A stretch of DNA of 64,000 nt from Halarcobacter sp. (lineage in GTDB: Bacteria > Campylobacterota > Campylobacteria > Campylobacterales > Arcobacteraceae). The stretch covers positions 544,001 through 608,000 of the forward strand of contig CP182352.1 in the NCBI GenBank assembly GCA_048571215.1, written 5' to 3'. Made by a program: the position numbers and the translations under genes. Positions 1 to 64,000 of the stretch are shown here, one piece after another (the stretch's first letter is position 1; every line of letters begins with the position of its first letter). A model generated the notes under the pieces. The model made no database searches and had not been told where the DNA came from. It worked only from the letters and a program-made list of their open reading frames with translations.

Positions 1-1
1 G

Positions 2-145
2 ATTGATAAATCTATTGAGATTAATTTATTGATAAAAAAATTATATTCAGAATCAGAATATAAGCAAGCTCAAGAAACTATTGCATATAAGATTATGAAG
101 AGGAATATTATGTTAAATAAAGGTTTAGAATGTATAGTGCACTAG
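2..145 (+). CDS. 3' end of an upstream ORF (partial), possibly the T1SS outer-membrane component
   Basis: Open frame from the window edge (IDKSIEINLLIKKLYSESEYKQ...GLECIVH*) overlapping the HlyB start. Product guessed only from operon position. Confidence 0.4.
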   Translation: MDKSIEINLLIKKLYSESEYKQAQETIAYKIMKRNIMLNKGLECIVH

Positions 146-2226
146 TTGCTTTAGAAGTAGTAGGACAGTTAAATAAAATAGCAGTTGATTCAAAAGCTAT
201 AGTAAAAAGACATGCTTTAACTAATGATGAACCAGATATAAGACAACTAATACGTATAGCAAAAGAGGAAGGATTTAAAGCAAAACTAAAAAGACTAACT
301 TTAGAAAATCTTGAAAAATATCCTCTTCCTGCAATAGCTCAATTTAATTCAAAAAAATATGTAACAATACTGAAAATAGATAAAGAAAAAGATGAACTTC
401 TTTTATATGATAAAGAAAATAATCAACCTTATATAAAAAAGTTTGATGAGTTTAAAAATGAAGTAAATAATGAAATCATAATATTAAAACATAAAACTTT
501 TAACGAACAAATAAGATTTGGTTTTATGTGGTTTTATAAACAAATAATGAATTATAAAAAAATAGTAGGTGAGATATTACTTGCTTCCTTTGTAATACAA
601 CTATTTGGACTTGTTGTTCCATTATTTACCCAAGTTATATTAGATAAAGTACTTGTACATCAAAGTTTAAGTACTCTAAATGTCATTGCAGTTGCTTTTA
701 TGGCGGTTATAATTTTTGAACTTCTTTTAAATCTGGTTCGAAACTATATATTTATACATACAACTTCAAAAATAGATGCAAGGCTTGGTTCTAAACTCTT
801 TTTCCATCTAATTTCACTTCCACTTGTGTACTTTGAACATAGAAAAGTGGGAAATATTATTGCAAGAGTAAGAGAACTTGACCAAATAAGAGAATTTATA
901 GCAAATAAATCTGTAACAGTTATATTAGATGTATTATTCTCCTTTGTATTTGTGATAATGATGTTTATATATAGTGTAAAATTAGCTTTTATTGCTATAG
1001 GTTTTGTATCAATTATTTCACTGCTTTATTTTTTTATAACTCCAGAGCTTAGACGAAGACTAGAAGAGAAATTTCAAATGGGAGCTGCTTCAAACTCATA
1101 TTTAGTTGAATCTGTAACTGGCATGCAAACTGTTAAGTCTTTAGCTATCGAAGGAAGTATGCAAAAAAGATGGGAAGATAACCTTGCAAACTATGTTCAA
1201 TCAGGATTTAAACTAACAAACCTTTCAAATAATTTATCGGGCTTTACAACTATGTTTCAAAAGTTAATGACCTTATCTATTCTATATTTTGGAGTAGATT
1301 TAGTAATAGGTCAGCAACTTAGTGTTGGTCAGCTTATTGCTTTTCAAATGTTTGCAAATCAATTCTCAGGACCAATTATAAGATTAGTTGGACTTTGGAA
1401 TGAATTTCAACAAACTTTATTATCAGTAGATAGATTAGGTGATATATTAAATACCCCAACAGAAAATGTAAATAAAAAAGCAATAAGCCTACCAAAACTT
1501 CATGGAGAGGTAAGATTTGAAGATATTTGCTTTCAATACAATCCAAATTCTCCACAGGTACTAAATAATTTTACACTAAAAGTTAATCCTGGTGAAAGTG
1601 TAGGCTTAGTTGGACGTAGTGGAAGCGGGAAAAGTACATTGACAAAATTGATACAAAGATTATATATAGCTTCAAAAGGAGCAATATATATAGATGGTGT
1701 TGATATAAGACATATGAATCCCGTATGGCTTAGACAAAATATTGGGGTAGTGCTTCAAGATAACTATCTATTTAGTGGAAGTATAAAAGAGAATATTGAA
1801 TATGCTATGCCAGGAGCTCCTATAGAGAGAATAATTCAAGTATCAAAGATAGCAGGTGCAGATGAATTTATCTCAGAACTTCCTGAAGGTTACGATACTT
1901 TAGTAGGAGAAAGAGGTTCTTCCCTTTCAGGTGGTCAAAAACAAAGAGTCGCAATAGCAAGAGCACTTTTATCAAATCCAAAAATTCTAATCTTTGATGA
2001 AGCAACTTCGGCACTTGATTATGAATCAGAAAAAATTATCCAAAACAATATGCAAAATATAAAAAAAGGTAGAACTATGTTTGTTGTTGCACATAGACTT
2101 TCTACTGTAAAAGATTGTGACAAAATAGTTGTGATGGATAAAGGAAATATAGTAGAGCTTGGAAATCATGATGAGCTTATGAATAAAAAAGCTTACTACT
2201 ATAACTTATATGTTAGTCAAGGTTAA
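130..2226 (+). CDS. hlyB: Type I secretion ABC transporter/permease, HlyB family, with N-terminal C39-like domain
   Basis: Walker A GRSGSGKST, signature LSGGQKQR, Walker B ILIFDEATSALD, AHRL switch, TM domain. The N-terminal domain lacks a catalytic Cys, as in HlyB. Confidence 0.93.
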   Translation: MYSALVALEVVGQLNKIAVDSKAIVKRHALTNDEPDIRQLIRIAKEEGFKAKLKRLTLENLEKYPLPAIAQFNSKKYVTILKIDKEKDELLLYDKENNQPYIKKFDEFKNEVNNEIIILKHKTFNEQIRFGFMWFYKQIMNYKKIVGEILLASFVIQLFGLVVPLFTQVILDKVLVHQSLSTLNVIAVAFMAVIIFELLLNLVRNYIFIHTTSKIDARLGSKLFFHLISLPLVYFEHRKVGNIIARVRELDQIREFIANKSVTVILDVLFSFVFVIMMFIYSVKLAFIAIGFVSIISLLYFFITPELRRRLEEKFQMGAASNSYLVESVTGMQTVKSLAIEGSMQKRWEDNLANYVQSGFKLTNLSNNLSGFTTMFQKLMTLSILYFGVDLVIGQQLSVGQLIAFQMFANQFSGPIIRLVGLWNEFQQTLLSVDRLGDILNTPTENVNKKAISLPKLHGEVRFEDICFQYNPNSPQVLNNFTLKVNPGESVGLVGRSGSGKSTLTKLIQRLYIASKGAIYIDGVDIRHMNPVWLRQNIGVVLQDNYLFSGSIKENIEYAMPGAPIERIIQVSKIAGADEFISELPEGYDTLVGERGSSLSGGQKQRVAIARALLSNPKILIFDEATSALDYESEKIIQNNMQNIKKGRTMFVVAHRLSTVKDCDKIVVMDKGNIVELGNHDELMNKKAYYYNLYVSQG

Positions 2227-2229
2227 AGT

Positions 2230-3552
2230 ATGATGTTAAAAAAGATATTTAAAAAAGAAAAAATAAAAGATATACATGAATTTCATCCTTTAATAGTTGA
2301 AATAGAAGATAGACCTATAAATCCAGTAGGAAGAACTATACTTTGGATTGTATTTGCTATTATCTTCTTTGGGATAGCATGGTTAGTTTTTGCAAAAGTT
2401 GATGTGGTAGTTAGTGCTAGAGGAAAAGTGATCCCAACAGGGGAGATAAAAATTCTTCAACCAATAGAAACAGGAGTTATCTCTAAAATACTTATTAAAG
2501 AAGGGGATTATGTAAAAAAGGGTCAAGTTCTAATGCAAATAGACCCAAGTGTTACCCAAACAAGTTTAGACTCCAAACAAAAAGATTTAGAAGTTTTAAA
2601 CTTACAAATACAAAGATTAGAAGCACTTATTCAAGATAAACCTTTGATTATGAAAGATAGTTCTTTGGAAGGTTTAGAACAACAAAGGGTTTATACTATT
2701 CAAAAAGATTCCCTAGAAGAGGGAATTTTAAGATATGATATGAAACTTTCTCAAGCAAATTCTCAATACCAATCTTCTTTATCAGAAAAAATGAGACTAT
2801 CTTCACTTTTAGATAAAGACTTACAAAGAGCAAAAAAATTAGAATCAGTTTTAGATATCATCGCAAGAAAAGATTATGATGAACTCCAAAAAAATATAGG
2901 TAACTTAGAAGAACAAGTAAATATTGCAAGATTTAAGATTAATGAAACTTCAAAAAGAATAAGTGAACTAAAAAAAGAGAAACTATCTTTTATAAATGAG
3001 TTTAAAGATAATAAATATCAAGAATTGTTGAGTTTAAAAAAAGAGCTAAGAACCTTAGAATCTCAAATAAATGCAATAAACTTCCAAAACCAAAAACAAG
3101 CAATAGTATCACCAGAAGATGGATATGTAGCAAAACTGATGATAAACACTGTAGGAGGAGTAGTAACCCCAGCAGAAAAACTAATCTCAATAGTCCCAAA
3201 AGACTCTCCTCTTATAGTAAAAGCAAATGTGCTAAATCAAGACATAGGATTTATAAAAAAAGGAATGGAGAGTAAAATCAAGATAGATACCTTTAACTTT
3301 CAAAAATATGGCTTCTTTGAAGGAAATGTAATAAATATAGGAAACTTTTCGATAGATGATGAAAAACTAGGAGCTATCTATGAAGTAAAAATCAAACCAA
3401 ATGGAAAAAGACTTTTAGTAGAAGGCAAAAAAAGATATCTAGAAGCAGGTATGAGTGTAACAGCCGAGATAAAAGTTGGTAAAAGACGTGTGATTGAGTT
3501 TTTTATCTATCCTATCATCAAGTATCTTGATGAAGGTTTGAGTGTGAGGTAA
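2230..3552 (+). CDS. hlyD: HlyD family T1SS membrane fusion protein
   Basis: N-terminal TM, VKEGDxVKKGQVL lipoyl-like motif, coiled coil, GMSVTAEIKVGKRRVIEF C-terminus; adjacent to hlyB. Confidence 0.92.
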   Translation: MMLKKIFKKEKIKDIHEFHPLIVEIEDRPINPVGRTILWIVFAIIFFGIAWLVFAKVDVVVSARGKVIPTGEIKILQPIETGVISKILIKEGDYVKKGQVLMQIDPSVTQTSLDSKQKDLEVLNLQIQRLEALIQDKPLIMKDSSLEGLEQQRVYTIQKDSLEEGILRYDMKLSQANSQYQSSLSEKMRLSSLLDKDLQRAKKLESVLDIIARKDYDELQKNIGNLEEQVNIARFKINETSKRISELKKEKLSFINEFKDNKYQELLSLKKELRTLESQINAINFQNQKQAIVSPEDGYVAKLMINTVGGVVTPAEKLISIVPKDSPLIVKANVLNQDIGFIKKGMESKIKIDTFNFQKYGFFEGNVINIGNFSIDDEKLGAIYEVKIKPNGKRLLVEGKKRYLEAGMSVTAEIKVGKRRVIEFFIYPIIKYLDEGLSVR

Positions 3553-3555
3553 AAG

Positions 3556-4326
3556 ATGAATGAACTAAAAATATCACTAATAGTCCCTTTTTATAATACA
3601 CCTATAAAATATTTTAGACAATGTCTAAATGCTCTAAAAAAACTAAATCCATATGAAGTGATACTTATAGATGATTGTTCTACAAATGAAGAAACTATAA
3701 ATGAAGCTTTAAATTCAGGGTTCAAATATCTTAAAACTCCTTATCAATCTGGATATGATGGTTTACCTTTAAATATTGGAGTACAAAATGCAACAGGAGA
3801 ATATATATGTAGAATTGATTCAGATGATATTTTACTAGAACTTCCAAAAGTTATGAATACTGATATTTGTTTTGGAATACAAGATAGAGTTATGCCAGCT
3901 ACAAATATCTCACTTGAAGAGTTAATCTTAGGTCCAAGAGCTATTTGCAATGCCTTAGTTGCAAAAAAAGAGATATTTTTAAAACACCCTTTCGCAATAG
4001 ATTCAAATGTATATGGGGATATACTTTTTGTACTTCAACTTTTGTATAACAAATATAGCTTTAGAACCTTTGAAAGGGTAAATTATATATATACAAAAAG
4101 AAAAGACTCTATACAAAGTTCAAAAACACCTTTATACCATAGATTAACCCATATTCAAACAGTAGCTAGACTATGTCAACTAGAAAATATAAATCATACA
4201 GAATCAATACATTTGTTAAATCTTGCAATGTTAAATTTTAAGTATGGAAGTAAAGCTTTAAAATATTTAAAACAACAAAACAACAAAAATAATGCCTCAA
4301 AGGATAAACCACTACTTTTGAGTTAA
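3556..4326 (+). CDS. Glycosyltransferase family 2
   Basis: ISLIVPFYN...EVILIDDCST...GEYICRIDSDD GT-A motifs; starts 3 bp after the hlyD stop. Confidence 0.85.
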   Translation: MNELKISLIVPFYNTPIKYFRQCLNALKKLNPYEVILIDDCSTNEETINEALNSGFKYLKTPYQSGYDGLPLNIGVQNATGEYICRIDSDDILLELPKVMNTDICFGIQDRVMPATNISLEELILGPRAICNALVAKKEIFLKHPFAIDSNVYGDILFVLQLLYNKYSFRTFERVNYIYTKRKDSIQSSKTPLYHRLTHIQTVARLCQLENINHTESIHLLNLAMLNFKYGSKALKYLKQQNNKNNASKDKPLLLS

Positions 4327-4336
4327 AAAATATAAG

Positions 4337-4381
4337 TCAATAAATTAAAGTTTCTAAAAAAAGAGATTTTAATTTGTAGAT
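4337..4381. repeat. ~45-bp hairpin-forming direct repeat, copy 1 (copy 2 at 5243-5286)
   Basis: TCAATAAATTAAAGTTTCTA-n-AGAGATTTTAATTTGTAGAT occurs twice; the arms pair with G:U wobble. Confidence 0.8.
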
Positions 4382-4407
4382 TATATGTAAAAAACAAAGG
4401 TAAAAAG

Positions 4408-4546
4408 ATGCCCACAAGATTAAGAGTAGATTTTGCAGGATATCATCATGTAATAAATAGAGGAGTAAATAGATGTGATGTTTTTAATCATGCAAATGAT
4501 AAAGATATGTTTTTGAAAAAGTGGAGATTCATCCTCTGAGGTGTAA
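4408..4546 (+). pseudogene. Remnant of a REP-associated tyrosine (Y1/HUH, IS200-like) transposase
   Basis: ATG 4408 gives MPTRLRVDFAGYHHVINRGVNRCDVFNHANDKDMFL, matching the RAYT N-terminal pattern (H-V-x-x-R-G...F...D...FL). Stops at 4539 inside repeat R1; no HUH or catalytic Tyr. Confidence 0.75.
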
Positions 4547-4549
4547 TTT
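4516..4549 (+). repeat. Motif R1 (AAAGTGGAGATTCATCCTCTGAGGTGTAATTT), followed by two extra GGGGTGTAATTT copies to ~4578
   Basis: Near-identical to the reverse complement of 5194-5221 and to the direct copy at 5385-5419. Confidence 0.85.
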
Positions 4550-4628
4550 ATGGGGTGTAATTTTGGGGTGTAATTTTTGGTTTAGAGTAAAGTATTAATT
4601 AATAAAAAAACAAAAAAAGGAGAAAAAA

Positions 4629-5145
4629 ATGGGATTTGTGAATGAGTATGCCTCTCAAGAGGATATTAAACAGTATGGGTTAGAAAAGTTATGGGAAAAA
4701 TATGAGAATGGATTTAAGGTATTTCCATCAACACGAACTAGTTTAACTATTGATAGAGAGAGAAATATTTTTAATGTATGTTAATAACATGCGTGCTGAA
4801 GGTGAAGATAGAATGCAAGGACCTGAAAGTGTTTGGGTACTTTATTATCAAGGAGAAGATATAGAAGTAAGACTGAATCGTTCTCCTGAAAGTATAGCTC
4901 CAAGCGGTCCATTAATGGAAGTGTTAAATGAAAAAAGACGTGCTCTTGAAGAGGGGAAAGTATACGATCATGTAATTATAAAAAAAGTTTGGGATTTACT
5001 TTCAATAAATCCTACTCATACAAAAGATATTACTAAAGAAGAATTAAAACAAATCATTAAAGAAGCTTTAATCGTTTATGGTCGTGCTGGTACAAGAAAT
5101 AAACCTTTATTACTTGAAAATACAGTAGTGCAATGCAATTGGTAG
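4629..5145 (+). pseudogene. Frameshifted paralog of the 5495-5974 gene (putative immunity protein)
   Basis: AGGAG RBS and ATG 4629 give MGFVNEYASQEDIKQY...TIDRER; the reading continues in another frame (EIFLM...WVLYYQGEDIEVRL...IIKEALIVYG). Adding 2 bp to the (AG)4 tract near 4755-4762 restores one ORF colinear with the paralog. Confidence 0.8.
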
Positions 5146-5154
5146 GAGCATATT

Positions 5155-5196
5155 ATGAGTTTTAATTATGATGATGCTCTTAAAGAGATTAAGTAA
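5155..5196 (+). pseudogene. 13-codon stub resembling the N-terminus of the giant RTX protein
   Basis: GGAG RBS, then MSFNYDDALKEIK* versus MALSYEEAVELLKG at 5978. Same position relative to its upstream gene; ends at motif R2. Confidence 0.55.
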
Positions 5197-5221
5197 CACC
5201 CAGAAGATGAATCTCCACTTT
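5194..5221 (-). repeat. Motif R2, inverted copy of R1
   Basis: Reverse complement reads AAAGTGGAGATTCATCTTCTGGGTGTTA. Confidence 0.85.
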
Positions 5222-5242
5222 AAAAGTAAAGAATATAGAAAA

Positions 5243-5286
5243 TCAATAAATTAAAGTTTCTAGCTGAGAGATTTTAATTTGTAGAT
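5243..5286. repeat. ~45-bp hairpin direct repeat, copy 2
   Basis: TCAATAAATTAAAGTTTCTAGCTGAGAGATTTTAATTTGTAGAT; differs from copy 1 in the loop region. Confidence 0.8.
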
Positions 5287-5384
5287 AAAGTAAATAAAAA
5301 GTAGTTTTAAGATGTTTATACAGATTTATCCTTTTTGTGTGAGTTGATGAATAAAAGAAGATGTATCAATTTAGAGAAAAAGAT

Positions 5385-5419
5385 AAAAAAGTGGAGGTTC
5401 ATTTTCTGGGGTGTAATTT
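5385..5419 (+). repeat. Motif R3, direct copy of R1
   Basis: AAAGTGGAGGTTCATTTTCTGGGGTGTAATTT. Confidence 0.8.
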
Positions 5420-5494
5420 GTGTAGATAATTTATCTACTTAGTTTGAAGTAAAAAGTTAAATAATAAAAGAATTAAAAAAAAAGGAGAAAAAAG

Positions 5495-5974
5495 ATGGCA
5501 TTTGTAAATGAGTATATGACTGAAGAGGATATTGAGAAGTACCAATATTTTGAATTAAAAAGTAAATACACAGGGAAAGAAGTAAATAGAAAGACCAGTC
5601 CTCATAGTAAACCATATTGGGTAATAGATAGAGAGAGAGATGTTTGGTTCATAAAAATTACATTCGTAGGTGATCCAAGCTGGAATGGTTTACAAACAAC
5701 AGGAGAAGAGATATGGATACTACACTATAAAGGAACCAATATAGAAGTAAGGTTGTTTCGACCACTAAGAGAAGGAAGTATAAAATTTACAGATAGACCC
5801 TTTATAAAAATCTGGGAGTTGCTTTCTATAACTCCTGAATCTTTAAATGAAATAAGCAATAAAGAATTAAGAGAACTTATAAAAGAAGCTTTAACAGTTT
5901 TTGGTCAACACGGTATGATTTCTAGTGTTGAGCAAAAAGATATGAATATTATATTTAGAAATTTTGAGGGGTAA
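5495..5974 (+). CDS. Hypothetical protein, putative immunity/partner protein of the downstream RTX protein
   Basis: AGGAG RBS; 159 aa, no signal peptide or TM; stop 3 bp before the RTX start; paralog upstream. Function is inferred. Confidence 0.7.
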   Translation: MAFVNEYMTEEDIEKYQYFELKSKYTGKEVNRKTSPHSKPYWVIDRERDVWFIKITFVGDPSWNGLQTTGEEIWILHYKGTNIEVRLFRPLREGSIKFTDRPFIKIWELLSITPESLNEISNKELRELIKEALTVFGQHGMISSVEQKDMNIIFRNFEG

Positions 5975-5977
5975 AAT

Positions 5978-8900
5978 ATGGCACTAAGTTATGAAGAAGC
6001 AGTAGAACTATTAAAAGGTTTTGATTCAAAGGAAAAGTTAAGTGAACTCATTAAAAACCTTGATGTAGATGCAGATGGTGATAAAACTATCCTTTATAGT
6101 GGTTATAATCTTAATGATTCTAAAGATAAAGCTATACTTGATGCCTTGATAAATGATCCAAATAATAGAATTTTAGATAAAACAGATGCTTCAAGGTTTT
6201 TAAATGAAGCACTTAATGATACTTCAGAAGTTTATAATGAATTTAAAAGAATATTAGGAGATGAACCTGATATATATGGTTCAAATGCTAATGAGTTTTT
6301 ATTTGGTAAATATGATGCAGATGGGAAGAGACTAAGTAAAGGTGCTTGGGATACTATATCAGAAAACTTTGTAAAAAAAGCACCATCAGGAAGTGAACTT
6401 GATATTTATGTTAATAAAAATGCTAAACCTGATAGGGTCTTTTTTGCAACAGAATGGGAAGTAGTAAAAGATAGTAATAAATTTACTAAAATAAATGGAT
6501 TTGATAGATCTATAATGACAAGTAATTTAACCACTAATGAAGCTTTTATGAAAATTCAAACTCTTACAGCACAAAAACAAAGAACATTAGAAGCATTAAA
6601 TAATATAGATGGTAGAAATCTAAATATTAATGATATAGATAATATGAAAATAGTACAAGTTATGAATAATACAGATGGAAAATATTCAAAATATATAGAC
6701 CTTTTCATAGAAAAAGATTTAAATACAATTGATACTAATATAAAAAAATATACAGATTCAATTAACTATAAAAGTATATTTAAAGGTTTAGGAGTAGTAG
6801 GTGATGCAATAGAAATTGGCTTTGTAATAAATCAAGTAATACAAGCATATAAAGCTGGTGATGAAGAAGGTGCTAAAGATGCTATGATTGATTGGGCTGT
6901 GGAAACTACAGGTGGTGCAGCAGGAGCTTATGTAGGAGGAGTAGTTGGAGGATTGGCTGTAGCTGCAGCAACAGTACTTGGAGTAACAGTTGCAGCACCT
7001 GCCGCATTTATTATTATTGCAGGAGCAAGTATTTATGGAGCATTTAAAGGAACAGAACTAGCAAAATACCTTTATGATGAATTTGATAATATCTATGAGC
7101 AAATGGATGATTTCGTTCAAAAACTTTCAAAACTTTCTTTCCAAAGTATTTTAGATTTGATGGGAGTTGGAAATTTAGATTTAGACAACCCAGACAACCC
7201 AAACCATAACTTCCTAGATTTAATACCAAGAATATTACGACCACCAGTAAAAATAGACCCATTAGTATTAGATACAAACAAAGATGGATTTATAACAAAT
7301 ATACCACTAGGACAATCAAATGCATACTTTGATATAACAGGGGATGGTATAAGAGAAAATATAACTTGGGTTGGAAGTGAAGATGGGATACTAGTATATG
7401 ATAAAAATCAAAATAATGTAATAGATGGAATAAGTGAAGTTTTTGGGAATGGGGGAACAAATATTTATTCTATAGGTGCATTTGGCTTTGTTCAAGATAT
7501 GGCATCATTATTAAATGGAAGTATACTAGGAACAATAGATAATAGTACCTTAAATGAATCCTTAAATGGATTTGATGAGCTAAAATTTGTAGTAGATACA
7601 AATGGGGATGGAAAAGTAGATAGAAAAGATGAACTTTATAATCAACTTCAAATATGGAATGATACAAATGGTGATGGAAGAGCTTCTAAAGATGAATTAA
7701 GCTACTTAAGTGATGCTAATATAAAATCAATAGACTTAGATTATATGAATACAAATATAGAATTAGCAGGTTTAACCCTTTCTCAAGTAGCAAGATATAC
7801 AGACTCAAATGGAGATGAAGAGTTAGCAGCAGACTTAGACTTAGAATATAATCCAATACTAACAACAGTAGATATAGAAGATATACCAGACTTTTCAGTT
7901 GACCCTATAACAAACCAACTTCCACACCTAAAAGGTTATGGACTATTGATAGATACTTTTATATCATATAATATAAATGATGAACTAAAAAATAAAGCTA
8001 TAGAACTTTCTCAAGATATATCAAAAGTAGCAACTAAGTTCGATGAGTTTATTGAAATATGGTCAGGGTATAGAGGATATATAAATAGTATAAAAGAAAA
8101 ATATAGTCTTCAAGGAGATATAGAGTTTTCAGATATAGATAAAAAAGCATGGATAGCAGAAAGATTGGTAAATACCCAAGTATATACTCCACGTATAGAA
8201 AAAGAGTTTGAGGATATATGTAAAGATTATAAAGAGAAAGATGTAAGTGATGTAATAGTTAAAACAATAGTTCCAAGTGGGAACTTAACAAACTATTATA
8301 ATGAATATTATCATGAAGAGTTAATACAAAGATATGAGGGAGCATTTGCATTAAATGCTTTTTATAGTTTTGAGGATTTAAATTATGATTCAACAAATGG
8401 AAGATTTATCGTAGATGATACAAAAGTAGATAGTTTTTATATTCAACTTAGTGATTATTTTAATAGTGAAAACAATTCTTTAGAAGAAAAAATTTATTTA
8501 GCAAAAATAATGAATATGCAAAGAGGTAGATTTATACTTTTTGAAGATGAAGTGATATTAGATTCAATCAATGATACTACAACGAAAGAGCTTCTCCAAA
8601 AAAGTTTTTTTCAAGATGATAGAACAATACATGTTTATGAAGATAATGTAAATCTAAATCAAGATGATGCTGTATTTATTGGTTCAAATGAAGATGAGAT
8701 TATAAAACTATCTGGGGATAATACTACAGCAATAACTTCAAAAGGTGATGATGTAATAATCTCAGCCCAAGGAGATAATAAATATATATTTAGAGCAGGA
8801 GATGGCAATGATGTTATCTATGATGTACAAGGTCATGATAGTATAGTTTTTGATGGTATTTTAAAACAAGATGTTAGTTTTTCTTATGAAAATGGAGATT

Positions 8901-11900
8901 TAATCATATCTTATGGTGATGATAGAGTTGTTGTGCAAGGTTGGATTTATAGTAAAAATAGAATAGAAAATATCATGTTTCAAAATGATGAAGTTGTTAC
9001 ATCTGATGAGATAGTATCACAGTTGATGATAAGTCAAGATGCAGATTATATAGAAGCAAGTTTATCTAATGATACTATTGATGCTTTAAGTGGAGATGAT
9101 ACAGTATTAGGACTTGAAGGGGATGATACTTTAATAGGGAATAAAGGAGATGACACTTTACAAGGTGGTTTGGGAGATGATACTTATATTTTCAATATAG
9201 GAGATGGAAAAGATACTATATATGACGTAGAAGGAAATGATACATTAACTTTTGGAGAAAATATTTTAAAAGATGATTTAATCATAAAACTTATAGAAAA
9301 TGATTTGATAATAGCTATAAAAGAAGATGGGAAAACATTTGAAGAGTTAGTTGATAAGATCACAATAAAAGATTGGGAATTACTGCCAACAAGAGTGGAA
9401 AAGATAAAGTTTTTTGATGGAAGTTCTTTAGGGGTGCAAGATATTTATCTTCCAACTGAAAATGATGATAATCTAATATTTGCAAATGATAGTGTAGATA
9501 TAGATATGTTAGGTGGAAATGATATTTTATCTACAGGAGATGCAGATGATATTGTATTTGGAAATAGTGGAAATGATAGTTTAACTACGGGCTTGGGAGA
9601 TGATACACTAGATGGTGGTTTAGGAGATGACATACTAAATGGTGGATTAGGAGATGATACATATTTATATGCAAAAGGGGATGGTGAAGATATTATTGAT
9701 GATAGTTATTACTTTGGACATAACAATAGTCGATCTAAATATGCAGGAGATGATACTTTAAGATTTTCAGAAGGTATAAGTATAGATGATTTAGAAGTTC
9801 AGTTAAATGGAGATGATATAGTAATAGGTATTAAAGAGGATGGAAAAACATTTGAAGAATATATAGATACTATAACTATTAAAAACTGGCTTGATAAAGA
9901 TAAAACAATAGAAAATATACAATTGTCAGATGGATCGAAAGTTAAATTACAAGACTTACAACAAGCAACCGAGTTTGATGATGTTTTAATATATGATAGT
10001 GATGATATAGTTGTTGATGCTTTGGCTGGAAATGATTTAATATTAACAGGTGATGGAAACAATACTATATATGCAGGTGCAGGTGAAGATGAGATAAGAA
10101 CAGGTAAGGGCGATGATGTTTTATATGGTGGTTTAGGTAATGATAATTTAATTGCTTCAGGTGGTAATGATATACTTGAAGGTGGTAAACATAGCGATAA
10201 TCTTGAAGGTGGAAATGGAAATGATACATATATCTTCAATAGAGGAGATGGTAGTGATATAATTTATGACAATTATATTTCTACTTGGCTTAAATTACAA
10301 GTTAATGCAGGAAATGATACTTTAAAATTTGGAGAGGGTATAAGCTCAACTGATCTGATTGCAAAGATAGTTGACTCAGATTTAATTATAGGCATAAAAA
10401 AGGACGAAAAAACTTTTGAAGAACTTACCGATAAGATTACCATAAAAGATTGGACTAATAGTAATAATAGAGTAGAAAACCTTAGATTATATGATGGTAG
10501 TGTTGTTCGTTTTGATTCAATACTTCAAGCTACTGTCAATGATGATTATCTAGTTTTTGGAGATGAGGGAGTTTCTATTGATGGACTTGCCGGAAATGAT
10601 GAAATATCTACTGGAAATGGCGATGATATAGTTTTAGGTGGGAAAGGCAATGATATTTTAATAACCTCAGATGGTAATGACATACTAAATGGTGGTTTAG
10701 GAGATGATATTTTATATGGAGGTTCAGGAAAAGATACATACATTTTTAATAAAGGTGATGGTGTAGATACAATTTATGATACCCATAGTGCATATAATAG
10801 AGAAGATGAAAAAGATGATATCATCTCTTTTGGTAATGATATATTATCAGAAGATATTGTAGCAAAATTAGTTGGTAAAGACATGATTTTAGCTATTAAA
10901 GTAGATGGCATAGATTTTGAAAACTTGAATGATAAAATTATAATAAAAGACTGGACTGTATCAGATAATAGAAGAGTAGAATATGCAGTTTTTAATGATG
11001 GTACTAAAGTGAGTGTAGAAAATTTACAAAGTGCAACATTGGAAGATGACAATTTAGTTTATGATTCAGAGGTAACTATTGATGCATTAGCTGGCGATGA
11101 TAAAGTAGTTACAAGTGATGGAGATGATACTCTTATTGGTGGAAAAGGAGATGATGTTCTTTTAGGTCAATTAGGAGATGATAATTATGTATTTAATAGA
11201 GGAGATGGGCAAGATACTATAAAAGATACTGGTGGTGTAGATATAATATCTTTTGGTAGCGATATTGTGGATAGTGATTTGGTATTTAGAAGAGATGCAG
11301 ATGATTTATTAATAGGTTTACATGAAGATGGAAAAAGTTTTTCTCAGTTAGATGATAAACTTATTATAAAAGATTGGTTTTTATTAAATAACAATATAGA
11401 GTCAATAGAATTTTTTGATGGTAGCAGCATAAGTAGTGCTACTTTAGCTGGATATTTTGTAAAAGATAATATTCCTGGACTTATATATAGCAAACCAGGG
11501 GCAATATTATTTGGAGAAGGTGGAGATGATACCTATGTATATAACAAAGGAGATTTTACTGTCACAATTGAAGATAGTATTTTTGAAGAAGAGATTGAGG
11601 TTGATGCAGGAAATGACAAACTTATTTTAAGTGGTGGTATAAATATAGATGATGTGGTTTTTTCGACATTTGGAGATGATTTAATTATAAATATAATTAA
11701 TCAGAAAGATACATATGAAGAGTTAAAAGATAGAGTAATCATTAAAAATTGGCAAAATGAAAATTGTGGAATTGAACAAATTATTTTTAGTAATGGCGAA
11801 ACTTTAGATGTAGATAAAACAGAAGTTTATGAAATAGATACAACTTTTAAAGAAGAATGGTATCCTGTAAATCATTACATTTATGGAGATAATGATAATG

Positions 11901-14900
11901 AGATATCAAGAGATTCTAATGTGATTATTGAAGCAAATTCTGGAAATGATATAGTTACTACTTTTGGAGGAGATGATAAACTTTATGGTGGTGAAGGGGA
12001 TGATACACTAATTGCAAATAAAGGTAAAGATTTTTTAGATGGTGGAATTGGAAATGATCAACTTCAAGCAGGAGGGGAAAATGATACATATTTTTATGGT
12101 AGGGGATATGGACATGATACTATAACTGATGAATATTTTTTCTATAGCAGTAATCAAGATGCTGGAATAGATACCATAAGATTTCAATCTGGAATTGATT
12201 TAAACGATTTGATTTTTCAACAATATAATTGTGATTTGATTATAGCAATAAAAGAGGATGGCAAATCATTTAGTGAGTTAACTGATAAATTAACAATTAA
12301 AAATTGGAATGATACAAATTATAAAATAGAAAGTTTTATATTTTCAGATGGAACATATATTGACTATCATGCAGTATTTGATTTAATGGATAAGTCATTT
12401 GATGATTATATTTCTACAAGTGAAAAAGCTGAATCTGTAACAGAAGAGTTATCTCTTGGTTTCTTTAATGCAGTTAGTGATATTGCAGCATTAGGAGAAG
12501 ATGCTGATAAGCTTACAGAAGTTTCTGTTGATTTAGTTGGCGAAATATTAAATATGGAAAATGTTAATGCTAATGATGAAATTTATGGAGGTGAAGGTGA
12601 TGATACTATTATCACAAGAGAAGGTACAGATATTTTAGATGGTGGAATAGGTAATGATAGATTGGAGGGTGGTAGACGGAATGATGTATATATTTTTGGT
12701 AGAGGGTATGGACATGATTCTATATTAGATGAATATAACTATTATAGTTTAGATCAAGATGGTGGAAATGATGTTATTAAATTTAAAGAGGGTATTGTTG
12801 CAAGTGATTTAATTTTTAAACAAAATAATAATAATTTAATAATAGCCATTAAAGAGAATGGAAAAGATTTTGATGAACTTTCAGATAAATTGACAATTGA
12901 AAATTGGAATGATACAAATTATACAATTGAAAATTTAGTTTTCTCAGATGGAAGTAGTTTAGGAAAAAGTGATATTCACTCTTTAATGCTTACAGAAGGT
13001 GATGACATAATTACAACTAGTAAAAATGTAGATTTTTCTTTTTATTCTCTTGCTTCTATATTTTTCAATCCAGATAAAAGTATACCTATTTTGGAAAGTT
13101 TTGATGCTCATGATACAATCTATGGTGGGTTAGGAAATGATACTATTTCTACTGGAGAGGGAAATGATACTTTAAGTGGTGGAGAGGGTATAGATATTCT
13201 TAAAGGTGGAGGTCAGAATGATACATACATCTTTGGAAAAGGTTATGGTCAAGATATAATTTTAGATGAATATTTTAATTATATTGGTATCCAAAATGCA
13301 GGAGATGATAAATTAATTATTGATAGTGGATTAAGTGTTAATGATTTGATTTTTAAACAACTTGATAATGACTTGTGTATTGGTATCAAGGAGGATGGAA
13401 AGTCTTTTGAAGAGTTACTAGATAAATTAACAATAACAAACTGGAATGATACATACTATGGTATTGAGAATATCGTTTTTGAGGATGGTACAATTTTATC
13501 TAGAGATGATATTCGTTCTATAATGATAAAAAATGAAGATGATGTAATTTCTACTGGAGAAAATGGTAGAAACTATGGAAAAGATATTATTGTTGGAGGA
13601 GAAGGAAACGATATAATTACCACTAGAAAAGGAAATGATACTCTAGATGGAGGTATTGGAAATGATATTTTAAAAGGTGGAGAAGCTGATGATACCTATA
13701 TATTTGCAAAAGGTTATGGAACTGATCAAATTATAGATGTAGGTTCATATTATAATTATGATGCTGATGGAGATATTGATACTATTAATTTTATAGGGGG
13801 TTTAACTCAAGAGGATTTAGTTTTTAAACAAATAGATAATGATTTAATAATAGGCATTAAAGAAGATGGAAAAATATTTGATGAATTAACAGATAAATTA
13901 ACAATCACCAATTGGAATAACAAATATTATACAATAGAAAATTTTATTTTTAGTAATGGAATTATTATTACAAAAGATGATATGTATAATTTAATGGATA
14001 AAACAAGAGATGATAGTATTAATACTGGAAATGGTGCAGATACAATTTATGCTGGAGAAGGTAATGATATTATATCTACAAATGGTGGCAATGATGTAGT
14101 TTATGGTGGAAATGGTAATGATACAATCAATGCAGGAAAAGGTGATGATGTTATTCAAGGTGGATTGGATAATGACATTTATGTATTTAATATAGGTCAT
14201 GGACAAGATACAATAGTAGATAATACTGGAAAAAATATAATATCCTTTGGAGATAATATTGATAGTTCTCAAATAAGTTATGCAAAATATGGAAATGATT
14301 TACTTATCCTTAAATCTGATAGCATTGATAAAATAGTAGTAAAAAACTGGTTTATAAATAATAATGAGTTAGAAATACAATTTGCTGATAAAACTATTTT
14401 GGATAGTAATCAAATATTATTAAATCTTATTGATGGGAATAATAGTGAATTTGATGGAGAAAATATATTTTCTAGTAGTGAAAATATTACTATACATGGT
14501 GAAACAGGAAATGACACATATATTTACAATAAAGGTGATAGTTGTCTTGTAATAGAAGATAAATATGATATTGATGGAACTGAAGTTCAATCAGGTGTTG
14601 ATAAATTAATTTTAAATGGAGAAATTAATTCATCTGATATAATGATTAATCAATATAAAGATGATTTAGTAATAAAAATTAATTATGATGAAACTGTTGA
14701 TTTGTCACTTCAAGATTATATATTAATCAAAAATTGGAAAAATGAAAATCAAGGTGTTGAAAAAATTATATTTAGTAACGGAGAAACACTTGAGTTAGAT
14801 AAAACATTTATTTATGATGAAACTACTTTAAATGAAAATCTTTTACCAAGTAATAAACATTTATATGGATATGAAGATAATGATATAACAGGTGATAACT

Positions 14901-17900
14901 CTAGTGAAATATTCTTTTTAGGAAAAGGTAATGATAATATAAACTCTGGATATGGTAATGATACCCTAGATGGTGGAGCAGGTAATGACCAACTAAATGG
15001 ATGGGGAGATAATGACACTTATATCTTTGGAAGAGGGTATGGAGAAGATACAATTATAGATTATCGGATTACATCTTTAAGTGGACAGCTTGTTAGTGGA
15101 GGAAGTGATACAATACAATTTAACGAAGGTATTACAGCAGATGATTTGATTTTTATGCAACAAAATAATGAATTAGTTATTGGTATAAAAGAAGATGGAA
15201 AAACATTTGCTGAATTATCTGATAAATTAACTATAACAAATTGGCAAGATGTACATTATCGAATAGAAAATATTAAATTTTATGATAATAGTTCTTTAAG
15301 TTTTGAAGATATTCAATCATCTTTTATAGTATCAAGTGATGATAGTATAAGTACAAATGGTGGAAGTGATATAGTATATGGAGGAAAAGGTAATGATAAT
15401 ATAAACTCTGGATATGGTAATGATACCCTAGATGGTGGAGCAGGTAATGACCAACTAAATGGATGGGGAGATAATGACACTTATATCTTTGGAAGAGGGT
15501 ATGGAGAAGATACAATTATAGATTATCGGATTACATCTTTAAGTGGACAGCTTGTTAGTGGAGGAAGTGATACAATACAATTTAACGAAGGTATTACAGC
15601 AGATGATTTGATTTTTATGCAACAAAATAATGAATTAGTTATTGGTATAAAAGAAGATGGAAAAACATTTGCTGAATTATCTGATAAATTAACTATAACA
15701 AATTGGAATGATAGTTATTATTCAATTGAAAATTTTGTTTTTGATAATGGAATAACTTTATTAAAAGAAGAGATACAGTCTTTAATAATATCACCAAATG
15801 ATGACATAATAAATATGTCAAATAGAAATGATACTATTTATTCAGGAACTGGAAATGATACCATATATTCAGGATCGGGAGATGACACCATTTATTCAGG
15901 AAGTGGAGAAGATTATTTATATGGGGAAAATGGTTCTGATTATTTATATGCTGGAGAGGATGATGATATTCTTGAAGGTGGAGTTGGTTCAGATTATTTA
16001 TATGGAGAAAATGGTTCTGATACCTATGTATTTAAAAGTGGACATGGACAAGATATAATAGTCGATAACCTTGGCAAACATATTTTAATTTTTGACTCAA
16101 ATGTCTCAAAAGAAAATTTTATTTTTAAAAAATTTAGTAATGATCTATTTATTTTAAAAGATAATAGTGCTGATAATGTAGTGATTAAGGATTGGTTTAT
16201 TAATAATAATGAATTAGAAATTAAGATTATTAATGAAACTATAATTACTACAGAATATATTTTATCTAATATAATTGATGGTGATTTAGAAGCTGAAAAT
16301 ACTGCGAATACCTTATATAGTATTTCTGATACTATTCTTCATGGAGAATTAGGAAATGATACTTATTCTTATAATATTGGAGATGGTATTATTTTGATAG
16401 ATGATCAATATAATATTAATGGTAATGAAGTTCAAGCAGGATATGATAAACTTAAATTTACTGGTAACATTACTATGGATGACTTGGTTTTTGAAAAGTA
16501 TAATAATGACTTAATAATAAAAGTAAATTATAATGAACTTGTTGATGATTCATTGCAAGATGTAATTATAATAAGAAATTGGCAAAATAATAATCAGGGA
16601 ATTGAAGAAATTATTTTTAACAATGGAGGAAGTTTAACTATTGATAAAACTAATAGTTATAAAGATACTACATTTGATATCAATTTAATACCTCAAAATA
16701 AGCATTTGTTTGGATATGAAGATAATATATTTGATGGAAATAATTATGATGAAGTAATTTTTACGGATAATGGGAACGATACAATAAACTCAGGATTTGG
16801 GAATGATACCCTAGATGGAGGTAGTGGAGATGACCAATTAAATGGAAGTAGAGGAGATGATATATATGTATTTGGAAGAGGATATGGACAAGATACAATA
16901 GTTGATCATTATAGACATTATACAGGCAACAATGCCGGAAATGATACGATACAGTTTAAAGAAGGAATAACAGCAGATGATTTAATCTTTATGCAAAATA
17001 ATAGTGATTTAATTATAGCAATAAAAGAGGATGGAAAAATATTTGAAGAGTTAGTAGATAAGATTACTGTAAAAAATTGGACAGACTTGTATGATAGTAT
17101 GGAGAATTTCAGTTTTTCAGATGGAAGCTCATTAACAAAAGAAGATGTACAATTGTCAATGATTTCACCAAATGATGATGTTATGAATGGTGGTGATGGA
17201 GATGAAGTTTTCTATGGAAAAGTAGGGAACGATACAATAAACTCAGGACATGGGAATGATACCCTAGATGGAGGTAGTGGAGATGACCAATTAAATGGAA
17301 GTAGAGGAGATGATATATATGTATTTGGAAGAGGATATGGACAAGATACAATAGTTGATCATTATAGACATTATACAGGCAACAATGCCGGAAATGATAC
17401 GATACAGTTTAAAGAAGGAATAACAGCAGATGATTTAATCTTTATGCAAAATAATAGTGATTTAATTATAGCAATAAAAGAGGATGGAAAAATATTTGAA
17501 GAGTTAGTAGATAAGATTACTGTTAAGAATTGGAATGATCAATATGATAGTATAGAAACTTTAAAGTTTGTTGATGGTACAGAACTTTTAAGAGATGAGA
17601 TATTTCCATTAATGATAGGGAATAATGATGATGTAATAAATACAACAAGTGAAGCAAATCAATTATTGTATGGGAAAGAAGGGAATGACACAATTAGTTC
17701 CGCAGGTGGGAATGATATTGTGTATGGAGGAATAGGTAATGATACAATAAACTCAGGACATGGGAATGATACCTTAGATGGAGGAGAAGGAGATGATACA
17801 ATTAGTTCCGCAGATGGAGATGATATTGTTTATGCAGGAATAGGCAATGATACAATAAACTCAGGACATGGGGATGATACCTTAGATGGAGGTGCAGGAG

Positions 17901-20900
17901 ATGATACAATTAATTCTTCAGATGGAAATGATATTATTTTTTCAGGTATAGGTAATGATATAATAAATTCGGGGAATGGAAATGATACTTTAGATGGTGA
18001 AGCGGGAGATGATCAACTAAATGGATGGAAAGGTAATGACGCTTATATCTTTGGACGAGGATATGGACATGATACTATAAGTGAATTTATTGGTTCTTAC
18101 ATGTCTAGTCTTTATGCAAATAATTTAGGAAATGATACTATTCAGTTTAGTGAAGGTATAACTATTACAGATTTAATTTTTATGCAAAAGGATAGTGATT
18201 TAATAATTGCAATAAAAGAAGATAGTAAAGAGTTTGAAGAATTGAATGATAAATTAATTATTAAGAACTTTACTAATGCAAAGTTTTCAATTGAAAATTT
18301 CACTTTTTCAAATGGTGATATTTTAATAAAAGAAGATATTTTACCTTTAATAATAACTAATAATGATGATAATATATTAGGTGGGAATGGTGATGATATT
18401 CTAAATGGTGGAATTGGTGATGATATTCTAAATGGTCTAGGTGGTAATGACATCTATACTTTTTCAAGAGGGGATGGTAAAGATATTATTTTTGATTTTA
18501 TTAATTTTTATGGGGATGGAAACACCATTAATAGTGGTGGAAATGATACTATACAGTTTAGTGAAGGTATCATGGCAGATGACTTGATTTTTATAAAGGA
18601 TGATTATGATTTAGTAATTGGATTAAAAGAAAATGGAAAAACTTTTGAAGAATTAAATGATAAAATAACAATAAGCTCTTTCTTTTTGTCACCTTTTTAT
18701 AGAATAGAAAAAATAGAATTTATTTCAGATAGTGAAAATAATATTGAAAATTTACCTCTTTTTATTTTAAAGCCTACAAATGATGATGATATATTAAAGT
18801 ATACTAGTAATTCTGAAGTAGTTAATGCTTTAGCAGGAAATGATATTATTTATACTTATGAAGGAGATGATACAATATATGGTGAAAGTGGAGATGATAC
18901 AATATATGGTGGAAGTGGAGCTGATACTATAGATGGTGGAACTGAAGATGATACAATATATGCTGAAAGTGGAGATGATACAATATATGGTGGAAGTGGA
19001 GCTGATACTATAGATAGTGGAAGGGGAGATGATACAATATATGGTGGAAGTGGAGATGATATTATAGATAGTGGAAGTGAAGCTGATACTATTGATGGTG
19101 GAAGTGGAGATGATACTATAAATGGTGGAAGTGGAGATGATACATATTTATTTGGTATAGGTTCAGGAAAAGATACAATATTGGATATTAAAGTATCTTA
19201 CGGAGGAAATTATTTTGGAGGTAGTGATTCAATCCAATTAAAAGAAGGTATAACTGTTGATGATTTGATTTTTATGCAAGAGGATAATGATCTAATAATC
19301 GCAATAAAAGAAGATGGTAAGGCTTTTGAAGAATTATCAGATAAACTAATACTAACAAATTGGCAAGATGAAGATTATAGAATAGAAAACATCAAATTTT
19401 CAGACGGAACTTTATTAACTTCAGAAAATATATTATCATATCTGCCTAATCCTATTTATGGAACAAATTTAGATGACACTTTATCTAGTGAGAATAATGA
19501 GAATACTAATTTAATTTTTTATGGATTAGATGGTAATGACGAAATATATGCTGGAGAAGGAGATGATATATTAAATGGTGGAGTTGGAAATGATTATTTA
19601 GAAGGTGGAATTGGAAGTGATACCTATATATTTGAAAAAGGTTTTGGTGAAGATATAGTATCAGATTATACTTATTATAATGATATAAATACTATAAAAT
19701 TTGGTGAAGGAATATATAAGGATAATCTAATCTTTACTAAAACAGATTATGAAAGTTTAGAAATAACTTTTAATATAGAAGGTATGGAAACTGATAAATT
19801 AATTATTGAAGAGTTTTATAATGAATTTGGTATAGGAAAAATAGAGTTTACCTCAGATAATACAAATAATATAGATGATTTTATATCTTTTATGTTTGAA
19901 AAACCAGCAACTTCTGGGGATGATATCTTAGTTTATACTGATAAAGATAATAGTGATAATATAAACATTGTTGATGGACTTGAAGGTGATGATATTATTT
20001 ATACTAATTCTGGAGATGATATATTAAATGGTGGAATAGGAGATGATGAATTATATGCTGGAGAAGGAGATGATATATTAAATGGTGGAGTTGGATATGA
20101 TTATTTAGAAGGTGGAATAGGTAGTGATACTTATATCTTTGAAATAGGTTCAGGATATGATTTTATTTATGATGAAGGAGATATTAATAGTACTGATGCA
20201 ATTAGATTTGGAGAAGGAATATTAAAAGAACATTTAATATTTGAAAATGACTTTGGAAATTTACAAATTACTTTTTCTAAAGAAGGAATGGAAAATGATA
20301 TTTTAATTATAGGAGGTTTCCATAATTTCTATAATATATATGAACAGAGAAATAGAATTGAAAAGATAGAATTTCTTTCAGATAGCACAAATAATATAGA
20401 TAATCTCATCTCATATATATTTGAAAAGCCAACTACTAATGGAGATGATATAGTTGAGTATTTAGATAAAGAAAATAGTGATAATATAGATATTATAGAT
20501 GGGCTTGATGGTAATGATATGATTTTTACTCATTCTGGAGATGATATTTTAAATGGAAATAGTGGAGAAGATTACTTAAATGGTGGGAATGGAAACGATA
20601 TATTAGAGGGTGGTTTAGATAATGACTATCTTTATGGAGAAAAAGGTGATGATACATATGTATTTAGTAGAGGAGATGGTTTAGATTCTATAGTTGATGA
20701 GGTGGTCTATATTGAAGATGAGGATAGTGATATATATTTTGATGGAGGAAATGATACAATTCAATTTAAAGGAGATATAACAGTAGATGATTTAATAATT
20801 AAATTAGTTGAATCTGATCTAATGTTAGGTAGAAGGACTGATTTAGTAATAGGATTAAAAGAGGATGGTGTAGCTTTTGAAAGTCTTTCAGATAAGATTA

Positions 20901-23900
20901 CTATTGCCAATTGGCAAGATGCAAATTATAGAGTAGAAAACATCAAATTTTCAGATGGTACACTGTTAACCTTTACAGATGACCAAGCGAATTATACTCT
21001 CACTGAACCAACTCAATCAACACCACCAATAGTATTAGATATGAATTTAAATGGTATTACATCTGTATCTTTAGAAGATTCAACTGCATATTTTGATTAT
21101 GCAGCAGATGGACAAAGAGAACATACGGCTTGGATAGAAAATGGTGATGCCTTATTAGTTGCAGATTTAAATAATGATGGAGTTATAAATGATGGTAGTG
21201 AGTTATTTGGTAACTATACAAAACTATCAGATGGAACTTTGGCTAGCGATGGGTATGAGGCTTTAGCTCAATATGATTCTAATTCTGACTCAATAATTGA
21301 TTATAAAGATAATAATTATTCTAAACTATCTTTATGGAATGATTTAAATCACAATGGTAAAACTGATGCTGGTGAATTACAAAATATTCAGTTAAGTACT
21401 ATTAGAGCTATACATCTAACAAATACAGAAAACACTATATTTGAACAAGTTACTGAAAATGGAAATTTAATTACAAATGAAACTATCTATGAGACTAATA
21501 CTGATAATGGAAAAGTAAGAGATATATGGTTTGAATATGATGAAACAGATTATATTACAAATAATGATACTCTTCAAGCTTCAAATACTCAAAAATATTT
21601 AAGCTTGAAAGATGGAAATGACACTTACATATACTCTTTAGGTGATGGTTTAGTTACAATTGATGATGCAGGAGATGGAGAAGATACACTTAAGTTTACT
21701 CAAGATATAAAAAAAGAACAAATTGAGGTTCGTTGGAATAAAAATAGTGATGATATAATCTTGGCTATTAGACCAACTATTGACGATACTACCGCAGTAA
21801 CAGAACTTGAAGATCAAATTTTGATAAAAAATTGGTTTAATGATAGTGGTTCAATTGAAACTGTAGAGTTTAGTGATGGGACAATATTAAATAAAGAACA
21901 ACTTTTTGAAATACTTACTTCAAAAAAAGATTCTTCACCAATAATAACTAGAGTACTTAGTGAAAATGGACAACTTGAAGGTGGAATATTTAATGATGTA
22001 CTCTATGGTTCAACAGGTAGTGAACTACTAGATGGAAAAGATGGACACGATTATCTAAAAGGATTAGATGGTGATGATCAGATAGTTGGAGGAAGAGGTG
22101 ATGATACACACTTTGGAGGAAAAGGAGATGATTTATCTTTAGATATTTCAGGAGATGAATACTATATTTTCAACAGAGGTGATGGACAAGATACAATTAT
22201 TGATGCAAGTGGTAATGATTTGATAATATTTGGTTCTGATATTTCAATTGATGATTTGATAATCAAACAATCAGAAGAAAACCTAATAATTGCTTTAAAT
22301 GAAGAGGGTGTAGAGTTTGATTTATTAAAAGATACTATTACTATACAAAATTATTTAGTAGATGAATATAAAATTGAAAATTTAGAGTTTTCAAATGGAA
22401 ATAGAATAAACTTAGAAGAATACTTAAATTCTTCGGTTGATACTGAGATAGTATTAAAAAGTTTTGAAGTAAATCTACAAGAAGATAATAGTATATCAGG
22501 TAGTTTAGATGTTACAGGAAATATTGATGGAATAGAGTTTTCTATAGAAACTATATCAGAAAATTCTAGTTTGCAAATTGATGAATTAGGAAATTATACA
22601 TATACTCCAAATGAAAACTTTAATGGTACTGAACAAATTATAGTAAGTGTAACTAATGATTACGGTGAAACAAGTACTGCAACTATTGATTTTATTATAG
22701 AAGCAGTAAATGATACTCCAATAGCAAAAGAGGATAGTGCAGAAGTAATAGAGAATGGAACATTAACAATACAAGCAATAGATATATTATCAAATGATAT
22801 AGATGTAGATGAGAATGATGTCTTAACAATAACAGATGTAAGTGGCGTAGAAAATAAAGGAGTAGTTAGTTTAGTAGATGGTAATGTAGTGTTTGAGACA
22901 GGGGAAGACTTTGATTATCTAGCAGAAGGTGAGAGTGAAGAGGTTATACTAACATATGAGATGCAAGATGATAAAGGGGCAAGTTCAAGTTCAACAATAA
23001 CAGTAACAGTAAGTGGAACAAATGATGCACCAGTTATTTCAACAATTCAAACTGTAGATATATTAGAAGATGCAAATATCTTAAACGGACAAATAGAAGC
23101 AAGAGATGTAGATAATAACTCAAGTCTAATATTTACAACAATACAAACAGTTGCAGGGTTTACATTAAATGAAGATGGAAGTTATAGCTTCGATTCAAGT
23201 AATGAAGAATATCAAAGTTTGAGCCAAGGAGATGTGAAAGAGATAATTATTCCAATTACAGTTACAGATGAAAATGGAAGTGCTGATACAAAAGATTTAA
23301 TAATCAAAGTTATAGGAACAAATGATACTCCAATAGCAAAAGAGGATAATGCAGAAGTAATAGAGAATGGAACATTAACAATACAAGCAATAGATATATT
23401 ATCAAATGATATAGATGTAGATGAGAATGATGTCTTAACAATAACAGATGTAAGTGGCGTAGAAAATAAAGGAGTAGTTAGTTTAGTAGATGGTAATGTA
23501 GTGTTTGAGACAGGGGAAGACTTTGATTATCTAGCAGAAGGTGAGAGTGAAGAGGTTATACTAACATATGAGATGCAAGATGATAAAGGGGCAAGTTCAA
23601 GTTCAACAATAACAGTAACAGTAAGTGGAACAAATGATGCACCAGTTATTTCAACAATTCAAACTGTAGATATATTAGAAGATGCAAATATCTTAAACGG
23701 ACAAATAGAAGCAAGAGATGTAGATAATAACTCAAGTCTAATATTTACAACAATACAAACAGTTGCAGGGTTTACATTAAATGAAGATGGAAGTTATAGC
23801 TTCGATTCAAGTAATGAAGAATATCAAAGTTTGAGCCAAGGAGATGTGAAAGAGATAATTATTCCAATTACAGTTACAGATGAAAATGGAAGTGCTGATA

Positions 23901-26344
23901 CAAAAGATTTAATAATCAAAGTTATAGGAACAAATGATACTCCAATAGCAAAAGAGGATAATGCAGAAGTAATAGAGAATGGAACATTAACAATACAAGC
24001 AATAGATATATTATCAAATGATATAGATGTAGATGAGAATGATGTCTTAACAATAACAGATGTAAGTGGCGTAGAAAATAAAGGAGTAGTTAGTTTAGTA
24101 GATGGTAATGTAGTGTTTGAGACAGGGGAAGACTTTGATTATCTAGCAGAAGGTGAGAGTGAAGAGGTTATACTAACATATGAGATGCAAGATGATAAAG
24201 GGGCAAGTTCAAGTTCAACAATAACAGTAACAGTAAGTGGAACAAATGATGCACCAGTTATTTCAACAATTCAAACTGTAGATATATTAGAAGATGCAAA
24301 TATCTTAAACGGACAAATAGAAGCAAGAGATGTAGATAATAACTCAAGTCTAATATTTACAACAATGCAAACAGTTGCAGGGTTTACATTAAATGAAGAT
24401 GGAAGTTATAGCTTCGATTCAAGTAATGAAGAATATCAAAGTTTGAGCCAAGGAGATGTGAAAGAGATAATTATTCCAATTACAGTTACAGATGAAAATG
24501 GAAGTGCTGATACAAAAGATTTAATAATCAAAGTTATAGGAACAAATGATACTCCAATAGCAAAAGAGGATAATGCAGAAGTAATAGAGAATGGAACATT
24601 AACAATACAAGCAATAGATATATTATCAAATGATATAGATGTAGATGAGAATGATGTCTTAACAATAACAGATGTAAGTGGCGTAGAGAATAAAGGAGTA
24701 GTTAGTTTAGTAGATGGGAATGTAGTGTTTGAGACAGGGGAAGACTTTGATTATCTAGCAGAAGGTGAGAGTGAAGAGGTTATACTAACATATGAGATGC
24801 AAGATGATAAAGGGGCAAGTTCAAGTTCAACAATAACAGTAACAGTAAGTGGAACAAATGATGCACCAATAATTAGTCAACCATTAGAAAACATTGAATT
24901 AAATCAAGAGTTAATCAAAGAGGGTCAAATTATTGCAACAGATATTGATGGGGATGTTTTAGCTTATTCTATTTTAAGTCAATCAGAGCATGGAAATTTA
25001 AAAGTTAATGAAGATGGAAAATGGATATATGAGGTGGATCCTACATACAAAGGAAATGATAGTGCTATTATTTTAATAGATGATTTAAATGGTGGTACTG
25101 TAACAAAAACATTGAATTTTATAGTTAATAATAATCCAATTAATGGTTCTAATAGATCAGAATTTTTATTTGGGAGTTATAAAAATGATATTATTAATGG
25201 CTTAGCTGGAAATGATTATATATATGCATTTAATGGAGATGATATAGTATTTGGTGGATTAGGAAATGATAAAATCTTTGGATATGCGGGTAATGATACC
25301 TTATATGGTGAAGAAGGATCAGATAGAATAAATGGATATACAGGTGATGATATTATTTCAGGAGGTTTAGGTAATGATAGTATTGATGGGTATTCAGGAA
25401 ATGACACTTTGTATGGGGATGAAGGTGATGATATAATAAATGGATATACAGGAAATGATATTATATTTGGAGGAAGTGGTAACGACTATCTTAATGGCTC
25501 ATATGGAAGTGATACCTATGTTTATAATTTAGGAGATGGTAAAGATACAATTGTTGAATTCCAGAATTATTGTTTAGATGATATAAATATCATTAAATTT
25601 GGTGAAGGAATTGAATCAGATAAAATTAAATTTGTAAAAGAATCTAACGATTTAATAATAAAAATTAATGAGAATGATTCAATTTTAATTGATAATTGGT
25701 TTATCTCATTTAATAAATATAAGATAGATAAATTAATGTTTTCTAACGGTTCAGTAATATCTGCACAAAATATTGAAGATAAAATTATTATAGAAGGAAC
25801 AGAAAATAGAGATAATCTATATGGTTCTAATTCTAATGATAAAATTTATGCTTTAGAAGGTAATGATAGAATCTACGCATATAGTGGAGATGATATTTTA
25901 AATGGTGGAAGAGGTGATGATATCTTGAAAGGTGGAAATGGAGATGATACTTATGTCTTTGGTTTAGGAGATGGAAATGATACTATTAAAGAAGAAAAAT
26001 CATTTTTTAGATATTTTAATCTAAGTGGAAATGATACAGTTTTATTTGAAGAAGGAATAAGTAGTTCAGATATAATGTTTAACTGGTATAGAAATGATTT
26101 AATCATTAGTTACTCTGATAATGATAGTATAGAAATCAAAAATCAAAGAAAAAATAAGCTAGATATAGAAAATATTAAACTTTCAGATGGAAGTTATTTA
26201 ACAAATAATGATGTAGAAAATCTTATTCAAAATATGATTTCATTTGCAGCAGAAAATGGAGTAGATTTGACAAATAGAAATGAAGTTCAAAATAATAGTG
26301 AGCTTATGAATATTGTTAATAATTCTTGGCATAGTGCTTCTTAG
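5978..26344 (+). CDS. Giant RTX calcium-binding T1SS substrate (6788 aa): unique N-terminus, hydrophobic Gly/Ala segment, FrpC-like self-processing module(s), many GGxGxD repeats, VCBS/cadherin-like Ig repeats
   Basis: Numerous GGxGxDxL nonapeptides with DTYxFxxGxGxD modules; D427-P428 DPLVLDTNKDG; NDAP/NDTP Ig repeats; no Sec signal; hlyB and hlyD upstream. Confidence 0.92.
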   Translation: MALSYEEAVELLKGFDSKEKLSELIKNLDVDADGDKTILYSGYNLNDSKDKAILDALINDPNNRILDKTDASRFLNEALNDTSEVYNEFKRILGDEPDIYGSNANEFLFGKYDADGKRLSKGAWDTISENFVKKAPSGSELDIYVNKNAKPDRVFFATEWEVVKDSNKFTKINGFDRSIMTSNLTTNEAFMKIQTLTAQKQRTLEALNNIDGRNLNINDIDNMKIVQVMNNTDGKYSKYIDLFIEKDLNTIDTNIKKYTDSINYKSIFKGLGVVGDAIEIGFVINQVIQAYKAGDEEGAKDAMIDWAVETTGGAAGAYVGGVVGGLAVAAATVLGVTVAAPAAFIIIAGASIYGAFKGTELAKYLYDEFDNIYEQMDDFVQKLSKLSFQSILDLMGVGNLDLDNPDNPNHNFLDLIPRILRPPVKIDPLVLDTNKDGFITNIPLGQSNAYFDITGDGIRENITWVGSEDGILVYDKNQNNVIDGISEVFGNGGTNIYSIGAFGFVQDMASLLNGSILGTIDNSTLNESLNGFDELKFVVDTNGDGKVDRKDELYNQLQIWNDTNGDGRASKDELSYLSDANIKSIDLDYMNTNIELAGLTLSQVARYTDSNGDEELAADLDLEYNPILTTVDIEDIPDFSVDPITNQLPHLKGYGLLIDTFISYNINDELKNKAIELSQDISKVATKFDEFIEIWSGYRGYINSIKEKYSLQGDIEFSDIDKKAWIAERLVNTQVYTPRIEKEFEDICKDYKEKDVSDVIVKTIVPSGNLTNYYNEYYHEELIQRYEGAFALNAFYSFEDLNYDSTNGRFIVDDTKVDSFYIQLSDYFNSENNSLEEKIYLAKIMNMQRGRFILFEDEVILDSINDTTTKELLQKSFFQDDRTIHVYEDNVNLNQDDAVFIGSNEDEIIKLSGDNTTAITSKGDDVIISAQGDNKYIFRAGDGNDVIYDVQGHDSIVFDGILKQDVSFSYENGDLIISYGDDRVVVQGWIYSKNRIENIMFQNDEVVTSDEIVSQLMISQDADYIEASLSNDTIDALSGDDTVLGLEGDDTLIGNKGDDTLQGGLGDDTYIFNIGDGKDTIYDVEGNDTLTFGENILKDDLIIKLIENDLIIAIKEDGKTFEELVDKITIKDWELLPTRVEKIKFFDGSSLGVQDIYLPTENDDNLIFANDSVDIDMLGGNDILSTGDADDIVFGNSGNDSLTTGLGDDTLDGGLGDDILNGGLGDDTYLYAKGDGEDIIDDSYYFGHNNSRSKYAGDDTLRFSEGISIDDLEVQLNGDDIVIGIKEDGKTFEEYIDTITIKNWLDKDKTIENIQLSDGSKVKLQDLQQATEFDDVLIYDSDDIVVDALAGNDLILTGDGNNTIYAGAGEDEIRTGKGDDVLYGGLGNDNLIASGGNDILEGGKHSDNLEGGNGNDTYIFNRGDGSDIIYDNYISTWLKLQVNAGNDTLKFGEGISSTDLIAKIVDSDLIIGIKKDEKTFEELTDKITIKDWTNSNNRVENLRLYDGSVVRFDSILQATVNDDYLVFGDEGVSIDGLAGNDEISTGNGDDIVLGGKGNDILITSDGNDILNGGLGDDILYGGSGKDTYIFNKGDGVDTIYDTHSAYNREDEKDDIISFGNDILSEDIVAKLVGKDMILAIKVDGIDFENLNDKIIIKDWTVSDNRRVEYAVFNDGTKVSVENLQSATLEDDNLVYDSEVTIDALAGDDKVVTSDGDDTLIGGKGDDVLLGQLGDDNYVFNRGDGQDTIKDTGGVDIISFGSDIVDSDLVFRRDADDLLIGLHEDGKSFSQLDDKLIIKDWFLLNNNIESIEFFDGSSISSATLAGYFVKDNIPGLIYSKPGAILFGEGGDDTYVYNKGDFTVTIEDSIFEEEIEVDAGNDKLILSGGINIDDVVFSTFGDDLIINIINQKDTYEELKDRVIIKNWQNENCGIEQIIFSNGETLDVDKTEVYEIDTTFKEEWYPVNHYIYGDNDNEISRDSNVIIEANSGNDIVTTFGGDDKLYGGEGDDTLIANKGKDFLDGGIGNDQLQAGGENDTYFYGRGYGHDTITDEYFFYSSNQDAGIDTIRFQSGIDLNDLIFQQYNCDLIIAIKEDGKSFSELTDKLTIKNWNDTNYKIESFIFSDGTYIDYHAVFDLMDKSFDDYISTSEKAESVTEELSLGFFNAVSDIAALGEDADKLTEVSVDLVGEILNMENVNANDEIYGGEGDDTIITREGTDILDGGIGNDRLEGGRRNDVYIFGRGYGHDSILDEYNYYSLDQDGGNDVIKFKEGIVASDLIFKQNNNNLIIAIKENGKDFDELSDKLTIENWNDTNYTIENLVFSDGSSLGKSDIHSLMLTEGDDIITTSKNVDFSFYSLASIFFNPDKSIPILESFDAHDTIYGGLGNDTISTGEGNDTLSGGEGIDILKGGGQNDTYIFGKGYGQDIILDEYFNYIGIQNAGDDKLIIDSGLSVNDLIFKQLDNDLCIGIKEDGKSFEELLDKLTITNWNDTYYGIENIVFEDGTILSRDDIRSIMIKNEDDVISTGENGRNYGKDIIVGGEGNDIITTRKGNDTLDGGIGNDILKGGEADDTYIFAKGYGTDQIIDVGSYYNYDADGDIDTINFIGGLTQEDLVFKQIDNDLIIGIKEDGKIFDELTDKLTITNWNNKYYTIENFIFSNGIIITKDDMYNLMDKTRDDSINTGNGADTIYAGEGNDIISTNGGNDVVYGGNGNDTINAGKGDDVIQGGLDNDIYVFNIGHGQDTIVDNTGKNIISFGDNIDSSQISYAKYGNDLLILKSDSIDKIVVKNWFINNNELEIQFADKTILDSNQILLNLIDGNNSEFDGENIFSSSENITIHGETGNDTYIYNKGDSCLVIEDKYDIDGTEVQSGVDKLILNGEINSSDIMINQYKDDLVIKINYDETVDLSLQDYILIKNWKNENQGVEKIIFSNGETLELDKTFIYDETTLNENLLPSNKHLYGYEDNDITGDNSSEIFFLGKGNDNINSGYGNDTLDGGAGNDQLNGWGDNDTYIFGRGYGEDTIIDYRITSLSGQLVSGGSDTIQFNEGITADDLIFMQQNNELVIGIKEDGKTFAELSDKLTITNWQDVHYRIENIKFYDNSSLSFEDIQSSFIVSSDDSISTNGGSDIVYGGKGNDNINSGYGNDTLDGGAGNDQLNGWGDNDTYIFGRGYGEDTIIDYRITSLSGQLVSGGSDTIQFNEGITADDLIFMQQNNELVIGIKEDGKTFAELSDKLTITNWNDSYYSIENFVFDNGITLLKEEIQSLIISPNDDIINMSNRNDTIYSGTGNDTIYSGSGDDTIYSGSGEDYLYGENGSDYLYAGEDDDILEGGVGSDYLYGENGSDTYVFKSGHGQDIIVDNLGKHILIFDSNVSKENFIFKKFSNDLFILKDNSADNVVIKDWFINNNELEIKIINETIITTEYILSNIIDGDLEAENTANTLYSISDTILHGELGNDTYSYNIGDGIILIDDQYNINGNEVQAGYDKLKFTGNITMDDLVFEKYNNDLIIKVNYNELVDDSLQDVIIIRNWQNNNQGIEEIIFNNGGSLTIDKTNSYKDTTFDINLIPQNKHLFGYEDNIFDGNNYDEVIFTDNGNDTINSGFGNDTLDGGSGDDQLNGSRGDDIYVFGRGYGQDTIVDHYRHYTGNNAGNDTIQFKEGITADDLIFMQNNSDLIIAIKEDGKIFEELVDKITVKNWTDLYDSMENFSFSDGSSLTKEDVQLSMISPNDDVMNGGDGDEVFYGKVGNDTINSGHGNDTLDGGSGDDQLNGSRGDDIYVFGRGYGQDTIVDHYRHYTGNNAGNDTIQFKEGITADDLIFMQNNSDLIIAIKEDGKIFEELVDKITVKNWNDQYDSIETLKFVDGTELLRDEIFPLMIGNNDDVINTTSEANQLLYGKEGNDTISSAGGNDIVYGGIGNDTINSGHGNDTLDGGEGDDTISSADGDDIVYAGIGNDTINSGHGDDTLDGGAGDDTINSSDGNDIIFSGIGNDIINSGNGNDTLDGEAGDDQLNGWKGNDAYIFGRGYGHDTISEFIGSYMSSLYANNLGNDTIQFSEGITITDLIFMQKDSDLIIAIKEDSKEFEELNDKLIIKNFTNAKFSIENFTFSNGDILIKEDILPLIITNNDDNILGGNGDDILNGGIGDDILNGLGGNDIYTFSRGDGKDIIFDFINFYGDGNTINSGGNDTIQFSEGIMADDLIFIKDDYDLVIGLKENGKTFEELNDKITISSFFLSPFYRIEKIEFISDSENNIENLPLFILKPTNDDDILKYTSNSEVVNALAGNDIIYTYEGDDTIYGESGDDTIYGGSGADTIDGGTEDDTIYAESGDDTIYGGSGADTIDSGRGDDTIYGGSGDDIIDSGSEADTIDGGSGDDTINGGSGDDTYLFGIGSGKDTILDIKVSYGGNYFGGSDSIQLKEGITVDDLIFMQEDNDLIIAIKEDGKAFEELSDKLILTNWQDEDYRIENIKFSDGTLLTSENILSYLPNPIYGTNLDDTLSSENNENTNLIFYGLDGNDEIYAGEGDDILNGGVGNDYLEGGIGSDTYIFEKGFGEDIVSDYTYYNDINTIKFGEGIYKDNLIFTKTDYESLEITFNIEGMETDKLIIEEFYNEFGIGKIEFTSDNTNNIDDFISFMFEKPATSGDDILVYTDKDNSDNINIVDGLEGDDIIYTNSGDDILNGGIGDDELYAGEGDDILNGGVGYDYLEGGIGSDTYIFEIGSGYDFIYDEGDINSTDAIRFGEGILKEHLIFENDFGNLQITFSKEGMENDILIIGGFHNFYNIYEQRNRIEKIEFLSDSTNNIDNLISYIFEKPTTNGDDIVEYLDKENSDNIDIIDGLDGNDMIFTHSGDDILNGNSGEDYLNGGNGNDILEGGLDNDYLYGEKGDDTYVFSRGDGLDSIVDEVVYIEDEDSDIYFDGGNDTIQFKGDITVDDLIIKLVESDLMLGRRTDLVIGLKEDGVAFESLSDKITIANWQDANYRVENIKFSDGTLLTFTDDQANYTLTEPTQSTPPIVLDMNLNGITSVSLEDSTAYFDYAADGQREHTAWIENGDALLVADLNNDGVINDGSELFGNYTKLSDGTLASDGYEALAQYDSNSDSIIDYKDNNYSKLSLWNDLNHNGKTDAGELQNIQLSTIRAIHLTNTENTIFEQVTENGNLITNETIYETNTDNGKVRDIWFEYDETDYITNNDTLQASNTQKYLSLKDGNDTYIYSLGDGLVTIDDAGDGEDTLKFTQDIKKEQIEVRWNKNSDDIILAIRPTIDDTTAVTELEDQILIKNWFNDSGSIETVEFSDGTILNKEQLFEILTSKKDSSPIITRVLSENGQLEGGIFNDVLYGSTGSELLDGKDGHDYLKGLDGDDQIVGGRGDDTHFGGKGDDLSLDISGDEYYIFNRGDGQDTIIDASGNDLIIFGSDISIDDLIIKQSEENLIIALNEEGVEFDLLKDTITIQNYLVDEYKIENLEFSNGNRINLEEYLNSSVDTEIVLKSFEVNLQEDNSISGSLDVTGNIDGIEFSIETISENSSLQIDELGNYTYTPNENFNGTEQIIVSVTNDYGETSTATIDFIIEAVNDTPIAKEDSAEVIENGTLTIQAIDILSNDIDVDENDVLTITDVSGVENKGVVSLVDGNVVFETGEDFDYLAEGESEEVILTYEMQDDKGASSSSTITVTVSGTNDAPVISTIQTVDILEDANILNGQIEARDVDNNSSLIFTTIQTVAGFTLNEDGSYSFDSSNEEYQSLSQGDVKEIIIPITVTDENGSADTKDLIIKVIGTNDTPIAKEDNAEVIENGTLTIQAIDILSNDIDVDENDVLTITDVSGVENKGVVSLVDGNVVFETGEDFDYLAEGESEEVILTYEMQDDKGASSSSTITVTVSGTNDAPVISTIQTVDILEDANILNGQIEARDVDNNSSLIFTTIQTVAGFTLNEDGSYSFDSSNEEYQSLSQGDVKEIIIPITVTDENGSADTKDLIIKVIGTNDTPIAKEDNAEVIENGTLTIQAIDILSNDIDVDENDVLTITDVSGVENKGVVSLVDGNVVFETGEDFDYLAEGESEEVILTYEMQDDKGASSSSTITVTVSGTNDAPVISTIQTVDILEDANILNGQIEARDVDNNSSLIFTTMQTVAGFTLNEDGSYSFDSSNEEYQSLSQGDVKEIIIPITVTDENGSADTKDLIIKVIGTNDTPIAKEDNAEVIENGTLTIQAIDILSNDIDVDENDVLTITDVSGVENKGVVSLVDGNVVFETGEDFDYLAEGESEEVILTYEMQDDKGASSSSTITVTVSGTNDAPIISQPLENIELNQELIKEGQIIATDIDGDVLAYSILSQSEHGNLKVNEDGKWIYEVDPTYKGNDSAIILIDDLNGGTVTKTLNFIVNNNPINGSNRSEFLFGSYKNDIINGLAGNDYIYAFNGDDIVFGGLGNDKIFGYAGNDTLYGEEGSDRINGYTGDDIISGGLGNDSIDGYSGNDTLYGDEGDDIINGYTGNDIIFGGSGNDYLNGSYGSDTYVYNLGDGKDTIVEFQNYCLDDINIIKFGEGIESDKIKFVKESNDLIIKINENDSILIDNWFISFNKYKIDKLMFSNGSVISAQNIEDKIIIEGTENRDNLYGSNSNDKIYALEGNDRIYAYSGDDILNGGRGDDILKGGNGDDTYVFGLGDGNDTIKEEKSFFRYFNLSGNDTVLFEEGISSSDIMFNWYRNDLIISYSDNDSIEIKNQRKNKLDIENIKLSDGSYLTNNDVENLIQNMISFAAENGVDLTNRNEVQNNSELMNIVNNSWHSAS
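14921..15706 (+). repeat. Internal duplication of ~320 bp (period 462 bp) in the RTX gene
   Basis: 14921-15244 matches 15383-15706. Confidence 0.85.
16772..17523 (+). repeat. Internal near-identical duplication of ~300 bp (period 453 bp) in the RTX gene
   Basis: 16772-17070 matches 17225-17523 (DHYRHYTGNNAGNDTI module). Confidence 0.85.
22709..24868 (+). repeat. 3.5 tandem copies of a 612-bp (204-aa) unit of two Ig-like (VCBS/cadherin-like) domains
   Basis: AATGATACTCCAATAGC at 22709, 23321, 23933 and 24545; near-identical. Confidence 0.92.
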
Positions 26345-26368
26345 AATCTAGCTTTTAGCTAGGTTCTA
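26342..26368 (+). terminator. Stem-loop at the RTX stop codon
   Basis: TAGAATCTAGCT-TTT-AGCTAGGTTCTA, a 12-bp stem with one G:U; weak U-tail. Confidence 0.5.
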
Positions 26369-26566
26369 TATGATAATTGGTTCTTCTAAGATTGTATAAT
26401 GATTATTAAAAAGATATTAAATATATTAGATATATAAAGATTCTAAAATTTATCTGTCTATAGATTTAGATTAAATTGGTTAAAATCTATAGTATTTTGT
26501 GATTTGTATTACAGAATTAAAGATTCTTTTTTGTAATAATAGTAAAAAATATTTGGATAAAATTAG

Positions 26567-27034
26567 ATGAATACCATAAACACAAATTCAAACTCTTCAT
26601 TATTGTATCTTCAACAGGAGAAGAGTTCTGTAAATAAAAATGTTGAAACAACGCAAGAGACAAATCAAAATACTAAAGAGATAAAAGAAAATAAAAAAGT
26701 ATATGATTTTGAAAATATAACTCCCCATGAAACATATGAATTAGCCCATGAATTATATGAAAGTGGACAAATTGATGTTTTCCAAGTCTCTACACTGATG
26801 ATAATTGGTTTTCAACAAGAATATAATACAAGTAATAAACCTATAGATGTAAATAACAAAGATAATGAAGCTTTTAATCTCTTTGCTGAATTGGATAAAA
26901 AAATATCAAATACAAATGAAAATTTTAGTTATAAAGATCTTAAAGATGCCGCAATAAATCTAATAGAACTACTCAAATCAATAGGGGAAAACTCTTCAAA
27001 TATAAATAAAAATTCTATCGATATATCAATATAA
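26567..27034 (+). CDS. Hypothetical protein
   Basis: 155-aa ORF, Asn-rich N-terminus, YDFENITPxE...LYESGQI segment; no function recognised. Confidence 0.65.
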   Translation: MNTINTNSNSSLLYLQQEKSSVNKNVETTQETNQNTKEIKENKKVYDFENITPHETYELAHELYESGQIDVFQVSTLMIIGFQQEYNTSNKPIDVNNKDNEAFNLFAELDKKISNTNENFSYKDLKDAAINLIELLKSIGENSSNINKNSIDISI

Positions 27035-27129
27035 TATAAAGTTACTATATAGGATTTAAAAAAATATCAAGCTTTTTAAAGAGGTATTAGGCTATAATTA
27101 AGCCTTTATACATAATTTGGAGATAATTA

Positions 27130-27600
27130 ATGAAGATATTAGAAGGTAAATTAAGATTAAATGGTGATGAAAAAGTTGCTATTATTAATGGTAGATTTAA
27201 TCATATCATTACAGATAGATTAGTTGAAGGTGCGAAAGATGCCTTTGTTAGACATGGTGGTGATGAAGCTAATTTAGAACTTCTTTTAGTTCCAGGTGCT
27301 TTTGAGATTCCATTTGCTTTAGAAAAAGCACTTGCAAGTGGAAAATACGATGCAGTTTGTTGTGTTGGTGCAGTTATTCGTGGGGCAACTCCTCACTTTG
27401 ATTATATCTCTGCTGAAGCTACAAAAGGTATTGCTACAGTTGCTTTAAAATATGGAAAACCAGTATCAAATGGTGTTTTAACAACTGATACAATCGAACA
27501 AGCAATTGAGAGAGCAGGAAGTAAAGTTGGAAATAAAGGTGCTGAAGCAATGGTTACAATCATTGAGATGTTAGATTTATATTCTGAGATGGGAAAATAA
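27130..27600 (+). CDS. ribH: 6,7-dimethyl-8-ribityllumazine synthase
   Basis: [43 protein letters not shown] motifs; TATAAT at 27093. Confidence 0.97.
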
Positions 27601-27601
27601 T

Positions 27602-27997
27602 TTGGCAACTAGAACGCAAGCAAGAGAGTCAGTAATAGGATTATTATACGCATACGATTTAGGTAATGAAGGTATTGTAAAATTTATTGATGAGATTTTA
27701 GAAGAAAGAAAGATTAGAAACAAACAAAAAGAGTTTGCCTTAGATTTATTTAATGGGGTAGTTGAAAATATAAAAGAGATAGATGAAGAGATAATTGATC
27801 ACCTAAAGCAAGGTGGTATAAAAGACACAGGTAGTGTTGAAAAATCTATTTTAAGACTTGCTATTTATGAACTAAAGTATAAAAAACTTGAAAGAGCTAT
27901 TGTTATAAATGAAGCTATCGAATTATCAAAAAGATTAGCTTCTGATTCTGCACCTAAATTTATAAATGGTGTGTTAGATAATATCAACAAAGGTTAA
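27602..27997 (+). CDS. nusB: Transcription antitermination factor NusB
   Basis: RTQARE..., ILRLAIYEL, VINEAIELSK, KFINGVLD; follows ribH. Confidence 0.95.
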   Translation: MATRTQARESVIGLLYAYDLGNEGIVKFIDEILEERKIRNKQKEFALDLFNGVVENIKEIDEEIIDHLKQGGIKDTGSVEKSILRLAIYELKYKKLERAIVINEAIELSKRLASDSAPKFINGVLDNINKG

Positions 27998-28000
27998 TTC

Positions 28001-28696
28001 ATGTCTTCTATGAAATTATGTGTATCTTTAGATTTACCAAGTGCAAAAGAAAATTTAGAGTTAGTAAAACAAATAAAAGATTTTGATGTTTGGTTAAAAG
28101 TTGGGCTTAGAAGTTATATAAGAGATGGAAAACCTTTTTTAGAAGAATTAAAAAAAATCAATGCAAATTTTAAAATATTTTTAGATTTGAAACTTCATGA
28201 TATCCCAAATACTATGGCAGATGCAGCACAAGAGATTGCTCAGTTTGGACTTGTAGATATGTTTAATGTACATGCAAGTGCAGGAAAAAGAGCTATGAGT
28301 GATGTTATGGAAAGAATTAAATATATTCCAAATAAACCTTTAGTTATAGCAGTAACTGCCCTTACATCTTTTGATAATGATGAGTTTAAGCATATATATA
28401 ATGAAAATATAGATACAAAAGCAACAAAAATGGCTATTGATACTTTTGAATCTGGTGTAGATGGTGTAGTGTGTTCTGCTTTTGAAAGTCTTGATATCAA
28501 AAATAATACTTCAAAAGAGTTTATCACTCTTTGTCCTGGTATTAGACCTTTTGGTGAAGATGCAGGAGACCAAAGAAGAGTAGCTGATATAAAATTTTCA
28601 AAAGAAAACTCTGTGGATTTTATAGTTGTAGGTAGACCAATTTATAAAGCAGAGAACCCAAATGAGGTAGTAAAAAAGATAGTAGAAAATATATGA
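28001..28696 (+). CDS. pyrF: Orotidine-5'-phosphate decarboxylase
   Basis: FLDLKLHDIPNT, VTALTS, CPGIRP, VVGRPI motifs. Confidence 0.97.
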   Translation: MSSMKLCVSLDLPSAKENLELVKQIKDFDVWLKVGLRSYIRDGKPFLEELKKINANFKIFLDLKLHDIPNTMADAAQEIAQFGLVDMFNVHASAGKRAMSDVMERIKYIPNKPLVIAVTALTSFDNDEFKHIYNENIDTKATKMAIDTFESGVDGVVCSAFESLDIKNNTSKEFITLCPGIRPFGEDAGDQRRVADIKFSKENSVDFIVVGRPIYKAENPNEVVKKIVENI

Positions 28697-28719
28697 TTTT
28701 CTACTATAGATTTTTTATT
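28679..28719 (+). terminator. Intrinsic terminator after pyrF
   Basis: ATAGTAGAAAAT-ATATG-ATTTTCTACTAT perfect 12-bp stem followed shortly by a T-run. Confidence 0.6.
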
Positions 28720-28786
28720 GTAAAAAGCTTAAAAATTAAGACATCTTTAAGTACAAAGTAAGTAGAATTACATCCCAAAATCAAGA

Positions 28787-28877
28787 GGACAAGTGGGTGA
28801 GTTGGCTGAAACCACATCCCTGCTAAGGATGCGTACTGGCAACGGTACCGAGGGTTCGAATCCCTCCTTGTCCGCCA
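28787..28877 (+). tRNA. tRNA-Ser(GCT)
   Basis: GGACAAG/CTTGTCC acceptor stem, CATCC-CTGCTAA-GGATG anticodon arm, long variable arm, GGTTCGAATCC, CCA. Confidence 0.95.
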
Positions 28878-28902
28878 CTAATTATCGAAAATTAGTTTGC
28901 GT

Positions 28903-28979
28903 GGGTCATTAGCTCAGCTGGTTAGAGCACTCGGCTCATAACCGAGTGGTCGAAGGTTCGAGTCCTTCATGACCCACCA
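28903..28979 (+). tRNA. tRNA with CAT anticodon, non-initiator; probably tRNA-Ile2 (lysidine), otherwise elongator Met
   Basis: GGGTCAT/ATGACCC stem with paired G1-C72, CTCGG-CTCATAA-CCGAG arm, GGTTCGAGTCC, CCA. Confidence 0.9.
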
Positions 28980-29072
28980 CTTTTAAAGTTCCATTTTATG
29001 GTCTTTATTGGAAGTTTGCAACTTCATTTTATTTGAGTGTTATTTGGGTAACACTTTTTTTATACTTTAAGT

Positions 29073-29149
<77 letters not shown>

Positions 29150-29212
29150 CTTTATCTTAAACATACTTATCCTAATAGATCTTATTCATACTTATTTTTA
29201 ATTCAATAATAT

Positions 29213-29236
29213 TATATTGTACTAAAGTACAATATA
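29213..29236. promoter_or_regulatory. Perfect 11-2-11 palindrome upstream of the adhesin; candidate operator
   Basis: TATATTGTACT-AA-AGTACAATATA, ~55 bp before ATG 29291. Confidence 0.6.
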
Positions 29237-29290
29237 GAGTTTCTTTTTTTCAGATAAAATATTTGCTATAGAATGATTAGGAGATTAACT

Positions 29291-32200
29291 ATGGCAAATA
29301 TAATTGGTGAAGTTCAAGTTGTAGATGGCAATTTAGAGATTATTGATAACAACGGTAATGTTATTGAGTTGGAAGATGGTCAAAAAATAAAGCTTGATGG
29401 GGATATAACTGCAACTGTTAGAAAATCAGATGGAGTTATTTCTTTAGTTAATGATGATGGAGATGTAATTAGTGTAAATGATGGGGATAGTATCATTTTG
29501 CAGGATAATTTAAACTCTATTTCATCAGATTCAACAATAAATGAAACTAATGTAGAAGCTGATACAAGAAATAAAGAAGAAGATGCAAATCAAAATGATA
29601 CAACTGATAAAAATAATTCAGCATCAACTTCTGATGGAAATGTGAAAGATTTAGATAATAAAGAAACTCCAACACAAGAAGTTCAACAAAATCAAAATGA
29701 GATTAAAGTTGAGACCACTATACCTGAAAATAATACTCCTATAGATGAAAATGATGTTTTACCAATAAATAATAAAGAAAAATTGCCACAGGGAACTACT
29801 GTAGAAGATTTAGGACAAGACAATACTTTAATTACTTTACCAACAGGAGAAGAGATTATTGTAAACAATCAAAATCCTTTGACAGTTGATAATACTGTAA
29901 CAACTGATAATCAAGATTTTCAAGATAATACTTTAGATAGTAATGTTTTAGATACTTTAACAAATACCTTAGGTAATGATGGAGAATTAGTTACAAATCA
30001 AAATGATGATAATAATACACCAGAAACAGAGGTACAATCAGATAGTTCACATACTAGAGTTTTAGATAGAAATGCTGATACTCTTGATGTTAAAGCTGAT
30101 TTAAGAGAAACTGTTAGCGAAAGGCTTGATAGTACTAATGTGCCACAGGAAGATGTTATAAGTTTTACATCTGCAGAAATCTCATTAGATGGAGAAAGTA
30201 TTGTAAAAGAAGGTAATGAAGTATCTTATACTTTAAATTTAAGTGAAACCCCTACTAGTAAAGTTTTTGTCGAGTTTAGTTTTAGTGGACAAGCTATAGA
30301 AAATGAAGATTATGCACCAGTTTACACAGTAGAGATACCAAGTGGAACAAAAGACTTTACTTTTAAAATACCTACAATAGATGATTATCTTAAAGAGGGT
30401 GATGAATCATTTACTATAAAAATTGTTAGTGTATCTGGTGGAGGCTTTGATGAATTAGAAATTGACCCAACAAAAGATTCTGTAATAACAACAATTTATG
30501 ATGCTGGTTCAACACCAGTAACTGACCCTGAAACCCCTGGAAGTGAAGATACAGTATATGTTCAATTAATACAAGATGACAATGCACAAGAAGTTGATGG
30601 AAGTACTTTAACACATAGAATTCAGCTTGTTGATAAAGACTCAAACCCTGTTAGTTTATCTACAAATAGTACAATAAAAGTTAATTTAACATATTCAAAT
30701 GATACAACAGAAAATGCAGATTTTACAACAAAAGTTTATACTATTGATATACCTGCAGGTTCGAGTTATGTTGATATAACTAATATAATTAAAGGTGATG
30801 ATATTTATGAACTTAGTGAATCATATACTTTGTCAATAGGCAGTGTTATAGATACTAATAGTAGTTACGAAAAATTAGAGATTGATTCATCAAATAGTGT
30901 TATAGGAACAATAAATGATGAGGATAAAGATGGGGATACTCCTTCAGATGATGAAGATGGAGATAAACCAGTAGTAAATATAGAAGCAACAGATAATGAT
31001 GCAGTAGAAGGGACAAGTAATAATAGCTTAGTATATACAGTAAGCCAAAATAATGTAAGTGAATTTGATACAACAGTAGATTTAAGTATGACATTAAATG
31101 AAGTAGAAGTAGAAGATATCACATCAATAGTATATACAGACTCAAATGGTAATGTAGTAACCTTAGATGATGCAACAGAGATAAATAACTTCGTAACAAA
31201 TGGAGCAGAATTAAAAATAGAAGCAGGAGATACAAGCGCACCAGAGATAACAATCACAATAGCAAATGATGCAATATATGAGAAATCAGAAGCTTTAAGT
31301 ATGAGTATTTCAAACGCAGTAAATGCAACAATAGGAACAGCAACAGATGGTGCAACAATCTATGATGAAGACTCAACAACACCAAGTAGCCCAACACCAC
31401 CAGATGAGCCAGGAACACCAAGTACTCCACCAACAGATGAAAGTGGAGATAAACCAGTAGTAAATATAGAAGCAACAGATAATGATGCAGTAGAAGGGAC
31501 AAGTAATAATAGCTTAGTATATACAGTAAGCCAAAATAATGTAAGTGAATTTGATACAACAGTAGATTTAAGTATGACATTAAATGAAGTAGAAGTAGAA
31601 GATATCACATCAATAGTATATACAGACTCAAATGGTAATGTAGTAACCTTAGATGATGCAACAGAGATAAATAACTTCGTAACAAATGGAGCAGAATTAA
31701 AAATAGAAGCAGGAGATACAAGCGCACCAGAGATAACAATCACAATAGCAAATGATGCAATATATGAGAAATCAGAAGCTTTAAGTATGAGTATTTCAAA
31801 CGCAGTAAATGCAACAATAGGAACAGCAACAGATGGTGCAACAATCTATGATGAAGACTCAACAACACCAAGTAGCCCAACACCACCAGATGAGCCAGGA
31901 ACACCAAGTACTCCACCAACAGATGAAAGTGGAGATAAACCAGTAGTAAATATAGAAGCAACAGATAATGATGCAGTAGAAGGGACAAGTAATAATAGCT
32001 TAGTATATACAGTAAGCCAAAATAATGTAAGTGAATTTGATACAACAGTAGATTTAAGTATGACATTAAATGAAGTAGAAGTAGAAGATATCACATCAAT
32101 AGTATATACAGACTCAAATGGTAATGTAGTAACCTTAGATGATGCAACAGAGATAAATAACTTCGTAACAAATGGAGCAGAATTAAAAATAGAAGCAGGA

Positions 32201-35200
32201 GATACAAGCGCACCAGAGATAACAATCACAATAGCAAATGATGCAATATATGAGAAATCAGAAGCTTTAAGTATGAGTATTTCAAACGCAGTAAATGCAA
32301 CAATAGGAACAGCAACAGATGGTGCAACAATCTATGATGAAGACTCAACAACACCAAGTAGCCCAACACCACCAGATGAGCCAGGAACACCAAGTACTCC
32401 ACCAACAGATGAAAGTGGAGATAAACCAGTAGTAAATATAGAAGCAACAGATAATGATGCAGTAGAAGGGACAAGTAATAATAGCTTAGTATATACAGTA
32501 AGCCAAAATAATGTAAGTGAATTTGATACAACAGTAGATTTAAGTATGACATTAAATGAAGTAGAAGTAGAAGATATCACATCAATAGTATATACAGACT
32601 CAAATGGTAATGTAGTAACCTTAGATGATGCAACAGAGATAAATAACTTCGTAACAAATGGAGCAGAATTAAAAATAGAAGCAGGAGATACAAGCGCACC
32701 AGAGATAACAATCACAATAGCAAATGATGCAATATATGAGAAATCAGAAGCTTTAAGTATGAGTATTTCAAACGCAGTAAATGCAACAATAGGAACAGCA
32801 ACAGATGGTGCAACAATCTATGATGAAGACTCAACAACACCAAGTAGCCCAACACCACCAGATGAGCCAGGAACACCAAGTACTCCACCAACAGATGAAA
32901 GTGGAGATAAACCAGTAGTAAATATAGAAGCAACAGATAATGATGCAGTAGAAGGGACAAGTAATAATAGCTTAGTATATACAGTAAGCCAAAATAATGT
33001 AAGTGAATTTGATACAACAGTAGATTTAAGTATGACATTAAATGAAGTAGAAGTAGAAGATATCACATCAATAGTATATACAGACTCAAATGGTAATGTA
33101 GTAACCTTAGATGATGCAACAGAGATAAATAACTTCGTAACAAATGGAGCAGAATTAAAAATAGAAGCAGGAGATACAAGCGCACCAGAGATAACAATCA
33201 CAATAGCAAATGATGCAATATATGAGAAATCAGAAGCTTTAAGTATGAGTATTTCAAACGCAGTAAATGCAACAATAGGAACAGCAACAGATGGTGCAAC
33301 AATCTATGATGAAGACTCAACAACACCAAGTAGCCCAACACCACCAGATGAGCCAGGAACACCAAGTACTCCACCAACAGATGAAAGTGGAGATAAACCA
33401 GTAGTAAATATAGAAGCAACAGATAATGATGCAGTAGAAGGGACAAGTAATAATAGCTTAGTATATACAGTAAGCCAAAATAATGTAAGTGAATTTGATA
33501 CAACAGTAGATTTAAGTATGACATTAAATGAAGTAGAAGTAGAAGATATCACATCAATAGTATATACAGACTCAAATGGTAATGTAGTAACCTTAGATGA
33601 TGCAACAGAGATAAATAACTTCGTAACAAATGGAGCAGAATTAAAAATAGAAGCAGGAGATACAAGCGCACCAGAGATAACAATCACAATAGCAAATGAT
33701 GCAATATATGAGAAATCAGAAGCTTTAAGTATGAGTATTTCAAACGCAGTAAATGCAACAATAGGAACAGCAACAGATGGTGCAACAATCTATGATGAAG
33801 ACTCAACAACACCAAGTAGCCCAACACCACCAGATGAGCCAGGAACACCAAGTACTCCACCAACAGATGAAAGTGGAGATAAACCAGTAGTAAATATAGA
33901 AGCAACAGATAATGATGCAGTAGAAGGGACAAGTAATAATAGCTTAGTATATACAGTAAGCCAAAATAATGTAAGTGAATTTGATACAACAGTAGATTTA
34001 AGTATGACATTAAATGAAGTAGAAGTAGAAGATATCACATCAATAGTATATACAGACTCAAATGGTAATGTAGTAACCTTAGATGATGCAACAGAGATAA
34101 ATAACTTCGTAACAAATGGAGCAGAATTAAAAATAGAAGCAGGAGATACAAGCGCACCAGAGATAACAATCACAATAGCAAATGATGCAATATATGAGAA
34201 ATCAGAAGCTTTAAGTATGAGTATTTCAAACGCAGTAAATGCAACAATAGGAACAGCAACAGATGGTGCAACAATCTATGATGAAGACTCAACAACACCA
34301 AGTAGCCCAACACCACCAGATGAGCCAGGAACACCAAGTACTCCACCAACAGATGAAAGTGGAGATAAACCAGTAGTAAATATAGAAGCAACAGATAATG
34401 ATGCAGTAGAAGGGACAAGTAATAATAGCTTAGTATATACAGTAAGCCAAAATAATGTAAGTGAATTTGATACAACAGTAGATTTAAGTATGACATTAAA
34501 TGAAGTAGAAGTAGAAGATATCACATCAATAGTATATACAGACTCAAATGGTAATGTAGTAACCTTAGATGATGCAACAGAGATAAATAACTTCGTAACA
34601 AATGGAGCAGAATTAAAAATAGAAGCAGGAGATACAAGCGCACCAGAGATAACAATCACAATAGCAAATGATGCAATATATGAGAAATCAGAAGCTTTAA
34701 GTATGAGTATTTCAAACGCAGTAAATGCAACAATAGGAACAGCAACAGATGGTGCAACAATCTATGATGAAGACTCAACAACACCAAGTAGCCCAACACC
34801 ACCAGATGAGCCAGGAACACCAAGTACTCCACCAACAGATGAAAGTGGAGATAAACCAGTAGTAAATATAGAAGCAACAGATAATGATGCAGTAGAAGGG
34901 ACAAGTAATAATAGCTTAGTATATACAGTAAGCCAAAATAATGTAAGTGAATTTGATACAACAGTAGATTTAAGTATGACATTAAATGAAGTAGAAGTAG
35001 AAGATATCACATCAATAGTATATACAGACTCAAATGGTAATGTAGTAACCTTAGATGATGCAACAGAGATAAATAACTTCGTAACAAATGGAGCAGAATT
35101 AAAAATAGAAGCAGGAGATACAAGCGCACCAGAGATAACAATCACAATAGCAAATGATGCAATATATGAGAAATCAGAAGCTTTAAGTATGAGTATTTCA

Positions 35201-38200
35201 AACGCAGTAAATGCAACAATAGGAACAGCAACAGATGGTGCAACAATCTATGATGAAGACTCAACAACACCAAGTAGCCCAACACCACCAGATGAGCCAG
35301 GAACACCAAGTACTCCACCAACAGATGAAAGTGGAGATAAACCAGTAGTAAATATAGAAGCAACAGATAATGATGCAGTAGAAGGGACAAGTAATAATAG
35401 CTTAGTATATACAGTAAGCCAAAATAATGTAAGTGAATTTGATACAACAGTAGATTTAAGTATGACATTAAATGAAGTAGAAGTAGAAGATATCACATCA
35501 ATAGTATATACAGACTCAAATGGTAATGTAGTAACCTTAGATGATGCAACAGAGATAAATAACTTCGTAACAAATGGAGCAGAATTAAAAATAGAAGCAG
35601 GAGATACAAGCGCACCAGAGATAACAATCACAATAGCAAATGATGCAATATATGAGAAATCAGAAGCTTTAAGTATGAGTATTTCAAACGCAGTAAATGC
35701 AACAATAGGAACAGCAACAGATGGTGCAACAATCTATGATGAAGACTCAACAACACCAAGTAGCCCAACACCACCAGATGAGCCAGGAACACCAAGTACT
35801 CCACCAACAGATGAAAGTGGAGATAAACCAGTAGTAAATATAGAAGCAACAGATAATGATGCAGTAGAAGGGACAAGTAATAATAGCTTAGTATATACAG
35901 TAAGCCAAAATAATGTAAGTGAATTTGATACAACAGTAGATTTAAGTATGACATTAAATGAAGTAGAAGTAGAAGATATCACATCAATAGTATATACAGA
36001 CTCAAATGGTAATGTAGTAACCTTAGATGATGCAACAGAGATAAATAACTTCGTAACAAATGGAGCAGAATTAAAAATAGAAGCAGGAGATACAAGCGCA
36101 CCAGAGATAACAATCACAATAGCAAATGATGCAATATATGAGAAATCAGAAGCTTTAAGTATGAGTATTTCAAACGCAGTAAATGCAACAATAGGAACAG
36201 CAACAGATGGTGCAACAATCTATGATGAAGACTCAACAACACCAAGTAGCCCAACACCACCAGATGAGCCAGGAACACCAAGTACTCCACCAACAGATGA
36301 AAGTGGAGATAAACCAGTAGTAAATATAGAAGCAACAGATAATGATGCAGTAGAAGGGACAAGTAATAATAGCTTAGTATATACAGTAAGCCAAAATAAT
36401 GTAAGTGAATTTGATACAACAGTAGATTTAAGTATGACATTAAATGAAGTAGAAGTAGAAGATATCACATCAATAGTATATACAGACTCAAATGGTAATG
36501 TAGTAACCTTAGATGATGCAACAGAGATAAATAACTTCGTAACAAATGGAGCAGAATTAAAAATAGAAGCAGGAGATACAAGCGCACCAGAGATAACAAT
36601 CACAATAGCAAATGATGCAATATATGAGAAATCAGAAGCTTTAAGTATGAGTATTTCAAACGCAGTAAATGCAACAATAGGAACAGCAACAGATGGTGCA
36701 ACAATCTATGATGAAGACTCAACAACACCAAGTAGCCCAACACCACCAGATGAGCCAGGAACACCAAGTACTCCACCAACAGATGAAAGTGGAGATATGC
36801 CTACTTTAAATGTAAGTGATGTAACTGTTACAGAGGGAACTGATTCTTATGCACAATTTACAGTAAGTTTATCAAATGAAAGTATTCAAGATGTTTCATT
36901 TAATCTAACATTATCTGATGTAACCGCTACAGGAACAGGTACAGATTATGGTAGTAATACAGCAACAAATATTCAAGTGTCTACTGATGGTGGAACAACT
37001 TGGACTAATGCAGCAAGTACAACTATTACTGCTGGAAATACATCTGTTTTAGTAAGAACACCAATTTTAAATGATCTTGATGTTGAGGCAGATGAGACTT
37101 TTAAATTAACTGCAACTGTAACTTCAGGAGATGTTATAAATACAACTAATCCTTTTGGTACTGGTACTATTATAGATAATGATACAAATGTATCAATTGG
37201 TACCCCAGATGATTCTTCTGTTGATGAGGATGATTTAAGTGATGGAAATGATACTTCAAAAGAGAGCTTGATTAAGACTGGTAGTTTAGATATTACAAGT
37301 GGTTCTGATAGTTTTGATACAACATTTAATTTAACTGATATAAATGGTAATTCTATAAGTGAAGGTGGAGATAGTGGATTAACTTCTGGTGGAAATACAG
37401 TTTATTATTATTTAGATGATACAAGCAAACAATTAACTGCATCAACTTCAAATACAGAAGGAGGGATCTTGGGTTCTAATACAGTATTTACTGTTTCTTT
37501 AAATAATACCACATCAAATAGTGCCTCATATGAGTTTGAATTAAAAGATGCAATTGATCATGTACCAGGAAATGGCGAAAATATAGAAACAATAGATTTT
37601 AAATTTACAACTGAACAAGATAATGGCTACAGTGAAAGTAAAACATTTAGTGTTAATGTAGTTGATGATGTACCAACAGTCTATGATAATAATGATTCAG
37701 TATTTATAGGACCAAAAACTACAAACTTGATATTAATACTTGATGCATCTGGAAGTATGGGATATGATTTTGCTCAAAATAGTGGAAGTTCTAATGAAAG
37801 ATTAAATGCAATGAAATCATCTGCTGAGGCTATGATTAACGGTTACTCTGATTTGGGAAATGTAAATGTTATGGTAACTTATTTTAGTGGAAGTAATATA
37901 GTTACTTTTACAGGTAGTGGGTCTATCACAAACACTCAAAATTCATTTGATCTTGCTACTAACAATGTATGGTTAGATTCTTCAACAGCAGTATCAAAGA
38001 TTGATACTATAAGTGCTAATAATAATACATATTATTCAGAGGCAATGGATAGAACATCTGAAGCTTTTACAAGAACATATGCTAATGGAGATACTCCTGA
38101 TGCTGATTTTACATATGTTTATTTTATGTCTGATGGTGATCCAACAGGTGGACATGAACCTACAAATTCTACAAAATGGGATGATTTTGTTAATTTAAAA

Positions 38201-39172
38201 GATTCTCAAGGTAATTATATAGTTGATGGAGTTGATGCAGTTGGAATAACTTCAAATGTTGCAACTTCACATTTAAATGTTGTCGCAGGAACTGATTCAG
38301 CTGATAGTTTAGGATTAGATAGGGATGGTGATGTTTATACTGTAACAAGTGCTGCAGAAATGGAAACTAAACTTCTTGGAGAAACAACAGTTACTATTGC
38401 AGGAAATATATTTACTGATGGAAACTTTACACTTATTGGAGAGGGTGCAGATGGGTCTTATGTTACTTCAATAGAGATTGGAGCTAAAACATATAGTTAT
38501 GATGGTACAACAATTAAAGATGAATTAAATGCTACAATTGGTTCTAATGGAGTGATGACTGATATTGATACCACTTTAACAGATGGTGTTAATGGAATAG
38601 GTTCAAAATTTGTGTCATTTAATTTTGAAACAGGGGAGTATTCATATAGAATTAATTCAACATTAGCAGGTAATGAATATAGTGAATCATTTAATACCAT
38701 TGTAAAAGATGGTGATGGGGATATCCAAACAAAAGATATTACATTAAAAATTAATACTATTGTTGATGGAACAACTGGTGATGATACTATGATGTTTGAT
38801 GATGTTATTTTAGATTTTAAAGCAGGTACAGATAGTTTAGTACTTGATAGTGGTATTGATTTAAATTTTGATACATCTGCATCTCAAATTGATAATGTGG
38901 AAAAAATAGATTTAAATTCAAATGGGGATCATACTTTAAATAATCTTGGAATTCAAGATCTTATTGATATAACAGATTCTAATAACGAACTACAAATATT
39001 AGGTAATTCTGGTGATACTGTAAATCTTAAAAATGCAGATGGTGGTAATTGGACTGATTCAGGAATCAATGAAACAATTGATGGTCAAGATTATGATATA
39101 TATACAAAATCTGGTGATAGTACAGCAGTTACACTAAAGATAGACCAAGATATAAACACAAATATAATATAA
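29291..39172 (+). CDS. Giant LapA/BapA-like T1SS adhesin (retention-module-like N-terminus, Calx-beta-like repeats, VWA domain, T1SS C-terminus)
   Basis: AGGAG RBS at 29279 favours ATG 29291 over 29273. Calx-beta-like domains; 12 repeats; VWA MIDAS LILDASGSM ~37730 and FMSDGDP; C-terminal DNVEKIDL-type tail; Lap-like T1SS downstream. Confidence 0.9.
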   Translation: MANIIGEVQVVDGNLEIIDNNGNVIELEDGQKIKLDGDITATVRKSDGVISLVNDDGDVISVNDGDSIILQDNLNSISSDSTINETNVEADTRNKEEDANQNDTTDKNNSASTSDGNVKDLDNKETPTQEVQQNQNEIKVETTIPENNTPIDENDVLPINNKEKLPQGTTVEDLGQDNTLITLPTGEEIIVNNQNPLTVDNTVTTDNQDFQDNTLDSNVLDTLTNTLGNDGELVTNQNDDNNTPETEVQSDSSHTRVLDRNADTLDVKADLRETVSERLDSTNVPQEDVISFTSAEISLDGESIVKEGNEVSYTLNLSETPTSKVFVEFSFSGQAIENEDYAPVYTVEIPSGTKDFTFKIPTIDDYLKEGDESFTIKIVSVSGGGFDELEIDPTKDSVITTIYDAGSTPVTDPETPGSEDTVYVQLIQDDNAQEVDGSTLTHRIQLVDKDSNPVSLSTNSTIKVNLTYSNDTTENADFTTKVYTIDIPAGSSYVDITNIIKGDDIYELSESYTLSIGSVIDTNSSYEKLEIDSSNSVIGTINDEDKDGDTPSDDEDGDKPVVNIEATDNDAVEGTSNNSLVYTVSQNNVSEFDTTVDLSMTLNEVEVEDITSIVYTDSNGNVVTLDDATEINNFVTNGAELKIEAGDTSAPEITITIANDAIYEKSEALSMSISNAVNATIGTATDGATIYDEDSTTPSSPTPPDEPGTPSTPPTDESGDKPVVNIEATDNDAVEGTSNNSLVYTVSQNNVSEFDTTVDLSMTLNEVEVEDITSIVYTDSNGNVVTLDDATEINNFVTNGAELKIEAGDTSAPEITITIANDAIYEKSEALSMSISNAVNATIGTATDGATIYDEDSTTPSSPTPPDEPGTPSTPPTDESGDKPVVNIEATDNDAVEGTSNNSLVYTVSQNNVSEFDTTVDLSMTLNEVEVEDITSIVYTDSNGNVVTLDDATEINNFVTNGAELKIEAGDTSAPEITITIANDAIYEKSEALSMSISNAVNATIGTATDGATIYDEDSTTPSSPTPPDEPGTPSTPPTDESGDKPVVNIEATDNDAVEGTSNNSLVYTVSQNNVSEFDTTVDLSMTLNEVEVEDITSIVYTDSNGNVVTLDDATEINNFVTNGAELKIEAGDTSAPEITITIANDAIYEKSEALSMSISNAVNATIGTATDGATIYDEDSTTPSSPTPPDEPGTPSTPPTDESGDKPVVNIEATDNDAVEGTSNNSLVYTVSQNNVSEFDTTVDLSMTLNEVEVEDITSIVYTDSNGNVVTLDDATEINNFVTNGAELKIEAGDTSAPEITITIANDAIYEKSEALSMSISNAVNATIGTATDGATIYDEDSTTPSSPTPPDEPGTPSTPPTDESGDKPVVNIEATDNDAVEGTSNNSLVYTVSQNNVSEFDTTVDLSMTLNEVEVEDITSIVYTDSNGNVVTLDDATEINNFVTNGAELKIEAGDTSAPEITITIANDAIYEKSEALSMSISNAVNATIGTATDGATIYDEDSTTPSSPTPPDEPGTPSTPPTDESGDKPVVNIEATDNDAVEGTSNNSLVYTVSQNNVSEFDTTVDLSMTLNEVEVEDITSIVYTDSNGNVVTLDDATEINNFVTNGAELKIEAGDTSAPEITITIANDAIYEKSEALSMSISNAVNATIGTATDGATIYDEDSTTPSSPTPPDEPGTPSTPPTDESGDKPVVNIEATDNDAVEGTSNNSLVYTVSQNNVSEFDTTVDLSMTLNEVEVEDITSIVYTDSNGNVVTLDDATEINNFVTNGAELKIEAGDTSAPEITITIANDAIYEKSEALSMSISNAVNATIGTATDGATIYDEDSTTPSSPTPPDEPGTPSTPPTDESGDKPVVNIEATDNDAVEGTSNNSLVYTVSQNNVSEFDTTVDLSMTLNEVEVEDITSIVYTDSNGNVVTLDDATEINNFVTNGAELKIEAGDTSAPEITITIANDAIYEKSEALSMSISNAVNATIGTATDGATIYDEDSTTPSSPTPPDEPGTPSTPPTDESGDKPVVNIEATDNDAVEGTSNNSLVYTVSQNNVSEFDTTVDLSMTLNEVEVEDITSIVYTDSNGNVVTLDDATEINNFVTNGAELKIEAGDTSAPEITITIANDAIYEKSEALSMSISNAVNATIGTATDGATIYDEDSTTPSSPTPPDEPGTPSTPPTDESGDKPVVNIEATDNDAVEGTSNNSLVYTVSQNNVSEFDTTVDLSMTLNEVEVEDITSIVYTDSNGNVVTLDDATEINNFVTNGAELKIEAGDTSAPEITITIANDAIYEKSEALSMSISNAVNATIGTATDGATIYDEDSTTPSSPTPPDEPGTPSTPPTDESGDKPVVNIEATDNDAVEGTSNNSLVYTVSQNNVSEFDTTVDLSMTLNEVEVEDITSIVYTDSNGNVVTLDDATEINNFVTNGAELKIEAGDTSAPEITITIANDAIYEKSEALSMSISNAVNATIGTATDGATIYDEDSTTPSSPTPPDEPGTPSTPPTDESGDMPTLNVSDVTVTEGTDSYAQFTVSLSNESIQDVSFNLTLSDVTATGTGTDYGSNTATNIQVSTDGGTTWTNAASTTITAGNTSVLVRTPILNDLDVEADETFKLTATVTSGDVINTTNPFGTGTIIDNDTNVSIGTPDDSSVDEDDLSDGNDTSKESLIKTGSLDITSGSDSFDTTFNLTDINGNSISEGGDSGLTSGGNTVYYYLDDTSKQLTASTSNTEGGILGSNTVFTVSLNNTTSNSASYEFELKDAIDHVPGNGENIETIDFKFTTEQDNGYSESKTFSVNVVDDVPTVYDNNDSVFIGPKTTNLILILDASGSMGYDFAQNSGSSNERLNAMKSSAEAMINGYSDLGNVNVMVTYFSGSNIVTFTGSGSITNTQNSFDLATNNVWLDSSTAVSKIDTISANNNTYYSEAMDRTSEAFTRTYANGDTPDADFTYVYFMSDGDPTGGHEPTNSTKWDDFVNLKDSQGNYIVDGVDAVGITSNVATSHLNVVAGTDSADSLGLDRDGDVYTVTSAAEMETKLLGETTVTIAGNIFTDGNFTLIGEGADGSYVTSIEIGAKTYSYDGTTIKDELNATIGSNGVMTDIDTTLTDGVNGIGSKFVSFNFETGEYSYRINSTLAGNEYSESFNTIVKDGDGDIQTKDITLKINTIVDGTTGDDTMMFDDVILDFKAGTDSLVLDSGIDLNFDTSASQIDNVEKIDLNSNGDHTLNNLGIQDLIDITDSNNELQILGNSGDTVNLKNADGGNWTDSGINETIDGQDYDIYTKSGDSTAVTLKIDQDINTNII
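30959..36790 (+). repeat. 12 tandem, apparently identical 486-bp (162-aa) units (Calx-beta-like domain plus Pro/Thr/Ser linker)
   Basis: GGAGATAAACCAGTAG recurs every 486 bp from 30959; unit 13 diverges just after 36791. Confidence 0.95.
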
Positions 39173-39193
39173 TAACAAACTTAGGAGTTTTTG

Positions 39194-39796
39194 ATGAATT
39201 TGAAAAGAGTAGTAGCTTTATCAGTTTTAGGGTTAACGGTTAGTTTAAATGCGAGTTTTATTTCAGCAATTAGTGGAAATGATACAACAGTAGAAAACGA
39301 GGTAAAACCAAGAGGTGTGATTGTTAAACAAGATATAGATGGTGATGGTATCATTGATAGTGAAGATGATTGCCTTGAAACAAACCCTTGTGGTAAAGAA
39401 GGCTGTGTAAAGCCCACAGAAGTTCCTAAAACTAAAATAGTAGAGGATAAGATTAAAATAACTGAACTAAATGTATTTTTTGATGTAGATGAATATGTGA
39501 TAAAAGAAGATTTTATTGAAAAAATTAAACAATTAATTGGGTTTTTAGATAAGAATCAAAACAACAAAGTGTTAATTAAAGGTTATGCAGATAGTGATGG
39601 AACAAATGTACATAACATGGAATTATCAAAAAATAGAGCAAATGCTGTAAAAAATTATATTTTGAATAACAGCAAAATTGATGAAAGTAGAATAAGTACT
39701 GAGTGGTATGGGGAGGAAAAACCATTTAATGATAATGTAACAGAAAAACAAAAAGAACAAAATAGAAGAGTTATTGTAATTTTAAATAATAAATAG
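39194..39796 (+). CDS. OmpA-family peptidoglycan-binding protein with Ca-binding DxDGDG repeat
   Basis: Signal peptide; DIDGDGIIDSEDDC; GYADSDG, NMELSKNRANAVK, NRRV OmpA-C motifs. Confidence 0.88.
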   Translation: MNLKRVVALSVLGLTVSLNASFISAISGNDTTVENEVKPRGVIVKQDIDGDGIIDSEDDCLETNPCGKEGCVKPTEVPKTKIVEDKIKITELNVFFDVDEYVIKEDFIEKIKQLIGFLDKNQNNKVLIKGYADSDGTNVHNMELSKNRANAVKNYILNNSKIDESRISTEWYGEEKPFNDNVTEKQKEQNRRVIVILNNK

Positions 39797-39804
39797 ATAG
39801 TTAA

Positions 39805-42177
39805 ATGGATAATTTTAAATGGATATTACTATATTGTCTTATATTTAATATATCATTATTTTCAAAAGATATCTCTTTTACAAAAGAGGAACAAGAGTTT
39901 ATAAAAAATAATCCTATTATTACATTTAGTGATGTAAAATGGGAGCCTTTTGCAAAAATTGAAAATGGTAAATATAGTGGTATATTTAAAGAGTATTATT
40001 CTATTTTAGAAAAGAAAACAGGACTAAAATTTAATTTTATTAAAATTGGTAATGGGGTCAATTTTCAATTAGTCTTAGATGCTTTAAAAAATAAACGTAT
40101 AGATATGATTGATGGGAGTGGTAAAACACTAGATAGAAAAAGTTATGCATTTTTTTCAAAACCTTTGATGCGAGTAAATTTTTCTATTGTTAGTAAATCT
40201 ACTAATAGAATAGATAGCTTACAAAAACTAAAAAAATCAAAAATTGTAGTGGCAAAAGGTAGTACAGCTTCAGAATATTTAAAAGAAAAATTTCCAAAAA
40301 AAGAGTTTATTTTTACGGATGGTATAGAGGATGGTTTAAATTTAGTATCAACAAATAAAGCTGATGCTTTAGTTGATAATATAGTTGTATTAGATCATAT
40401 CCTTGAAAATAAATTTTCTTCTTCTATTTTGCATATTGATATAATAGAAGAAGAAAACTTTGATATCTATGCATTAGTAAGAGATGATTACCCTTTATTA
40501 AAATCAATTTTAGACAAAGCTATACTTTCAATTTCATATGAAGAGTTATTATCTATAAATAATAAACTTTTATTAGCAACTATAAATAATTCGAAAAAGA
40601 TTACTAAACTTCCTTATTCAAAAAAAGAGTTAGAATATTTATCAAATAGAGACAGTATAACTATGTGTATTGATCCAAATGGAATGCCATATGATGGTAT
40701 AAAAAATAAGAGCCAAATAGGAATAAATAAAGATTTTATTAAAATGATTGAAAATGATATAAATAAAAAGATAAGATTAGTTCCTACAAAAACTTGGAGT
40801 GATTCTTTGAACTATTTTAAAGCTGGAAAATGTGAAATTATCTCCTTGATTGCAGCTACAAAATTGAGAAATAAGTATATGAATTTTACATCACCATATT
40901 TAGATAGTTCCATTACTTTAGCTACTAGAAGTGGTTCTCCATCTATTGTAAATATAAGTTCTTTAGAAAATAAAAAAATTGCAATTGTAAAAAATTATGC
41001 TACATATGATATTGTAAAAGAGATTTATCCAAATTTAAAAATAGTAGAAGTAGAAACTTTAAATGATGGACTAATAAAAATAAAAGATGGTAATGTTTTT
41101 GGAGTTATAGATAGTTTAGTAAGTATTAATTATCACTTACAAAAGTCCTTCTTTAGTGATATAAAAATTAATGCAATTTTAGATAAGAAGTTAAATCTAT
41201 CTTTTGGAGTTAATAAAAAAGATAAACTACTTTTTTCGATTCTTGAAAAGGCAGTATTGGGCATAAAAGAAAGAGATAAACAAGTTATAATGAATCAATG
41301 GTTTAATAAAGATTATAAAAAAGAGGTTTATTCTGAAATATTTTGGAAAATTTTAGCTATATTATTTTTATTATTACTTTTTTTGTTATATAGACATTAT
41401 GAAACAAGAAGAGTAAATATAGATTTGAAAATCAAAGTTGATAAAGAGCTAAAAAAATCAAGAGAGAAAGATGAAATTATATTTCATCAGAATAAAATGG
41501 TATCCATGGGGCAAATGTTGGAAAATATTGCGCATCAATGGAGACAACCACTATCACAAATTAACTCTTCGGTTTTAGTTATTGATCAAGCTTTAAAAAC
41601 AAATAATATTAAAAATAAAATGATTAATAAAAAATTAGATGAGATTGAATCTATGACAAATTATATGTCAAATACAATTGATGACTTTAAAAGTTTTATA
41701 AAAAGAAATGAGAATAGTGTAGAGTTTAATTTACTTGATAGTATAAAAAGGAGTATTAATATAGTTGAGGGTGCGTATACCCATAGTGGCATAGAACTTG
41801 AACTTGAAGCACCAAATAATATATACTTACATGGTTATCCAAATGATATACAACAGGCATTGATTGTTATTTTAAATAATGCTAGAGATGCTGTCTTAGG
41901 AGATAAAATTGAAAAACCAAAAGTTACAATTATGGTGAAAAAAGATACAGACTTTGTATATATATATATTGAGGATAATGCAAAAGGTATAAAAAAAGAG
42001 GTATTAGATAAGATATTTGAGCCTTATTTCACAACTAAACCTCAAACAAAAGGGAGTGGTCTAGGTTTATATTTATCGAAAAAAATTATAGAAGAAAGTA
42101 TGCAAGGAGACTTGCAAGCAAATAATACTAATTTTGGTGCACAATTTATAATAAAACTAAGGAATAAAATTGAATAA
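39805..42177 (+). CDS. Sensor histidine kinase with two periplasmic SBP-family-3-like domains
   Basis: IAHQWRQPL H-box, NNARDA N-box, FEPYFTTK, GSGLGL; TM before the kinase core. Confidence 0.9.
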   Translation: MDNFKWILLYCLIFNISLFSKDISFTKEEQEFIKNNPIITFSDVKWEPFAKIENGKYSGIFKEYYSILEKKTGLKFNFIKIGNGVNFQLVLDALKNKRIDMIDGSGKTLDRKSYAFFSKPLMRVNFSIVSKSTNRIDSLQKLKKSKIVVAKGSTASEYLKEKFPKKEFIFTDGIEDGLNLVSTNKADALVDNIVVLDHILENKFSSSILHIDIIEEENFDIYALVRDDYPLLKSILDKAILSISYEELLSINNKLLLATINNSKKITKLPYSKKELEYLSNRDSITMCIDPNGMPYDGIKNKSQIGINKDFIKMIENDINKKIRLVPTKTWSDSLNYFKAGKCEIISLIAATKLRNKYMNFTSPYLDSSITLATRSGSPSIVNISSLENKKIAIVKNYATYDIVKEIYPNLKIVEVETLNDGLIKIKDGNVFGVIDSLVSINYHLQKSFFSDIKINAILDKKLNLSFGVNKKDKLLFSILEKAVLGIKERDKQVIMNQWFNKDYKKEVYSEIFWKILAILFLLLLFLLYRHYETRRVNIDLKIKVDKELKKSREKDEIIFHQNKMVSMGQMLENIAHQWRQPLSQINSSVLVIDQALKTNNIKNKMINKKLDEIESMTNYMSNTIDDFKSFIKRNENSVEFNLLDSIKRSINIVEGAYTHSGIELELEAPNNIYLHGYPNDIQQALIVILNNARDAVLGDKIEKPKVTIMVKKDTDFVYIYIEDNAKGIKKEVLDKIFEPYFTTKPQTKGSGLGLYLSKKIIEESMQGDLQANNTNFGAQFIIKLRNKIE

Positions 42178-42862
42178 GATAAATAAATTGCCTTATACAA
42201 TATTATTTGTTGAAGATGAAGATATAATAAGAGAAAATTATAGTTTATTTTTAGAACAAAATTTCACTAAAGTAATAACTGCTTGTGATGGTTTAGAAGC
42301 ATATGAATCTTATGTAAAACATAATCCAGATATTTTAATTTTAGATATAAATATTCCTAAAATTAATGGTCTGGATGTTTTGAAAAAAATAAGAAAAGAT
42401 GATTTTAATACTAAGGTGATAATCCTAACTGCCCATACAGATGTGTTATATTTGCTTGAGGCTTCAGAGTTAAAATTAAGTAAATATCTTGTAAAACCAA
42501 TAACAAGAAAAAAATTGCAAGAGAGTTTAGACTCAGTAATAGATGAGATGTCTAAATATAAAGTTATAAATATACACAAAATAACAATTAACAAAGAGTT
42601 TTATTGGGATAAGAAGAATAGTGAATTAGTAAAAAATAATAAAATTGTAGATTTAACTGTTCAAGAAAAAAGATTGTTAGAACTTTTTTTTGAAAATATA
42701 AATGTTTCACTTAATTATGAAACTATTATTTGTACTATTTGGTATGATTCTGAATATTACAAAATAGATTCTTTAAAAACAGCAATAAAAAATTTAAGAA
42801 GAAAATTACCTAAGGGCTTGATCCAAAACATATATTCCTTTGGGTATAAATTGGTACTCTAA
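42170..42862 (+). CDS. OmpR-type response regulator
   Basis: ILFVEDE, ILDINIP phospho-Asp, YLVKP, winged-helix NLRRKL...GYKL. Confidence 0.9.
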   Translation: MNKINKLPYTILFVEDEDIIRENYSLFLEQNFTKVITACDGLEAYESYVKHNPDILILDINIPKINGLDVLKKIRKDDFNTKVIILTAHTDVLYLLEASELKLSKYLVKPITRKKLQESLDSVIDEMSKYKVINIHKITINKEFYWDKKNSELVKNNKIVDLTVQEKRLLELFFENINVSLNYETIICTIWYDSEYYKIDSLKTAIKNLRRKLPKGLIQNIYSFGYKLVL

Positions 42863-42982
42863 CCTTAAAGTTAGATTAAAATTGTTTAAATAACAAAAAA
42901 CTGTGATAAACTCACTTTTCCCTTACTTTTATAAGTTATAATAATAGTTATAAAATTATTATCAAGTTAAAATGGAGTTGCA

Positions 42983-44923
42983 GTGAAAAAATCTTTATTA
43001 TCGAAAAGTGTATTAGGTTGTTGTTTACTTTTAAGTCAAGCAATAAGTGCAGAAAACTATAAAAAAGTTGTTTTAGCTAGTTTTTTAATAAAAGATGAGG
43101 CTCAAGCTAAATATGATTTATTGATAGATGATATTAATAAAAAAATAGTTAAAGAGAAGGAAAAATATCCTTTTAATGTAGTAGTTAGAGAATCAGGAGC
43201 ACATTATATAATTGCAGCTGAACCTTTTAAATATGTAAAAGAAGCAAAAGAGGTTTTAAACGAATTAGAAACTTTATTTCCTACTGCTTATATCAATAAT
43301 AATGCTGAAACATTTGATGAAAACTCTTCTTCAAATACTATGGCTAAAGAAGAGAAAAAACTTGTAGTTGATAATAAAGTAGATAAAAAATTAGATCTAG
43401 TAGAAGATAAAAATAAATCTTTAAAGAATGAAACTGAAACGGAAAAAGAAGTTCCTGTTGATAATATAGATAAATATACTTTATATGATATAGTTAAAGA
43501 GATTATAACTACAGACCCAGAGATAAAAGCTAGAGTTTATCAATATAATGCAATTATGGAAGATATAAATATCTCAAAAGCTGGATACTATCCAAGTTTG
43601 GATTTATATGGTAAAGTTGGAAAGAAAAGTGTTAAGAAAGATAATACTGCAAAAGATGATTTTGATCATTCAGAAGTTACACTAAAATTAGTTCAAAATA
43701 TTTTTAATGGTTTTGGTACACAAGCAGCAGTTAACAGAGATGAAGCTAGGGCAAAAGCTGCATTTAATAAATTTAAAGAGGTTAGCCAAGATAAAATTTA
43801 TAGAGCAGTTGAAGCATATCTAAAAGTGTTAAGATATAGTGAAGTTTTAGAAATTGCAAAAGATAATGTAAAGGTTCATGAAGAAACATTACTAAAAATT
43901 CAAGATAGATATGAAAAAGGTTTTAGTACATTAAGTGAAGTTGAAAGGGTAAAGGGTAGACTTTCTCTTGCAAGATCAAACTATATTTCAGAAACAAATA
44001 ATTTATATGATGCCAAATTTAATCTACATAAAGCTTTAGGTAGACAAGTTGATGAAAAAGCTTTAATAAGACCAGAATTTAAAGCAAAATTACCTAAAAC
44101 TTTAGAACAAGCAATAGATATAGCTATACATAATAATCCATCTATTAAAGTGGCTAATGAAGATATAAATGTTGCAAAAGAGGCATTAAATTTTACAAAA
44201 AGAAACGACTATCCAACTTTAGACTTAGAACTTGCTGCTTCAAGATATAATAATTTAACAAGTAGTGCAGAAGGTAGAGAAGATGATAAAAGTGCAATGC
44301 TTGTGTTAAATTATAGTTTATATAATGGTGGTGCAGATAGTTCACAAAAACAAAAATATATAAGTTTATTAAATTATGAATATGAGAATAAAAATAAATT
44401 AAAAAGAGATGTCGTAGAATCACTTGGTTTATCTTGGGATGCATATAAGATGATAAGTAAACAATATAAATATCAAGTTGAATATAGAGATTTAACTATA
44501 AAAACAAAAAATGCATATAATGAAGAGTTTCAATTAGGAAGAAGAACACTAATTGATCTTCTAGATGTACAAGATGAAGTTAATCATATCAAAATCAATG
44601 TTATTCATAGTACTTATGATTTACTTTTTTCAAAATTTAGAATTTTAGATGCAATGGGAGACTTGGTTAGTTATTTTAAACAAGATTTCAAAGAAGATTA
44701 TAAAAAAGACACTATTAGAATATATCCAGATCAAGATGGAGATGGAATAATAGATTGTGAAGATCAATGTGATAACTCATTATCAACAACAACAAATTTT
44801 TATGGATGTGAAGATATAAATTGTATTGAGGTTGATAAGGTTGAATTTAATTCAAAATTAGAAAATAAACAATCAGAAGTTAATAAAAAAGAAGTAGAAA
44901 GTTTATGGGGGATAAATCAATAG
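42983..44923 (+). CDS. TolC/LapE-like outer-membrane protein with extra N-terminal (SPOR-like) and C-terminal Ca-binding segments
   Basis: AGYYPSLDL, EEFQLGRRTLIDLLD TolC motifs; ~150-aa N-terminal extension; C-terminal DQDGDGIIDCEDQC. Confidence 0.88.
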   Translation: MKKSLLSKSVLGCCLLLSQAISAENYKKVVLASFLIKDEAQAKYDLLIDDINKKIVKEKEKYPFNVVVRESGAHYIIAAEPFKYVKEAKEVLNELETLFPTAYINNNAETFDENSSSNTMAKEEKKLVVDNKVDKKLDLVEDKNKSLKNETETEKEVPVDNIDKYTLYDIVKEIITTDPEIKARVYQYNAIMEDINISKAGYYPSLDLYGKVGKKSVKKDNTAKDDFDHSEVTLKLVQNIFNGFGTQAAVNRDEARAKAAFNKFKEVSQDKIYRAVEAYLKVLRYSEVLEIAKDNVKVHEETLLKIQDRYEKGFSTLSEVERVKGRLSLARSNYISETNNLYDAKFNLHKALGRQVDEKALIRPEFKAKLPKTLEQAIDIAIHNNPSIKVANEDINVAKEALNFTKRNDYPTLDLELAASRYNNLTSSAEGREDDKSAMLVLNYSLYNGGADSSQKQKYISLLNYEYENKNKLKRDVVESLGLSWDAYKMISKQYKYQVEYRDLTIKTKNAYNEEFQLGRRTLIDLLDVQDEVNHIKINVIHSTYDLLFSKFRILDAMGDLVSYFKQDFKEDYKKDTIRIYPDQDGDGIIDCEDQCDNSLSTTTNFYGCEDINCIEVDKVEFNSKLENKQSEVNKKEVESLWGINQ

Positions 44924-44933
44924 GTTAAAGTAG

Positions 44934-45572
44934 ATGAATAAATTTTATACTAATATTGTATTAATATTTTTTTTATTAAGTACAGTACTGCCATCAAAAG
45001 AGCTTTACACTGATAGTTTAATAAGAAAAATAGATGCCAAATATGGTAAATATACAGCAAACCGATTTATCTATTTAAAGAAAAAAATTGCAAAAATAAA
45101 AAATGATGATGATCTAAGAAAATTAAAAGCAATAAATGATTTTTTTAATAAAGTAAAATATTCATCTGATAAAAAAATTTGGAATAAAAAAGATTATTGG
45201 GCAACACCTTTTGAGTTATTAGTTAAAGATAAAGGTGATAGTGAAGATTTTGTTTTTGCAAAATATTTCACTTTGGTAAATGATTTAAAAATGGATGAAG
45301 ATAAGTTTTTATTTACTTATGTAAAGTTAAAAAATAAAAATATTTCATATATGGTATTAACATATTATGAGACTAAAAAATCAATACCTTATATTTTGGA
45401 TTCAATAAACTATAAAGTTCTTCCAGCAACCAAAAGACCAGATATAATTCCTATTTATAGTTTTAGTGCAAAGAGTGCTGGTCTAAATCTGGATAAAAAA
45501 AATAAGTTTAAAGCAACTCAAAGTTTGAAGTTTAGAGTATTGTTAAGAAACATCAATGGGGAAAAGATATGA
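44934..45572 (+). CDS. lapG: LapG-like transglutaminase-like cysteine peptidase (C93) with degenerate catalytic residues
   Basis: DYWATPFE...GDSEDFVFAKY...SYMVLTYY...ILDS; canonical motifs are GDCED and HMVL. Confidence 0.8.
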   Translation: MNKFYTNIVLIFFLLSTVLPSKELYTDSLIRKIDAKYGKYTANRFIYLKKKIAKIKNDDDLRKLKAINDFFNKVKYSSDKKIWNKKDYWATPFELLVKDKGDSEDFVFAKYFTLVNDLKMDEDKFLFTYVKLKNKNISYMVLTYYETKKSIPYILDSINYKVLPATKRPDIIPIYSFSAKSAGLNLDKKNKFKATQSLKFRVLLRNINGEKI

Positions 45573-47491
45573 GTTTATATAGACAAATAATGGGACTAAT
45601 TACAGTTTTTTTGTTGATAACAATGGGTGTGGTATTGTGGTTTGTTTTAAACTACAATAAAGAGTCATTGGAGGAACAATTAGGTTCAAATGCAAAAAAT
45701 AGTGCAAATTTTTTAGGTTTATCTATTAGTAAAAATGTTGACATTGATGATATCGCAACTATTGATGGTATGATATCTTCTGTTGTAGATAATGGGTTTT
45801 ATGAATATATAACACTTTATGATAATGATGAAAATATAATAATAAAAAAAGAATCTCCTAAGCAAGGGATTGATGTTCCTAGTTGGTTCACTGATTTAGT
45901 TAATATCGATGCTCTTCAATCTAGCTCAAATATAATGAATGGTTGGTCAAAGAAAGGTATTCTAGAAGTAAAAGTTGATCAAGACTTTGCAAACAATCAA
46001 ATGTGGTTGACATTTTTATCTTTGGTGAAAATTTTTATAATTGCCTTTGTAGTTTTATGGATATTTTTATATCTATTTTTAAGTAACTTATTAAAGCCTT
46101 TAAAGAAGTTAAGCTTACAAGCAAAAGCAATAGATAATAATGAATTTATTATAGAAAAAAAACTTCCAAATACAATTGAGTTTAAAAATGTTGTATTAGC
46201 AATGAATAAAACTATTAATAAAATGGAAAATATTTTTAACAAAGAGGTGGAAACTTTAAATAAATACAATGAGTTATTGTATAAGGATAAGGATACAAAT
46301 TTAGGAAATAAAAACTACCTTTTATTGAAACTAAATTTATATCTAAAAAACTCTCATGGAGTTTTAGTATTTATAGAGATTAAAGATGAAGTATCTTTTA
46401 AGAAAAAAGTTGGATTTAAAAACTATATGGCTTTAAAAAGATATATAATTGATTTAGTTAGTGAGGCTTTTCAAGGAAGAGATTTTGTTTTTTCAAAACT
46501 TGATGATGGAGTATTAGCTTTACTTTTGCCAAATAAACACTATGAAGATATTGAAGAAAAACTTGTAGAGATAGAGAAAAACATTGCAAAATATATTGAA
46601 GAGAATTCGATAAAAGAGTTGTTTGATATAAAATATGCAATTGGTGCTTCAAACTATAACCAAAATAGTTCAGTATCAGAAATCTTATCAAAAACAGATC
46701 AAGCCTTATTAAAAGCAATGAAAGATGAAAAAAGCAATATCAGCTATTTAGAAGAGAATGTTATTTTTACAAAGCAAGGCTGGATTGAATTACTAGAGTG
46801 GGCATTTGCAAATGGTGGAATTAATTTTATTAAGCAAAAGATTATTAATACAAATGAGAAAAAAGTTTCACTTCATGAATATTTTGTTAGATTAATAGAT
46901 AAAGATGGTATAGTTTATGCCCCAGGAGATTTTTTATCGATTGTAGATAGTATGGGGTGGATGCCTAAGTTAGAAAAAAATGTATTTTTGAAGATTTTTA
47001 ATGAAGTTTATGAAGGTGTAGAAGGTGGAAAGTTTGCAATAAATATTTCACTAGATTTTATAAAAAACAAAAAAAACATAGATTGGTTAGTTGATGAATT
47101 GAATAGTAAATTTAGCAATAGTAACAAAATCTTTTATTTTGAATGTTTAAATGCAGATATAATATCTAATATAGATAGTTATAGTTATTTTGCTAATAAA
47201 ATAAATACTACAAAACATAAAATTGCAATTGAAAGTTTCACTTTTGACAATGAAGATTTACAATATCTAAAAATAATTAAACCAGCATATATAAAGATTT
47301 CTAAATCATATTTAGTAGGAGAAAGCAATAGTTGTGGTACATTAGTTAATATATCATCAACTATTGGTGCCTTTGTTATTGCAAAACATGTTGAAACAGA
47401 AAAAGAATATGAAAGTTTAATCAATAATGGTATCTCATATCTTCAAGGTAAATTTATAGATAAAGAGTTTAAAACAATAGATGAAAAATAA
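45569..47491 (+). CDS. lapD: LapD/MoxY-like c-di-GMP receptor (periplasmic domain, HAMP, degenerate GGDEF, EAL-like)
   Basis: MSLYRQ N-terminus, two TMs, VPSWF loop, LLKPLKKL HAMP, no GGDEF motif, EAL-like tail (KPAYIKI, HVETE). Confidence 0.85.
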   Translation: MSLYRQIMGLITVFLLITMGVVLWFVLNYNKESLEEQLGSNAKNSANFLGLSISKNVDIDDIATIDGMISSVVDNGFYEYITLYDNDENIIIKKESPKQGIDVPSWFTDLVNIDALQSSSNIMNGWSKKGILEVKVDQDFANNQMWLTFLSLVKIFIIAFVVLWIFLYLFLSNLLKPLKKLSLQAKAIDNNEFIIEKKLPNTIEFKNVVLAMNKTINKMENIFNKEVETLNKYNELLYKDKDTNLGNKNYLLLKLNLYLKNSHGVLVFIEIKDEVSFKKKVGFKNYMALKRYIIDLVSEAFQGRDFVFSKLDDGVLALLLPNKHYEDIEEKLVEIEKNIAKYIEENSIKELFDIKYAIGASNYNQNSSVSEILSKTDQALLKAMKDEKSNISYLEENVIFTKQGWIELLEWAFANGGINFIKQKIINTNEKKVSLHEYFVRLIDKDGIVYAPGDFLSIVDSMGWMPKLEKNVFLKIFNEVYEGVEGGKFAINISLDFIKNKKNIDWLVDELNSKFSNSNKIFYFECLNADIISNIDSYSYFANKINTTKHKIAIESFTFDNEDLQYLKIIKPAYIKISKSYLVGESNSCGTLVNISSTIGAFVIAKHVETEKEYESLINNGISYLQGKFIDKEFKTIDEK

Positions 47492-49631
47492 TGATAATTT
47501 ACTATCAAAGTCTTTATTTGATAACTTATTATATTTTGTAAAACACTATCATAAGAGTATTAGTGCAAATACACTATTGGAAGGTTTTCCATTAAAAGAT
47601 AATGAACAAATACCTAATATGTTATCTTTTTATAATGGGGAGCCAGTTTTTGTTTTGGTAGCTAAAAAAGCTGGTTTTAAATCAAAATTAAGTTTAAAAA
47701 AATTTGAAGAGATAAATTCTTTATTGCTTCCTGCAATTCTAATATTAAATGATAATAGTAGTTGTATATTAGAAGATATTAATTATAAAACAAATAAGGC
47801 AATAATACTCCATAATGAATTAGAACAAACCCATGAAGAGATAGATATAGATAAGCTAAAAAATTTATATTCTGGGAAAATGTTTTTACTAAAAAAAGAG
47901 TATTTTGAAAAAGAGGATAGGGATAAGCTTCTTGATAGTGTAGATAAACATTGGTTTTGGGGAACAATAAAAGATAATATAAATATATATAGAGATGTAA
48001 TTATAAGTTCAATCTTGATTAATATATTTGTGTTAGCTACACCATTTTTTGTTATGAATATATATGATAGGGTTGTTCCAAATTATGCAATTGAAACTTT
48101 GTGGGCACTTAGTATTGGTATTGGTATTATCTATTTATTTGATTTTGTTACCAAGTTTATTAGAGCCTATTATATTGATTTGGCATCAAAAAAGATTGAT
48201 ATTATTATCTCTTCAAAACTTTTTGATAAAATACTAAATATAAAACTTATACATAGACCTAAATCAATTGGAGCTTTTGCAAACAATATCAAAGATTTTG
48301 AATTGATAAAAAACTTTTTTTCAAGTTCTACTGTTGCAGTTTTAGTTGACCTTCCTTTTTCAATACTATTTTTAATTGCAATACTTTATATATCAGGTCT
48401 TATAGTAATTGTACCTATAATATTTATATTTCTTATTTTGTTGTATTCGTTTTTTTTAAGAAAACCTCTTCAAAAGAGTATAGAAGTAGCAAATCATTCC
48501 ATAGCTCAAAAGAATGGTATTTTAATAGAGAGTTTAAATGCCTTGGAAACAATAAAAAGTTTAGGTTCTACAGGGCATCTTAGATGGAAGTGGGAAGAGA
48601 GTACTGCTGATATATCTAAAAAATCTATACTAACTAAAATATTAACTACTTCAATAGCAAATGTAAATGGTTTTTTTGTACAGATAAATACAATTTGTGT
48701 TGTAATATTTGGTGTTTATGCTATTGCTGATAAAAGTCTATCTTTAGGTGGATTAATAGCTGCTGTAATTTTATCTTCGAGGGCAATTGTTCCTATGGGA
48801 CAATTTGCCTCTTTATTAAGTAACTATGAACAAGCAAGTACTTCATATAAAATGTTAGAAAATATAATGAATATTCCAGAAGAGAGAGAAAAAAATAAAT
48901 CAGCTATACATAAAGAGTTGATTCAAGGAAATATTGAATTTAAAGATGTTTATTTTGATTATGGTGCAGACAAAAAAGTTTTACAAAAAGTTTCATTTAA
49001 AATAAATCATGGTGATAAGGTTGCAATTATAGGGAAAATTGGTTCTGGTAAATCAACAATTTTAAAATTAATAATGAAATTATTTGAATCAAGTGAAGGA
49101 GAGATTATAGTTGATGGTATTGAAATAAATCAAATAGAACCATCAGATATAAGGAAAAATTTTGCATACGTTTCTCAAGATACTATTCTTTTAAATGGTA
49201 CTTTAAAAGAGAATATATTATATAAACATCCATATGAAAGTGATGAAACACTAATTAAAGCTGCAACGATAACTCAGTTACTTGATTATGTAAATTCACA
49301 TCCTCGTGGTTTTGATATGGAAGTTGGAGAAAGAGGTGATACACTTTCAGGAGGACAAAAAAAAGCCATCTCCTTAGCAAGAGCATTAGTAGGTGAGTAT
49401 ACTACGCTTCTGTTAGATGAACCAACTGATAGTATGGATAGTAATACGGAGAAAAATTTAATAAAAACATTAAAAGATGAATTAGAAAATAAAACAGTAT
49501 TATTGGTAACTCACAAACACACAATGTTAGACTTAGTAAATAAAATAATAGTTGTTGATAATGGCAAAATAGTCCTAGCAGGTGAAAAACAATATGTTTT
49601 AGATAGTTTGTCAAAGGGAATAAATGCATAA
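47481..49631 (+). CDS. T1SS ABC permease/ATPase (LapB-like)
   Basis: HWFWG, MNIYDRVVPN, GKIGSGKST, LSGGQK, LLLDEPT. Confidence 0.92.
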   Translation: MKNNDNLLSKSLFDNLLYFVKHYHKSISANTLLEGFPLKDNEQIPNMLSFYNGEPVFVLVAKKAGFKSKLSLKKFEEINSLLLPAILILNDNSSCILEDINYKTNKAIILHNELEQTHEEIDIDKLKNLYSGKMFLLKKEYFEKEDRDKLLDSVDKHWFWGTIKDNINIYRDVIISSILINIFVLATPFFVMNIYDRVVPNYAIETLWALSIGIGIIYLFDFVTKFIRAYYIDLASKKIDIIISSKLFDKILNIKLIHRPKSIGAFANNIKDFELIKNFFSSSTVAVLVDLPFSILFLIAILYISGLIVIVPIIFIFLILLYSFFLRKPLQKSIEVANHSIAQKNGILIESLNALETIKSLGSTGHLRWKWEESTADISKKSILTKILTTSIANVNGFFVQINTICVVIFGVYAIADKSLSLGGLIAAVILSSRAIVPMGQFASLLSNYEQASTSYKMLENIMNIPEEREKNKSAIHKELIQGNIEFKDVYFDYGADKKVLQKVSFKINHGDKVAIIGKIGSGKSTILKLIMKLFESSEGEIIVDGIEINQIEPSDIRKNFAYVSQDTILLNGTLKENILYKHPYESDETLIKAATITQLLDYVNSHPRGFDMEVGERGDTLSGGQKKAISLARALVGEYTTLLLDEPTDSMDSNTEKNLIKTLKDELENKTVLLVTHKHTMLDLVNKIIVVDNGKIVLAGEKQYVLDSLSKGINA

Positions 49632-50937
49632 TTCAAAAAAAGAATCTTCTGATTATGAATATATTAATTCTGTTTCTCAGGCTTTAATAGATAATACTCC
49701 AAGTAGTACAAAAGTTATTTTATATATTATTGGATTATTAATTGTTGTTTTTTTTCTTTGGGCTTGGCTTACAAATGTAGATCAACTTGTAAGAGGGGAG
49801 TTTAAAGTAGTTCCTTATGGTCAAAATAAAATTATACAAAACTATGAAGGTGGTATAGTTTCAAAAATATATATAGAAGAGGGACAGCTTGTAAAAAAAG
49901 GTGATATTTTACTAAAACTTGAAAATAAACAATACTCTTCAACTTATGAAAAAAATGTTCTAGAAATAGATTCTTTAAAAGCAAAAAGAGATAGACTTTT
50001 TGCAGAAGCTAATGATAAAGAGTTTGTTATTAAAAAAAATAACGATTTATATGAAAAAGAGTACCAGTTATATAAAAGTGATAAAGATCAACTTCAATCA
50101 AAACTAAATGTTTTAGATGAACAAATTAATCAAAAACAAAAAGAGTATAATGAGATAAAGTCAAAAGTGTTTCATCTTAAACAAAACTTTGGTTTAATGA
50201 AACAAGAAAAAGATGTGATGGAACCTTTAGTAAAAAAAGGAATAGTTTCAAAGGTTGAATTTTTGCAATTATTAAGAGAAGCTACATCTTTAAAAGAGGA
50301 TTTAGAATCAACAAGGCTATCATTAAAAAGGATTAAATCATCAATAGATGAGTATAAAAACCGATATAAAGAAGCAAAGTTAGAGTTTCAAAATGAGGCA
50401 CATAAAGAGTATAGTGAGATTGTATCTAAAATTAAACAATTTAGCACACAAAACCAAGGATTAAAAGACCAAGTTAAAAGAACAGAAGTTATTTCTCCTG
50501 TGAATGGATATATTAAAAAGCTATACGTAAATACAATTGGTGGAAGTGTTAAACCGGGTATGGATTTATTAGAGATTGTCCCAAATGATAAAAAACTTTT
50601 ACTTGAAGCAAAAATAAAACCAGAAGATATTGCTTTTTTACATAATGAACAAAAAGTTACTTTGAAATTTACTGCATATGATTTTGCTATATATGGTTCT
50701 TTAAGTGGTCATATAGAAAAGATTGCACCTGATTCTGTAACTGATAAAGAGAATAAGACATATTATTTAGTATATATTAGAACTGATAAAAGTTATTTAG
50801 GTAATGAAAAAAAACCACTTACTATAATACCTGGTATGAGAGGAAGTGCAGATATAATTACTGGGAAAAGAAATATTTTAACATATTTATTAAAACCTAT
50901 TATAAAAACAAAACAATATGCATTTAGTGAGAAATAA
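49624..50937 (+). CDS. T1SS HlyD-family adaptor (LapC-like)
   Basis: TM, IQNYEGGIV, TIGGSVKPG, IIPGM...YLLKP. Confidence 0.92.
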   Translation: MHNSKKESSDYEYINSVSQALIDNTPSSTKVILYIIGLLIVVFFLWAWLTNVDQLVRGEFKVVPYGQNKIIQNYEGGIVSKIYIEEGQLVKKGDILLKLENKQYSSTYEKNVLEIDSLKAKRDRLFAEANDKEFVIKKNNDLYEKEYQLYKSDKDQLQSKLNVLDEQINQKQKEYNEIKSKVFHLKQNFGLMKQEKDVMEPLVKKGIVSKVEFLQLLREATSLKEDLESTRLSLKRIKSSIDEYKNRYKEAKLEFQNEAHKEYSEIVSKIKQFSTQNQGLKDQVKRTEVISPVNGYIKKLYVNTIGGSVKPGMDLLEIVPNDKKLLLEAKIKPEDIAFLHNEQKVTLKFTAYDFAIYGSLSGHIEKIAPDSVTDKENKTYYLVYIRTDKSYLGNEKKPLTIIPGMRGSADIITGKRNILTYLLKPIIKTKQYAFSEK

Positions 50938-51533
50938 TGAGAATTATATTTATTTCACCAAACACAATTTTACATCAACATTGGGACAAATCAATTAATC
51001 AAAACTCTAAATTGCATTATTTATATTCAAAAAATGAGTTGGAAATTTTTGAATTTTTCGATGATGATATTGTATTATTTGATTATGATAATATGTATGA
51101 ATATTTAACTATGGTATTAAAATCAAGAGTTATATGTTTAAGTTCAAACCTAGATGAGTTTAAAGGATATAAACTTTTAAAAATGGGAATTAAAGCATAT
51201 GGAAATAGTTATATGACACCTTTTAATCTTAAAAATGTCATAAATACTGTAAATGAAGGAAAAGTTTGGATATATGCAGAACTTATGAGTTTTATAATCA
51301 ATAATACAACAATTGATACAGAAAATAAAAAAGATTTAAAAATAGATTTATTAACACAAAGAGAATTAGGTGTTGTAAAAGAGCTTTCAAAAGGTCTAAC
51401 TAATAAACAAATCGCAGATAATTTAAATATATCTGAACGTACAGTAAAAGCACATATCTCTTCTTCTTATAGAAAACTAGAACTAAACGATAGAGTTAGC
51501 TTAGGAATATTAATTAAAGAGCATTTTAACTAA
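50937..51533 (+). CDS. LuxR/NarL-family HTH regulator with atypical receiver domain
   Basis: LTQRELGVV...GLTNKQIADNLNISERTVKAHIS. Confidence 0.9.
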   Translation: MRIIFISPNTILHQHWDKSINQNSKLHYLYSKNELEIFEFFDDDIVLFDYDNMYEYLTMVLKSRVICLSSNLDEFKGYKLLKMGIKAYGNSYMTPFNLKNVINTVNEGKVWIYAELMSFIINNTTIDTENKKDLKIDLLTQRELGVVKELSKGLTNKQIADNLNISERTVKAHISSSYRKLELNDRVSLGILIKEHFN

Positions 51534-51588
51534 ATTAATATAACTTACGTGTCGAAGTTTTACTTTATTAAAAAAGTTAATTCTAAAA

Positions 51589-52197
51589 CTATACTTTATA
51601 TGCACTCATAAATACATCAACAGCTCTTACAACCATCTTATCCATCTCTTTTTTTGAAAACTCAATATCAATATTAAACAAAAATGGGTGTATCAATTCT
51701 GATTCTAAAAGTGCATATAGATGCTTTGTCGCAATAGTGGTATCTGTTTTTTTAAGTTTTTTCTCTTTTATTGCTTTTTCTAAATAATTAGAAATAACAA
51801 CTTGACTTTTTTTGACTCTGTTATTGTAAGTAATTTTTCCTAAGTCTGTTATTCCTGATTGGCTTATTGTTAGCCTTCTTAGCTCTTTTAATTTTGGTGA
51901 GTATAAAAAAGCAAGATATCTTTTACCAAATTCACACAGTTGGGTATGTACATTTGTTACCTTGCTATTTTTATCAATAGGTTCATGAACAAGCTCAAAT
52001 TCACCAGCATTTGATATAGATATTACTTCAAAGAAAAGCTCTTCTTTTGAGGAGAAATAGTTATATAGTGTTGTTTTAGAACCCCCGACTCGTGCACAAA
52101 TTTTTGACATTGAAGCTCTTTCAAATCCATATTCTTTGAAAACTTCAGTTGCTGCTTGAATTATTGATTGTCTTTTTATTTCTGTTTTTCTTCTCAT
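51589..52197 (-). CDS. TetR/AcrR family regulator
   Basis: AATEVFKEYGFERASMSKICARVGGSKTTLYNYFSSKEELF; divergent from the efflux operon. Confidence 0.93.
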   Translation of the reverse strand: MRRKTEIKRQSIIQAATEVFKEYGFERASMSKICARVGGSKTTLYNYFSSKEELFFEVISISNAGEFELVHEPIDKNSKVTNVHTQLCEFGKRYLAFLYSPKLKELRRLTISQSGITDLGKITYNNRVKKSQVVISNYLEKAIKEKKLKKTDTTIATKHLYALLESELIHPFLFNIDIEFSKKEMDKMVVRAVDVFMSAYKV

Positions 52198-52264
52198 TAA
52201 AGTTTCTTTTCAACTAAATATTTTAAAGAGATATTAACATTTAAAAAGATAATATTCCTTTAAA

Positions 52265-52285
52265 TGTACAGTACAGTACAGTACA
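52265..52285. promoter_or_regulatory. T(GTACA)4 array, candidate TetR operator
   Basis: TGTACAGTACAGTACAGTACA between the divergent tetR and efflux starts. Confidence 0.55.
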
Positions 52286-52304
52286 ATTTTAAAGAAAGGT
52301 ATAA

Positions 52305-53759
52305 ATGAATACTATTAAAACTATAATTTCTTTTACTATTTTAGCTTTATTGATGGCTGGATGTATACCGCTTCCTGCAAAAAAAGAATTATATAATGCA
52401 AATTCAATATCACAATATAAAGAATCACTCTCAAGTAAAAATAATATTTCATGGCCAAAAGAATCATGGTGGAAAGTTTATGGTGATAAGCAACTAAATT
52501 TGTTGATAAGTGAGGCATTAAAAGATTCACCAAATATGATTTCTGCAATGGCAAGGTTAAATGAAGCAGATGCTTATACTCAAGTTATAAAATCAACAAA
52601 TCTACCACAAATAAGTGCAAATGCACAAGTAACAAAAGAGAAACATAGTTATAACTACATTACACCACCATCTGTTACTCCAAAAGGTTGGAATGATTAT
52701 GGACAAGCAACGTTGAACTTTTCTTGGGAGTTAGATTTTTGGGGTAAAAATCGTGCAACTATAGCTGCTAGTATCTCAAATGTAGAAGCTATGAAAGCAG
52801 AACTTGCACAAACAAGATTGACCCTTTCTAGTGCAATAGCAAGCAATTATGCCCAATTGGCACGGCTTTATGCCAATATGGATGAATTAAAAGAGTATTT
52901 AATAGTTCAAAATAAATTATTGGTATTGTTAAATCAAAGATATGAAAATGGACTTGAAAACAAATCAACAGTCGATGATGCAAAAAGTTTATTAGCGAAT
53001 ACACAAGGGGATGTTTTATCATTGGATGAACAAATCTCTTTACAAAAAAATAAAATAGCAGCACTAATGGGTGCAGGACCCAATAGAGCTCTTAAAATAA
53101 CTCGTCCAACAATTGATTTTTATCAAATTAGATTTGGCTTACCCGATGACTTAGCAGTTAATTTGTTGGGAAGACGACCAGACATAATGGCTGCTAGGAT
53201 GCAAGTAGAATCAAAAGAGTATTTAATCAAAGAGAAAAAAGCTGAGTTTTATCCTAATATAAATCTTTCAGCTTTTATTGGGTTGCAATCTTTAGGATTG
53301 AATCTACTTAATGAAAAAGATTCATATATGGGTTCAGTAGGTCCTGCTATCTCCTTGCCTATTTTCTCAGCAGGAAGATTAAAAGGTGATTTGCGTAGAA
53401 ATATAAGTATATATGAGCAAGCAGTTGCAAACTATAATCAAACTATAACTCAAGCTTTAAAAGAGGTTGCAGATGCGGGGACTAGTCAAAAATCATTGAC
53501 AAAACAGATTTCAAGGTCTTTAGAAGCACTAAACTCTTCAAAAGAAGCTTATGAGATAAAAACAAAGCGTTATGAAGGTGGACTTAGTAATTATTTAGAA
53601 GTCTTATATTCACAAGAAAATCTTATAAATGCAAAAAGAAATTTTATAAATCAAAAAAGTAGAGCGCTTACTTTAGATATAGCACTTAAGTATGCACTTG
53701 GGGGCGGATATAATCAAAAATTGCCTATGAATGAAAAAGGAAACAATAGTGGAAAATAA
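52305..53759 (+). CDS. Efflux outer-membrane lipoprotein (NodT/OprM family)
   Basis: Lipobox MAGC, WWKVYGDKQL, SWELDFWG, LLGRRPDI, FYPNINL, ALGGGY. Confidence 0.92.
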   Translation: MNTIKTIISFTILALLMAGCIPLPAKKELYNANSISQYKESLSSKNNISWPKESWWKVYGDKQLNLLISEALKDSPNMISAMARLNEADAYTQVIKSTNLPQISANAQVTKEKHSYNYITPPSVTPKGWNDYGQATLNFSWELDFWGKNRATIAASISNVEAMKAELAQTRLTLSSAIASNYAQLARLYANMDELKEYLIVQNKLLVLLNQRYENGLENKSTVDDAKSLLANTQGDVLSLDEQISLQKNKIAALMGAGPNRALKITRPTIDFYQIRFGLPDDLAVNLLGRRPDIMAARMQVESKEYLIKEKKAEFYPNINLSAFIGLQSLGLNLLNEKDSYMGSVGPAISLPIFSAGRLKGDLRRNISIYEQAVANYNQTITQALKEVADAGTSQKSLTKQISRSLEALNSSKEAYEIKTKRYEGGLSNYLEVLYSQENLINAKRNFINQKSRALTLDIALKYALGGGYNQKLPMNEKGNNSGK

Positions 53760-54882
53760 TAAAAATAATATTGAAAAAGTAAAGAACAATCAAAATAAAA
53801 GAAAAAAAGCACTTTTGATTTTCTTAGTATTGATTATTTTAGTAGGGGCATCTTTTGGTTTGTATTGGTATTTTTATGCTTCCCATTATGTTTCAACTGA
53901 TAATGCATATACAGATGTTGAAATAGCGCAAGTTACCCCTTCTGTTGGCGGTACAATTAGTGATGTTCTTGTTTCAAATACTCAAGTTGTAAAAAAAGGT
54001 GATATTTTAGTAAAAATAGATCAAACAGATACTTCTTTAGCAGTAGAAGAAGCAAAAGCAAATTTAAGTCTAGCAATTCGTCGAGTAAAAGGTTATATGG
54101 CAAATAATAAAGGCTTAAATGCCCTAATAGAAGCTAGAAAAGCTGATGAAATAAGAATGAATGCAAAACTAAGTTCTGCAAAAGCTGACTTTCAAAAGGC
54201 ACAAATTGATTTAAAAAGAAGAGAAGATTTAATCTCATCTGGTGCAATTTCAGCAGATGAATTAACAAAAGCAAAAAATGCCTATGAAAATGCGAAATCA
54301 AACCTAGATGCAACAATAGCAGAGGTAAAACAATCAAAATCAAATATTGTTTCAGCAATTGGTTCAAGAAATCAAAATGCAACAAAAATTGATGATGTAA
54401 GTGTAGAAAACAATCCAGAAGTTCTTTTAGCAAAAGCAAAATTAGACCAAGCAATTGTAAATTTAAATCGTACAATAATAAAAGCACCAATAGGTGGAAT
54501 AATTGCAAAAAGACAAGTAGAACTTGGACAAAGAGTTCAAGCGGGAACACCTTTATTATCAATAGTTCCTACACAAAATATATATGTAAATGCAAACTTT
54601 AAAGAGGGTAAATTAAGACGGGTTAAAGTTGGTCAAGACGTAATTGTTCATGCAGATATATATGGAAATGATGTTACATATCATGGTAAAGTAGAAGGTT
54701 TTTCTGGTGGAACTGGAGCTGCTTTTTCTTTAATCCCTGCACAAAATGCTACAGGGAATTGGATTAAAGTTGTTCAAAGGGTGCCAGTTCGTATTAAATT
54801 ACTTCCAGAAGAGTTAAAAGTTCACCCTTTAAAAGTAGGTCTTTCAATGGATGTAGAGATAAATACTTTTGATCAAAAATAA
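53749..54882 (+). CDS. emrA: EmrA-family membrane fusion protein
   Basis: VSTDNAY, ANFKE, FSLIPAQNATGNWIKVVQRVPVRI. GTG 53749 with AAGGA RBS is preferred over ATG 53731. Confidence 0.9.
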   Translation: MENNKNNIEKVKNNQNKRKKALLIFLVLIILVGASFGLYWYFYASHYVSTDNAYTDVEIAQVTPSVGGTISDVLVSNTQVVKKGDILVKIDQTDTSLAVEEAKANLSLAIRRVKGYMANNKGLNALIEARKADEIRMNAKLSSAKADFQKAQIDLKRREDLISSGAISADELTKAKNAYENAKSNLDATIAEVKQSKSNIVSAIGSRNQNATKIDDVSVENNPEVLLAKAKLDQAIVNLNRTIIKAPIGGIIAKRQVELGQRVQAGTPLLSIVPTQNIYVNANFKEGKLRRVKVGQDVIVHADIYGNDVTYHGKVEGFSGGTGAAFSLIPAQNATGNWIKVVQRVPVRIKLLPEELKVHPLKVGLSMDVEINTFDQK

Positions 54883-54896
54883 AATGAGAATCTATT

Positions 54897-56447
54897 ATGC
54901 AAAATGATAAAGCTACTTCTGAAGAGCTTATAGGAGAATTTAAATTACCCAAAACAATGTTTTGGATTGCAGCACTTATGCTTACAACTGCAAATTTCAT
55001 TGCAGTTTTAAATATGACTATTGCAAATGTATCAGTTCCTCATATTGCTGGAAATTTAGGAGCAACTGCCTCTCAAGGTACTTGGGTGATCACAGCTTAT
55101 GCCATTGGTGAAGCAATCACTGTGCCACTTACTGGTTGGTTTGCAGCTAGATTTGGAGCTATAAAAGTATTTGTGGTATCTATGGTTATGTTTGGACTAT
55201 TTTCTATAGTTTGTGGGCTCTCTGATTCTTTAGGTTTACTTGTTATTGCAAGAGTATTTCAAGGATTTTCAGGTGGACCTTTGATGCCACTTTCTCAAAC
55301 TTTGCTTTTAAGACTTTTCCCCAAGGAAAAAGCAGGAGTTGCTATAGGGATGTGGTCTATGACAACACTTGTAGCTCCTGTTTTGGGTCCTATAGTAGGA
55401 GGTTATGTTTGTGATGAGTATAGTTGGCCTTGGGTATTTTTCTTAAATTCTCCTATTGTAATTATTTGTGGATTTTTTGCTTGGGAGATATTAAAAGATT
55501 ATAGTGAGCCTTTAGTTAAAAAACCTATTGATGTTACGGGTTTAGTTTTGTTGATTATTTGGGTAGTAACTTTGCAATTAGTATTAGATGAGGGGAAAGA
55601 TCTTGATTGGTTTGCTTCTGATAAAATTGTAATATTATCTACAATCTCCTTTATAGGATTTGTTAGTTTTATAATCTGGGAGTTTTATGAAGAACATCCT
55701 GTTGTGGATTTGAAGATTTTTAGGCATAGGGGATTTACAATCAGTGTTTTAACTGTAAGTTTAGCTTTTGGTGCATATTTTGGTGCCAATGTTTTAACTC
55801 CCCTTTGGCTTCAAACTTTGATGGGATATACAGGAACTCAAGCTGGACTTGCTGCTTGTTGGACTGGACTTGCAGGATTAGTTGTAGCTCCATTTGTAGC
55901 AAAAGCTTCAACTACAGTTGATGCTAGAAAGTTAGTTTTTGTAGGTGTATTGTGGCTTAGTCTTATGACCTTTTGGAGGGGGATTGCAAATACAGATATG
56001 GCTTTTATAGATGTTATGTTACCTCTATTATTTATGGGATTTGGATTGCCTTTCTTTTTCATTCCTTCAATGGGTTTATCCCTTTCAAGTGTTGAAAAAA
56101 ATGAAGTAGATTCAGCAGCAGGCTTATTAAATTTTGTTCGTACACTTTCAGGTGCTTTTGCAACATCATTTGTAGCAACAGCTTGGAGTAATAAAACAAT
56201 TGAATATCATGCCAATTTGGTAGCTATTACTGATAGTGATAGTAGTGCACGAATAGCAATGGAACATTCAGGTATGAGTACAGATTTGATTAATCAAACA
56301 ATAAATATGATGATAAATAAACAAAGTGTAATGTTAGCAACAAATCAAGTTATGATTACACTTTCTGTTGTATTTGTTTTTGCAGCTATTATTATTTGGG
56401 GAGCTGCTAAACCTATAAAAGTCCCTAAGACAACTGCTGGTCATTAA
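54897..56447 (+). CDS. emrB: EmrB-family DHA2 MFS efflux permease
   Basis: TIANVSVPHIAG, QGTWVITAY, RVFQG, APVLGPIVGG, DLDWF; about 14 TMs. Confidence 0.92.
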   Translation: MQNDKATSEELIGEFKLPKTMFWIAALMLTTANFIAVLNMTIANVSVPHIAGNLGATASQGTWVITAYAIGEAITVPLTGWFAARFGAIKVFVVSMVMFGLFSIVCGLSDSLGLLVIARVFQGFSGGPLMPLSQTLLLRLFPKEKAGVAIGMWSMTTLVAPVLGPIVGGYVCDEYSWPWVFFLNSPIVIICGFFAWEILKDYSEPLVKKPIDVTGLVLLIIWVVTLQLVLDEGKDLDWFASDKIVILSTISFIGFVSFIIWEFYEEHPVVDLKIFRHRGFTISVLTVSLAFGAYFGANVLTPLWLQTLMGYTGTQAGLAACWTGLAGLVVAPFVAKASTTVDARKLVFVGVLWLSLMTFWRGIANTDMAFIDVMLPLLFMGFGLPFFFIPSMGLSLSSVEKNEVDSAAGLLNFVRTLSGAFATSFVATAWSNKTIEYHANLVAITDSDSSARIAMEHSGMSTDLINQTINMMINKQSVMLATNQVMITLSVVFVFAAIIIWGAAKPIKVPKTTAGH

Positions 56448-56565
56448 TAAATAAAATTTATAAATTAGTTTGAAAAAATAGTTAATAATTATTAAAGATA
56501 TACTTTATAAAAGTTTTTATAAATATAGATTATAATGACTTAATATAGTTTTATTAAGGACTCTC

Positions 56566-59500
56566 TTGAAAAAGTTATTTATAAGTATATTTTTATTTTT
56601 TTATATCTTATATGCAAATCAATTGAATTTAACAAAAGATGAAATAGAGTATATAAAAAATAAAAAACTTATAGTAGTTAGTAATGAGTATGATTATGAA
56701 CCTTATGATTTTAATATAAATGGGAAAGCTATGGGGTATTCTATTGATTTGATAGAAGCTCTTTTAAAAAATACTGGTTTAAAAATAAAATATGAAACTA
56801 AACCTTGGGAACAACTACTTGAAGATTTTCATAAAGGGAAAATCGATTTAATTCATACTATTTTAAAAACTAAAGAAAGACAAAAAGATTATAAATTTTC
56901 ATTAGGTTACTCAAATATTATAAGAAATTATATAATTAGAAAAAATAGTAAAGATATAGATAGTATTGAAGAGCTTTTTGGTAAAAAAGTTGGTATATCA
57001 AGAGCTTGGAGTGAAGAGAAATTTTTTAGTAATTTCCCCCAAATAAAAAAAAGATACTATAAAAATATAGAAGATAAATTAATTGCATTAGCCAGTGGAG
57101 AGATAGATGCCATTATAAACAGCTCAAATGTTGTTCAATATTATATTCATAAATATAATTATAATAATCTAAAGATTTCAAATCTTGTAAAAGAGAGTAA
57201 TAACAACAGCTATATTAATTATTATTTTGCTACTTTAAAAGATAAACCCCATTTAATATCTATTATAAACAAAGCTTACGAAAATATATCTTTAGAAACA
57301 ATTGAGAGCTTAAATAGAAAATGGTTTGGAATATTAGATAAAAAATATAGTAAAAGAGTTTTGTTAGATAAAAATGAAGAAAAATTTTTATCAGATAAAA
57401 AGAGTATAAACATGTGTATTGATCCCGATTGGATGCCTTTTGAATCTTTTAAAAATGGGCAATATATAGGAATGAGTGCTGATTATTTTAAGATATTTGA
57501 AAAAAAAATAGGGATTCCTATTAAGGTTGTAGAAACAAAAACTTGGCTTGAATCTTTAGATTTAGGGGAAAAAAGAAAATGTGACATATTCTCACTTATT
57601 ATGCCTACACCACAGAGAAAAAAATACTTAGATTTTACAAAAGAGTATTTTAAAACACCACTTGTTTTTGCATCTGAGATTTTTAGACCTTGGGTAGATG
57701 ATTTTGAGCAAATAAAAGATAAAAAAATAGGTATTGTAAAAGGGTATGCATATGGCGAGATTTTAAGAAAAAAATATCCCTATATAGATTTAATTGAAGT
57801 TAATAATATCCATGATGGCTTAACAAAAGTTGAGAAGGGTGAACTTTACGGTTTTATAGGCACTCTTGCAACTGTGGGCTATCATATACAACATGATCAT
57901 ATTGGGCAAATCAAAATCAATGGTAAGTTTAAAGATAATTGGAAACTTGGTATTGGTACAAGAAATGATGAACCCTTATTAAAAGATATATTTAATAAAG
58001 CTATTGATAGTTTAACTTCAATGGATCATCAAACAATATTAAATAAATGGATTTCTGTTAATATAAAAGGGGAGAATTTCTATGAATTAACAAATAAGGA
58101 AAAAGAGTTTTTAAGAAAACGTCCTATTATAAAATTTTTAGTAAGACCTGCAAGACCACCTTTTGAATTTGTTGAAGATGGTAAAGTTAAAGGTATAGCC
58201 TTAGATTATATTAATAAGATTGGGGAAAAATTAGGTTTTAAAGTAAAGTTTATTGTAAAAGATATTTCATTAAAAGAAACGTATAAAGAGCTTTTATCAG
58301 ATAATAGAGATTTTGATACTTTATTATTTTCTGTCAAAAATAAAAAAAGAGCCCAAAAAATTAATTTTGGAGATACTTTTTTATCTTATCCTCATATGAT
58401 TATAGTAAATAAAAATACAGCTTACGTAGGGAAAGTTGCCGATTTATTAGATAAAAAAGTTGCTGTGGAAGAGGGTTTTTTGACTAATAAGTGGTTAAAA
58501 AGAGATCATCCCCAATTAGAAATAATACCTGCAACAAATACATTAGAAGCTTTAACTATGGTAAACAATGGTAAAGCAGATGCTTATGTAGGTAATATGG
58601 CAGTTGCAAACTATTTGAGCTCTAATAAAGGTTTTGAAAAACTTAAAATCGCTGCTCCCTCTAAATATGGAACTATTGATTATAGATTTGTTGCACCTAA
58701 AGATATTGGTATATTAGCTTCAATCCTTAGTAAAGGATACAAACAATTAACACCAGCAGAACATAATCTTATTGCGCAAAAGTGGTTTTCTCAAAAAACG
58801 GTTGAAAAAATAGATTATGTTTTAATTTGGAAAATTATCGCTTTTTTTATTTTCATTATTTTATGGATGATTTGGTGGAGTAGAAAACTTCATATTGAAA
58901 AAAGAAAAACTGAATTAACTTTGTCTAAATTAGAAGAGACTAAAGATAGATTAAATAAACAAAAAGAGGAGTTTGAGCTTATCTTTAAATATTCCAAAGA
59001 TGGTATAGCAATAATTGATTTAGATACAAATTTTTTAAATCTAAATAATGCTTATACTAAAATTACAGGATATTCAAAAAAAGAGATGTTAAAAATGTCT
59101 TGTTTAAGTTTAGTAATACAAGAAGAGAGATTAGATATTATAAAAACAATAAAAGAGTGTATTCACTTAGGTTATGTGGAAAATTTCCAAAAAACTTGTA
59201 TCGTAGCAAATGAAAAAAAAGTTGATGTAAATATAAGTATGTCTTTATTGCCTGACAAAAATAGAATTTTAATAGTTCTAAAAGATGTTTCCGCTTTAAA
59301 ATTATTAGAAGAACAGTCAAAACTGGCTTCTATGGGACAAATGATTGGTAATATTGCTCATCAATGGAGACAACCTTTAAGTATGATTACTACAAATGCA
59401 AGTGGAGTTAAACTAAAAATAGAGTATGGTAAACTTGACAATGATTATATAATGGAAAATATGGATAGTATAATTAATCAAGCTAATTACTTATCTAAAA

Positions 59501-60027
59501 CAATAGACAACTTTAGAAATTTTATAAAAAATGAAAATAGATACACAACTATAAGTATTAAGGAGACTTTAGAACAAGCACTTAGTATTATAAATGCATC
59601 ATTAAAAAACAATTATATAACTGCTGTTTTAAATATAGAAGATGATTTAAAAATAGAGGGAAATATAAATGAACTTGTTGAATCTTTTATAAATCTAATC
59701 AATAACAGTAAAGATGCCTTAAAAGAAAATATAGAAGATGAGGATGATAGATTTATTTTTATAAGTACAAATCTGGTAGATTCTAATATTTTAGAAATAA
59801 AAATATTAGATAGTGGAGGGGGAATAGATAATAAAATTATAAATCATATCTTTGAGCCATACTTCACCACTAAACATCAATCTATAGGTACTGGACTAGG
59901 ACTCTCTATGGTTGATAAAATTATAAGGGAAAGACATAAAGGGATGATTTCAGTTTATAATCAAAATTTCGAGTACAATAATAAAAGACATAAAGGTGTG
60001 TGTTTTAAAATAGTTTTCAAAGCATAA
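56566..60027 (+). CDS. Sensor histidine kinase with three SBP-3-like periplasmic domains and a PAS domain
   Basis: Three periplasmic repeats, TM, PAS (DGIAIIDLD...ITGYSKKE), IAHQWRQPL, GTGLGL. Confidence 0.9.
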   Translation: MKKLFISIFLFFYILYANQLNLTKDEIEYIKNKKLIVVSNEYDYEPYDFNINGKAMGYSIDLIEALLKNTGLKIKYETKPWEQLLEDFHKGKIDLIHTILKTKERQKDYKFSLGYSNIIRNYIIRKNSKDIDSIEELFGKKVGISRAWSEEKFFSNFPQIKKRYYKNIEDKLIALASGEIDAIINSSNVVQYYIHKYNYNNLKISNLVKESNNNSYINYYFATLKDKPHLISIINKAYENISLETIESLNRKWFGILDKKYSKRVLLDKNEEKFLSDKKSINMCIDPDWMPFESFKNGQYIGMSADYFKIFEKKIGIPIKVVETKTWLESLDLGEKRKCDIFSLIMPTPQRKKYLDFTKEYFKTPLVFASEIFRPWVDDFEQIKDKKIGIVKGYAYGEILRKKYPYIDLIEVNNIHDGLTKVEKGELYGFIGTLATVGYHIQHDHIGQIKINGKFKDNWKLGIGTRNDEPLLKDIFNKAIDSLTSMDHQTILNKWISVNIKGENFYELTNKEKEFLRKRPIIKFLVRPARPPFEFVEDGKVKGIALDYINKIGEKLGFKVKFIVKDISLKETYKELLSDNRDFDTLLFSVKNKKRAQKINFGDTFLSYPHMIIVNKNTAYVGKVADLLDKKVAVEEGFLTNKWLKRDHPQLEIIPATNTLEALTMVNNGKADAYVGNMAVANYLSSNKGFEKLKIAAPSKYGTIDYRFVAPKDIGILASILSKGYKQLTPAEHNLIAQKWFSQKTVEKIDYVLIWKIIAFFIFIILWMIWWSRKLHIEKRKTELTLSKLEETKDRLNKQKEEFELIFKYSKDGIAIIDLDTNFLNLNNAYTKITGYSKKEMLKMSCLSLVIQEERLDIIKTIKECIHLGYVENFQKTCIVANEKKVDVNISMSLLPDKNRILIVLKDVSALKLLEEQSKLASMGQMIGNIAHQWRQPLSMITTNASGVKLKIEYGKLDNDYIMENMDSIINQANYLSKTIDNFRNFIKNENRYTTISIKETLEQALSIINASLKNNYITAVLNIEDDLKIEGNINELVESFINLINNSKDALKENIEDEDDRFIFISTNLVDSNILEIKILDSGGGIDNKIINHIFEPYFTTKHQSIGTGLGLSMVDKIIRERHKGMISVYNQNFEYNNKRHKGVCFKIVFKA

Positions 60028-60034
60028 ACTTTTT

Positions 60035-60442
60035 TTATAAAAGTAAAAAGTCTTCCACAATTTTTTTATGATCAAAAACAAGTTTATCTAAGGGAATCTC
60101 TTCAGGTTTATATATGAAAACCTCTTTTGCATCATCTTGTGCTTTAGGAGTTCCATAAGCTTTACATATATAAACAGCTGATGCAGTATGAAACCTTGGA
60201 TCCCTTTTAGGATCAGAATAGATATTTAATAAAGATTCAATTTGAACATCAAGGTTAGTCTCCTCTTGCATCTCTCTGATTAAAGCATTCTCAACTGTTT
60301 CTCCAATATCAACAAAGCCACCAGGAAGTGCCAAACCAAAAGGTTTATTTAATCTTTCAATTAAAACAATACCCTGAAAGTTTTCATCTCTATCAAAAAG
60401 TTTTATTATCCCATCAGTGCTTAAATGAGGCGTTTTTATCAT
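60035..60442 (-). CDS. NUDIX hydrolase
   Basis: Nudix box GGFVDIGETVENALIREMQEETNL; RDPRFH. Confidence 0.93.
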   Translation of the reverse strand: MIKTPHLSTDGIIKLFDRDENFQGIVLIERLNKPFGLALPGGFVDIGETVENALIREMQEETNLDVQIESLLNIYSDPKRDPRFHTASAVYICKAYGTPKAQDDAKEVFIYKPEEIPLDKLVFDHKKIVEDFLLL

Positions 60443-60521
60443 AGTGTTCCTTTATCAATAAAATATAATTTCTTATTTATAAACTTTTAAATATAATACC
60501 AAAAATAATATAGGATATACA

Positions 60522-60794
60522 GTGGAAATTACAAAAATATTAAAAAGAAATGATGATTTGTTATCTTCTGAAATGGATAGTGAATTAGTGATGATGGATT
60601 TAGAATTAAATAATTATTATGGATTAAATAAAATTGGTAAAGACATTTGGGAACTTTTAGAAAATGATTTGACTTTAGAAGAGTTATGTAATAAGCTTAT
60701 TGAAAAATATGAGGTATCTTTTGAACAGTGCAATGAGGATATTAGTCCATTTATAGAAAAATTAGAAAAATTAAATATTGTTAAAGTTTCTTAA
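60522..60794 (+). CDS. PqqD-family RiPP recognition element (lasso B1-like)
   Basis: SEMDSELVMMD...NYYGLNKIGKDIWELL...LCNKLIEKYEVS...DISPFIEKL; AGGA RBS. Confidence 0.88.
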   Translation: MEITKILKRNDDLLSSEMDSELVMMDLELNNYYGLNKIGKDIWELLENDLTLEELCNKLIEKYEVSFEQCNEDISPFIEKLEKLNIVKVS

Positions 60795-61110
60795 TTCAAT
60801 TAAGAATTTATTATCAAGATCTAAAAATTAAATTTTTATATTAATTGAGGCTTTTTTTATCTATTAAAAATAAAATATCTTCTTAAAAAATATGATTTTA
60901 ATTATTTAGTAAAAATTTATAACCTTAAAGTTGTAAATGTAGAGATTTGTGAAAAGTTTTGTAAAGAAGAGATTAGTTTAATAAATTGGGCAGTTGAGAG
61001 AAGTGCATCTGTTTTTCCTTGGGATGGTTTATGCTTAGTTAAGGTATTAGTTGTACAAAGAATACTTATATACTATTATTTACATGGGTGTAAAAAAGAT
61101 ATTTCACAGG
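60778..61110 (+). pseudogene. Lasso peptide B2 (transglutaminase-like leader peptidase) pseudogene
   Basis: TTG 60778 overlaps the B1 end; in-frame TAA at 60829; frameshift in the T7 run ~60852-60858; then ...INWAVERSASVFPWDGLCLVKVLVVQRIL, and after a further shift IYMGVKK. No AHAW motif follows. Confidence 0.75.
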
Positions 61111-61296
61111 CAGAACTTAAATCTTATTCCGAAAAGTAATAGTTTAAAACTTTTTTATTTATATTATTTTATAAGGCTTTATGACCTAATAAAAGGACAC
61201 ACTTTGAGTATACTTGGTATGAATCTAAAAGATAATAAAAAAGAGTTTCAAAATAAAACATCTTATGTATATAACTATTTAAATAAAAGGCAATAA

Positions 61297-62202
61297 TTGT
61301 ATCACTATAAAGCATTTAATCTTCATTTCCAAACTCCATTTATTTGTCCAGAATTAATCGAAATAGAAGAGAATAACAATTTAGAAAAAGTGATTGTTAA
61401 ATATTCAAAATTCGCTAAAAACTTAAGTAAAAACTTAGTAGATGAGAATAGATATTATCAATCAAATGAAAATGAATACTTGTTAGACATAAAAGATATA
61501 GCAAGATTTTTAATAAGAAATGGAAATGAGATTCTAATAGAACAAAAAGGAAATTTACCAATTGAGACTTTAAGATTATATCTATTTGGTTCAGCTATTG
61601 GAGCACTGCTTCATCAAAGAAAAGCTTTTCCTTTTCATGCAAGTGGAATTGTTACTTCAAAAGGTGTAATTCTATTTTGTGGTGATTCAGGAGCAGGGAA
61701 ATCAACAACTCTCCAAGCTTTTTTAAAAAAAGGCTATAAGAAAATATCTGATGATACAATTTCTATGTTTTATGATGAAAACAAAAAACAAATTATGTGC
61801 GTCCCCTCTTATCCTCAAAGTAAGATTTGGCAAAATACAGCAGATATATTTAATCATGATACAAATGACTTAAGACAAATACATAAAGATTTCAATAAAT
61901 TTGCACTTCCTACTCATGATAAATTTGAAGATAGGGTTTTACCTTTGTATACTATATATGAATTAAATATACATGAGGAAGATAGTTTAAAAATAGAAAA
62001 AATAAATTTAAATACTGAGAAGCTAAATACAATTATTTATAATACTTATAGATACTACTATTTAGATAAACTTCCTCAAAGAAAAAACCATTTTGATTTA
62101 TCATTAAAAATAGCCAAAAGTATAGATATATATATAATATATAGACCAAAAGAGAAAAATAGTTTAGATGAAATTATAAAAAATATAGAAGATATTATTT
62201 AA
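61297..62202 (+). CDS. HPr-kinase-like P-loop kinase (lasso peptide kinase type)
   Basis: LLHQR..FPFHASG, CGDSGAGKSTT Walker A, ISDD; next to B1 and precursors. Confidence 0.85.
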   Translation: MYHYKAFNLHFQTPFICPELIEIEENNNLEKVIVKYSKFAKNLSKNLVDENRYYQSNENEYLLDIKDIARFLIRNGNEILIEQKGNLPIETLRLYLFGSAIGALLHQRKAFPFHASGIVTSKGVILFCGDSGAGKSTTLQAFLKKGYKKISDDTISMFYDENKKQIMCVPSYPQSKIWQNTADIFNHDTNDLRQIHKDFNKFALPTHDKFEDRVLPLYTIYELNIHEEDSLKIEKINLNTEKLNTIIYNTYRYYYLDKLPQRKNHFDLSLKIAKSIDIYIIYRPKEKNSLDEIIKNIEDII

Positions 62203-62257
62203 TTATTATATATAAGAAATTTTATGATATACTTTTAGCAAAAATAATGGAGTTTTT

Positions 62258-62377
62258 ATGAAAAATAAAAAAGTTAATATAAAAGAAATTTGGATTAAAC
62301 CAGAAGTTAAAGAGTTAGATGTTAATAAGACTGCAAATGCTACTTCTGTTAATTCAGATGGTTCACTTTTAAGTTAA
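62258..62377 (+). CDS. Lasso peptide precursor A1 (39 aa), below the ORF-track cutoff
   Basis: GGAG RBS; MKNKKVNIKEIWIKPEVKELDVNKTA-NATSVNSDGSLLS*. Shows the WxxPxxxxLDV leader, Thr at -2, Asp8 and C-terminal Ser. Confidence 0.85.
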   Translation: MKNKKVNIKEIWIKPEVKELDVNKTANATSVNSDGSLLS

Positions 62378-62620
62378 GTAAATTATGGCTATTTATTTCT
62401 TTAAACATTTTTAGTTTTAGAATATGATAGATTAAGATTTTTTTTGGTAGATTTTTTAATAAGATTTTATAATTGGACTTAATAAATTTACCGGCTCTTT
62501 ATGTACCCTTTATTATGTTATTATGATTCTAGTGTAGCATTTATAAAAGATGCTCAAAATCATAAACTTTGCAGAATAGAAACAATTTAAAATAAAAAAA
62601 TAAAGATTTAGGAAATTAAT

Positions 62621-63709
62621 TTGAATTGGATTAAAACTATTTTTATAAATATAAATATTTTAATAATATTTATATTTATATTAAATATGTCAAGCATAGG
62701 GATATATAAGATATATCATATTTTGAATGATGTAAAAAATAATGATAAAAAGTATGAACTACCTAGCTACGCAAATCAAGATTGGGCAAAAACTTATTTT
62801 GATGAATTTAATAATGTATCTTTTCAATATAAAGATTATTATGTTTGGAGAAGTTTGCCTTTTTCTGGTGAGACAATAAATATAGATAAAAATGGACATA
62901 GAAAAACATATCAACATCCAGATGAAAATAATTTATCAAAAATAGCTGTTTTTATAGGTGGTTCTACTACATGGGGATTTGGTGCTTATGATGAGGGGAC
63001 CATTCCTTCCTTTTTTTCAAAATATATGAAAGGAAAATATAAAGCTGTAAATTTAGGAGAAAATGGTTATTGTGCATTTCAAGAATATACATATTTGAGT
63101 TATCAATTGGCAAATGGATTAAAACCAGACTTGATAGTATCCTATGATGGTGTAAATCAACTTAAATCTCTACAAAATATAAATGAAGGATTTGGAAGTG
63201 CAAGAGAAAATCAAATTCAAGAAATGATGAAAGGAAAAGATACAAAAAAGGATTTAGAATTTAATATGATTATAAAACCTATAAATGATTTTATAGTTAA
63301 ATTAGTTGAGAAATACAATAATAAAAACAAACAGGAAGAGTTAGATTTATCAGAAAAAAACATTGAATCAGCAGCAAAAGAAGTAATTGAGAGTTGGATG
63401 TTGATAAATAATCTTGCAAAAATAAATAATTCAAAGTATATTATTATACTACAACCAAATCTATACATTGGAAATCCAAAAAAAGATCATCTTATATTAA
63501 GAGAAGAACGAGGAAAAGCATATAAGTTATTGTATAAGAAAATAAAAGATATGATTAAATTGGAAAAATATAAAGATATTTATAGTAAATTTTATGATTT
63601 TACAAATGCATATGATAATGAACAATATTTATACTGTGACGATTGTCATGTATCTCCAGTGGGAAATGAGATAATAGCTAAAAAAATTATTAATATTTTA
63701 AATAATTAG
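62621..63709 (+). CDS. Membrane-anchored SGNH/GDSL hydrolase-family protein
   Basis: N-terminal TM; FIGGSTTWG, NLGENG, YDGVN, DDCH blocks. Confidence 0.8.
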   Translation: MNWIKTIFININILIIFIFILNMSSIGIYKIYHILNDVKNNDKKYELPSYANQDWAKTYFDEFNNVSFQYKDYYVWRSLPFSGETINIDKNGHRKTYQHPDENNLSKIAVFIGGSTTWGFGAYDEGTIPSFFSKYMKGKYKAVNLGENGYCAFQEYTYLSYQLANGLKPDLIVSYDGVNQLKSLQNINEGFGSARENQIQEMMKGKDTKKDLEFNMIIKPINDFIVKLVEKYNNKNKQEELDLSEKNIESAAKEVIESWMLINNLAKINNSKYIIILQPNLYIGNPKKDHLILREERGKAYKLLYKKIKDMIKLEKYKDIYSKFYDFTNAYDNEQYLYCDDCHVSPVGNEIIAKKIINILNN

Positions 63710-63765
63710 AATAATATTCATTTGTTTAATGACAGAATTGAACATTAATAAAATAAGAGTTTTAT

Positions 63766-63899
63766 ATGGAAAATAAGAAAATCGAAAAAGTAGAAGTAAA
63801 AAAGTCTTGGGTTAAATCAAAAGTTAAAGAGTTAGATGTTAATAAAACAGCAGCTAGTGGTGGTGCTGTGCGTGGGATGGTTCAGCTTACGCTAGTTAA
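63766..63899 (+). pseudogene. Second lasso precursor A2, apparently frameshifted
   Basis: MENKKIEKVEVKKSWVKSKVKELDVNKTA-ASGGA...; the shifted frame from 63876 reads DGSAYAS*, parallel to A1 DGSLLS*. Confidence 0.75.
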
Positions 63900-64000
63900 A
63901 AGTAAGCCGTTAAGAAACTATGTTAATCGGGTGAGACAATACCTGAAAATGTAGAAATTAAAGGTAAGAGAATTTACCTAAATTGTATTAGTAGTGTAAA

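Follow-up and report, generated by a model that had tools for sequence, protein, structure and literature searches.

Lasso-peptide clusters are usually regarded as self-contained, and those without a B2 leader peptidase are discarded as broken. The locus described here raises the question of whether such a cluster can still yield a product and, if so, which peptidase would serve it. It was met in the window, the stretch of 64,000 nucleotides of Halarcobacter sp. DNA that was analysed, and forms a 5.9-kb inserted island of lasso-peptide genes comprising B1, a B2 remnant, a kinase, precursor A1, an SGNH hydrolase, precursor A2 and a cyclase. Its features are (window positions unless marked C1):

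60522..60794, + strand: B1, a stand-alone RiPP recognition element (RRE), PqqD fold, 90 aa, intact (PF05402, E 8e-18)
60778..61099, + strand: B2 leader-peptidase pseudogene (profile match E 3e-21, with internal stop)
61100..61296, + strand: C-terminal remnant of an NTP_transf_5 (PsmN-like) nucleotidyltransferase (64% identity over 47 aa to the C-terminus of the nucleotidyltransferase of locus 2, a second lasso locus of this genome; E 4e-11)
61297..62202, + strand: HPr-kinase-like peptide kinase, 301 aa, intact (weak Hpr_kinase_C match)
62258..62377, + strand: precursor A1, 39 aa, intact (26-aa leader, W(-15)xxP, T(-2))
62621..63709, + strand: membrane-anchored SGNH/GDSL hydrolase, CgnD-like subfamily, 362 aa, intact (Ser115, Asn179, Asp340, His343)
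63766..63899, + strand: precursor A2 pseudogene, paralog of A1 (leader DNA 78% identical to A1)
63900..64000, no strand: start of the spacer between A2 and the convergent cyclase
C1:608254-610107 (window-equivalent 64254-66107; L001:5255-7108), - strand: cyclase, 617 aa, intact (PF00733, E 8e-24)

A preliminary description of this DNA had listed an RRE/B1, a broken B2, a kinase and two precursors with an SGNH gene between them; every part is present where it had been placed, and the paeninodin-type assignment is borne out by the HPr-like kinase, the split B1/B2, the WxxP leader and the terminal Ser. The likeness to paeninodin-type clusters (PadeCAKB1B2D; NZ_CP064100.1) extends to the -15 position of WxxP, to T(-2) and to the cyclase motifs SGGLDS, GxxGN, DPT and QxAD. 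The window locus differs from them in that B2 and the exporter are deleted, the cyclase lies on the opposite strand, the 13-aa core starts with Asn1, an SGNH gene separates the precursors, and the RRE carries Asn/Asp where paeninodin has Gly/Gln. None of the NCBIfam paeninodin models (NF033524, NF033535, NF033536) scores over its cut-off: B1 reaches 77.4 bits with NF033536 (cut-off 80), the cyclase 213.9 with NF033535, its best NCBIfam match (cut-off 525), and A1 does not match the precursor model NF033524, with which a Priestia control scores 57.7 (cut-off 27).

The best PDB matches of B1 are TbiB1 and 9X90 (PbaB1), and the protein is 68% identical to the B1 of locus 2 and 71% to that of the metagenome locus L050. 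In the alignment to PDB 9X90, Asn36 and Asp73 of B1 align with Gly42 and Gln79 of PbaB1; the Gly conserved at PbaB1 position 42 is thus absent, with Asn36 in its place. An Asn/Asp pair in PbaB1 reduced its selectivity (PMC13381572), and this pair is present in the RREs of both the window locus and locus 2. The kinase is 30% identical (E 1e-43) to that of an annotated paeninodin-family cluster (Priestia plasmid, NZ_CP064100.1) and 47% to the L050 kinase. Its His114, Walker A Lys135 and Asp152-Asp153 are invariant across 26 homologs; it departs at two conserved columns (P40A and A117G), neither change being found in its 87%-identical relative P0002. The relative rate against P0002 is 9:13 and therefore gives no sign of acceleration in the kinase.

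The cyclase had been reported as missing from the window. It does lie outside it, yet it is intact and part of the locus, lying 254 bp past the window end on the opposite strand, convergent with A2. A PDB sequence search with this protein returned AsnB-type enzymes only (best E 4e-16), but an ordinary asparagine synthetase is ruled out by the missing N-terminal Cys (Cys1 in the AsnB control), the lasso motifs and the tree, in which the window and locus-2 cyclases are sisters (support 96/91). The L050 cyclase is 38% identical. The preliminary description had named the lack of any linked cyclase in relatives as evidence against a lasso cluster; a cyclase is linked here and in six of seven other Campylobacterota B2 loci, the seventh of which sits on a contig of only 2.9 kb.

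A1 has the features of a lasso precursor, with W-15, P-12, T-2 and an acidic residue, Asp8, within core positions 7-9, and W-15 stands in the same register as in PbaA (comparison with PMC13381572). Its predicted core comprises the 13 residues NATSVNSDGSLLS, with Asp8 as putative ring acceptor and Ser13 at the terminus. Matching leaders and a C-terminal Ser had been ascribed to both precursors, which holds in full for A1 only: A2 carries a Pro-to-Ser change in its leader and a one-base frameshift near 63870, which leaves its Asp/terminal-Ser half in another frame, ending at 63899. As encoded, A2 is a 62-aa ORF to 63954 with neither a ring acceptor nor an in-frame terminal Ser. Asn1 and a 5-residue tail without an aromatic plug, as predicted for A1, are unusual in threaded lasso peptides.

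That B2 and A2 are damaged, as first described, is confirmed, although the segment following B2 is the tail of the nucleotidyltransferase and not part of B2. The B2 remnant has a TTG start, a stop at codon 18 (60829), a 1-nt loss in a T run (~60852), a loss of ~17 nt (~61070) and then a truncation; it retains the catalytic Cys, but the AHAW His is gone. An intact transglutaminase-like B2 with both Cys and His is thus absent from the window cluster, as is an intact NTP_transf_5 nucleotidyltransferase, of which the last ~60 codons remain, with at least one further frame change, and of which locus 2 holds an intact copy. The deletion junction lies near 61098-61100, and ~2.9 kb are missing relative to intact L050 and 3.7 kb relative to locus 2. 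Read against these loci, the "broken B2" marks the point where ~2.9 kb dropped out, taking with them the catalytic His of B2, the ABC exporter and the greater part of the nucleotidyltransferase. The inferred ancestral content (B2, ABC transporter, nucleotidyltransferase, kinase) resembles that of the pseudomycoidin cluster psmCAKB1B2ND, and the DD motif that PsmK needs is present here (PMC6993621).

Frameshifts due to assembly error find no support in contigs of runs X1 and X2, which cover the locus without a single difference or gap, although the assembly may have been built from these runs, which hence are not independent of it; among the indels listed for X4, single-letter deletions fall at other places. 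The lesions are probably not assembly errors. They are unevenly placed, with 3 point lesions in ~320 nt of B2 and 0 in the 4242 nt of B1, kinase, A1, SGNH and cyclase together; the post hoc chance of all four lesions falling in the 514-nt remnant is 1.4e-4 under uniform placement. Amino acid changes unique to the window, locus 2 and L050 copies number 14/3/5 in 69 columns of B2, 9/11/9 in B1, 65/94/99 in the cyclase and 39/55/31 in the kinase (with P0012 standing for L050). This unevenness (Fisher p = 0.001, sites taken as independent) corresponds to a B2 remnant that evolved 3-5 times faster, with B1, kinase and cyclase showing no acceleration. In the relative sampled by run X5, the listed variants in pieces of the kinase, SGNH and cyclase genes (depth 3-4.5) comprise 18 replacement and 10 silent codons, suggesting only moderate constraint. 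Its A1 variant retains Asp8 and Ser13, with four replacements in the core and a single listed, synonymous change in the covered part of the leader, and the A1-SGNH spacer is present as well; at 80% likeness, X5 covers neither the B2 region nor the A2 core. Taken together, B1, kinase, A1, SGNH and cyclase look maintained.

A dead or dying relic, kept for a time after the loss of B2, now making nothing and with further lesions yet to accumulate, would account for the lost or broken B2, exporter, nucleotidyltransferase and A2, for the 18 replacements against 10 silent changes and for a DNA search that did not find the island in 24 congeners; the complete cluster elsewhere in the genome could also make the island redundant. 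It sits poorly with 4242 lesion-free nucleotides, with the unaccelerated B1, kinase and cyclase beside a faster B2, and with the intact catalytic motifs of kinase, SGNH and cyclase, and we consider it unlikely, if readily conceivable. The earlier suggestion that this copy may be non-functional is unsupported as stated: decay affects only A2 and the B2/nucleotidyltransferase remnant, and the genome has an intact B2 at another place.

The genome carries three kinase-type lasso loci, each with cyclase, RRE, kinase and precursor, and only one intact B2. The B2 profile gives two matches in the genome, the window remnant and an intact copy that lies 1.53 Mb away in the cluster at C1:2138547. Inspection beyond position 64000, of the whole genome and of relatives, as the preliminary description had advised, thus located both the cyclase and this B2, together with two complete clusters. 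One is locus 2 (C1:2138300-2149616), with intact B2, ABC transporter and nucleotidyltransferase; the other is L050, in the order B1-B2-ABC-nucleotidyltransferase-kinase-sulfotransferase with a convergent cyclase. Both are uncharacterised and contain sulfotransferases, and neither has an SGNH gene or two precursors. Locus 3, like the window locus, is without B2.

With B2 destroyed and the other core genes intact, the island would likely use the only intact B2 of the genome. We therefore propose, tentatively and with somewhat less than even confidence, that it is a satellite whose own B2, exporter and nucleotidyltransferase were deleted and which borrows B2 from the C1:2138547 cluster. This proposal is consistent with one intact B2 for three cyclase/RRE/kinase/precursor loci, with the concentration of lesions and of acceleration in the remnant, and with core changes in X5 that spare Asp8 and Ser13 beside a nearly unchanged leader. 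The two loci are also kin, with sister cyclases, related B1 proteins and leaders that have W-15, P-12, L-7, D-6 and T-2 in common, and both have the less selective RRE type. Against it, these five are the only residues common to the last 15 of the two leaders, and PsmB1/B2 failed to cut a foreign precursor with 14 of 19 identical leader residues (PMC6993621); the decay of A2, the 18:10 ratio in X5, the kinase changes P40A and A117G and the unusual tail and Asn1 count likewise.

Maturation may also do without B2 altogether, with a housekeeping protease trimming the A1 leader and ring closure left to the local cyclase. Such a route has a precedent in pseudomycoidin, which both E. coli and B. subtilis can produce in the absence of PsmB1/B2, and in Stanieria a cluster has been noted that contains cyclase, precursor and kinase genes but no B gene (PMC6993621); locus 3 also lacks B2. 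In the pseudomycoidin cluster, B2 is intact and merely dispensable in surrogate hosts, whereas the window B2, like the nucleotidyltransferase, disappeared in nature. The conservation of B1 and of the B2-specific T(-2) speaks against a host protease, although B1 may owe its retention to the kinase or cyclase, and we regard this route as improbable. We give even less credence to the idea that B1, kinase and cyclase of the island persist because they assist in processing the precursors of loci 2 and 3, or that an uncut or linear phosphopeptide is the final form of A1. The less selective RREs and the linear polyphosphorylated peptides made by RRE and HPr-kinase systems (PMC13381572) would fit, but loci 2 and 3 each have their own B1, kinase and cyclase, and the ring Asp and T(-2) of A1 are kept in two strains.

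By analogy with paeninodin and pseudomycoidin, we propose for the borrowing of B2 the following hypothetical mechanism, in which, provided that the island is expressed, (i) B1 would bind the W-x-x-P motif of the A1 leader; (ii) the kinase would phosphorylate the terminal Ser13; (iii) the distant B2, presented by B1, would cut in trans after T-A; (iv) the local cyclase would link the Asn1 amine to Asp8, giving a ring of 8 residues followed by a phosphorylated tail of 5 (calculated [M+H]+ 1246.59, rising to 1326.56 with a single phosphate); and (v) export and any glycosylation would depend on the ABC transporter and nucleotidyltransferase of locus 2. The product, if threaded, may unthread to a branched cycle, for which the small-tailed pseudomycoidin offers a precedent, as it does for maturation without B1/B2 (PMC6993621).

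The SGNH hydrolase between A1 and A2 offers one further candidate, a replacement leader peptidase like CgnD of crocagin biosynthesis, which removes a RiPP leader (PMC10070186). CgnD (PDB 8A2N) is the closest solved structure in the profile comparison (E 7e-15; the runner-up reaches 0.004) as well as in the fold comparison (E 5e-12, TM 0.58/0.69), at 15-17% identity, the Ser/Asp/His triad is intact, the A1-SGNH spacer is kept in the X5 relative, and the window SGNH profile matched none of the seven B2-bearing phylum genomes. Control SGNHs from glycan loci, however, match CgnD equally (E 0.015 and 0.013 versus 0.0066 for the window protein), and the family, with 8478 clusters at E<=1e-10, is very large. 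An N-terminal hydrophobic helix occurs in 142 of 147 representatives, with an N-in charge bias of 100 versus 13 by a crude hydropathy rule. With its N-terminal membrane helix, the window protein is not a soluble cytoplasmic enzyme, and this helix, the charge bias, from which alone the facing side is predicted, and a CxxC at the active site point to a periplasmic active site, out of reach before cytoplasmic cyclisation. CgnD, in contrast, lacks such an anchor, and its substrate, which belongs to another RiPP class, is already modified when CgnD acts (PMC10070186). Because the glycan-locus SGNHs are equally CgnD-like and the protein is anchored, we consider such a replacement highly unlikely.

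The four homolog loci with examined context adjoin MBOAT, SxtJ or carbamoyltransferase genes rather than lasso genes. A linkage of SGNH and lasso genes was found neither elsewhere in 184 family genomes (three other matches; context examined in two, both non-lasso), nor in 401 phylum genomes, nor in three further lasso-bearing genomes; the closest homolog, P0054 (61% identical), lies on contigs under 2 kb. The island holds no MBOAT partner, and the genome has one, labelled by likeness to a PF03062 match, at C1:1138670 beside other SGNH paralogs. The partner of MBOAT in Sulfurovum lasso loci has no detectable likeness to the window SGNH family. Most likely, the SGNH protein is a periplasm-facing O-acyl hydrolase/transferase derived from surface-glycan loci, with a role that would follow export, unless the protein is a passenger.

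Paeninodin-type lasso loci are rare in this lineage: B2 exceeds the cut-off in one of the 184 genomes searched for the family and in eight of the 401 searched for the phylum. When 25 congeneric genomes were searched at the DNA level, all matches outside G000 were short and attributable to chance; a single-protein scan of genome contigs for the same island confirmed 0 of 599 stretches, and alignment scans in relatives recovered 4 and 3 loci. The B2 of the closest relative was not among the best 120 of 3111 matches in a B2 profile search, which were mostly distant Sulfurovum-type proteins. The island ends show no direct repeats, and a promoter/terminator scan stayed at chance level (46 vs 52.5). 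The literature searched, which was largely open-access, yielded no description of this locus, of natural B2 sharing between lasso clusters or of an SGNH gene inside a lasso cluster. Within it, the proposed status of an uncharacterised lasso family for the lineage holds as regards experimental work; NCBI already annotates lasso B2 genes in Sulfurovum.

In summary, an intact relative allows the loss of B2 to be followed at single-base resolution, in an island whose other genes stayed conserved and in a genome that has three cyclases but a single peptidase. What paeninodin-type peptides do biologically, described as still unknown (PMC13381572), is not settled by this locus. Had the SGNH protein replaced B2, this would be a non-orthologous replacement and would reveal peptide cleavage as a capacity of this large, unstudied family of membrane-anchored SGNH proteins. 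With 13 residues, the predicted phospho-core would test how small a lasso fold can be. Trans cleavage, if true, would represent natural peptidase sharing between lasso clusters and would argue for re-examining clusters without B2.

The Halarcobacter sp. genome is complete (3.61 Mb, 28.5% GC), and the window covers positions 544001-608000 of its contig C1. The gene set of the preliminary description (B1, broken B2, kinase, A1, SGNH hydrolase and A2) was recovered within the lasso stretch. The cyclase, reported as missing, is indeed absent from the window but not from the locus, as it lies just past the window end.

Lasso peptide loci of the genome
Window 60522-63954: lasso stretch with B1, broken B2, kinase, precursor A1, SGNH hydrolase and precursor A2
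C1:608254-610107, strand opposite to the other island genes: cyclase of 617 aa, 254 bases past the window end
C1:2138300-2149616: locus 2, complete, with B1, B2, ABC, DUF218, nucleotidyltransferase, IS256, two sulfotransferase genes, kinase, precursor and cyclase
C1:763-773 kb: locus 3, without B2

B1 matches PF05402. Among NCBIfam models, the island cyclase best matches that for lasso cyclases, yet with 213.9 against a cut-off of 525; unlike asparagine synthetase B, it has no Cys1, and it shares the SGGLDS, GxxGN, DPT and QxAD motifs with an annotated paeninodin-family cyclase. A single-copy 141-nt inverted repeat (31-nt arms, 87% complementary; C1:608143-608283, or L001:5144-5284 in the fetched locus spanning the window end) duplicates the final ten cyclase codons; its predicted energy is -50 kcal/mol (without shuffle control), and it is a possible bidirectional terminator or rearrangement scar. 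At 51589-56447, 4 kb off the island, lie ordinary efflux genes, presumably of the EmrAB type (TetR regulator, outer-membrane factor, membrane-fusion protein and MFS pump), and about 18 kb past the window (C1:625927-630002) is what we take to be a multicomponent phenol-hydroxylase-like operon.

The flanking Nudix gene was traced in congeners, and the surroundings of 11 of its 13 matches were compared: its neighbour is the PAS histidine kinase of C1:610346 in six, the next gene in four and another gene in one, and none of the 11 has lasso genes beside it. Since the flanks adjoin in congeners without lasso genes, the approximately 5.9 kb between them represent an insertion in this genome. B2 exceeds the Pfam cut-off in one of 184 family genomes, namely this one, while 8 of the 401 genomes of the phylum have a B2 above the cut-off of NCBIfam; B2 genes are already annotated in Sulfurovum. 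The lasso assignment had been made to hinge on cyclases linked to related clusters, and one is linked in six of the seven other phylum B2 loci (the contig of the remaining locus measures 2.9 kb). The island resembles paeninodin-type clusters in its WxxP motif, T-2, kinase and terminal Ser, but differs in having no intact B2 within the cluster and in that NCBIfam models fall short of their cut-offs. Lasso clusters without B genes are already known in principle (PMC6993621, in part). The main texts covered, few of them from subscription journals, describe neither this locus, nor an SGNH within a lasso cluster, nor B2 sharing in nature; PMC5067487 and PMC13635244 contributed nothing further.

Relatives showed further variants. 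At L043:12996-15095, a 699-aa cyclase ORF runs in frame into the precursor, its final ~55 residues comprising a WxxP leader and core with an internal Met; judged by sequence, this is a putative cyclase-precursor fusion or lost stop codon. Two Sulfurovum-type clusters (L045:1943-4553, L049:1504-4114) carry an MBOAT (PF03062) and a partner gene between kinase and precursor, which suggests O-acylation as a possible tailoring step. Another lasso cluster encodes a 958-aa NQR2/RnfD, FG-GAP and ASPIC/UnbV protein (L046:11730-14606) as well as sulfate-activation-like genes. A divergent HPr-kinase homolog occurs in 11 of 183 other family genomes, including these fetched loci:

L074:9137-10486, divergent HPr-kinase locus
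L075:8888-10265, divergent HPr-kinase locus
L076:4755-6115, divergent HPr-kinase locus
L077:9043-10370, divergent HPr-kinase locus

In all four contexts examined, it lies between an RRE and a peptide of ~70 aa whose leader is twin-arginine-like; the surroundings, apparently capsule loci (with their capsule genes assigned by eye), include a nucleotidyltransferase nearby. These genomes have no B2, and no cyclase lies within 18-20 kb around the four loci. These loci possibly encode a Tat-exported linear phosphopeptide system.

The search for intact clusters in relatives yielded the metagenomic locus L050, complete with precursor and convergent cyclase, in the order B1-B2-ABC-nucleotidyltransferase-kinase-sulfotransferase. 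Compared with it, the window lacks about 2.9 kb, from the 'GVKKD' motif of B2 to the final ~60 codons of the nucleotidyltransferase, and with them the His of B2, the exporter gene and the bulk of the nucleotidyltransferase. In what is left of B2, codon 18 is also a stop, one base is gone from a T run and another ~17 bases are missing; the nucleotidyltransferase remnant has at least one frame change. Of the two precursors thought to end in Ser, A1 does so, whereas A2 has lost its leader Pro and one core base, so that its Asp and terminal Ser are out of frame. Contigs from runs X1 and X2 show no differences from the island; both runs may be the source of the assembly.

B1, kinase, A1, SGNH and cyclase contain no disrupting lesions in 4242 nt. 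Unique amino-acid changes (window/locus 2/L050) number 14/3/5 in the B2 remnant, 9/11/9 in B1, 65/94/99 in the cyclase and, with the homolog P0012 standing in for L050, 39/55/31 in the kinase (Fisher p = 0.001). The kinase has 9 derived changes versus 13 in its closest relative P0002 (87%). From these counts and the kinase comparison, all post hoc, B2 appears to have long been decaying while the remaining genes evolved normally. A low-depth relative from a separate study (run X5) differs by one silent change in the covered part of the A1 leader and by four replacements in the core (S7T, G9A, S10T, L12K), with Asp8 and Ser13 kept. Its kinase, SGNH and cyclase pieces, however, have 18 replacement versus 10 silent codons among the rows listed; this is only moderate constraint and counts against normal evolution. 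That the island is a recently dead relic is unlikely, but carries some weight. One X5 contig (record 3, depth 4.3) joins the A2 5' end (63746-63811) with the remainder of A1 and with the pre-SGNH spacer (62295-62577), suggesting gene conversion between precursors or a tandem precursor-SGNH unit.

The SGNH has an intact triad (Ser115/Asp340/His343), and its top solved match, both by profile (E 7e-15) and by fold of its model (mean pLDDT 85; E 5e-12), is CgnD, the SGNH that cuts off the crocagin leader (PMC10070186 and PMC10885120, both in part). Replacement of B2 by this protein is nevertheless very improbable: two control SGNHs from glycan loci match CgnD equally, the family is very broad (8478 clusters at E<=1e-10), homologs in all four neighbourhoods examined lie in MBOAT, SxtJ or carbamoyltransferase loci, and an N-terminal membrane helix is present in 142 of 147 representatives, its charge bias being N-in in most of them, all of which weakens the CgnD link. 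The SGNH more probably acts as an O-acyl enzyme in the periplasm or is just a passenger.

Following the paeninodin route (review PMC8498205, in part), we propose that (i) B1 would bind the A1 leader; (ii) the kinase would phosphorylate Ser13 on the linear precursor; (iii) a peptidase would cleave after Thr-Ala; and (iv) the cyclase would join Asn1 to Asp8. As one product lacking a bulky plug was shown to unthread (PMC6993621, in part), threading of the A1 product calls for caution. Leader removal by a host protease without B1/B2 has precedent (PMC6993621, in part), and we consider it rather improbable here. Searching the genome for intact B2 gave two profile matches only, the island remnant and one intact copy in locus 2. 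An IS256-family element lies within the latter locus (C1:2142874-2144091) and at 16 other places (9 identical full-length copies, 6 frameshifted, 2 fragments). The island and locus-2 cyclases are sisters (support 96/91), yet their identity of only ~35% indicates an old split. The leaders of these two loci share W-15, P-12, L-7, D-6 and T-2 (5/15 residues), and both RREs have an Asn and Asp pair; Asn and Asp at those positions loosened PbaB1 selectivity (PMC13381572, in part). Against sharing, PsmB1/B2 left a similar precursor of foreign origin uncut (PMC6993621, in part). Cleavage of A1 by the locus-2 B2, acting in trans, is the reading we favour, as quite possible, if short of probable.
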